Below are positions 1 to 64,000 of a stretch of DNA of 64,000 bases, piece after piece. The notes beneath the pieces were generated by a model. The model saw only the letters and a program-made list of their open reading frames with translations. It searched no databases and had not been told where the DNA came from. The translations under genes and the position numbers were made by a program. The DNA lies in the NCBI GenBank assembly GCA_951406725.2, contig OX597826.1, forward strand, positions 23,746,001-23,810,000. Direction: 5' to 3'. Each line of letters starts with the position of its first letter. Position 1 is the stretch's first letter. The DNA is from Octopus vulgaris (lineage: Eukaryota).

Positions 1-405
1 TTATATATATATTTAACACGAGACGTGAGACTGAAATTTATCTTAGACATCAATAAGTAAGAGGAACTATAGAATTATATATATATTTAACACGAAACGT
101 GAGGCTGAAATTTATCTGAGACATCGATAATTGAGAGGAACTATAGAATTATATATATATTTAACACGAGACGTGAGGCTGGAATTTATCTGAGACATCG
201 ATAATTGAGAGGAACTATAGAATTATATGTATATTTAACACGAGACGTGAGACTGAAATTTATCTGAGACATCGATAATTGAGAGGAACTATAGAATTAT
301 ATGTATATTTAACACGAGACGTGAGGCTGGAATTTATCTGAGACATCGATAATTGAGAGGAACTATAGAATTATATATATATAACACGAGACGTGAGGCT
401 GAAAT
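1..405. repeat. 74-bp tandem minisatellite (~5.5 copies; may extend past the left edge)
   Basis: The unit ttatatatatatttaacacgagacgtgaggctgaaatttatctgagacatcgataattgagaggaactatagaa restarts at 1, 75, 149, 223, 297 and 371. A partial copy lies at ~805-843. Confidence 0.93.
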
Positions 406-898
406 AAACAGAGTCAAAGTCAAACAGAATAGAGATAACTAAAGGTCAATCAATTGGGCAGAAATATTACTGATAGGTACGGGATGAATTAAAGAAGAAT
501 ATTGCTTAACTATGATTCATCTTTGTTGACAGCAACAGTTTGAATCAAAAAATGGGGAGGCTATAATACAGGCGTTAGTTTATATAGGGTGGTGGTGAAG
601 GGAAGTGGAAAGTCCTGTCTTTCTAAAGAGATAGAAAGACAAACAGGAAGAGATGGAGATAGAGAAAAACATATCGAGACAGGGGGGGGGCCCACTAAAA
701 CTAGCAGCCATGAAGGGGCGCCTCTCATTTCTTGGAAAAGGAATACATATTAGTAGGTACAAAATACCTAAATTTGAGAGAGAGATATTTTGCAGATTTA
801 TGGGAGATGCGTGAGCTAAATTTATCTTAGACATCGATAAGTTATATATATATATATATATATGTAGAAAGTTGAAAAGGAACGCATGAGTTGATCTG

Positions 899-993
899 TA
901 TAAGGAACATAAGGCAACGTAGAAAATGCTAAAATAATTATTATAACTATATAATTATTTTAGCATTTTCTATCTTGTCTTATTTTCCTTATA
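899..993. repeat. Imperfect inverted repeat (~42-bp arms) between (TA)n runs
   Basis: taaggaacataaggcaacgtagaaaatgctaaaataattat pairs with ataattatttttagcattttctatcttgtcttattttcctta. Confidence 0.8.
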
Positions 994-1046
994 TATATAT
1001 ATATATAGATATATACACACACACACACACAGACACACACATACAG

Positions 1047-1203
1047 TGGGCTTCTTTTGGTTTCTATCTACCAAAACCACTCATAGGACTTTCATTGGCC
1101 TGAGGCTCTACAAGAAGACACTTGCCCAACATACCATGCAGAAGGACTGAACCTGGAACCATGTGACTGGGAGGCAAACTTAGTACACAGCCACACCTGC
1201 ACC
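1047..1203 (-). mobile_element. tRNA-type SINE family A, 5' part
   Basis: Reverse complement of the recurrent head gtggctgtgtggtaag...ggttcagtcccactg...gggcaagtgtcttctac. Confidence 0.75.
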
Positions 1204-1235
1204 TAAGTTTACTCGATGATACACACACGCACACA

Positions 1236-1590
1236 CGAAGCTTGCTTCCTAACCACATAGTTTCAGGTTCAGTCCCACTGCATGGCACTTTGGGCAAATG
1301 TCTTCTACTACAACTTCAGGTTGACCAAAGTTTGTGAGTGGATTTGGTAGACGGAAACTGAAAGAAGCCTGTCATGTGTGTGCGTTTGTTTTTGTGTCTC
1401 TTTGTCCTTCCGCCTTACTGCTTGACAACTGATAGTGATGTGTATATGTTCCTGTAACTTAGCAGTTCAGAGACTGACAGAATAAATACTGGGCTTTAAA
1501 AAAAAATCCTGGGGTTGATTTGTTCGACTAAAACTTCTCAAGATGGTGCTCCAGCATGGCAGCAGTCAACTATCTGAAACAAGTAAAAGA
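1236..1590 (+). mobile_element. tRNA-type SINE family A
   Basis: B-box-like ggttcagtccc, body gatttggtagacggaaactgaaagaagcc and tail ggtgctccagcatggc...ctgaaacaagtaaaag. Confidence 0.8.
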
Positions 1591-1636
1591 ATATTTATAT
1601 ATAAAATACTGAGCGAGGTATAAACAGCTGCATGAC

Positions 1637-4373
1637 ATCGTGAAGTATATTTACCACCTAAATGTGGCTAACCCATAAGGAGTGATGCTAATGTAGCTTG
1701 TAGCCCTAGGAAGACATCTCCAGCTGGCTATCAACGCACTTTCTGTGCCCTATCAGTATTTACAAAGGGAGTCATCATTCCCATCACCAGCCTGACGTGG
1801 TACACACGGACCTGGGTTTCTGCGTGTTGACCCATCATCAGCGTGTGACAGCCACCGGTTGGCGATGTGAAGTAGTTCCCAAATGCAAATATATATATAT
1901 ATACTTTTTCCAGTGACGAAAAGTCACTGATCTCGAAAAAGTGGAAATACTGATAGGGCACAGTGTTGATAGCCAGCTGGAGGAGATATCTTCCTGGGGC
2001 TACAAGTTAAGTTAAGTTAAGTTAATTTTTTGGCTCAAAAAGCAAAAAGCAAGGCCATGTAGGGGGACATGGAGTTATGTACAGGGAGGGTGTTCATGCA
2101 AAGAATTCAGGCCATTTCTGGTCATGAGAGACTTTGAACCGAGCAGTCGTCGGCAGCTTCACTATCTCGTCGGGCAGCTTATTCCATGGATCTGCAACCC
2201 GGATGGAGAAAGCCCCTCTCCTTCTATTGAGATGAAATCGTCGCAGATAGAACTTTTTGGAGTGACCCCGCAGCCGACTCTCTGGAGCAGGAGTGAAGAA
2301 CAGCTCTTTCGAGAGGTTACACTTTCCGCTTATGATGTTGTGAGCAAGAATGAGATCACCACGGCGTCGGCGTTTTTCTAGAGAAGAAAGGTCGAGCGTC
2401 TTCAGCCTTTCTTCATAAGACAAATGCTTGAGACCAAGAACCATGCGGGTAGCCAACTTCTGGACTCTTTTGAGATGCTGTATGTCTTTGAGGAGATAAG
2501 GAGAAGAGGTTTGAATCCTGTACTCCAATATGGGTCTCACCAGTGTGAAATAGAGCGGTAGGAATATGGCTGCTGTGAGCATTCCGAATGACCGTCAAAT
2601 CAAAAACAGAACTTCACGTGCTTTTTTGGCTGCATGGATGCACTGGGCCGAAGGCGAAAAGGAAGAATCCACCAAGATACCCAGGTCCTTTACCTGGTCG
2701 GTCCTCTCCAGCAGCAGACGACCCGGCTTGAAATCAAGTTGAGTTGCAGGAGAAGAGCCAACAGGCAGATGACAGTACTTTGACACGTTCAGACACAGGT
2801 CCCATTCGTTAGACCATCTCCAAACTTGGTGGAGGCATCGACGAAGATCATCTATATCACCGCGAGGAGCGACCAGTTTGACATCATCGGCAAATAGAAG
2901 GGTGTGTTGTGTGAGGTCGTCGGGCAAGTCATTTATGAAGACTAAAAACAATAAGGGCCCAAGCACTGAAACTTGAGGCACGCCACTGCTCGCACTGGAG
3001 ACATTGGACAGCGAACCATTAACTTGGACTTGGAAGGAGCGATCTGAGAGGAAGGCACCAACCCATCGTACAACATCCGGATGAAAACAAACAAATGCTT
3101 GAAGCTTGACAAGTAATAGGCGGTGGTTTACCAAGTCAAAAGCTTTGGCAAAGTCCAATAAAACGATGTCAACAGCATCACCATCATCCAGGATACGCGT
3201 CACCAATTCTTCCATTACCAGTAAGTTGGTCGAGCATGATCTCTTCGGCATGAAGCCGTGTTGGGAATCAGAGATAGAGGCTATGTTCTGGAGGTGGAGC
3301 AACATACTTCTCTTAAGGATGGTTTCGAATATCTTGCTGATTATTGAAGTAAGGGAAACCGGTCGGTAGTTAAGCGGGTCTTCGCGGCTCCCTTTCTTGA
3401 AAATTGGGCAGATTATCGCTGTTCTCCAGTCTGCAGGTATAACACCCGTCGCCAATGACATATTGAATAGAAGTGCTAAAGGCTCGCAGATGACCGGAGC
3501 CAAAGCTTTGATAACCTGTGGGTGTATGCCGTCAGGGTCGTGACCCTTCTTGACATCGAGGCCTTGAATAACGCGTTCGACTTCGTCCTGAGTGATGACC
3601 AATCTAGGCATTGGAGGTACCGATCTATCAAATGGAGGGGATTCACGACCATCATCTTGTTTGAAAATTGTTGGAAAAGCCTCAGCAAATAACTGACTTT
3701 GCTGATAAGGGTCCTCAATTGATACGCCTGTTGAGTCTACCAACGTTGCAATTTGGTTGTTCAAGTGGTAATTCCATTGGACATGGGCGAAGAAGGTTTT
3801 TAATTGCAACTGGCGTTTGCCGCGATTCTGTATTCATTTCTGAAGCGTTCTTCCTTTTCAATTTTCATGGCTCGGTCTCGTTGAGTTTTGTACACCTCAA
3901 AAGCTGCAGTCGAATCTAGATTTTTGAATTCAGCCCAAGCAATATCTCTGAGTCGAAGTTCTCGTTTAACCTTCTTTGTCACCCAGGGCTTGTGTTTCTT
4001 CTTCTTGGGAAGCCCAATGGGAACTGCTTGGTCAGTCAACCAGATTACATATGCTTTGCGGGACGACCATAGTTCATCAACTGAGGACATCGTCATCAGG
4101 GATCGCCAGTCCAGAAGCGCGGAAGCCTCGGTTAGAATTTCAAGATTGATTACAGAGAAGACTCTATGTGGCAGCGAAGTAGTTGTGGGCATAGAAAAAG
4201 TTGTGTGCATGTCGAACTTCAGGACCATGTGATCACTCTTGGCAAGAGGGGCGCACACAGATAAGCCTGACACTGATCTTGGATAGCGGGAGAATACCAG
4301 ATCCAGCATAGATGGCTGCTACAGTCAGCCCTTAAGGGTTAGCCACATTTAAGTGGCAAATATAATTCACAAT
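1637..4373. mobile_element. MITE/foldback element with long terminal inverted repeats; right arm split by a LINE
   Basis: The left arm (~1637-1762, gtgaagtatatttaccacctaaatgtggctaaccc...gccctatcagtattt) is the reverse complement of ~1946-2005 joined to 4317-4373. Confidence 0.8.
2004..4316 (-). mobile_element. 5'-truncated, frameshifted CR1/L2-like LINE (APE endonuclease C-terminus + RT)
   Basis: ORF 3800-4309 has DLVFS..SDH. ORF 2595-3809 has YRPVSLTS, QHGF, LDFAKAFD, GVPQ.SVLGP and FADD. ORF 2094-2582 has the CR1-type C-terminus LEKRRRRGDLI...WNKLP. 3' tail is (TTAAC)n at ~2004-2024. Confidence 0.92.
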
Positions 4374-4394
4374 ATATATAATAAAAAATAAATG

Positions 4395-4640
4395 CGCCCT
4401 TTTAAGGCCTAGCCAGGCTCATGGGCCTGGTTTCCTGGTTTCAATGGCGTATGTGTTCCCCAGCTGGACAGGATGCCAGTCCTTCGCAGCATTACTCATT
4501 TTTGCCAGCTTAGTGGACTGGAGCAATGTGAAATGAAGTGTTTTGCTCAATAACACAGCACATCACCCGGTTCAGAAATCGAAACCACAATCTTACGATC
4601 ATGATGCTGACACCCTAACCACTAAACCATGCACCTCTAC
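4395..4640 (-). mobile_element. tRNA-type SINE family C (ttgagcaaaacacttcatttc core)
   Basis: Minus-strand head tggtttagtggttagggtg...ggtttcgatttc. Related copies lie at ~12540-12830, 21365-21533, 31545-31800, 42775-43050, 44905-45130 and 52190-52420. Confidence 0.65.
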
Positions 4641-4659
4641 ACAATATATATATATATAT

Positions 4660-4873
4660 TCTTTTCTACTCTAGGCACAAGGCCCGAAATTTTGGGGGAG
4701 CGGGGCCAGTCGATTAGATCGACCCCAGTATGCAATTGGTACATGTTATTGACCCCGAAAGGATGAAAGGCAAAGTCAACCTCAGCGGAATTTGAACTCA
4801 GAACGTAAAGACAGATGAAATACTGCTAAGCATTTCACCCAGCATGCTTACTTTTCTGCCAGCTCACCGCCTT
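4660..4873 (-). mobile_element. SINE family B (aaggcggtgagctggcagaa...gagttcaaattccgc)
   Basis: A/B-box-like head. Related copies lie at ~5315-5530, 32985-33172, 51740-52090 and 53210-53428. Confidence 0.7.
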
Positions 4874-5314
4874 ATATACATACATATATATGATATGCAT
4901 GCACGCTCGATTTACTTCATTCACAAGTAGGTTCCATCTGAATAGCTTCCCCACTGAGGGGTGTAAAATAATGAATACAGCAAAATAATGGAGAAGTCTC
5001 AATGGCTTGTAGTGCTTCAAAACAACCAAACTCTTGCTTGACGAACCACGATAGAAATTTGCTGCTGCTCCTTAGGATAGTGTGTGTGAGAGCATACACT
5101 TACGTACAGAATGAGAGAGATGTGTTTATGGATGTACTAGAAACAGCATTATTATTATTGTGCCACTGAGTTCAACTTTGTCTTTCATACTTTCAGGGTC
5201 GATAAATTAAGTGAAGTACTGGGGTTGATGTAATCGACTGTCCCCCTTCCCCCGAATTTCAAGCCTTGTGCCTATAGTAGAAAGGATTATTATTATTGTT
5301 GTTGTTGCTGTTGT

Positions 5315-5530
5315 TAACGCAATGAGCTGGCAGAATCATTAGCATGCTGGGCAAAATGCTTAGTGGCATTTTGTTCTTCTGCCTGTTCTGAGTTCAAATT
5401 CAACCAAGATCGACTTTGCTTTTCATCCTTTCAAAGTTGATACATTAAGTACCAGTCAAATACTGGGGTCGATGTAATCAACTACTCCCCTCCTCCAAAA
5501 TTTCAGGCCTTGTGTCTTCACCAGAAAGGT
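5315..5530 (+). mobile_element. SINE family B copy ending in (TTA)n
   Basis: gagctggcagaatcattagc...ctgagttcaaattc...gactttgcttttcatcc. Confidence 0.7.
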
Positions 5531-5865
5531 TTATTATTATTATTATTATTATTATTGCCTTTGCACAGCTTCTAATGCTGGAGATGTACTACATTGTCAG
5601 CTGTTCACTACCAGTGAACTAAGGTAACACTTCTTATTTTTCGAGTATTTGAGCGGTTCCAAGCTGTGCTGTTTTCTGCGAGTGCTCCACCTTTATTGCA
5701 GCCCCCTTTTGTTCCATGTACTTCTCGAGATTTTTGCTAACTGTTCCCAGGACTCTGACAATTATTGCTACTACTGCTACCTTTTTCATCGACCACAACT
5801 GCTTAACTTCCCAAGCTAACCTGTCATATCTCTCGAATTTTCTTTCTTCCTTATCGCATACCTTG
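5531..5865 (-). mobile_element. 3' fragment of an RLE-type non-LTR retrotransposon (R4/Dong-like) with (TAA)n tail
   Basis: ORF 5634-5927 reads KEERKFERYDRLAWEVKQLW...IIVRVLGTV...QKTAQLGTA, matching the K..KY..L..E...LW...GALG C-terminus of restriction-like endonucleases. It abuts (TTA)n. Confidence 0.75.
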
Positions 5866-5936
5866 TTGTTGTTGTTGCCATTATAAAATAATCTAAAAAT
5901 ATCTTTGATACTCATTTTTGTATCCACATAAGTACT

Positions 5937-6159
5937 TTAACCTTTTTGTTACCAACCCGGCTGAAACTGGCTCTGTCGTACAAATGTCTTGTTTTCATAA
6001 GTTTTTAATCAAAATCTTCTACCAAACCTAAGTCACAATTTATGTTCCTAACACTAGCTGAATGATAACTAAGTTATTTTACTAAATTCTTTGTTATTTC
6101 TAAAATGATTGAGAGTAACACAGAGTATCTCAAAATAAATACAGTAACAAAAGGGTGAA
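5937..6159 (-). mobile_element. TTAA-flanked piggyBac-like MITE
   Basis: ttaaccttttt...aaaagggtgaa; reverse complement of the 53720-53930 copy. Confidence 0.75.
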
Positions 6160-6404
6160 GGGCATCATATGCTCCATACACGCTCTTTTTCCCTAAATGG
6201 CTTCAGATGAAAGGATATAACTTGTGTCAGTAACCTGCGAGATTAAAAATGAAGTGGGATAAATTTGCTGACGAATAAAGATACCATTGTCATCATCACT
6301 GGCAATGTTGCTTTTGTGATTGTAATCTTTTGACATTACCCTTTTTTTCTGCTGATCAGCCTAATTATGTAATACTCCCTTGTTATTAATTCCTTCTTGA
6401 TATC

Positions 6405-7030
6405 ATGGCTGTGTGGTATGAAACTTGCTTCTCAGCCACTAGGTTTCAGGTTCAGTTCCACTACATGGCACTTTGGACAGTTGACTACAGTTATAACCCC
6501 AGGCCAACCAAATTCTTGTGAGTGGATTTGGTTGTGAGAAACTGAAAGAAGCTTGTCATATAGACGTGTGTGTCTTTGTATTTGTCTCCCACTACTGCTT
6601 GCCAACCTGTGTTCTAACAACAACAATAATAAAACCATTCTATATATTTAAAACAAATGTGGCTGTGTGGTAAGTATCTTGCTTACCAACCACATGGTTC
6701 CAGGTTCAGTCTCACTGCATGGCACCTTCGGCAAGTGTCTACTACTATAGCCTCAGGCCGACCGAAGCCTTGTGAGGGGATTGGTTGACAGAAACTGAAA
6801 GAAACCTGTCGTATATATACATAGATATATATGTTTGTGTGTCTGTGTTTGTCCCCCCACCATCGCTTGACAACTGATGCTGGTGTGTTTATGTCCCTGT
6901 AACTTAGCGGTTCAGCAAAAGAGACCTATAGAATAAGTACCAGACTTACAAAGAATAAGTCTTGGGGTCAATTTGTTCGACTAAAGGCAGTGCTCCTGCA
7001 TGGCCACAGTCAAATGACTGAAACAAATAG
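6405..7030 (+). mobile_element. Two tandem SINE family A copies (~6405-6615 and ~6656-7030)
   Basis: Repeated heads tggctgtgtggta...ggttcag. The second copy has the full tail ...catggccacagtcaaatgactgaaac. Confidence 0.8.
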
Positions 7031-7613
7031 CAGAGTCAAAACAGTATATATATATATAAACATAAAATCAATTATGTTTCAATATATTTAATCAGAACTT
7101 CTAGATACTTCCTTAAGACTAATAACCCGAACAGAATTAGGTCAACCTGGATCTCTCCTTCATGTGTTGGTTTGTTTATATCCCCCCTTACCTTAGTGGT
7201 TTGGTAAAAGAATGAGTGTCGCTGTAATGCAAGCAGTGTTCTTCATTTCTAGTTTTCTGCAAAAGACCTGTCTGGCTATGGGGAAATATTACCTTGCTTG
7301 AAGATGGGAAAGGTTTATGCCAGGAAGAGCATCTCACTGTAGGAAATCTGCTTCAATAAGCTCCATCCGACCCATGCAAGCATGGGAAAGTGTACACAAA
7401 AGTAATGATGATGTATACATATCTATCTATCCATCTATCTATCTATGTGTATGTCTGTCTGTCCTGTCCTCTTTTACAGACATTTCACCATTGTGGTTGC
7501 TTAGAATCATACACTTGGTGTTCCAAGGACATTTGGATGCTTAGCTCTTAACACAACAGTAGCAGCCATATGTCTATTTCTACACCAAGATACAATGTAT
7601 ATATGATATATAA

Positions 7614-7700
<87 letters not shown>
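7614..7700. repeat. (TCTG)n(TCTA)n microsatellite
   Basis: Direct reading. Confidence 0.95.
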
Positions 7701-7702
<2 letters not shown>

Positions 7703-9583
7703 CTATACGTATTGACTCTTGAGCCACTACTGCGGAAGCTGGCGACTCTAAGGGGCATCCCGCGAGAATTGGGATGCGGGACGAGCGTGTCTGCATACGC
7801 GGACGACGTCACCGTCATAGTGTCTAGCCACGAGCACATCGAGCTGGTCGGCGAGACACTGAAAAACTACGAAGCGGTGACAGGAGCGAAAATCAACCGG
7901 GAAAAGTCAGTGGGCTTGCGACTAGGCACCTGGAGAAGCAAGCCCATGCCGTCCACCAGCGCCTCCGTCGTGGGACGCTGGACCGACGGCCCGGTTGAGT
8001 TGCTCGGGGTCTGGTTTGGTCCGGACCTCCAAGTGGAGAAGAACTGGAACGAGATAACGAGTAGGGTGGTCACTCTCGCCCGGCAATGGGCCGAGAGGAA
8101 ACTGTCCCATAAAGGTCGAGCGGAGGTGGCGAACACGTACATCGCGTCCGTCATCTACTACCGCCTGACCGTCGTACCTTGTCCCGACCCTACCATCACC
8201 AAACTACAACGCATCCTCTTTCGCTTCTTGTGGAAAGGATGCGTCCCGATGGTCAGGCGATCCATTTGCTGTCAACACCCGTTAAAAGGAGGGCTGGGCA
8301 TGCCGTGGTTGATGATGCGCAGACACGCGCTGAGACTGCGGCATCTCTGGCTCTATGTAGACGACGGTGAACAGGTGTGGTCGCCGTTTGTGAGGCACGC
8401 TTTCCCGCAGCTCGTCTCCATGACCGAACTGCAGTCGTGGATCAAAAAGAGGCCGAGGAAGGGCGAATGGCACCGCGAGTGTCGCGTTGCTCTCAAGCAA
8501 CTCTGCCGTCCTGGGTCGACCTTAAGTGACTTCAACACAACCAAAGCATTCTATAGGGGTTTAGTGGAGGGGAGGTACGACGACGAGCTCGGGGCGAACC
8601 TGGACGTCGACGAGGAGTACCTGACCCGCCTGTTCAGGACGACTTTCGGGCCAGGGCCCATGGACAACTTCCAGAGATCCTGGCCTGGCAGTGCTACCGA
8701 GAAGCGCTACCCGTTCGGGATAAGCTCTACAGACACGGCTCGAGAAACACGGGGCCGACCTGCCCGAGATGCGGTCAGAGCGACGAAACCGTTCTGCACG
8801 CACTCGTTCAGTGTCCAACAATTTCCGACCTGTGGGCTTATGTCGAACAACTGCTGTCACGTGTGGGACGAGTCGGTTTATCAGCTGAGTCTATCATCAA
8901 TATTGTCACGCCTCCTTCCTTCAAACGGGAAGGAAGAGCTATTTTCATCATCCTTGTGGCTATGGCGAAAGAATGTATCTGGTGGACACGTCTGAAAGGA
9001 TTGGAGACAAACACTTTCCTCTCTGGTCAATCTCTCATCAACTTCTTCAAGTACCACTTGAAAAGGAAAGTGAGAGTAGAGAGGCAAGTTTTGTCTAGCG
9101 AATGTTTTAAAAAAAGATGGGTGAATGTAGCAAGAATGGCACGTATGAATGACGAAGCCACCTTGAGCATAGTTCTATGAACCCAGAAATCGAAAACAGA
9201 GAGTTGCTTATTTGCAAAAAAAAAAAAAAAAGAAATATAAAATGTGACATCATTGACCGAGGTTACCGTGGTCTTTTCCGTAGGCTTTTCTTTGCACGGG
9301 TAAACCTCACCTGTCCTCCCCTTTACACTTCATATTGACATTTCTGTGATAACGATCCCTATTGATCAATTTTTTATTTTTTTTTTTTTTTTTTTTTCCT
9401 CTCCCCCTTTTTTTTAAACCCCCCTTTTTTTTGTCCTCTTTCTCTCCTTTTACGATCCCTTTTGATCGAAACTCCCCCTTCCTTTTTTTTTTTTTTTTTT
9501 TTTTTTTTAAACCTTCAAAAGAAAAGCTCTACCTTGTAATTTGTTCTATCTGTGTGCAGCCCTGTGTGGCTAATAAAGAAACA

Positions 9584-9585
<2 letters not shown>
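7700..9585 (+). mobile_element. 5'-truncated Tx1/L1-like non-LTR retrotransposon (RT C-terminal half + zinc knuckle), frameshifted
   Basis: LYVLTLEPLLRKL...SAYADDVTV...INREKS...GGLGMP. A shifted frame at ~8761 reads CPRCGQSDETVLHALVQC. ORF 8863-9180 gives the C-terminus. The T-rich 3' UTR ends gtggctaataaagaaacat then (ATCT)n. Confidence 0.9.
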
Positions 9586-9616
<31 letters not shown>

Positions 9617-9735
9617 GTCTGTCTGTCTGTCTGTCTGCCTGTCTGTCTGTATGTATGTCTGTCAGTCTGTCTATCTATCTATCTATATATATATATATGT
9701 CTGTCTATATGTGTATCTATTTATCTACCTATCTA

Positions 9736-9775
<40 letters not shown>

Positions 9776-9791
9776 TGTCTGTCTATATGTG

Positions 9792-9826
<35 letters not shown>

Positions 9827-9860
9827 TTATCTATCTATCTTTCTATCTATCTATCTATTT
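9585..9860. repeat. (TATC)n/(TGTC)n microsatellite
   Basis: Direct reading. Confidence 0.95.
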
Positions 9861-10199
9861 ACAAAGGTGACCCACGTCATCATCAACACTCACATACGCG
9901 ATCAAATATTCAAAGAAATGTATACACCCATGCCAGTAAAAGAAAAAGAACGAAGACAATAATTGCCAAAAAATGTTTGTGTGTGTGTGGCTGCATAAGA
10001 GCGTGTGTGGCAGGGTTGATATACAGAGAAGCGGAAGCGATATGCGTGTTTGTTGGCGCCATTGCCTATGCAATAGTATACGTGTGGCTGTGAGTGTAGG
10101 CGTGCGTAAATGTATGTGTGTATACATGTATATATATATATATATGTGTGTGTGTGTGCAGGTAGGTTGGTAACTAATTATAGTTATAAAGTACTACAG

Positions 10200-10211
10200 G
10201 AGGGAAAACGG

Positions 10212-10244
<33 letters not shown>

Positions 10245-10425
10245 GAGCGTGAGAGAAAGAAAGATAAAGGGCGTAGAAACATTGAGCAAGAACATAGATA
10301 CATGAAGAGAGAGGCATAGAGACAGAGAGAGAGAGAGAGATACAGGGGCCAAGAAAATGTATCAGGAAAGAAAGACAGAATGGGAGTGAAAAAGAGAGGC
10401 AGAGTGTGGGCGAAAGCTGGAGAGA

Positions 10426-10470
<45 letters not shown>

Positions 10471-10512
10471 AGAGCAGAGAGAAAGACACAAAGAGAGAGA
10501 ACACAGAGAGAG
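10200..10512. repeat. (GA)n-rich tract
   Basis: Direct reading. Confidence 0.9.
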
Positions 10513-10589
10513 TTTCAAGATAGACGTTTGGATAAGTAAAGAACAGCAGAGAACATCTAAAGATACAATGTATATACGGTATATAAGGC

Positions 10590-10893
10590 TCTCGAGGTTA
10601 CCGCGGTCTTTTCCATAGGCTTTTCTTCCCACGGATAAACCTTATCTGCTTCCCCTTTACACCTTACATCATGACACTGTGATACACGATCCCTATTGAT
10701 CGTTTTTTTTTTTTTTACTTGTTTCTTTTCCTTTTTTTTTTTCTTCTTTCTGCTTTCCCTTTTACGATCCCTTTTGATCGAAAACCTACCCCACCTTTAT
10801 ATTTTTTTCTCTTCCCCAAAAAGAAAAGCTCTACTTTGTAATCTGTCCCGTCTGTGTGCAGCCCTGTGTGGCTAATAAAGAAACATATCTATC
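10590..10893 (+). mobile_element. Second 3' UTR-only copy of the Tx1-like element
   Basis: cgaggttaccgcggtcttttcc...ctgtgtgcagccctgtgtggctaataaagaaacatatctatc matches ~9258-9590. Confidence 0.85.
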
Positions 10894-10989
10894 GACACAC
10901 ATACAACAGAAATCTGGAAAAATGTTTTTGCTTCAAGAGAACACACGATTTGGATTTTTTTCCCTACCTACATAATAAATCAATAAATA

Positions 10990-11038
<49 letters not shown>

Positions 11039-11187
11039 GCACGCTCATACATACACATAAGGTTCTCGCTTGCATTGATTGGATTTATTTATCAAATATC
11101 ATCTTCTGATCAGTATCAAAGCTTGTAGATGATATTGCTAATGAGCAGCTGAGCAGCTTGTATGGATCAAAAATTGTCAGTCATTGT

Positions 11188-11381
11188 ACTCTCTCCCTCT
11201 TCTCTCTCTCCCTCTTCTCTCTCTCTCTCTCCCTCTTCTCTCTCTCTCCCTCTTCTCTCTCTCCCTCTTCTCTCTCTCTCCCTCTTCTCTCTCTCTCTCC
11301 TTCTTCTCTCTCTCTCCCTCTTCTCTCTCTCTCTCTCTTCTCTCTCTCTCCTTCTCTCTCTCTCTCCTCTCTCTCTCTCTC
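11188..11381. repeat. (CT)n compound microsatellite
   Basis: Direct reading. Confidence 0.95.
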
Positions 11382-11669
11382 ACACTGTAGAGTCACAAGG
11401 TTGTTTGTTTTTCCAATTATGTCTGTTTACAAAACAAGTTTGCAAGCAAAATAAAGAGTGCATCGTTTTTATGCCCTTTTATTTGTTTCAGTTATTGGGC
11501 TGTGGCCAAGCTGGGGCAACACCTAGAAGAGTTTAATCAATCAAACCAACCCCAGCAACTTTTTTTTTTTTACAACTGGTACTTATTCTATCAGTACCTT
11601 TTAATATATAGTTATATAGATGTAAACAAGTAACATATAATTGTATATATATGCTAACACACACACACA

Positions 11670-11819
11670 GATGTGGCTGTGTGGTAAGAAGCCTGCTTCC
11701 CAACTACATGGTTCCAGGTTCAGTCCCACTGCATGGCATCTTGGGCAAGTGTTTTCTATAGCCCTGGGCCAATCAAAGCCTTGTGAGTGGGTTTGGTAGA
11801 CAGAAACTGAAAGAAAACC

Positions 11820-11856
<37 letters not shown>

Positions 11857-12108
11857 GTAGGTGTGTGTGTGGGGAGTCTTTTGTGCCTGTGTTAGGCCCC
11901 CACCACCACTCTAGAACCAGTACTGGTATCTTTACCTCCCTGTAACTTAGTAGTTTGGCAAAAGGGATCGATAGAATATGTACCAAGCTTTAAAAAATAA
12001 GCACAGTGGTAGGAGAAATGGGATCCATTCATTTGACTAAAGATTTTTCAAGGCAGTGCTCACAGTATAGCTGCAGACTGATGATTGAAACAAGTAAAAG
12101 AGAAAAGA
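11670..12108 (+). mobile_element. SINE family A with internal (TA)n
   Basis: Head gtggctgtgtggtaagaagc...ggttcagtcccactgc and tail gaaacaagtaaaag. Confidence 0.8.
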
Positions 12109-13991
12109 TGTATATAGATATTTGCTTCCTCACAGTTTCCACCTACCAAATTCACTTACAAAGTTAGGTTTGCAACCAGATGTTTTGGGGTTTCAGTCAC
12201 AGTACGGGGCACCTTAGGCAATTGCCCCAGGCTGACCAGTGCCTTGTGAATGAATTTGGTAGCTAGAAGTCCATCATATGTGTCTGTGTGTGTGTGACAC
12301 CTTTTCTTGACACTTGCACTCTGATTATCAACAAAAATGGTGTCACATGTCTATGAAATGAAGTGTCTTGCTCAAGGACACACTGCACCGCTGGGTATTA
12401 TTAGGCTCACAGCCTTATGATTGTGCGCCTTATAAGCCACTTGCCTGTGTTGATGGGCCTGTATTTGTCATTTGGAGAATTGACGAGCATCTATTATAGG
12501 ATTCATAGTTAGCACCCTGCCAGTTATGACACAAGTGTTCCAGTTGATTTGCTCAAAGGAAGATCCTGCTTGTGAAATTAACAAGCTAGTGGCTGAGTAC
12601 TCCAAACACACATACCCCGAATGTAGTTCTCAGGAAGATTCAATGACACAGAGTGTGACAAGTCTGGCTCTGTGAAATTCAAGTTCTACTTATTTTTGCT
12701 GGCTGAGTGGACTGGAGCAATGTGAAATAAAGTGTCTTGCTCAAGGAGGCAACACACCGCTGTGATTCAAACATAAGACCTTATGATCATGAGCTGAATA
12801 CCCCTCACCACTAAACCAATTGCCTGTGTGTATGGACTTGTATTTGTCATTCGGAGAACTGCCAAGCAACTGTTATGGAATTGAGTCCCACATGATATCA
12901 ATTGATATTATTGTGGGAATGTCCCAGTATTTCTCAGTTTAAGAACTACTGTCATGTGATCCAAAGACTTGATTCACGAAACCATCAGAGTCAGAATTAC
13001 CTGAGTAAACTCAAGCATGGCATGGCAGTCTCATTGTCTGTTTCATATGAAGGTAACACATATGCGGTGCTGATGCAGGTTTTTTTTTTTGTTTTATATG
13101 TCTATATATCATATTAGTTAATGTCTTGTTAGGCAAGTTTGAACACTGTGAAGATCAACTCGATCTTGTTTACTTGCTAGCTTCAATTACTTCCAATTGG
13201 ATTATGAAACTGTGTGTGGAAGTTGTCGGAGGAGTATCTGTGCCTTTCTCTGTACAAACATACATACACACACACAGACATGTGTATGTGTGTGTATATA
13301 AATATATATATAAATGTGTGTATATATATATACATATATATGTAAATATGATGTACACCAAGTTATATTCATATATCATGTTTTTGTATATATATATATA
13401 TATGTGCATATGTATTTTTTCTCTCTCTCTACATTCTATGTTTCGCATGCATATTCATTTACATTCTGTTATACACTCACACATGTGTATATATATATAT
13501 AAATATAAACTTCCGTATGTATGATATATGCATCTGTATAACCTACACATGCACACGCATCTCTGTGGTATCTTACTTGTCTTGTTGGTCTCAATGAACT
13601 GCAATCAATCATGTTGAAACTAAGATCCTAAGGCAGTGATGATTCCATGATTGAAATGGAATTGATTACTGGCAAAGAATGGTACTATGGGCGTGTGTGT
13701 GCGTGTGTGTACATGCTTGTACATGACTGCAAGAATGCGTATTTACGAAAATATATTTCTATATTTGCTTGTTCAAGTACAAAAAATAAACGTAGAGCTG
13801 AATGTGTATATGTATGTACGTGTGTGTATGTAAAAGTACGTATGCATAATTGCTGATAAATTGTGGGCATGGATATGTGTTTATGTGTATGCATGTATGT
13901 GTGTGCATATGCATATATACATATATATGTAATATACACACACACACACTTATATATACACTTATATATGAACGCATGCGCGCTCATATAC

Positions 13992-14023
<32 letters not shown>

Positions 14024-14622
14024 TCACATGTTTATACACAAACATATATTCATACACACACACACACTTATATACAATCATTATTATCATCATTTTAATG
14101 CCCATCATTGATGCTAGCATGGGTTGGAAGAATTGATAAAACTCGACAAATCGAAGGAGGAAACATGCTCCGTGTTAATACGCATGTCATCATCATCATT
14201 TAATGGTATCTGGCACGACTGAGATTTTGCTTGGTTTGGTGGGTCTTCTCAAGCACAACATAATGCCAAAGACCTTGGTCATTACCTCCGTGAGGCCCAA
14301 CACTTGAAAGGGACACGAACACTTTGCCTCCAGGAGGCCCACCACTCAAAAGGAACTCAGCCACCTCACCCACTCAGAATATATGACCTTCATACATGTA
14401 TATATTTTTGTTTTATTATATTTTACTTTTGCCTGTATTCCAGCATGGCCACATCTTGCAGGCTGAAACTGGTAAAGGAGTGCTCATGCAAATTTGTTTA
14501 TTTATGAGTTTACGTACAGAAAATCATACATATATGTATATACGAGTTGTTTTGTGTATGTAGAATTATGTATGTATATGATGTGCATATAAAATATGTA
14601 TGTATATATATATATATATATA

Positions 14623-18245
<3,623 letters not shown>

Positions 18246-18275
18246 GCGAGAAAGAAGCAACAAGAATGGATAGGT

Positions 18276-18366
18276 TTTTAGTACAATCGTTTCATACAAG
18301 GACAGGCTTTATTAAAAGTTGCAAAGATTGCAGCATATAAACGTGTCCCGTACTCATCAGCTAAAA
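18276..18366 (-). ncRNA. Type I hammerhead ribozyme (inverted pLTR copy)
   Basis: Reverse complement of 20941-21031. Confidence 0.85.
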
Positions 18367-18528
18367 TACATGTGAGTTCTCTAGACATACTAGTGGTTGA
18401 GGCTATACTCATGAAGTAATGTAGATAATTAAGTAACATAAACAGATTTCCAAAGTTCATTAGCTAAGATTAATAATAACAACATTAAACTAGCCAGGAA
18501 AGATAGAAATAAAAATAATAATATCAAC

Positions 18529-19431
18529 ATGAATACCAATAGCAATTATAATAATACTACCAACAATAAGAACAGCAATAGTAACTATCAAAACATGGGT
18601 GAAATTAGTAACCACAGAATGACTAATAACATTAACATTAATAGTAATAATAGCAATACCGATATTAATAGAAGTAATAATGTTAATAATCGAAATAATA
18701 GAAATAAGGCTAATGGAGAAAATAAGGAGAATGAAAATATCAGTGATATCTATAACAACAATATGCAGTCGGATAAAAAGACTAACAATAATAGTAACAT
18801 TACCAATAATATAAGAAATCATGGTAGGACTTTAGACCTTAAAGATGAAACAGAAGGATCAATAAATAATAGCAATACTTTAGATATCAGCACCAACTAT
18901 AGAAATATTAATAACAATAAGGACAATTATACTCATGATAATCAAAATAATAGGAACCTAAAACATCTACCCAAGAATAATCCAAAACCTGAAGTTGTTC
19001 CTCCTGTGTGTAAGTGTAGAATAAAATCAAAATGCCCGGCACCTGGTCTATGCGGGGAAAATAATGTAATCTATAAATGTACCATATCCACGGAGAATAA
19101 CAAATATTTTTACATTGGATGTACAATTAATTTTCTAGCCAGAGTTAGAAATCACATCTCGTCTTTTAAATTACGTCATAAAGCTGGTACCACCACACTT
19201 TCAAACAAAATCTGGGAACTCAAAAATAATAATAATAATTATAACCTTAATTGGGAAATAGTTAGGAGAGCAATTCCGTATAAAAATAGCAGGGTTGGTT
19301 GCCAACTATGCTCCATGGAGACGTATGAAATTCTAAAGCAGAGAAAACATAGAAACTTATTGAATAACCATATCGAACTAGGTCAAGTTTGTGTCCACGC
19401 TAAATTGAAGACTTTAAAATATTTTAAATGA
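18529..19431 (+). CDS. PLE C-terminal region: Asn-rich linker + Cys motif + GIY-YIG endonuclease (remnant of an RT-EN ORF)
   Basis: CKCRIKSKCPAPGLC...NVIYKCTIS...YFYIGCT..F.AR..NH..SF...LSNKIWELK...WEIV...CQLCSMET. The frame is open upstream to ~18460 (LAKINNNNIKL, comparable to LSQIISSHNNKL in PLE 1). Confidence 0.85.
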   Translation: MNTNSNYNNTTNNKNSNSNYQNMGEISNHRMTNNININSNNSNTDINRSNNVNNRNNRNKANGENKENENISDIYNNNMQSDKKTNNNSNITNNIRNHGRTLDLKDETEGSINNSNTLDISTNYRNINNNKDNYTHDNQNNRNLKHLPKNNPKPEVVPPVCKCRIKSKCPAPGLCGENNVIYKCTISTENNKYFYIGCTINFLARVRNHISSFKLRHKAGTTTLSNKIWELKNNNNNYNLNWEIVRRAIPYKNSRVGCQLCSMETYEILKQRKHRNLLNNHIELGQVCVHAKLKTLKYFK

Positions 19432-20513
19432 TTAGAATATTCGTAACTAGATAGATAGATAGATATAACTTGATTTTTACTAGTATAGCACTGCTTTAAG
19501 TAGATAACTAAGAGTTCTCACACTACAGTTATCTTTTTCCTTATATCTGCATCAGTTTTTTGAGAACAGGGAAATGAATAGTACTTATACGCTGCTTAAT
19601 TGAGGCTTCATTTAATTTCAAACTCATAATATTTAATTTCAAACTCATAATTTTAAATCTTAATTTTAAATCTTAATTTTAATTTTTAATTTTAATTCTT
19701 AACTTAATCTAATTTAAGTAGCATAACTTTAATAAAATAAAATGAGTTACTAAAGCCCCATAATTCTATTTCAAAATTAAATAAATAAGGCTACTCCCTC
19801 GGTAATAATATGATTATCTTCATTATGATAGGCAATTCCCTAACACCTTGTAAATGATCTTCTAAGATTTGACTTGTAGTCCGTCAATGTATGAATAATA
19901 ACGGCAACTCCTTAAGACAGTAAAATGAATAAATTAAATAAATAAATTTTAATGACTTTTTGATAAGATTATACTTAGATTTTCCTAATGTATTTTCTTT
20001 TGATTTTAGCCTTTGACCTCTAAACCACTGACCGTGTTATCTCTTTAGATTCTCTTTAAATTCATAGCTGCTTTCAACAGCAATAAATTAGCTGTTTTAC
20101 TGGTCAAAGAATAATATTCTCCTCTAGTTCCTAGATGCCTGTAAATTAAAACCAGACTTGCCGTCTACTAATTCTTCTGTATAACTAGAACCCTCTTTTT
20201 CTTTTTTTTCTTTTTCTTTTTTCCCTTCTTTCCCTATTTCTTTCTCTTTTCTCTTTTTTCTTTTTCTTCTTCTTATTCTCTTTTTCTTATTCTCTTTTTC
20301 TTTTTTTCTTTTTCCTTTTCTCTTCTCTTTTAGTCCCCCCCCTTTGCTCCCTCCTCCTTTATTTTCTCTCTTTTCTTCTCTTTCCTTCCCTTTTCTGTTC
20401 TTTGCCTCTCTTGAAAGCCCTTCAGCCTTTAAAAGTTAAATAGCTACAGTCTCTTGTAAATAGCAGTAATGTGATTAATGTGGCAAATACCTAATCATAT
20501 AGCAAGAATTGAT

Positions 20514-20795
20514 ACCTACCTCATTGTGTTCAACCATTGATAAATTTATCGCCTGTGAATATGAAATTCCTCTTCATTTCTCTGGAAATTTACATCTACA
20601 CCATTGGAAATTGTGCATCTATACAAAGGATTAATTCACCCTCTCTGTAATGCTAATAAGCAGGAATTGAGACCCACCTCGTTGTGATTAGCAATGGATA
20701 AATTTGTCATCTGTGAGTATGTAATCCCTCCTCATATCTCTGGAAATTCATATGCACACTATGGATTAAGTCACCTTCTCTGTGATGCTACTAAA
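20514..20795. repeat. Diverged tandem duplication (~158-bp offset) in the PLE 3' UTR
   Basis: acctacctcattgtg...ctctggaaatttacat at ~20514 matches acccacctcgttgtg...ctctggaaattcatat at ~20672. Confidence 0.75.
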
Positions 20796-20940
20796 ACTTT
20801 TTTTAAATTCTGTGATAAGACTGTACATCATCTTTAAAGAACTTTAATGAACTTTCGAAATCTGTTTATGTTACTTAATTATCTACATTACTTCATGAGT
20901 ATAGCCTCAACCACTAGTATGTCTAGAGAACTCACATGTA

Positions 20941-21031
20941 TTTTAGCTGATGAGTACGGGACACGTTTATATGCTGCAATCTTTGCAACTTTTAATAAAG
21001 CCTGTCCTTGTATGAAACGATTGTACTAAAA
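20941..21031 (+). ncRNA. Type I hammerhead ribozyme in the PLE 3' pLTR
   Basis: UUUUAG-CUGAUGA-GUACGGGACA...UGUCCUUGUAU-GAAA-CGAUUG-UA-CUAAAA. Stem I is 6 bp, stem III is short, and the triplet is GUA. Confidence 0.88.
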
Positions 21032-21532
21032 ACCTATCCATTCTTGTTGCTTCTTTCTCGCTTATAATCACCCCACATTACTGTATTGTTAAAACCGTAT
21101 AGTTTTTTTTGGTGCATCTAAGTTAGGTACCATATTCAAGTAAATTCATTTAAATTAACTTGAATCTTTATTGCTTTTTATATATATATATAAATATTAT
21201 ATTATATATATGTATTATATATATATATTATATATATATATATATAAATATTATATTATATATATATATTATATATATATATATATAATATATATATATA
21301 CTATATATATTTTTTTTTTACTTGTTTCAGTCATTTGACTGCGGCCATGCTGGAGCACCGCCTTTTAGAGTGGTGAAATAGTACAGCAGGGATCACCACC
21401 TCCTGCCGGAGCCTCGTGGAACTTTTAGGTGTTTTCGCTCAATAAACACACACAACGCCCGGTCTGGGAATCGAAACCGCGATCCTCCGACCGCAAGTCC
21501 GCTGCCCTAACCACTAGGCCATTGCGCCTCCA

Positions 21533-22432
<900 letters not shown>

Positions 22433-22434
22433 AT

Positions 22435-22677
22435 ATTGATAAAACGGTGAGATAACAAAAGAAAGAAAGAGACCTCAATATTATGTAAATAGAGAAATTT
22501 ATCTATACAATATGTTACATTACTCGGTAGTCAAGATAAAACTCTGAGTTTCAGATGCCGAAGTGGAAATCCACAACACCATCTCTTCGAAGAGATGGTG
22601 TTGTGGCTTTCCACTTCGGCATCTGAAACTCAGAGTTTTATCTTGACTACCGAGTAATGTAACATATTGTATAGATA
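22435..22677. mobile_element. Palindromic pLTR-like fragment carrying the 3' part of a hammerhead
   Basis: Near-perfect palindrome 22501-22676 centred on ctcttcgaagag. Each arm reads GAAGAGAUG...CAUCU-GAAA-CUCAGAG-UU-UUAUC outward from the centre. A third copy lies at 23218-23306. Confidence 0.7.
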
Positions 22678-22690
22678 TATATTATATATA

Positions 22691-22931
<241 letters not shown>

Positions 22932-23042
22932 TAGCTAACAGTCGTAATGGCTTTCATGGGAAACATGTATTTTCGTGGTTGAAACCTTTTGGATTAACTG
23001 GTGCTAGAGTGATCAATATAGTGACCACTCTCTTATATTTAT

Positions 23043-23170
23043 TTTGTGAAAATATTATAATATGTTATAAAATATTATAATAATCCAGGTTTCTCGTAGC
23101 ACTAGGCCACTTGGTGTGGAATAAATATACTATTAAATTAGTATCTAATTCTCTCACCCTTATTAATTAA
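23043..23170. repeat. ~128-bp interspersed repeat shared with 55552-55680
   Basis: ttttgtgaaaatattataatatgttataaaatattataataatccaggtttctcgtagcactaggccacttggtgtgg... is near-identical at both loci, each next to (TA)n. Confidence 0.9.
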
Positions 23171-23305
23171 TATATATATAATATATATATATATATAATA
23201 TATATATATATAATATATATCTATACAATATGTTACATTACTCGGTAGTCAAGATAAAACTCTGAGTTTCAGATGCCGAAGTGGAAATCCACAACACCAT
23301 CTCTT

Positions 23306-25030
<1,725 letters not shown>

Positions 25031-25432
25031 TGTTATATTTCGGAATGGTCATATTGCCAGTTTAGCCAATAAAAACACACGCACTTATATATTTGGTGTT
25101 ATTTTGCTTCAGTGATATTTATTTTTTACATTAATCTTAATCTTATTTCGGCCAAAGTTCTTTCGTCACACTCCTGTGACCGCATCAGTGGTCCTTTGTT
25201 TTCTTCTCACTTACTTGTGTCTCTCCTTACTAACCGTCAGCCATTTTGTATTTCTATTGTATGTCTTCATTTGCGCATGCTTATATCTCTATGTGCGTCT
25301 ATGTTTATTTAGTGTGTGGGGGGGGATGCCTGTAATATTTGTATCTTCTGGTTATATACATTCTTGTAATTTGTATTTTGTTTTTGTTGTTGTTGCTTTT
25401 GTTCTAATTTTATTCATGTGTTTACATCCACC

Positions 25433-25532
25433 NNNNNNNNNNNNNNNNNNNNNNNNNNNNNNNNNNNNNNNNNNNNNNNNNNNNNNNNNNNNNNNNNNNN
25501 NNNNNNNNNNNNNNNNNNNNNNNNNNNNNNNN
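25433..25532. other. Assembly gap (100 N)
   Basis: Run of N. Confidence 1.
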
Positions 25533-26769
25533 TTGCTTCTATCTAGAAATCAATTCCCTTCAAACTTTGCCTTTGTGATCTAGACATCAATATTTTGAAA
25601 CTGACCTATTTTCCATTACATCTCAGATATTCAGCATTGAGTTGCTCAAGCAGAAATATCATTATAGCAAATATTCTGCTCTATACCATAGATTTGCTTG
25701 CCAGTTGCTTGACTTTAACCACTTCAGCATGTCCCTTAGTGGCTGACAATATGTGCATCTTTGATGATGAGCAGGAGTTGTTGGGGAGCATCATAGCCAT
25801 GTGTTGAGAGGGGTTCTTTAGAGATTGAATAAATGTAACAAAAGCAGAGTTTGAAGAAAATATTAGCCATTTTCCATACTTTCTAGGAGTAAGCAAATAA
25901 GAAATAGCAGTTGCTACCCAAGGACAAAAATCGTGTTACACAGTGTTATAGAACCAGGTGTGTTGGTATCCAAAGGGTTAAATAAAGTAGTCCTATATCT
26001 CCTCAGAAGATGGGATGGTTGCAGCCACAATGCTTTTGATCACAGATCTGTTCACACACAGTGTTGACTGGCCACTAAACACTGCCACCACCACCAACAA
26101 TAATAATGATCAGAACTATTATCTCAACAAAAACCACCTCACCAAACTACAGGAATGTCCCAACAAAACTAATATTAAAGCAGTGAAGTTCAGATATGCC
26201 AGTAAGGACTAGTGCTTTTAGTTGTAAACAATTCAACCAAAAATGAGAAATGACAGATTTATGACAGATTTCTCAAGACTTATTGACCTATAATAATAAT
26301 AATAATAATTGTGGGTTTTTAAAATTGATTTGTTTTATAGTTTTTCTGGGGTTTTTTAATGTTAAAATGTTGACCCCTGCCAACAAGTTAAAAAAAGATA
26401 TTTATATTTTTTTCCTTGCAAACACTTAAAAATGAAATTTTCTTTTTTATTATTTTATTATCATGACAGAACATTCAGGTTCACTGACCTAAGAGTTTCT
26501 ACTTTATGTATATTAATATATCTAAAGGTAGCAGGGGTAATATTTTTAAAATGGATAGGTGGGAGGGGGGAGCTGGAGATGTATAGCTTCCACAATTTTC
26601 TGTTTTATTTATTTTTTTTTTGTGGAAATTGAGAGCTTTTTTAAAAAAAATTTCCAGTTTTTGGTAGACAGGTAATAAAAAGACTGACAGATGGATAGAT
26701 TGTTGGATAGATATTGGTAGACAGATATAAACAGATAGCTATACATGCATAGGTAGGTAGATATGCATG

Positions 26770-27280
26770 TGTAGCTGTGTTGTAAAAAGATTGCTTCCTG
26801 ACTGCTTGATTCTGGGTTCAGTTCCACTGTATGGTACTGTGAGCAAGTGTCTTCTACTATAGATTTGGGCCAACTGAAGCTTTGTGAGTGAATTTGGTAG
26901 ATGAAACCTGAAGGAAGTCCATCTTATAGATATATATATATGCATCAATCTACATGTGTGTGTTTGCGTATGGGCTTGTCCTCCACCACAGCTTAACTGG
27001 AGTTGGTTTGTTTATGTCCCTGTTGACTGGCCACTAAACACTGCTACCACCACCACCAACAACAATAATGATCAGAACTATTATCCCAACAAAGACCACC
27101 TCACCAAACTACAGGTATGTCCCAACAAAACTAATATTAACTGTAATTTAATGGTTGAGCAAAAAAGACTTAAAATAAATAGCAGCCTTAAAAAGTAAGT
27201 ATTGGGGTTAATTTGTTCAGCAAAACCCTTCAAGGCAGTGCCCCAGTATGACCGCAGTCCAAGGACTAAAACAAGACGAA
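26770..27280 (+). mobile_element. SINE family A with a ~120-bp insertion copied from 26062-26178
   Basis: Head gctgtgttgtaa...gggttcagttcc and tail aaggcagtgccccagtatgaccgcagtcc. The insert is at ~27021-27140. Confidence 0.8.
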
Positions 27281-27379
27281 AGACACAGCAATAGATATAG
27301 AGATAAACATGATCATGATGATATATACACACACACACACAAGAACATGCATACACACACACACATATACATACACATA

Positions 27380-29586
27380 TCTCTATTTATAAAACTGAAA
27401 TGCGAAAAGTTTGTTTGTTTGTCTGGAACGGTTTAAAGGCCAGTAGATCCCGTCGGATTGACTCCAAAATTTATAGGGACATGTAAAATAAGGTGAGGAT
27501 GCCAGTGGGCTAGGTTAGAAATCCCTATCTTAAAAGGTCTCATTGCTAGGGCCAAAAACCCACTTTGACAAGTCGACTCTCATTCTTTTATGTATCTGTC
27601 TTCCTCCGTCACTCTATTTCCTCCCCCCATCACTTTCTATATATAACGTCGATAAAGGCGGCTAACTCCCCTTCACTTTCTCTTTATAACTTCGTCAAAC
27701 GGCGTTCTATATCTCCCCCTCCTCCTCCCCGCCTTCCACAATGCTTTCACACTCTCTCTCTCTCTCTACGTCTGTCTGCATTCATAGAGAGAATTATCAT
27801 CGCCACATCCACCACACAATCATGAGAACAAATATTATGAATCAGATATTTATTGGGTTCATTTATATATGTGTGTGTGTGTTCTATATATAAATATGTA
27901 TATATAATGCATATATACAAAGTGTATATATCTGTATTTATGTATATTAAACTTTTTAATACTTTTTGATAGTTATATATATTTTTTTTTAAATTATAAA
28001 TATAAATTAATAATTTTTATTTTGAATTTAAATAATTTCAATTTTTCAATTTTATATTTTATATATTTTGTATATTATATTTTTATTTTTATGTTCTTGT
28101 TTTTTGTTTTTCACTGTTTGATTTGCCTATTAGTGGTTTTATCTCTAATTTAATTTATACATATATATATATATAATTTGTATACATTTGTATATATAAT
28201 GCGTGCACACACACACATATATATATATACATATATATGTAAACAAAGTCAAATGCGATACAATAAAATTAATTATTATCGCTGGTGTTCTAGGACACGC
28301 CATATATTATTCATATATAAGTACATTAAAAGGCGAAGTGTGTACTAGATACTCAAAAGCTGGATAAATTTAATGAGATGAAAATTAAAAACTTTTACAA
28401 ACTTAGTTCTTCTTAGACTGCAGTTTCGCCTATTTCAGCAATAAAAATAATATTTATTTACTCAGATATATATAATGTGTGCATTATGTGGTCGGTTGAG
28501 CTGAAAATATGCACACCTATGTTAAAAGTGCTGGCAAGTTTGCATGACAACTATTTTTTTCCTCAAATGAAAGGCATGACCTCTAGGACAAAATTCCTCA
28601 TCTTATAAAATGTGGCCCCAGTAGACCCAAATGAAATCGGGTTATATTAACCAAAATGTGAAAAGGGGTCTAAATGGGGCTGGAAGGATTAAAATTTAAA
28701 GGAGCGGGTGTTTAGGAATTCTCTGTTACATCAAGCTAAAAAATTTGCGCAAGCCTTTTAATCGTCAATGTGTTGCCGTCCATGATGAAGATGTTTTGAA
28801 TGCTTGCCATGGTGAGTCTACTGTCATGAGAAAGAATCACTTCAAAACTTGGTGTTTAGGAATTTTCTTTTACATCAAGTTCAAAATTTTACGCCAGCCG
28901 TTAAACTGTGAATACGTTGCTGTCCGTCGTTAAGAAATGCCAGCCATGGTGACTCTACTATCCTCAGATTCTATCCCTTCAAACTTTGGTTTCCAATATT
29001 TTATTATTTTTATTCAGCTCGCAAGTTCATCTGTCCCTTTTAAATGTTAGTGTTTTGCTGTCTGCCTTGAAGCAGACCTTTCCGTTGCCACTGCCTGATA
29101 TTTATGATTGATCTTTCTAAATATTTTATTTCTCAACTTACTCAAGATCTTTTGTTGTTTATAAATGGGAGATAGATAGATAAAGATAGAGAGTAAGAGA
29201 AAGCGAGGGAGAGTCCGAGAGAAAAGAAAAGTAAGAGAGTGGGAAAGTGAGAGAGAAAGGAGAGAGAAACAAAGAGGGAGAATCATCATCATCGTTTAAC
29301 GTCCGTTTTCCGTGCTAGCACGGGTTGGATAGTTTGACCGGGGTTTGGGAAGCCAGGAGGCTGCACCAGGCTCCAGTTTGATCTGGCAGTGTTTCTACAG
29401 GTGGATGCCCTTCCTAACGCCAACCACTCTGTGAGTGTAGTGGGTGCCAGGGGGGCTGGCAGCGGCCACGATCGGTTGGTGCTTTTTACGTGCCACCGGC
29501 ACAGAAGCCAGTCAAGGCGGCGCTGCAATTGGCCACGTTCGGATGGTGCTTTTTACGTGCTGAAAGAGCGGGTCACCTTAAGCTAG
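27380..29586 (+). mobile_element. Probable non-autonomous Helitron
   Basis: The 5' end reads A|TCTCTATTTATAAAA and the 3' end GCGGGTCACCTTAAGCTAG|T (TC...CTAG in an AT site). There is an internal ~144-bp tandem duplication (28707/28851). The subterminal hairpin is disrupted by an insertion at ~29282-29560. Confidence 0.6.
29282..29560 (-). mobile_element. SINE/LINE-tail family D ending (GAT)n
   Basis: Minus-strand tail ...caacccgtgctagcacggaaaacggacgttaaacgatgatgat. Relatives lie at ~32207-32425, 38000-38265, 40250-40570 and 48295-48950. Confidence 0.7.
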
Positions 29587-29758
29587 TATATATATATATA
29601 TATACTTACATATATACATACATATATATATATATATCAACAATCAAGGAACGGCCATAATAGGCCATTCACCCACTAGAAATAACAGCCAAAGCTTCAA
29701 CCGCAAATAAAAGTCAATTCTGTAAACCAGGAGAAAATTTAAAAACATTTACCCTGTA

Positions 29759-29865
29759 ATTTCTTATACGATATACCGTTTCATCTGCTGATTAATGGTA
29801 AACTAACCTGATTAAATTAAATCAAGCCAATCTTCCACAGGCCCTCAGATTCATCAGTAAGAAAT
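29759..29865 (-). ncRNA. Type I hammerhead ribozyme (array copy 1)
   Basis: Reverse complement of 31133-31239. Confidence 0.9.
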
Positions 29866-30250
29866 AGCCCAAGTCGGAGCAGATATTTTCACGAGGCATT
29901 TCCGACCTTGCCAAGTTTATATCTGACCTAAAATTTTCAAATCGTCGCACTCGCGCCAAATTTATCGGCAGCAAATAAATATAAGCCGTCGATTCCATTA
30001 CGGAATTAACCAGAAAATTCATAATTAATCAATATAGGGTGGCAAAAAAAATTTTGTAGAATTCTTTTGCCACCAGCGGCCTAGTAGGAAAAAATTAAAT
30101 AGTCATAGACCATTTTTAAGTTTAACATCAACAATCAAGGAACGGCCATAATAGGCCATTCACCCACTAGAAATAACAGCCAAAGCTTCAACCGCAAATA
30201 AAAGTCAATTCTGTAAACCAGGAGAAAATTTAAAAAACATTTACCCTGTA

Positions 30251-30357
30251 ATTTCTTATACGATATACCGTTTCATCTGCTGATTAATGGTAAACTAACC
30301 TGATTAAATTAAATCAAGCCAATCTTCCACAGGCCCTCAGATTCATCAGTAAGAAAT
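30251..30357 (-). ncRNA. Type I hammerhead ribozyme (array copy 2)
   Basis: Reverse complement of 31133-31239. Confidence 0.9.
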
Positions 30358-30637
30358 AGCCCAAGTCGGAGCAGATATTTTCACGAGGCATTTCCGACCT
30401 TGCCAAGTTTATATCTGACCTAAAATTTTCAAATCGTCGCACTCGTAATGGAATCGACGGCTTATATTTATTGCTGCCGATAAATCGCAGCAAATAAATA
30501 TAAGCCGTCGATTCCATTACGGAATTTAACCAGAAAATTCATAATTTCAATATAGGTCAGATATAAACTTGGCAAGCGGCTAGTCGGAAATAGTCGTAGA
30601 CATTTTAAGTTTAAATATCTGCTCACCGACTTGGGCT

Positions 30638-30745
30638 ATTTCTTACTGATGAATCTGAGGGCTCTGTGGAAGATTGGCTTGATTTAATTTAATCAGGTTA
30701 GTTTACCATTAATCAGCAGATGAAACGGTATATCGTATAAGAAAT
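30638..30745 (+). ncRNA. Type I hammerhead ribozyme (array copy 3)
   Basis: AUUUCUUA-CUGAUGA-AUCUG...CAGAU-GAAA-CGGUAUAUCG-UA-UAAGAAAU. Confidence 0.9.
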
Positions 30746-31132
30746 TACAGGGTAAATGTTTTTTAAATTTTCTCCTGGTTTACAGAATTGACTTTTATTT
30801 GCGGTTGAAGCTTTGGCTGTTATTTCTAGTGGGTGAATGGCCTATTATGGCCGTTCCTTGATTGTTGATGTTAAACTTAAAAATGGTCTATGACTATTTA
30901 ATTTTTTCCTACTAGGCCGCTGGTGGCAAAAGAATTCTACAAAATTTTTTTTTTGCCACCCTATATTGATTAATTATGAATTTTCTGGTTAATTCCGTAA
31001 TGGAATCGACGGCTTATATTTATTTGCTGCCGATAAATTTGGCGCGAGTGCGACGATTTGAAAATTTTAGGTCAGATATAAACTTGGCAAGGTCGGAAAT
31101 GCCTCGTGAAAATATCTGCTCCGACTTGGGCT

Positions 31133-31239
31133 ATTTCTTACTGATGAATCTGAGGGCCTGTGGAAGATTGGCTTGATTTAATTTAATCAGGTTAGTTTAC
31201 CATTAATCAGCAGATGAAACGGTATATCGTATAAGAAAT
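31133..31239 (+). ncRNA. Type I hammerhead ribozyme (array copy 4)
   Basis: Stem I AUUUCUUA/UAAGAAAU (8 bp), core CUGAUGA, stem II AUCUG/CAGAU with a long extension, GAAA, near-palindromic stem III ACGGUAUAUCGU, and GUA at 31229-31231. Confidence 0.92.
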
Positions 31240-31892
31240 TACAGGGTAAATGTTTTTTAAATTTTCTCCTGGTTTACAGAATTGACTTTTATTTGCGGTT
31301 GAAGCTTTGGCTGTTATTTCTAGTGGGTGAATGGCCTATTATGGCCGTTCCTTGATTGTTGATGTTAAACTTAAAAATGGTCTATGACTATTTAATTTTT
31401 TCCTACTAGGCCGCTGGTGGCAAAAGAATTCTACAAAATTTTTTTTGCCACCCTATATTGATTAAATATATATATATATATATATATGGCTAAACTGGCA
31501 AAATGACCATTCCTAAATACAACAATATATATATATATATTGGGCCTACAGTCATGAGGTTCTGAGTTCAATTCCTAGACTGGGCTGTGTTGTGTTGAGC
31601 CAGACACTTTATTTCACATTGCTCCAGTTCCCTCAGCTGTAGAAATGAGATGTGGCAGCATTAGTGTCAAGCTGTATCAAGGGCATATTCAAATGCATGG
31701 GCAACTATTGTTCATCCACAAACAAACTTGCCTGGACTTGTGCCTTGGAGGGAAACTTTGTAAGTGCAATCCCATGGTCATTTGTCACCAAATGTGGCCA
31801 TCACTCTTTATATATAGACACACACACACAAGTACAAAACAGAGTGGAAAAAGTAATACTTGAATACCAAAGGTAGAGTAATATGCTTTTTT

Positions 31893-32040
31893 TTAAAGCT
31901 GCAAAATTATCACAAAACTATTACTTGGAGTTTCACATTCCTGTTCATCAGACAATTGCGAAGTTTTCATCACAGCTGTCCAACAGACAGGAACATGAAA
32001 CTTTGAGTAACAGTTTCTGTGATAATTTTGCAGCTTCAAA
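31893..32040. repeat. Old inverted repeat of a minimal-hammerhead pLTR-like unit
   Basis: aagctgcaaaattatcacaaaactattac... pairs with ...gtaacagtttctgtgataattttgcagctt. Confidence 0.8.
31916..31957 (-). ncRNA. Minimal type I hammerhead ribozyme (42 nt)
   Basis: Minus strand: AAUUGU-CUGAUGA-ACA(GGAA)UGU-GAAA-CUCCAAG-UA-AUAGUU. The plus-strand partner at 31974-32015 has a destroyed core (CCAACAG). Confidence 0.8.
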
Positions 32041-32161
32041 AAAAAAAGGTTTATATATATATAACGGGAAGGTTTACGAAAATAAACAAAAGACAAAGAC
32101 AGGTGGAGTACAAACAAACAAATGTATTAGTATGGCGCTCAGGAATAGAAATAGAACAAGT

Positions 32162-32209
<48 letters not shown>

Positions 32210-33184
32210 TCACCATCATCATCGTTTAACATTCGTTTTCCAGGCTAGCATGGGTTGGACAGTTCGACCGAGATCTGGGAAACCAGGAAGCTGTACCAGG
32301 CTCCAGTCTGATCTGGCAGTGTTTCTACAGCTGGATGCTCTTCCTAATGCCAACCACTCCGTGAGTGTAGTAGGTGCTTTTTATGTGCCACCGGCACAGA
32401 AGCCAGTCAAGGCAGTGCTGGCATGGGTATCACAACAACAATTTATATATATATATGTATGTGTATATCTATCTATCTATCTATATATATATATATACAC
32501 ACACACACACATATATACAGAGAGAGGGGAGAGGGTATGTGTATGTAGGAGTGTGTATATGTATGTGAATATCAATATTTCACTTTTGTCACTGCTTGGC
32601 TGGAGCAGTACTGGTGTTGAAATTACTTGTCAACATTTTGACAGATTGCCCTTGACTTCCAAAGATTTGAGGAATGAAGAAATCCTTTACTTTTAAAAAC
32701 AGGTAGAAGTTGATGAGAGGAAGGGCATCCAGCTGTAAAATCCTGCTTCACATAACTATTTGCCAGACTCATGCTGGCACTGAAAACAGTTGATGTCTTT
32801 TAGTTTTTGTTTCAGTCATAGCACTGGGGCTACAATGGGCCACCATCTTGAAGGGTTTAGTTGAACAAATCAACCAGAAACTGAATTACGTGAATGTAAA
32901 CAGACCAACACTGGTTATCAAGCGGGTGGGAGTGGTGTGGGGGCAAACAAATGCAACGACACACATTTACATATATATATTTCTTTATTGCCTACAGGGG
33001 TCTAAACATAGAGGGGACAAACAAGGACAGACAAAGGGATTAAATTGATTACATTGACCCTAGGAAGAAAGGCAAAGGCGACCTCGGCAGAATTTGAACT
33101 CAGAACATAAAGGCAGATGAAATACCGTTAAGCATTTCGCCTGGCGTGCTAACGATTCTGCCAGCTCGCCACCCTCTATATATA

Positions 33185-33550
33185 GTTTCAATCATTAGAC
33201 TGGCCATGCTTGGGTACCACCTTGAATATTTTAGTTGAATGAATCAACCCCAGTACTTATTTTTTTAAGCCTGGTACTTATTGTATCGCTCTCTTTTGTC
33301 ACAGGGACACAAACACACCAACATTGGTTGTCAAGCGGTGATGGGAGTACAAATAAAGACACAATGACAAACGCACATAGACATCTATACGTATGACAGA
33401 CTTCTTTCAGTTTCTGTCTACCAAATCCACTCACAAGGCTTTGGTCAGACCAAGGCTACAGTAGAAGGCATTTGCCCAAGGCGCCATGCAGTGGGACTTA
33501 ACCCGGAACTGTGTGGTTGGGAAGCAAGGTTTGTACCACACAGCCATGCC
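33185..33550 (-). mobile_element. SINE family A
   Basis: Reverse complement of the family head and body. Confidence 0.75.
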
Positions 33551-35160
33551 TGTATCAAGTGCCTGTATCATGTGACTTTGTGGTTAGGGTGTTGTACTTG
33601 AACTGAGTGATGTGTTGTGTTCTTGAGGAAAATACATCATTTCCTGTTGCTCCAGTTCATTCATTTGGCAAAAATGTCTAACCCTGTGACAGACCAGTGT
33701 CGCATCCAGCGGGGAATATGTCACAGAAACTGAGAAACTAGCCTTATGAGCCTGTGTGACACAGGAAGGAGCTATCATTTGACATCCATTATCCATGCTG
33801 ACCAGAGCTAGCAAGCTGTGGAGCTGCACCAGACTCCAATCTGATTTGGCATGGTTTCTACAGCTGGATACCCTTCCTAATGCCTACCACTTTACGGTGT
33901 GTGCTTGGTGCTTTTATGTGGCACCGCACAGGCACTTTCATTGCATGGGTGCTTTCACATGGCACTGAACTGGTACTTTTACATGCTACTGAACAGGCGT
34001 TTTTATGTGGCACTGCCACAAGTACTTTGCACTACCAGAAGGATTGATCTGAGCACTTCTGCTGTGGGGTACAAGTGTTCTCGAGCACAGCAAGGTGCCA
34101 AATATCTCGGTCCTTTGTCATCTCACCTGAAAAGTTCAGTGACCTGAGGTCATTACTTCAGCACAGAAATATGTGTAGTGTTGATTCCCCACAGACTAAT
34201 AACAGGTAAGTTATGTTTTTTCAACTAATTTTATTGTATTTTATAGTAGGTTTTTTAACTGCTTATATTATTTTATTGGATATAACTTTTTGTGTGTATG
34301 CCATACAATAAGGTTATCCTGAAATAGGAGTTGCAGTTCTATTGGTAAAATCCCAAATTTGTAATAATATACATATATATATATATGTATACACACACAC
34401 ACTCACAAGTTCCCTCATAGATTCTGTCCACCAAATTTGCTCACAAAGCTTTGCTTGACCAAGACCTGTGGTAAAATCCACTTGCCACATAGTTGGACTG
34501 AAACCAAAACCACATGGTTGCAAAACAAGCTTCTGAACCACATTGCCACACTTGTATCTGTTAAACAAAGAAACAAATGGCACATCAGGTACTTTTGCTC
34601 TATATTCAACTCCTACAGGTCTTCCTGACTTTGCCCTTCACTGCTCTGGTATCAGTGATATACTGGTGAGGGGGTGTTAATCTTGACAGTTATGTTTCCC
34701 ATTTATAAAAAAATTTCTACAAAACACTGAAAGCTCACATCTCAATCAACTTGGATGGATTTTAGACCAATTGTGGTCCTTTATAATAAATATAGGTTAG
34801 AGAATGTAGTCTTGTGAGGTGAGAGAGAGAAAGAGAGAGAGAAGTCAAATTTATTGCAAATGTCAGGAATATCATGGTTTCATTTATACAATCATTATTC
34901 TCTTCTTTTTCTTCATTTCTTCTTTTTTTATATTTTTACCTCCCGAAATACCAACCAAACTACAGAGAAAAAGAAAAATGAGATTCTTAGATAGCAAACA
35001 AAAACATAAAATAAAACAGAAGCAATAACAAAACAAAATGTGATGTGAAACAGTTAAGAAACAGCAAAAATATATCAACATTATTTACTTCTCAAATTTT
35101 TTTTTTATATATATGTTGCTGATAAAATGTGTATTTTTAATAGTAATGTACACCAGAAAA

Positions 35161-35206
<46 letters not shown>

Positions 35207-35495
35207 GTTACATTTTTTTTCAAGCAGGAAAGGTTACCTTATGCATAGTATTATATATATTTTGCGTTGCTTCTTAGTGTTATTTTTCATATGTGTATAT
35301 GTGTACACTGCATATGTGTGTATCCGTGTTTATATGCTTACATCTTTGTGTGTGTGTATGTATGTATGTACGTATTTATTTATTTATGTATGTATGTATG
35401 TATGTATGTATATATATATGAGTATGTATGTATGTGTCTGTATATATTACATATATACACATATATATATATATATCAAGTGTGTGTGTGTATAT

Positions 35496-35529
<34 letters not shown>

Positions 35530-35909
35530 CATCAAGTGTGTATGTGTATGTACACACATACACACACACACACACACACACGCATATATATATATATATA
35601 TATATATCATCAAGTATGTGTACATACACAGGATTTTCAAAATATCAACTGTTGGTATTGATAAAGCAGCAGCAGCATTGATACTTGATGGTGTTGAAGA
35701 TATCTTGTATACTTGGTGTTAATAATGGTAATGACAGTAATACTAGAGGTAGCAGTTATGGTACTAGTGATACAGTAAGGATATTGCTACTGGTGTTGAT
35801 TGCAGTTCTTAATGACAAAGAACTCCCTCCTCTGCCACCTGCCATTGCTGCCACCGCAGTTCTCTTACATTGGTTTTGGTGATTGCAGGGTCATAAGAAG
35901 GAACTGATG

Positions 35910-36435
35910 CGATATGTGACGAGCTGTGGGTTAAGACGCTTGCTTTGCAATCATGTGGTTTTGAGTTCAGTTCTACTGCATGGCACCTTGGGCAAGCATC
36001 TTCTAAAGTTCCAGACTAGCCGTACCTTGCTGGTGAATTTCATAGGCAGAAACTGTGCTGAAGTCCAGCGTGTAATAAATATATATGTGTGTGTTTGTAT
36101 GCATGTATGTGTGTATGTATGCATGCCTCTCTCTCTCTATATATATATGTGTGTGTGTGTGAGTGTGTGTGTGTATGTATATATGTATGTCAACAAACAC
36201 ACGTGTCTTTGTCTTTGTCTCCTACCACCATCTCTGTTATTTGGTAACTGGTGTTGGTTTGTTTGCATCCCTGTAGTATAGTGGTTTGGCAATAAAAAAA
36301 GACTGATGGAATTAGCATCAAACATAAAAAAGAGAAAAGAAAAACATAAGTACTGGGTTTGATTTGTCCGGTTAAACCCTTCAAGGCAGTGCTCCAGTAT
36401 GGCCGCACCCCAATGACTGAAACAAGTAAAAGATA
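35910..36435 (+). mobile_element. SINE family A with internal (TG/TA)n
   Basis: Head ...gagttcagttctactgcatggcaccttgggcaag and tail aaggcagtgctccagtatggccgc. Confidence 0.75.
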
Positions 36436-37369
36436 AAGAAAGTATCCCCTGTTTCTATCTGATCTTATATTCTCGAAGACTTGGTGTACTTCGGTCCTTC
36501 ACCCCCAACCACCCCACTAAACAGACCTATGGCTTGGAGGGTTGGCTAATCAAATAATTAGAAACTGTCTGAGATAAGCCTAAGACCACAGGATATATCA
36601 TGCTTCTACAATGGCTAGCATGTTTATTTGCACTGAACATCATCGTACAATTACCGTTATTATTGTGTGGAAACAAAATATTGAACTGCCAAGCAAACAG
36701 GTCTTGGGTTCAAATCCACAGCATGTATTTCATTATGTGTCAGGGATTACATGCTTCATTTAGCTGTTGGTAATTATACATCAGACATTCTATGAACATT
36801 AGCTACAACTTAACTATTTTCTTCTGAAACTGGGTCTTTTTTCTCTTTTTGATATTCTTTTCCTGTCTTAAAGTTACTTGGCAACGTCACTAGTGCTGGT
36901 GGCATGAGAAATGCATCCAGTTCACACTGTAAAATAGTTGGTGTAAGGAAGGCAAAAACTGACATTGGAGCTTAACACAGGTCTGTGGCTCACTGGAGCC
37001 AGTTGTCTTGAGGTTTGATAACAAGTCTCCTCAAATCTTAAGTATTTTTCTTCAGATTCTTGCAGAGTATAGGACAGCATTTTGCTGCAGGTTGTCAACC
37101 TGTGTTTTAACAAGTTAACCACTGCAACCTGTTACTGGAATATAACGGTGTTGCTACATATTTCTGGTCACATTGCATACTGTCTAATTACAAGGAAACA
37201 TTATTTTTTTTTTGCATTTTTACAATACTTCATAATTAAACTTTAATATTTAGCAGTTATGTTACTAAAATATCCTTGAAACCATGTCAAATATGCAGAA
37301 TAAAATATTTTCTCAAATTGTGAAAATGTACCACTGGTGGTGCATGTGGCAGTTGAAAAAAGTTTGTGA

Positions 37370-37720
37370 TGAATCACTAGTGCTACATGTTGTGGTTAAT
37401 GTATTAATTTTAATATCCTTCAGGCTCTGTGATAGCAGTTTGGGTGCTGTGCCAAGTGCACCAATTACCACTAGAATAATTGTTCTTCCACAATCTCTTC
37501 ATCTCTCTGGTTCAGTTCTGATATTTCTCAGTTTCAATGATATCCACTCTTCTGTCTTAATGCAAAGTCTATGATCATGCACTGTTTGATTCTTCTGTCC
37601 TCCACAATCATATCCGTTCTTCTTGCTTCAGTAATATTAACAATCATTATGGAGAAAGCCTGTAAAATCCTATAATGATGACATTCACCATCATGGCCTC
37701 TGGTTCAGGTCAAATAACAT
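37370..37720 (-). pseudogene. Degraded RLE-endonuclease fragment of an R4/Dong/NeSL-like retrotransposon
   Basis: Minus-strand translation across frameshifts gives RTDMIVEDRRIKQCMIIDFA ... EKYQ ... REMKRLW ... IILVVIGALGTAPK. Confidence 0.7.
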
Positions 37721-37775
37721 TACAGCTGTGATCATTATGTCCTTATTTAGGGAATGTATGCTCTCTTAAGATCAG

Positions 37776-37855
37776 CATTTGAAAATCTTTTGGAAAAAGT
37801 CTGAGGCCCACAGAGAACTGTGGGCCTCAGACTTTTTCTAAAAGATTTTCAAATG
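37776..37855. repeat. 80-nt near-perfect hairpin
   Basis: catttgaaaatcttttggaaaaagtctgaggcccacag-agaa-ctgtgggcctcagactttttctaaaagattttcaaatg, with 38-bp arms and one G-T pair. Confidence 0.95.
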
Positions 37856-37999
37856 TAATGTATTTGCAGGTCGCTGAGCCATTGATGACTTACTTTTAGG
37901 TTGTCTTTTTGTGTCACAATTTGTTTCACTTTTGCTTACCTTAGCTTTATGAATGGTAAAAATATATGGTTACTCAGTGGGTAAAGTATCATTTATTGG

Positions 38000-38265
38000 T
38001 GTCTGTGTTGGTGACACGTAAAAAGCACCAACCGATCATGGCTGTTTGCCAGCCTCCTCTGGCCCCTGTGCCAGTGGCATGTAAAAAGCACCCACTACAC
38101 TCATCGAGTGGTTGGCGTTAGGAAGGGCACCCAGCTGTAGAAACACTGCCAGATCAGACTGGAGCCTAGCACAACCTCCTGGCTTCCCAGACCCCTGTAG
38201 AACTGTCCAACCCGTGCTAGCATGGAAAACTGATGTTAAACGATGATGATGATGGTGATGATGAC
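38000..38265 (+). mobile_element. SINE/LINE-tail family D
   Basis: ...gttggcgttaggaagggc...caacccgtgctagcatggaaaactgatgttaaacgatgatgatg. Confidence 0.75.
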
Positions 38266-39768
38266 CACCACCATTGATTTAATCTCCACTTTTCCTTCCT
38301 CACATGGATTGGAAGAAATTTGTTGAGACAGATTGTTGTATGGCCAGATGCCCTTTCTCATGCCAACCCTCGCCTATTTCCAAACAAGGTAATATTTCTC
38401 TCTGACTAGATATGTTTTCCTGAAAGATTGAAAATGAGAAACATTGTTTAATGGCAATGTTCATTTAAAACAATATCATCATGTCAAGGCTACAACAGCA
38501 ACACACACACTCACACACCCTATACAGGCTTCTTTCAGTTTCTGCCTACAAAATCTACTCACAGAGCTTTAGTCAGGCTAGGGCTGTAGTAAAAGGCACT
38601 TGCCCAAGGTTTTACACAGTGGGATTGAACCGAAAACACTGTGATTGAAAAGCAAATTTTTTACCTCGCATCCCTGGCTCTGACATAATATATGGGCCAT
38701 TAAAGAGAAGTTACTGATCTCTGACTTAAGAACTTAGAAGAATATAGTCCCTAACCCATCCCTACCCCCCGGGGCATGCACACACACTCGCACTCTTTAA
38801 TGCCAGCTGGAAGTTTGTTGAGAGGAAGAGAGAAGCAAACAGACATACAGACAGAAATATAATTGCTTCAATAAAACAAGACCTTAATAGCTTTGCAGAT
38901 TTGTTTGTGAGATCACACTTAAATCTTTAGCATTTAAACCAGTTATATTTGGCCCAAATTTCTACCAGTTTTATGTTCAGCCTGGCTAGATTTCGCCTCT
39001 CATACCCTACTTTACAATGTCATATTAAGAATAAATGTTCACCTGATCGAAATCTCAAAGCTATGAGATAATGTGTGATTAATTCAAAACTATGAATAAA
39101 TAAGCATTATATTTGACAGTAATTGTTTAATGTCCACCTTCTATGCTGGTATGGGTTAACGAGTTAAACATTGCCATTCTATGTTGACTAAACTCTAGGA
39201 ATATTTCTTCTAAGACATGTTGTTTTAAGAGGCAGGGATTTAAAATGTGTAGTGCTTATTTTAAGGAATGTTAAGGAGTTTCTTTCTTGGCAGGCAATTT
39301 TGAGATTGTCAGTAACATAGGATGGTTCTTAAGCTTTTGCAGAATTTCCAATTGCAGCCTCATTACATTTCATATCTAATTAATTTGATTACATTTCATG
39401 TTTTCTAAATCATTGACAAGGCTGGCCTTCTTCAGAGTATTGACTAAGAATAATGGAAGAGCTTCAAGGTGTTCTTGATGGTAATTAACACCAGGATTCT
39501 CATGAAGACAAGATTGAACTGGAGATTTGTAAACACATTCCACCGACCTGTCTCTGCTTCTGTTACTCAACTTAGAGTTGGACTTTTTAACTATTGCTAT
39601 CATGCTAAACACCAGGTTTTATGGGATGTTATGCTTTGGAGGCTTCTGTAGCTTGATAGAAGATGAAAACTAATTACCTACATTGAAGTTATTAGCAGAC
39701 ACACGCAACATGAGAATGAGAACCTACCAGAGCTAATGGGGAGCAGAAGATTACAGATCTGGCAGAGT

Positions 39769-39997
39769 TTAACCCTTTAGTGTTCGCATTATTCTGCCAA
39801 AATTAATCCTTTTTTATCCACATTGGTTTGAACTAATCAGGCATTATCTTGGAGCTATGAGATTTTGATGAGGTAGCTATTAATTTTTAAAACGATATTG
39901 TAGGGCTGGTGTGAGAGACCAGATCTGGCCAGTTTGAACATAAAACAGGCAGAATACTTTTGGCCGGATATGGCCGGTTTAAATGCTAAAGGGTTAA
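39769..39997. mobile_element. piggyBac-like MITE with TTAA target-site duplication
   Basis: TTAA-CCCTTTAG...CTAAAGGG-TTAA. A degenerate inverted relative lies at ~38919-39130. Confidence 0.85.
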
Positions 39998-42900
39998 ATG
40001 TGGCTCAGTTGCCACCTCTTGAAGAACTAGAATATCATCTTAAGTCTAAGCTGTATTGTTTAACCTTTTTGTAACTACATGACAAGGGACCAAGACTTCT
40101 GGTGATTTACTCTGCTTGAGAGGACACATCAAGCTAAATAAAATCATGGCTATCCAAAGGCATGTCCTTTATAGCCATGCCCCCCACACACACACACACA
40201 CCATAACTCTCTCTCTCAGCTGAGCGGTCTTTGTCTTGCAGGCCTATGGGTGCTGGTGCCACATAAAAAGCACCTGCTTCAGTGTCACATAAAAAGCACC
40301 TGTTGTGGTACCATCTGGGAAAGCCCCCTTGCCAGTTCCTCATAGGAAAGTACTGGTGCCAGTGCCACATAAAAAGCACTCATGTTGGTGCCACATATGA
40401 AGCACCCATGACAGTACCACATAAATAGCACCCAGTACACTTTGTAAAGTGGTTAGCATTAGGAAGGGCATCCAGCTGTAGAAACTATGCCATCAAGCTT
40501 GTCTGCTCCCGCCAAACTGTCCAACCCATACCAGCATGGAAAATGGATGTTAAATGATGATGATGATGATGGTGGAAGTGATTTCTAAGGTGCAGGTGTG
40601 GCTATGTGATTAAGAAGCTAGCTTTCCAGTCATGTTGTCTTGGGATTTATTTAGCTTCACTGTGCAACACTTTGAGCTAGTTTCTTCTCCTGCTATAGCC
40701 CCAGGCCAACCAAAGCTTTGTGGGTGGATCTGGTAAACCAAAACTGAAAGAAGCTCATTGTGTTGTGGTGGAGGGATGTGTGTGTGTACTTTTGCCTAGA
40801 CATGTGATAGTTGTACATGAGCATCTCTATCATACAAGCAGTGTAGTTTGTTTCCAGTCTTCCTTAAAAAACATGTCTGACCATGAGGAAATATTACCTT
40901 GCTTGGAAACAAATAAGGGCTGGCAACAGAAAGGGCATATAGCTTTAGGAAAGAAAAACCTTGCCTCAGCAGATTTTGTTTGACTCATGCAATCATGGAA
41001 AAGAGGACATTAAAACAATGATGAGGTGATGATGATTTCTAACTGAATACATTACCGAAATGTTTCAATTAAATTTGAAAACAATCAAGAACTTTAATGG
41101 ACTTTCTAAGATAACTTGTCTATTATTAAAATAGTGTTTGGAACATAACTTAACTGGATGTTTGCACATAAAATTACTATGCGAGATTTTAATTTAGATA
41201 AGAACTCTTCAAAACTTCCGAAAAATAAAAAAAAAAGAAGATAGAGAATCTTGGGTGGGCTACAATGAAAATGATTGATGTAGGAACTTGAAAATGTGTA
41301 ACATTTTGCTTTAAAAAAATGGAAGTTTAGGTGACCTGAGATTCATCTGCTACAGCGAACCTGTCTCAGAAGTTCAGAAGAATTCTTCCAACTTTAGTTT
41401 GGTTACATTTCCTGTTTGCCTATTCAGTACCTTTGCCTTATTTATTCACTTATTTATTTATCTATTCATTTATTTGTCATTTTTCTTCTTTTACTACATA
41501 TAAATTTCTCGCCTTAATTTAAGATTAACTTTTTCTCTCTTTCTCTCTCTCTCTTTCTCTCTCTCTCTTTCCCCTCTCCTTTCCTTTCATTTCCAGATTT
41601 TGGAAGTTTTGTTTTGCAATAACAGGTTTATTACATAATTCCCCTCCACACACACATTCTTCTTATTTTTTGAGGAAAAAGTAAGAGAAATTGCATGGCA
41701 GTGGAGGGTGGAGGGAGAGAAAAAACCATACAACAAAACTTACTGAGTTGTTTTGCTAATTGGCTCACATGCTAAATATATGTAAGTTCTACTATACATA
41801 CATGCATACATACACAAATATGCACCTGAGTGGTGTGTGTGTGCATGCATGTTGACGTAAACACACCTGTAGGTATACCTTCATACAGAAGTGTGTTTTG
41901 TGCATACATCATCATCATCATTTCCATGTGTGTGTCTGTATGTATATGTGTGTGTGTGTGTGTTTATATGCATGGGTAAAATATAATTCTCCATCTGAGT
42001 ATCTATTTACATCATGTTGTGTGAGTCTAAGTATGTGCGTATTTATGTGTGTGTGTGTCTTTACGTGTGTGTCTGTGTATATGTATGCATATATATCTGT
42101 GTATATGTGTGTGCATGTATGTATGTATGTATGTATGTATGTGTATATATATATATGTATGTATGTGTATATATATATATAGATAGATAGATAGATAGAT
42201 AGATAGACATGTACCTGTATGTGTGTATACGTGTGTACCTGTATGGGTGTGTGTGTATATGTATCTATATATTTGTGTGTATGTGTGCATGTGTATCTGT
42301 ATGTGTGTATATGTAGAATAGCCTTGCTTATACAAATACAACACATGTATACACACACACACTTATATACATAAATAAACATTCAGTGGTCCAGAAACAA
42401 GGCAGAAATTAAACATTTGCTTTAAAAGAAAAATTACTGCCAGTTTGTATCTGCAGTTTGCAAAGAAATATGAATGTGTGTATCCTCTGCACACTGTCTA
42501 TATATTCAAGTCTATATATGTAGTTTATGTTTGTGCATATTCTATACATTTAAGTGTATATAAAATGCGTGTGTGAGTATTCTTATGACTGTTGATGTGT
42601 GTGCCTTATCTATATAACCATGTATGTGTGTGTATGTGGGTATGTATATCTACATGTGTGTATATATATATGCATGTATGTATGCATGTATGTATGTATG
42701 ATATATGTATATCATACATACATGACATATATACATTGTATGATATATATGTTATATATATCATATTTTTATTTATGCGCCCTTTTCAAACCTAGCCAGG
42801 CTCATGGGCCCGGTTTCCCGGTTTCTGTGGCATATGTGTTTCTCCCCACCCCCAGCTGGACTGGGCGCCAGTCCATCGCAGCGTTACTCAAGAAACAGGA

Positions 42901-43045
42901 AGAAAGAAATTTGGGGCAAAAGAGTACAACAGGGGTCTCCACCCCACCCCCCTGCCAGAGCCTCGTGGAGCTTTAAGTGTTTTTGCTCAATAAACACACA
43001 CAACGCCCGGTCTGGGAATCGAAACCGCAAGTCCACTGCCCTAAC

Positions 43046-43112
<67 letters not shown>

Positions 43113-43841
43113 AATACATGCACATTTGTATGTGTTCATGAATATTCTTAAGGATGTGCATGTATGCATGTTTATATATGTTTCTAGACATGCACTACAT
43201 GTTTCCATGTGTGCACATGCATGTATACCCCCTGTAAGATAAGCAATATCTCACCGCAGTTATGTGACAATTGTTTGGAAGACTAGCTGTATGCTAGTAA
43301 GGTTGCAGTGTCCTTGAACAACAGTATTAGGAGTGATGACTATGATGATGATGATAATGATTTCAATGGCAATGGTGATGACAATCTCTTGACATTCTTC
43401 AGTGTCTACTTGGTATATTTGGGTGATGACTTTGGTTATGATGCTTGTGGCGGTGGGGGTGGACAGCTATATTTGGCACAGTTAGTCTCTCTCTCTCTTT
43501 TTCTCTCACTCTCTCATCTCCCATCTTATTCTCTCTCTTTTAATCATCCTTCTTCACTCATTCTCTCTCTCTATCACTTTCTCATTTACTCTCCTCTCTC
43601 CCTCTTTTTCTCCCATACATTTCTCCCCTTCTTTCATTCACTTCTCATCTCCCCTAGGCCCTCGTGCTCTACTCAGATACTTCATAAACGGTGTCAGTGA
43701 AGGTTCTTGTTTCATTCTCTCACCCCACCACCATCATTCCTCCAGCCAAATCTGATTGCGGAATTGACAATAAGAGACTGCAAGTACTGTTCTTTATTTA
43801 AAATGTAGAGCATCAGAGGCCCTTGCATTATATATATATTT

Positions 43842-43895
<54 letters not shown>

Positions 43896-45619
43896 GACAC
43901 ACACACACATAGCGTGTGTGTTTGCATAACACTGATAACTATGCAGGCACATACACATGCATGTACACTTCTACATCCACATGTGCATATATTGTGTATA
44001 TTGTTGTCTGAGAATCTATGCTAGTATGTAAAAACTTCAGCTAACAGCTTCATAGTGAGATGAATTCAGATACATATGCACATACAGATACTTAGTTGTG
44101 TGCAGACATGCATTAACAAATGCATTCATATTTGTGCTTTTGCATAAGCCTTCCATCCACTAAAGAGTCCAGGCCATCATTGTCTTTCTGCCACTGTTCT
44201 CAACTATGAGCTGCATTTTTTGCTCTCTCTCTCTCTCTTCTGTTAGATCCCTGCATTTTGGAGTCTAAGTATCCTATCTCCAGCTATTTTGGGGGACATC
44301 CCCTCTTTCTGCCTCCCTTGTAGGTTTCAGATCAGAGCCCGACATATAATGTACGATGTTAGTTTCCTTTCAGATTTCCCTGCACTGCATCATATGGTTC
44401 TCTGAAGGAAGGCCCCTCCTCCTCCTCCTCCCCCCAGGTCTAGTTTTGTTTTGAACTATCACAAATGCTTGTATAACTTGGCTTTTTTATTTGCTTCTAG
44501 GTAATGGTGTTGGCCCTACGCTAACCCATTTTTAACCTTTCAGAAGGAATAGTCCGTATTGGTCTGGCCCTTATCCTTTGTACTGCACTGGCATGGCTCT
44601 CAGGGTCATTGAGGCCCACAATGCAACACAGCACATCAAGGACTGCACCTTTTGGTGGGTCCACACTTTTATGTTTTCCTTTTTCTCTTAGAAATTTCTA
44701 GTCCTTCCTCTTGAGAACATTATCCTTCTGGAACCTTCCCACTCCTGCTTATGTTTTTGATGGCTGCATTGATTTGTAGATGTTCAAGAACATCAGCTAC
44801 CTCAGTCACACTGGTCTCAGTAAACATGCAATGGTTATGGATGGCAACCTTTTTCTTCCAGTCCAAACAGTTTCAAAAGAAAGAGTAGGGGTTATATTAG
44901 TGGATACGTGTAGCTTAGTGGTTAGGGTCTAGGACTCGTGATCATAAGATTGTGGTTTTGATTTCTGGATGAGGCAATGCATTGTGTTTCTGAGCAAAAC
45001 AAAACACTTCATTTCACGTTGATCCATTCCATCAGCTGGCAAAAATGAGTGATCCTGTGACAGACCGGCATCCCATTTAGGTGGGGAATATACCAGCAAT
45101 GGAAACTAGGATACTGACCCTTATGAGTGAGCATGACTTGAGAAAGAATCTTTAACTTTTATGGGTTATATTAAGTACCAGTCATTTAGAAGGACTGATT
45201 TAATTACCTGTTCCCTTCCTGCTCACAGAAAAATATTTCTGATCTTATGACAACTTTACAACTTTTTGTTGTTGATGTTGTCATTGCTGTCAACCTTGCC
45301 ATTTGCTCAAGGGCCAATTTTGCTTTGCATTAATCTGACTCATTAACATTAATGCTAATCATATCCCAGGTTTGATTAATCCATTCAACACTGTATTTCT
45401 GTTGAAATACACTGACTGTGTTTCAAATAATTTTAAAAACAATGAAGAACTTAGTAAAAGATCTTTGTTGTTATTTATTAATCTGGTGTTTGAGACAATT
45501 TAACAAGAATTTTTGATGGGAAGTTTTAAGGTAGAACAGTTTAAAACAGGAGGTTTGCATCATAAAAACAGGTGTGGGTTAATGTCAAACAATCTTGAAA
45601 ATGACAAAAAAAAAAACCC

Positions 45620-45925
45620 CTCAAGGTCTTGTCCAAGATGTGTGCACGGGTATGAAACTGTCCTACACACCATAGTTCAGTGTTCACGCATATCAATTTT
45701 TGAGCTTGTTTGAAATAAGTGATATCTCTTGTAAGACAAATCCAGCATTCTACTGAGTCTGTTGTGAAAATTCAGTGCAGCAGCTTCTTTCTTTGATAAG
45801 GGAAGGACAGCCAGTCTTCCTCTGCTTGGGGGACTGGTCTAAAAGGATTGAAGGTTGGCATTTTTCGACCCAGCCAAGCTCTCAACTTCAAGTATCACTT
45901 GAAAAGGAAGGTGAGTGTAGAGGGG
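45620..45925 (+). pseudogene. Old Tx1-like zinc-knuckle/C-terminal fragment
   Basis: CPRCVHGYETVLHTIVQC. The downstream caagtatcacttgaaaaggaaggtgag matches ~9049-9075. Confidence 0.75.
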
Positions 45926-45943
45926 GAGGTGCTACCTTCCACT

Positions 45944-46154
45944 CCTTTACTTGTTTCAGTCATTTGACTGTGGCCATGCTGGAGCACCACCATTAGTCGA
46001 GCAAATCAACCCCAGGACTTATTCTTTGTAAGCCTAGTACTTATTCTATCTGTCTCTTTTGCCGAACCACTAAGTTACAAGGCGTAAACACACCAGCATC
46101 GGTTGTCAATCGATGTTGACGGGGCAAATACAGACACACAAATATATACACACA

Positions 46155-46186
<32 letters not shown>

Positions 46187-46193
46187 AAAATTA

Positions 46194-46236
<43 letters not shown>

Positions 46237-46550
46237 TCATCATCATCATCATTTAACGTCCGCTTTCCATGCTAGTATGGGTTATATATATATATATATA
46301 TACACACAACCCATGCTAGCACCGTCCAACCCATGCTAGCATGGAAATCGGACGCTAAACGATGATGATGATGACACACACATACATATATACAACGCAT
46401 TTCTTTCAGTTTCTGTCTACCAAATCCACTCACAAGGCTTTGGTCGGCCCGAAGCTATAGTAGAGGACACTTGCCCAAGGTGCCACGCAGTGGGACTGAA
46501 CCTGGAACCATGTGGTTCATAAGCAAGCTACTTACCACACAGCCACTCCT
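45944..46550 (-). mobile_element. Full-length SINE family A with a nested inverted pair of family D tails (46233-46373)
   Basis: Tail tttacttgtttcagtcatttgactgtggccatgctggagcacc and head ...cttaccacacagccactcct. Confidence 0.85.
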
Positions 46551-47171
46551 TCGCTTGTAGAATATCAGTAAAAACTGATAAGAAATAAATTCAGTATAAA
46601 GGTTAGATGTGTCTGATGCTAATTACCATAAAATGAAGCATGTTAGTAAGTGCATGCAGTACATTTTGAAGGTGGTTGATGTTAGAAAGGACATCCTGCC
46701 CTAGAAACAATGCCAAAATAAAATGATCCACTAACCATAGTAAAAAAAAACCTTCAAATAAGAACTGACTGAGGCCATGATGGCTTGTCTAATAGCAACA
46801 TGGTAAATGGACATAAAATGATGATGGTTATAAAGTAAGCCATCAGATTAGCTGGGCTTTGAAGATAGCATTCATTGACTGAAGGAGAGACATGTACTGG
46901 TATGGTGGTATATGTAGTGAATGCTTGATCTAAGTAATTCTGCTTATGGACATTGCAAAGTGGAATTGGCAAGAGATGGTGTTGGGTGGGGGTCTGAAGA
47001 AAATAGAAGTAGCAGTAAGAATGTTGTCAAGATATTAGGAGTCATAGGAGTAAATGGTGTGGGGATTAAAATGAGAAGTGGATTTGTGTGTTGCAAACCT
47101 GTACAACTCATAGCAGCACAGAAAAGCGGACTTTAAAATGATAATGGTGGTGGTGGTGGTGGTGGTGGTGA

Positions 47172-47493
47172 AGAAATCGACCCCAGAAATTATTCTTTGT
47201 AAGCCTAGTACTTATTCTAGCAGTCTCTTTTGTCGAACCACTAAGTGACGGGGATGTAAACACAACAGTGTCAGTTGTCAAGTGATGTTGGGGGACAAAC
47301 ACATACACATACATACATATATATATATATGACAGGCTTCTTTCAGTTTTCATCTACCAAATCCTCTCACAAGGCTTTGGTCGGCCTGAAGCTATAGTAG
47401 AAGACACTTGCCCAAGGTGCCACGCAGTGGGACTGAACCCAGAACCATGTGGTTGGTAAGCAAGCTACTTACCACACAGCCACTCCTGCGCCT
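47172..47493 (-). mobile_element. SINE family A
   Basis: Ends ...accacacagccactcctgcgcc, the intact 5' end on the minus strand. Confidence 0.85.
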
Positions 47494-47896
47494 ATATATA
47501 AATATATGTATATATATGTGTGTGTGTGTGTGTGTATATTTATGTATATATATATTGTAGTTTGCTACATTCCAGTCTCATAACTGCATTGAATTATAGT
47601 TATGTTATCTATGCAAAGGTAGGCTAGGTAATCAGAAACATGACTCCCATAATATTTGAATAATAACAGAAGCCAATTATTTGTATATCGATTACATTTA
47701 ATAATACTCACATTTCAAGTGCTTATGTAGTTATCCACTTTGCTTGGACATTTCAAGAGAAACACCTTGGAAATTTCATATTTGCTTCTGTATACAGAAC
47801 CACTTGAAACGTGTGTTTCATTAAATGTATTCAAAATACCAATAATTGGCTTCTGTCGTTAGTCAATTACATGTGAATGAAGATATACATAAACAC

Positions 47897-48285
47897 AGGC
47901 ACGGCTGTTTGGTAAGAAGCTTGATTCCCAACCACATGGTTCCAGGTTCAGTCCCATTGTGTGGTAACTGGGGCAATTGTCTTCTACTATAGCCACAGGC
48001 TGACCAAATCCTTGTCAGTGAATTTGGTAAATGGAAACTGAAAAAGCCCTATCTTGTGTGTTTGTGTGTGCTGCGTGTTTTCATTTTCTTCTACCCCCAC
48101 TTGACAATTGATGTTGGTGTGTCTACATCCCTGTAACTTAGTGGTTCAGCAAAAGAGTTTGATAGAATGAATACCAGGCTTTAAAAAAAGTACTGGGGTT
48201 GATTAATTCAACTAAAATTTCTTTAAGCTAGTAAGTACCCCAGCATGGCCGCAGTCTAGTAACTGAAACACACAAAAGATAAAAG
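47897..48285 (+). mobile_element. SINE family A
   Basis: ggcacggctgtttggtaagaagc...ccagcatggccgcagtc. Confidence 0.8.
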
Positions 48286-50031
48286 ATATATATCATCATT
48301 GTCATACATCTGTTTTTCATGCTGGCATGGGTTAGACAGCTTGACCAGTACTGGTAAGCTGGAGAGCTGCACCTGGCTCGAGTTGTCCATTTTGGTCTGG
48401 TTTCTATGGCTAGAGGCCCTTCCTAGTGCCAGTTGTCTCTTTTGAACATTAATTTGCACATCCAGCTTTGCTTGGCCGTGCTTTGTCAGTTTACACAATA
48501 CTTAGTTTGCATACTATCGCTTTTGTACAGTTCTGATTCCCTCATGGGGCGGATGGTTAAGCAGGCAATTACGAACCAGAGAACTGCACAGAGCACCAAT
48601 GTCCGTTTTAGCACGGCTCCTACCACTGGAAGCCCTTCCCACTGCCAACCATTACAGAATGTACTGTGTACTTCTTTTTGGCACCAGCACTAGTCAGGTC
48701 ACTATATCATCATCCTCATCATCATCATCCTTTAATGTCTGCTTTACATGCTGGTATGGGTTGGACAGATTAACCAGAGCTGGCAAGCTGGAGAGCTGCA
48801 ACAAGTTCCAGTCTGATTTGGCTTGGTTTCTCGGACTGGATGCCCTTCCTAATGCCAACCACTTTACAGTGTGTGCTGGGTGCTTTTAACATGGTACTAG
48901 CACAAGGGCTTTTTATATGGCAATAGCACAAGTGCTTTTTACGTAGCACTGGCACAAATACACATGTGCACACACAAACCTGCACAAAAATTGTATTTGT
49001 TATTCCCATTTGAATAAATAAATGTTTAAATATTGTCTGTGTGGTTTTTTAATATAATTGTTTGTCAACAATTATATTAAAAAAACGTACACCGTTTCGA
49101 TTTGCACAGTGATTCACAGAATCACTTCACCATATAAAGCAAGGAGCACCTGTATATATTTTCACAGCTGAATTCCCTTTCTAAAAGCGCATCACTCAGC
49201 TATGAAGTTGTAGCATCAATTATTTTATTTTTTTCTCTTTGACAGACAAAAGCAATTTGATGAACCATAACTCATTGTGTGTGTGTGTAATGGCTTTTAT
49301 CAAAGTTTGCTTGCACTGCCGACACGGTATTCAACTATTATTCTTAGAAATTATATTTAACTGCAGCTTATCCTAATGGGGAATTTAAGAGATTTAAGAG
49401 ATAGTTACTGTGTAGTAGTAATTCATATTAAACTGAAAGATAATCATTTTATTTTTGGTATATATGTCACTACAAACTAGTACTAAAAAATGTGAGGTAA
49501 TCTCACTGCAAATTTCGCAATGGATTCTATGTCTAAATATAATCAGTTGATTGCTTTTCAGATAATAAATTGCTGAATCATTATAATCCATCTTTAATCC
49601 AAAGAGAATTTAACTAGAAGCAAATCTCTTTTAACTAGTTTTATAATGTCGTTCATTCGTTCTTGTGATATTTTGGTGAATGGGGTGTTCCTGAGGAGAG
49701 GGTTGTATTAATGTTAAACAGGCATGAACTCAATTTTCTGTGTCAAGCTCTTTACATTAGATGTTATTGAAGAGAGAAATTCTCTTCAAAGATATGACAG
49801 GCACCTGTGTGTGTGTGTATGTGTCTGTAGGCATGATTGTTTGGTGAAGAAGCTTGCGTTGTTATCACATGATTTCAGGTTCAGTCCCTTTGCGTGACAC
49901 TTTTGTCAAGTATCTTCTTTAGTCCTGCACTGACCAGTGCCTTGGGAGTGGGATGACAAACTATAGAAGCCCATTGTGTGTGTGTCTTTGTACCCTTGCC
50001 ACCAGACTTTAAAAAAAAAGAAAAGAAACAT

Positions 50032-50420
50032 AGGCGCAGGTGTGGCTGTGTATTATGAAGCTTGCTTCCCAACCACATGGTTCTGAGTTCAGTCCTACTG
50101 TGTGGCGCCTTGGGTAAGTGTCTTCTGCTAGAGCCTCAGGCTGACCAAAGCCTTCTTAGTGGATTTGGTAGACAGAAACTGAAAGAAGCCTGTCATGTAT
50201 ATATAATTATGTGTATGTATTTGTGTGTCTATGTTTGTCCCCCCACTATTGCTTGACAACCGATGTTGGTGTGTTTACGTGCTCGAAACTTAGCGGTTCG
50301 GCAAAAGTCACGGATAGAGTAAGTACTAAACTTACAAAGATTAAGTCCTGGGGTTAATTTGTTCAACTAAAGGCGGTGCTCCAGCATGGCTGCAGTTAAA
50401 TGACTGCAACAAATGAAAGA
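50032..50420 (+). mobile_element. SINE family A (full length)
   Basis: ggcgcaggtgtggctgtg...aaggcggtgctccagcatggctgcagttaaatgactg. Confidence 0.85.
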
Positions 50421-50717
50421 TTAAATGAATAATCTATAGAAGCCCTTTGCGCGTGTGTGTGTGTGTGTCTCTGTACCCTTGTAACAGAAGTAGTGGGGTT
50501 GATTTGTTAGGCTAAATGCTTCAAGGTGGTGACCCAGCATGTTCCACAGTCCAATGACTGAAATGAGTAAAAGATAAGAGAGAAAGGGGAGAATGCAAAT
50601 ACAGAAGCCACATACAAGAGAGGATAGATTAAAGACGTGAGGTTTCCTTAAAGCATGAAGTGTCAATGAGGAAAACAGGCACAGGTTCAAATCCCACTTG
50701 AGAGTTATATTCTTTTA

Positions 50718-51080
50718 TTATTTTACTTCTTACAGTCAGTTGACTGTGGCCATGCTTGAGCACTGCCTTGAAGGGTTTTAGTCAAGCAAATCAATGCCAG
50801 AGCTTCCTTTGTCAGCCGAGTACTTATTCTATCAGCCTCTTTTGCCAAACTGCTAAGTTACAGGAACGTAAACACACCAACACTGGTTGTCAAGCAGTGG
50901 TGGGGAGAGACACACACACGATGGGCTTCTTTCAATTTCCACCTACCAAATCCACTTGCAAGGCTTTGGTCAGCCCAAGGATATAATAGAAGACATTTGC
51001 CCAATGTGTCACATAGTGAGACTGAACACAGAACCATGTGGCTGGGAAGTGAGCTTCTTACCACACGGCTATGCCTGTGC
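50718..51080 (-). mobile_element. SINE family A
   Basis: Reverse complement of the family consensus. Confidence 0.75.
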
Positions 51081-53073
51081 CATATCTTTAACAATTTTTC
51101 ATATGTAGCCTTCACAAACTTTGTAAAATATATCAATATCTATCTACCGTTCACTTACGTTGACCAGCAATAAATTTAGTTGAAGGCACATCCTGACACC
51201 TCATTGCCATTATGAGAAATGGATTTTGTCGAGTGCAGAGTGTGTAGCAGTTTCATTATGTTAAATCGTCAATGAAACCATAGATTTCAGTTTTCCATTT
51301 TGCATGCTGCATCCTTATATTTGTTTTTTTTTTTGTCTCTTATTCTATTCTCCATTAGAGTACTGGAAAAACTGCCTAAAAATATTTGTTCAGACTGTCT
51401 TCATTCTTGGTTCAAATCTTGTCCAGGTCAACTTTGCATTTCGTCCCCCTAGGATCAATGGAATCAATTAATTGCCATCCCTCAAAATTACTGGCATTAT
51501 GCCTAAATCAGAAACAACTGCTATTATTATTATTGAGTGAGAGAGCAACACACGTCATCAAATAAACAAAGCCCAATGCACCCATCTTCACTATCTGTCT
51601 GATAAGGGAATACCTGGCACATGCATCACAACCACATGTGCACAACATGGTGACCTGACCTCATCAAGCTAAACAATGCATGACCTTAGAGATGTGGGGA
51701 CCAGTTAGAATTTTCTTGGGGTCAAGTAGCCCATCCCAGTCAAGGCAGTGAGCTGGAAAAATCAGTAACATGTCGGATAAAATGCTTACTGGCATTTCAT
51801 CCATTCTTTTTTTTTTTTGGTGCCAAGGTCAACTTTGCCTCTCATCCTTTAGGGAGCAATGACATAAATACCAGTTGAGCAATGGGGGGGGGGTCAAAGT
51901 AATCAACTACCCCATCCATTGCCCTCCCCCAAAATACTTTGCTTTATTTGTTCTGATTCTTTACATTCTGAGTTCAAATCTTGCTGAAGTCATTTTATCC
52001 TTGGGTTGATAAGTAAAGCATCAGTCAAGTATTGGGTTCAATTTAATCAACTGATTTCATCTTCCCCACCAAATATTCTGGCTTCTTGCTTGTATCAGGC
52101 ATTATTATTATTATCATTATTATTATTATTTAAATCTTGGGTGGGGGGAAACCGGGTGCTCTGTCGGTTACCATGGCAAGGGCTCAGTTTGATCCGATCA
52201 CCCGAGCAGACTGCTCATGAAATTGATGTACAATGTCGCTGAGCATCCCAGACACACTCACCTGTAACATAGTTCTCAGGGGGATTCAATATGACACAGA
52301 ATGTAACAGGACTGGCCTTTTGACTTACAGGTATAACTCATTTTTGCCAGCTGAGTGGACTGCCAACAATTGAACTCATGACCATGTGCCAAATACCCTA
52401 ACCACTAAGCCATGCACCTTTGCTATTATTCTAAATCCTAATTATTTAGGAAAGGGGCTATTTTTTCCCCCTTTTTTTTTATAAGAATTATATTTCTATT
52501 ATCTTTATATGGTTACTTTTCAAATAAGATTTCCACCTTCAGAATATTTAGCATTACTAAATTTTATTTTTCTATTTATCAATTTTTTTTTGTCATTAAT
52601 GTTTTTATTCTATAAAAACTTTCACTAAAATATCTTTCTTTTTTCTATTTATTTACTTATTTCATTTTCTTCACTGTTTACAATTTGCTTCATATTCTTA
52701 TCTCGAAATCAATAAATTATCTTTAAAACTTCCATTTTTTTCTTCATCTCTTTTTTTTTCATTTTTTATTGATTTATTTTTTCATTCCCATTCCTTAACT
52801 TTGCAAATTGTTTCATTTTATTGATTTTTTTTTTTTTTTATTGTACAATATAGTCTTCTGTGGTTCAACACAATGTTTGTGTGTGTGTGTGTGTATATTT
52901 GCATGTATGTGTATGTGCATGTGAGTGTGCACACATATATGTTGATACATTGTATATATGTGTTTGTAGTGTGTTCGTCTTTAAATAGATGAATATAAAT
53001 ATATATATACATTCATGTACAGTTATTTTGGAAAGGGTTTATTGCAAATGTTTATAATTTTTTTTTCTACCAG

Positions 53074-53097
53074 GGTGGTTGGTGATGATTGTTGCAG
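53074..53097 (+). other. Candidate 24-nt microexon
   Basis: tttataatttttttttctaccAG|GGTGGTTGGTGATGATTGTTGCAG|GTacga; frame-preserving length. Confidence 0.3.
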
Positions 53098-53719
53098 GTA
53101 CGAATGTACAAATGTGAAATACAATTTTCAAATTACCTGTCTGTTTCTTTGTTTCTGTATTCATTTTTCATGCTAATTGTATTTAAGACTTATTTGTTGT
53201 TGTTGTTATTAAGGCAGTGAGCTAGCAGAATCGTTTGCATGCTGGGAAAAATACTTGGTGGTATTTTGTCCAACTTTTATGTTCTGAGCTCAAATTCTGT
53301 CGAGGTTAACTTTGTCTTTCATCCTTTCAGGGTCAATGAAATAAGTACCAGTTATACACTGGGATCAATCAAATTGACTATCCCCCTCCCCCAAATTGCA
53401 TACCTTGTGCCCCTAATAAAAAGGATTATTATTATTATTATTGTTCACTAGATAACAATGGCACTCTTTTAATTTTGACTCTATATCTTCTGGAGGAGTT
53501 ACCTCAATCCTTTATATATTAACCAAAATGAAGGAGATTGACAAAATTATTTTTTGAACCAGTTGAAGACACACGAGATTCGAAATATCGTTCACTAGAT
53601 AACAATGGCAATCTTCTTTTAATTTTGACATATTATTATTATTATTATCATAGACCAGTGGATTAGTAGTCTCATTAGGGCAATGGACAAAATGCTTTTG
53701 CAGTATCTCTTCCAACTCT

Positions 53720-53930
53720 TTAACCCTTTCCTTACTGTATTTATTTTGAGATACTCTATGTTTCTTTCAATTACTTTAAATATAACAAAGGATTTTAGTA
53801 AAATAACTTACTAGTGTTAAGAACATAAATTGTGACTAAGGTTTGGTGGAAGATTTTAATTCAAAACTTGTGAAAACAAGACATTTGTACTCAGAGCCGG
53901 TTTCAGCCGGGTTGGTAATGAACGGGTTAA
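53720..53930 (+). mobile_element. piggyBac-like MITE with TTAA target-site duplication
   Basis: TTAA-CCCTTTC...GAACGGG-TTAA; same family as 5937-6159. Confidence 0.8.
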
Positions 53931-54506
53931 ACCAGGCCTGGACAACTCAAATTACATTGTGGGCCACTTTAATCACAGAAAGGTTTTTGAGGGCTGCTTG
54001 TATACTTACTGAATTGAAAGCATTTAGCTTTTCTTGCATTATTATTACAATAATGAATGAATGATTGATCGTTGAGTCAACATGAAATATTTTCATTGTA
54101 GAAACAATAGTATCATTCTTTTTTTACTTTTCATTACAATCTTTAATTTTTGATAAAATTTTTTAAATGTTTGTTTAAATAAACCCATTTCAAGAAAGTA
54201 TCAAGCTGTCTGTGGGCTACGTTTGGCCCACAGGCCTCAGGTTGGCCAGCCCTGCTTTAAACTTGGAGTTTGATTACCACAAAGGTAGTCATTACCTCTC
54301 ATCATTGATGAAATAAGTAGCAGTTGAGTACTTAATACTGGTGTTCATGTGAACGACTAGTCCCATCCCTAAAATTTCAGACCTTTTGCCTATAGTAGAA
54401 AGAGGTTATTATTATTGGCACTTGGTAGCCAATTACTTACATGGTCTCAAATTCCATTCACTCATACAATTTCCATTTGATTTTTATTTTAATGCTGATG
54501 TACTTG

Positions 54507-58320
<3,814 letters not shown>

Positions 58321-61300
58321 AAATCCTTAAATCCTTAAAAATGTTTTAGCCCGAAGGCCGCGGCCATGCTGGGGCACCACCGCTGAATGAGCTACACTAG
58401 TTTGTGAATCCACCTCTGATACGTGGCACTTGATCAACAAGGGAGTTCGATGCTGCTGCCCGCATCCGTGTCTCCTGTCGTGAGGTAGGTTCATCTGGGA
58501 CTCCCAACAAGAAGAGATCCAGTTTAGTTTTAAAGAAACCCACATCCACACCATGTAAGTCTCTCAGGCATTTAGGGAGGATGTTAAAGAGCTGTGGTCC
58601 TCTGAAACCCAAGCTGTTGCAGTATCTGGACCTGTATTTTGATGGTGATGTTGGAATCCTTGGCACCACGCAGCGGCGCCCCGTTCTGCGGTTGGAGTAA
58701 CTTTGAATGCCAAAGTTTGGGACAAGACCCTCCAGGATTTTCCAGATGTATATCACTGCATATCTCTCCCGCCTCCGCTCCAGGGAGAAGAGGTTTAATA
58801 CCTTCAGTCTTTCCCAGTAGCTGACATTTTGCATTGAGACGATTTTCTTTGTGTAGCTTCTCTGAGTTGCTTCGAGTTCTGCTGTTTGTTTTATATTGTG
58901 TGGTGACCAAAGTTGGGAGCAGTAGTCCAAGCGGCTGAGGACAAATGTTTTCCATAGGACCATCAGTGTCTCCTTCTCTCTTGTTCTGAAAGTTCGGAGA
59001 ATCCATCCAGCTAGCCGTCTGCATTTTATCACCAGATTAGCAATATGCATTTGGAAAGATGCATCATTGCTCATGTCAATGCCCAGGTCACGCACTGATT
59101 TTGACTCAGGGATTGCAATTCTTCCTGGGCCAGTGTATCCAGTCTTCACGTCATTTACCTTTGTGTGCCAGTAGCGCAGGGCCTGGAACTTACCTGCATT
59201 AAACTGCATGTTGTTGTCCTCAGCCCACCTGTATATTGTGTCCAGCTCATGTTGCAGATGCGCAATATTTTCAGGGTTTTGTATTGCGTGGGAGACTTTT
59301 GTGTCATCTGCATAGCTAGCAAGGGTGGTCATCGTAGCAACTGAAGGCATGTCTGAAAGGGCCACTATGAACATCAGTGGCCCCAAGACAGTGCCCTGTG
59401 GGACACCGCTTGTTATTTGCGTTTCCCTGGAGGTGGCTCCATTGCTCACAACTGCCTGTTTTCTGTCTTTTAGGAAGTTGTGCAGCCACTCTCCAAGTTT
59501 CCCGCCTATGCCGAGACCACGCAGTTTGTGACAGATCATACCATGGTCGACTTTATCAAAGGCTTTTGCAAAGTCAAGATATATTACATCCACATTTGAG
59601 CCATTTAGTAGCTGTTTCAACACCCAGTCATAGTGTTGCAGGAGCTGTGTTAGGCAGCCTCTACCTGGTCGAAATCCATGCTGGGTGTCAGACAGTAAGT
59701 CATTTTCTTCAAGGAACATGATTAGTTTCTTACGGACTATTCGTTCCATGACTTTGCTGATGTGTGAGGTCAGAGAGATAGGCCTATAATTTTTAGCATC
59801 TGCTCTGCTACCTCCCTTATGGATAGGGCATATTACCCCCTCTTTCAGTTTGACTGGGAGCTTACCACTTGCAAGAAAGCTCTGAAAAAGAAGCTGTAGC
59901 GGTTTTGCAAGGGCTCGTTTGCACGATTTGAGAAGGATCGCTGGGAATCCATCAGGTCCAGCAGCTGAGTTTGTGTCAATCTCATCAATGGCTAGTGTGA
60001 TATCATCTTCTTCGATGTTGATGTACTCAATTTTTGTCTCTTTGGCCGCTGGTAAAGTGGCAAAGAATTCTTCTGGGTTGTTTACTTGCCTGTGTCCTAG
60101 AGGTGTAGTGAACACACTTTGGAACTGTTCGTTCAGTATTTCACTTATCCTCGTGGGATTTCCTGTGAGAGAGCCATCTTTTGGAAGAGAGGTCCTATTC
60201 TCTGGTGCACTGTGGCTGTCTCTTTGGCAAACTTAAAGAAAGCTTTAGGGTTTGATTTTATATTTTCTATTACCCAAGCTTCTTTATCTGCTCTCTCCTT
60301 TTCATGGGACTGATGTAGACTTTTCTCAGTTTCCATTAGCATTCTTTCGAGCCGAGACTTCTCACCACTTTTGGTGTGCTTGCTCAGGCGGTTTGCAATC
60401 CTTGTCCGTCGTCTCATAAGAATCCTCCTTTCTCTAGGGATCCTGTTTTTGTTCTTGTGTGTGCTGGCCCTGCACATTGGGACATATTTGTCACATATGG
60501 CTTGTATTATGGACATGAAGTGTTTGTGTTTCATGTTTATGTCCGGTGTGGAGAGACATTCAGGCCAATCCTGTTTGAGGATCTCTTTCTCAATCGACTT
60601 CCAGTTGGCTTTATGAAAGTTTAAGTTGGAGAGATGGTGGGTGCTTCGTATAGGCTGTGTGTCTGCAGGGGCTTTTGCTCCATACATAGACAGCTCTATT
60701 ATGTTGTGATCCGAGATCATTGTCGGCATCACATTAACATTATGGATAATATCCATATTGTTTGTGAAGCAGAGATCCAGTATGTTATCTGCCCTTGTTG
60801 GTTGCAGAACTATTTGCTCCATGAAAGAGGTATTTGTGAGATGGAGCAGGGACTCCACCTGTGCCTGCTGATGGTGTGTCATCCCTGGGAGCATCTGCCC
60901 CCAGGCCATTCCACATTGGGGAGGTTAAAGTCACCCATGAAGAATACACTGTTGTGCTGTTCAAGGTTGGTGAAGACTTCTCCTATTTTTGTTAGGCAGT
61001 CTTCAAACATGCCTGAGTGTTTTGGGGCGTCTGGTGGGCGATATGTAGTGCATATGACGATATTCAGTTGTCTTATGTGTACAATTTGAGTTTCACATAC
61101 TGAGTTTGAATATGACAGCAGGACCTGGGGCGTGAGGTCATCTCGGATGTACATTGCAACTCCACCGTGGCTCCTCCCTTTTCTATCTGTGCGTATGACT
61201 GCATATTGCGGCATGTGTATTTCTGCATCACCTATATCGGGTTCAAGATGCGTTTCTGTGAGTGCCATGCATATAGCTTGATTGCATGTCACAAGGTCTC

Positions 61301-61370
61301 TCAGGAATGAAATTTTCTTTTTACAGTTTCCGCGCAGCAGCCCTCCTACATTCAGTAGAAATATTTTTGT
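58321..61370 (-). mobile_element. CR1/L2-like LINE with near-complete ORF2 (APE endonuclease + RT) broken by two frameshifts; no ORF1 visible
   Basis: 60879-61370 reads [35 protein letters not shown]. 60145-60909 reads PTR..NILDL..SDH. 58397-60115 is the RT ([37 protein letters not shown]). The 3' tail is (TAAGGATT)2. Confidence 0.93.
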
Positions 61371-61389
61371 GGTGTGTGTGTGGTGTTGG

Positions 61390-63471
<2,082 letters not shown>

Positions 63472-63474
<3 letters not shown>

Positions 63475-64000
63475 CTTTCTGAAGGATAGAAGTCAGGTGG
63501 TAGTAGCCAATGGGGCTACTTCCATTAACACGCAAATAGCGACCTGTGTTCCGCAGGGCACTGTTCTGGGACCACTACTGTTCATAATGGCCCTCTCAGA
63601 CATGCCCTCAGCCACGCAGAGAGCCACGATCACAAGTTATGCAAATGATACAAAAGTTTCACAGGCAATACAGAACCCTGAGGACACTAAACACCTGCAA
63701 TGTGAGCTGGACGAAATATACAAGTGGGCTGAAAAGAATAGCATGCAGTTCAATGCTGGAAAGTTTCAAGCTTTATACTATCAGCATGCAAAACTGAATG
63801 CAATACCCAATGAATACACTGGACCCGGAGGGATTGCAATCCCAGAGGCACAATCAGTGCGTGACCTGGGTATTCACATGAGTGATGACGCGACCTTTCA
63901 TGTACATGTTGCTAAACTGACAATGAAATGTAGACGGCTGGCTGGATGGATTCTTAGAACCTTTAGAACAAGAGAACAAGAAACCATGATGGTCCTCTGG
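63472..64000 (+). mobile_element. 5'-truncated relative of the 58-61 kb LINE (RT fragment), runs off the right edge
   Basis: [16 protein letters not shown]...[20 protein letters not shown]...SYANDTKV (YADD changed to YAND)...[16 protein letters not shown]. Confidence 0.9.

Follow-up and report, generated by a model that had tools for sequence, protein, structure and literature searches.

What kind of element lies between two (TA)n tracts at positions 29636 to 31465 of the 64-kb window of Octopus vulgaris DNA analysed here, and by what route might a non-coding sequence have come to stand there in two opposed orientations? The first-pass annotation had taken it for a palindromic array of hammerhead ribozyme units of the retrozyme type, mobilised by a Penelope-like element (PLE). 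The element measures 1,830 bp and is flanked at both ends by (TA)n, as that annotation had observed: a left (TA)n-rich target microsatellite at 29587 to 29635, evident in the sequence and as a TRF row at 29587-29637, and a right (TA)n target microsatellite at 31466 to 31487. Next to the left tract is an inverted arm of 810 bp (29636 to 30445, minus strand in the sense of its hammerheads), which an exact parse resolves into 1.65 head-to-tail units running from unit position 308 through one full turn to unit 132, the end that adjoins the left (TA)n. Next to the right tract is a direct arm of 840 bp (30626 to 31465, plus strand), parsed into 1.70 head-to-tail units that run from unit 384 through one full turn to unit 236, the end that adjoins the right (TA)n. 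The 3' ends of both arms point outward onto (TA)n, and the direct arm bears at its 3' end a one-ended tail of 102 bp (31364 to 31465, plus strand, unit 133-236) that the inverted arm lacks at its own 3' end. With the 494-nt monomer between predicted cuts on the plus strand (30738 to 31231, 36% G+C) as the reference unit, the inverted and the direct arm each show 0 substitutions and 3 single-base indels. The repeat periods, 491 and 492 in the left arm and 494 in the right, agree with the unit of about 491 bp described earlier. The two copies per strand of that description hold for the hammerheads, of which there are two on each strand, but not for the units, since the arms comprise only 1.65 and 1.70 of them. 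In the same way the 1.8-kb palindrome is real in its inverted arms but imperfect, with one arm ending at unit 132 and the other at unit 236 and a patchwork in the centre. This patchwork (30446 to 30625), parsed and aligned to both candidate templates, consists of pieces of 9-40 nt in which both strands of the unit are mixed, in the order unit 261-301 (+), 293-223 (-) and 335-354 (+), then 355-384 (+) interleaved with 222-134 (-), and may be a junction scar, an error of assembly consensus, or both. The longest word common to both flanks is the TA run itself, which would hide a target duplication.

The element codes for nothing recognisable, as had been claimed. Its longest frame from stop to stop is 74 aa, the longest ATG frame of the circularised unit is 66 aa, and with no ORF for an RT and GIY-YIG endonuclease it is not an autonomous PLE. 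There is no tRNA gene in the unit and no second occurrence of the unit elsewhere in the window, and the TRF listing does not include the repeat of about 494 bp. A MITE or other DNA transposon with long terminal inverted repeats was considered and rejected: the arms are tandem, their ends fall at different unit positions, and ribozymes lie inside them.

All four passes through the unit carry a full type I hammerhead motif, with two successive hammerheads per arm. On the minus strand a descriptor scan with shuffle control places them at 29759 to 29865 and 30251 to 30357, with predicted cuts after 29767 and 30259, and on the plus strand the scan and folding place them at 30638 to 30745 and 31133 to 31239, with predicted cuts after 30737 and 31231, the two positions given in the first-pass annotation. 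The predicted monomers from cut to cut are 492 nt on the minus strand and 494 nt on the plus strand. In each motif stem I has 8 bp and stem II 5 bp, the core sequences are CUGAUGA and GAAA, stem III is a near-palindrome of 12 nt, and the cleavage site is GUA. The type I descriptor matches eight times in the 64-kb window, four of them in this element, and dinucleotide shuffles (n = 100) yield a mean of 0.04 loose matches and not one case in the 100 with these stem lengths. The earlier characterisation of the hammerhead as canonical is sound for stem I, the core, the GUA site and stem III, but stem II departs from it, beginning with an A-U and not a G-C pair and ending in a 58-nt insert for which a long hairpin is predicted (z -3.3 to -3.6), and the Rfam comparison proposed as a check on Hammerhead_1 does not detect the motif, with no match at gathering score and no hammerhead among 23 matches at E <= 10. 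Rfam miRNA matches in the region were dismissed as generic hairpins. An 18-letter hammerhead motif scanned against metagenomes gave 17 loci, 13 of them with a BLAST row and none of these above 22 nt, all of which were taken as chance.

Folding predictions bear on the form in which such a ribozyme might act. The minimum-energy fold of the hammerhead monomer leaves stem III open and is not the active one, the active fold costing +1.9 kcal/mol; the dimer is predicted at -72.6 kcal/mol, against 2 x -31.5 (-63.0) kcal/mol for two monomers, and has the full active geometry as its best fold. The dimer is the better vehicle for the active geometry because the 12-nt stem III pairs with itself, at 12 of 12 positions, a result matched by 2% of 2,000 shuffled 12-mers. 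Stem III is thus likely, on these models, to point to cleavage as a dimer, the mode described for animal type I hammerheads through a palindromic helix III (PMC4209133, PMC7229834), and we judge it reasonably probable that the hammerhead is active in some form. As a circle, the 494-nt unit is predicted to fold at -130.4 kcal/mol (z -3.9 against 60 shuffles), with 62% of positions paired.

The unit is a many-copy family. Among 24 listed public sequencing runs, 20, spanning 10 studies, hold the unit or part of it and 19 hold at least half of its words, with three organism labels among these fuller 19. Family counts were obtained by comparing the unit region 30410-31112 with the contigs of four of the 24 runs, two of them DNA-like (X1 and X2) and two classed as RNA by guess (X6 and X8), X20 (RNA on record, share 0.06) having been left out. 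Matching contigs number 4,761 in X1, 14,386 in X2, 61 in X6 and 89 in X8, and their identities to the unit in X1 and X2 are spread over 90-100%. The whole unit is covered in all four runs, including X6 and X8, in which copies within host transcripts would look alike. The head-to-tail joint is present in three (X1, X2 and X6), the share of contigs that continue into unlike sequence is 0 in X1 and in X2, and all 12 loose ends listed for these two runs are unit variants. Given this combination of full coverage, head-to-tail joints, the absence of continuation into unlike sequence and the nature of the listed loose ends, the unit behaves as a closed non-coding repeat, unlike a terminal piece of some longer coding element, with a rare partner possible. 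The situation that the first-pass annotation had named as contrary to its proposal, in which the unit would always be the 3' pLTR of an autonomous PLE, does not appear among the loose ends listed. In X6 and X8 the unit gives way to (TA)n at 237-240, which matches the 3' end found at 31465, and a 3' end at unit 132 was seen at this locus only. The contigs of X6 and X8 that cross the cut site could come equally well from a circle, from an uncleaved transcript, from an antisense one or from DNA.

Variation within the family is informative about both the ribozyme and the age of the insertion. In stem III the double change 30730 A>G and 30731 T>C occurs at matching depth in three of the four runs (X1, X2 and X8, not X6), and the predicted dimer helix scores -17.5 with the double change, -10.6 and -7.1 with the single changes and -13.6 with the window sequence, a pattern that suggests selection on the ribozyme; the two changes may have arisen only once and then been passed on to many copies. 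Two other changes, 30738 T>C (28-63% in three runs) and 30721 T>C (21% in X2), break a core-adjacent pair, with no partner change among the 40 of 47 variant rows listed, and unless such a change exists they would argue against uniform selection on the ribozyme. Variants are absent from the 12 core positions, though not significantly so (P 0.36), and the stem II pair 30657-30717 varies on both sides in the family, not necessarily in the same copies. Nine of the 40 listed variant rows are confined to RNA-like runs, and six of these nine are A>G or T>C as against 14 of the 31 elsewhere, an excess that is not significant (Fisher p 0.23) and is at most a lead. In the stem II extension, 30711 A>G is found in one and seven contigs of X6 and X8, respectively, and in neither DNA run, a weak lead for RNA editing. 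At three of the 40 listed variant rows the letter in the window is the minority letter in both DNA runs, and it is shared by both arms; together with 0 substitutions over 1,650 bp, these shared minority letters point to one template and one recent event, which argues against slow local expansion.

The manner of insertion closely recalls that of PLEs, which enter microsatellites with a 5'-truncated copy inverted at their 5' end and a one-ended tail of 30-40 bp (PMC8557442). The footprint here shows the same kind of inverted, truncated copy at the 5' end and a one-ended tail, with (TA)n on both sides. The protein of the anole PLE PAc cleaves AT-rich DNA on both strands in vitro and extends both, and its RT begins at two internal positions, one at each boundary of the tail (PMC11167929). 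At the octopus locus the 3' ends of the direct and inverted arms lie 236 and 132 nt past the ribozyme cut, and for the stretch between these two ends a closed folded domain is predicted (300 shuffles, z -3.1); by analogy with PAc, we infer that the tail spans two reverse-transcription start sites. The earlier proposal of a retrozyme-type, PLE-mobilised element is upheld by the abundance of the family, its circular continuity and this footprint, and we have little hesitation in regarding the sequence as a non-coding, PLE-mobilised hammerhead repeat.

PLE copies within the same window are instructive in this respect. One, at 18241-21179, has a 222-bp inverted 3' copy, a one-ended tail of about 113 bp and (TA)n flanks, and its hammerhead also has a long stem II. 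The frame at 18442-19431 resembles GIY-YIG proteins (feature score 0.96), with a CxxC visible ahead of the conserved E, and contains the CxCX5C and CxH motifs that mark the (TA)n-targeting Hydra clade (PMC8557442); Pfam, applied to three PLE-like frames, returned a weak GIY-YIG match (E 0.031) in one. A further PLE copy with the same inverted layout lies at 31886-32045, and with these two copies the window has two more inverted hammerhead pairs besides the present element. The unit gave no significant match to the two PLE remnants of the window (best E 0.035), and no helper with sequence matching the unit was found within the 64 kb. Because it shares no significant sequence with the unit, the copy at 18241-21179 shows the kind of helper that may be involved and not the helper itself.

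The explanation that we favour, and consider fairly likely as a whole, is that a hammerhead retrozyme was inserted here in trans in one PLE event, likely from a circular unit RNA, although on whether a circle was the template for reverse transcription our judgement is evenly divided. A tandem source locus would be transcribed, as the presence of the family in RNA-like runs suggests in general and, by extension, for any single locus. Successive hammerheads, probably paired as dimers by way of their self-complementary stem III, would cleave the transcript into a predicted 494-nt monomer, which a host ligase would presumably close, as in other animal retrozymes, for which ligation is attributed to RtcB (PMC7229834). 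A PLE endonuclease and RT, likely of the (TA)n-targeting Hydra type, would then nick both (TA)n strands, and each 3' end would prime cDNA at unit 236 or unit 132, which could give rise to the one-ended tail. Each cDNA would pass the cut site twice in the manner of a rolling circle, the continuity across that site being observed and free of a scar, and the two cDNAs would finally be joined head to head by short template switches.

Identity of the units would be explained simply by a circle, and equally by an uncleaved multimer from a homogeneous locus, and it is here that the most serious alternative arises. The element and the PLE insertion would be the same, but the RT would have copied either a multimeric transcript that was never cleaved or a linear monomer, jumping exactly from one end to the other to re-enter it; the hammerhead would be weak, dependent on protein or a relic of a pLTR, and no circle would accumulate. 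Precedent for such a template comes from PAc, for which hammerhead cleavage is dispensable, mutants insert normally, unprocessed RNA is the main substrate and no reads end at the cut (PMC11167929), and from Xenopus, where eight of nine retrozyme dimers did not cleave in vitro and one did (10.64898/2026.07.22.740005); the inactive minimum-energy fold of the monomer described above is also in its favour, as is the fact that a homogeneous tandem source likewise yields identical units. Against this, retrozymes of coral, mussel and axolotl give abundant circles (PMC7229834), the double change in the dimer helix suggests selection on the ribozyme, and some process must have produced the identical tandem units, for which rolling-circle copying is a simple explanation. 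On this balance we think this alternative somewhat unlikely.

Two further explanations concern the locus and the family, respectively. If the family were a genuine tandem retrozyme and the palindrome an artefact of assembly, whether a fold-back chimera or a mis-polished inverted repeat, one would expect a centre such as 30557-30625, which interleaves two paths (unit 335-384 on the plus and 222-134 on the minus strand) like a consensus of conflicting reads, and the window bears other signs of rough assembly in poly(A) runs of 500-650 nt, kilobase TA arrays and a 100-N gap. The stretch 30578-30625 has no depth in any of the four runs, though contigs drop rare variants and the source individual may be absent from them, so that this weighs on neither side. 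The flanks, however, are not mirrored, the arms stop at different unit positions, and the PLE copies at 18241-21179 and 31886-32045 have the same inverted layout. In addition, strand changes inside the unit mark four of the 11 joints listed for X1 and X2, each on a single contig with a depth of 23-149 and 24-29 letters on its shorter side; the family therefore has fold-back junctions independent of this assembly, none of them tied to this locus. An artefact of this kind is improbable and the two-armed layout is probably real, while the interleaving means that the exact centre is not to be trusted, and the chance that the centre letters alone are wrong is about even. A pLTR origin, in which the arms would be inverted and tandem stacks of 5'-truncated 3' ends from an autonomous PLE, has parallels in the opposite-strand hammerhead pairs 100-700 bp apart that are known from truncated PLEs (PMC4209133) and in the Xenopus retrozymes, which match pLTRs in 21 of 24 Repbase-matched cases (10.64898/2026.07.22.740005), and a low-copy partner could sit among the 145 loose ends beyond those listed. 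Such stacking fits poorly with a single fixed period on both strands without a scar, with coverage of every unit position and head-to-tail joints in three runs, with the lack of an ORF remnant, and with loose ends in the DNA runs that, as far as listed, are unit variants; we regard it as very improbable.

The locus itself is unlikely to be a productive source of monomers. The first-pass annotation had envisaged that read-through on either strand would release the unit, but transcription entering from a flank, left or right, has to traverse the antisense arm before the sense one. The whole element is predicted to fold with 92% of it paired and with helices of 305 and 282 bp, and every one of the four hammerheads has 107 of its 107-108 nt paired with the opposite arm on either strand, so that the locus would give long dsRNA, as the same annotation had also anticipated, and not circles. 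On these models two cleavages would be possible only for a transcript that starts in the centre; a bacterial promoter scan of the centre gave chance-level results, the model being a bacterial one and wrong for an animal. As far as folding can indicate, it is likelier that the locus is a silenced product than that it turns out circles.

As judged by its sequence, the locus has the attributes of a metazoan non-LTR retrozyme, with cleavage and circles predicted. Like the retrozymes described in PMC7229834 and 10.64898/2026.07.22.740005 it is a non-coding tandem unit of low G+C content (36%), present in many copies and lacking an LTR, with one type I hammerhead per unit and a highly paired predicted circle. 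Its 494 nt compare with 170-400 nt in the first of these reports and 51-972 bp in the second, and it has in addition the 58-nt stem II extension, the inverted two-armed insertion and the one-ended tail; circles have been demonstrated for those retrozymes, whereas for the octopus unit they are a prediction. An inverted two-armed insertion with a one-ended tail is not described in the portions of the two reports that were consulted, the word 'inverted' being absent from the first and confined to a reference title in the second. With PLE insertions of the Hydra clade (PMC8557442) and PAc (PMC11167929) the element shares partial tandems, an inverted 5'-truncated copy at the 5' end, a one-ended tail, a (TA)n target and a type I hammerhead near the 3' end, but it lacks an RT or endonuclease frame, and its tail of about 102 bp exceeds the 30-40 bp reported (PMC8557442). 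Hydra-clade hammerheads in the File S2 rows of PMC8557442 have a loop 2 of at most 10 nt, as against 58 nt here, the Hydra-1_oBim hammerhead as listed there differs in sequence from the present one, and the Hydra-like PLE of the window has only the (TA)n target and the long stem II in common with the unit. Non-autonomous Chlamys PLEs such as MRC1 are also non-coding passengers with multicopy head-to-tail insertions, but they resemble their autonomous partner at the 3' end, whereas no sequence-similar partner was found in this window, and most Chlamys elements, unlike this unit, are without a canonical hammerhead (PMC8557442).

The class of element, the class of ribozyme and the inverted layout are each already known, and what is added here is a further element of that class, in the form of this non-coding unit. 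Mobilisation of animal retrozymes by PLEs was proposed in PMC7229834 and has been argued from phylogeny and co-occurrence in 10.64898/2026.07.22.740005, which also allows local tandem expansion of a stranded pLTR. Neither this family nor a retrozyme bearing an inverted-plus-tail footprint came up in the literature consulted, with subscription papers mostly outside its scope, and the words 'ribozyme' and 'retrozyme' are absent from the main text of a 2026 octopus repeat annotation (PMC13282606). The hammerhead form found here escapes Rfam and TRF-based searches, and for that reason such families are probably undercounted. One bold extension, which we put forward tentatively and think unlikely to hold in full, is that the locus is a frozen two-primer rolling-circle event, in which both (TA)n strands were primed by a PLE dimer on a single circle of retrozyme RNA, from two fixed internal positions separated by 104 nt, and copying ran for 1.65-1.7 turns in each direction, and that the family exists as an abundant circular RNA of about 494 nt with a dimer-cleaving, long-stem-II hammerhead and an A-to-I edited stem II extension. 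If true, the locus would document directly, at the level of sequence, that PLE machinery moves animal retrozymes in trans and that local tandem expansion is not their sole route, and PLE biochemistry would gain a minimal RNA substrate. Independently of that extension, a single insertion that is young, free of substitutions and marked by a whole PLE footprint on a non-coding unit speaks for mobilisation in trans, and since the insertion names two likely RT start sites, such mobilisation becomes testable with a 494-nt RNA.

The window carries a Penelope-like retrotransposon (PLE) at 18241-21179, 5'-truncated and resembling the (TA)n-targeting Hydra clade of PLEs. It combines a GIY-YIG frame (18442-19431) bearing CxCX5C and CxH motifs with a 1.75-kb 3' region, a hammerhead with a long stem II and a predicted cut after 21025, and, at its 5' end, a 222-bp inverted copy whose minus-strand hammerhead has its predicted cut after 18282. 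The one-ended tail, the extra 3' stretch present on the direct copy and absent from the inverted one, is about 113 bp, and (TA)n lies on the flanks. A second PLE remnant occupies 14620-16400, in which a minus-strand hammerhead (core at 14755, 12-bp stem II, predicted cut after 14682) lies upstream of a GIY-YIG-like frame at 16055-16399 (weak Pfam match, E 0.031); the hammerhead side ends in (TA)n and the frame continues into a TA/poly(A) array. The element, the probable hammerhead retrozyme array at 29636-31465, is followed about 420 bp to its right by a small, older inverted hammerhead pair (31886-32045): the minus strand holds a short Hydra-like hammerhead with its core at 31951, and the plus strand a degraded copy.

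Other repeats include SINE-like copies starting with (CAT)n at 29284-29560, 32214-32427 and 33804-33891 (81-89% alike), one of which stops just left of the element, and a 74-bp-period tandem repeat at 1-405 (5.5 copies, 94% matches). Frames recognised as LINE-type reverse transcriptase/endonuclease by eye, from their translations, lie at 2094-4318 (minus), 7607-9180 (plus) and 58397-62732 (minus); in the last, the endonuclease region is interrupted by a (TA)n-like array of 2 kb. Kilobase-sized TA arrays and poly(A) runs of 520-650 nt (16404-18244, 21534-22933, 54510-58321 and 61396-63472) are possibly artefacts of long-read assembly. There is an N gap near 25430.

Within 30697-30716, in the 58-nt extension capping stem II of the element's hammerhead, three positions (30700, 30705 and 30711) show A>G more often in X8, a public run of RNA-like contigs matching the unit, than in two DNA-like runs, X1 and X2, neither of which has the change at 30711. 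The overall test is not significant, and these changes represent possible A-to-I editing.
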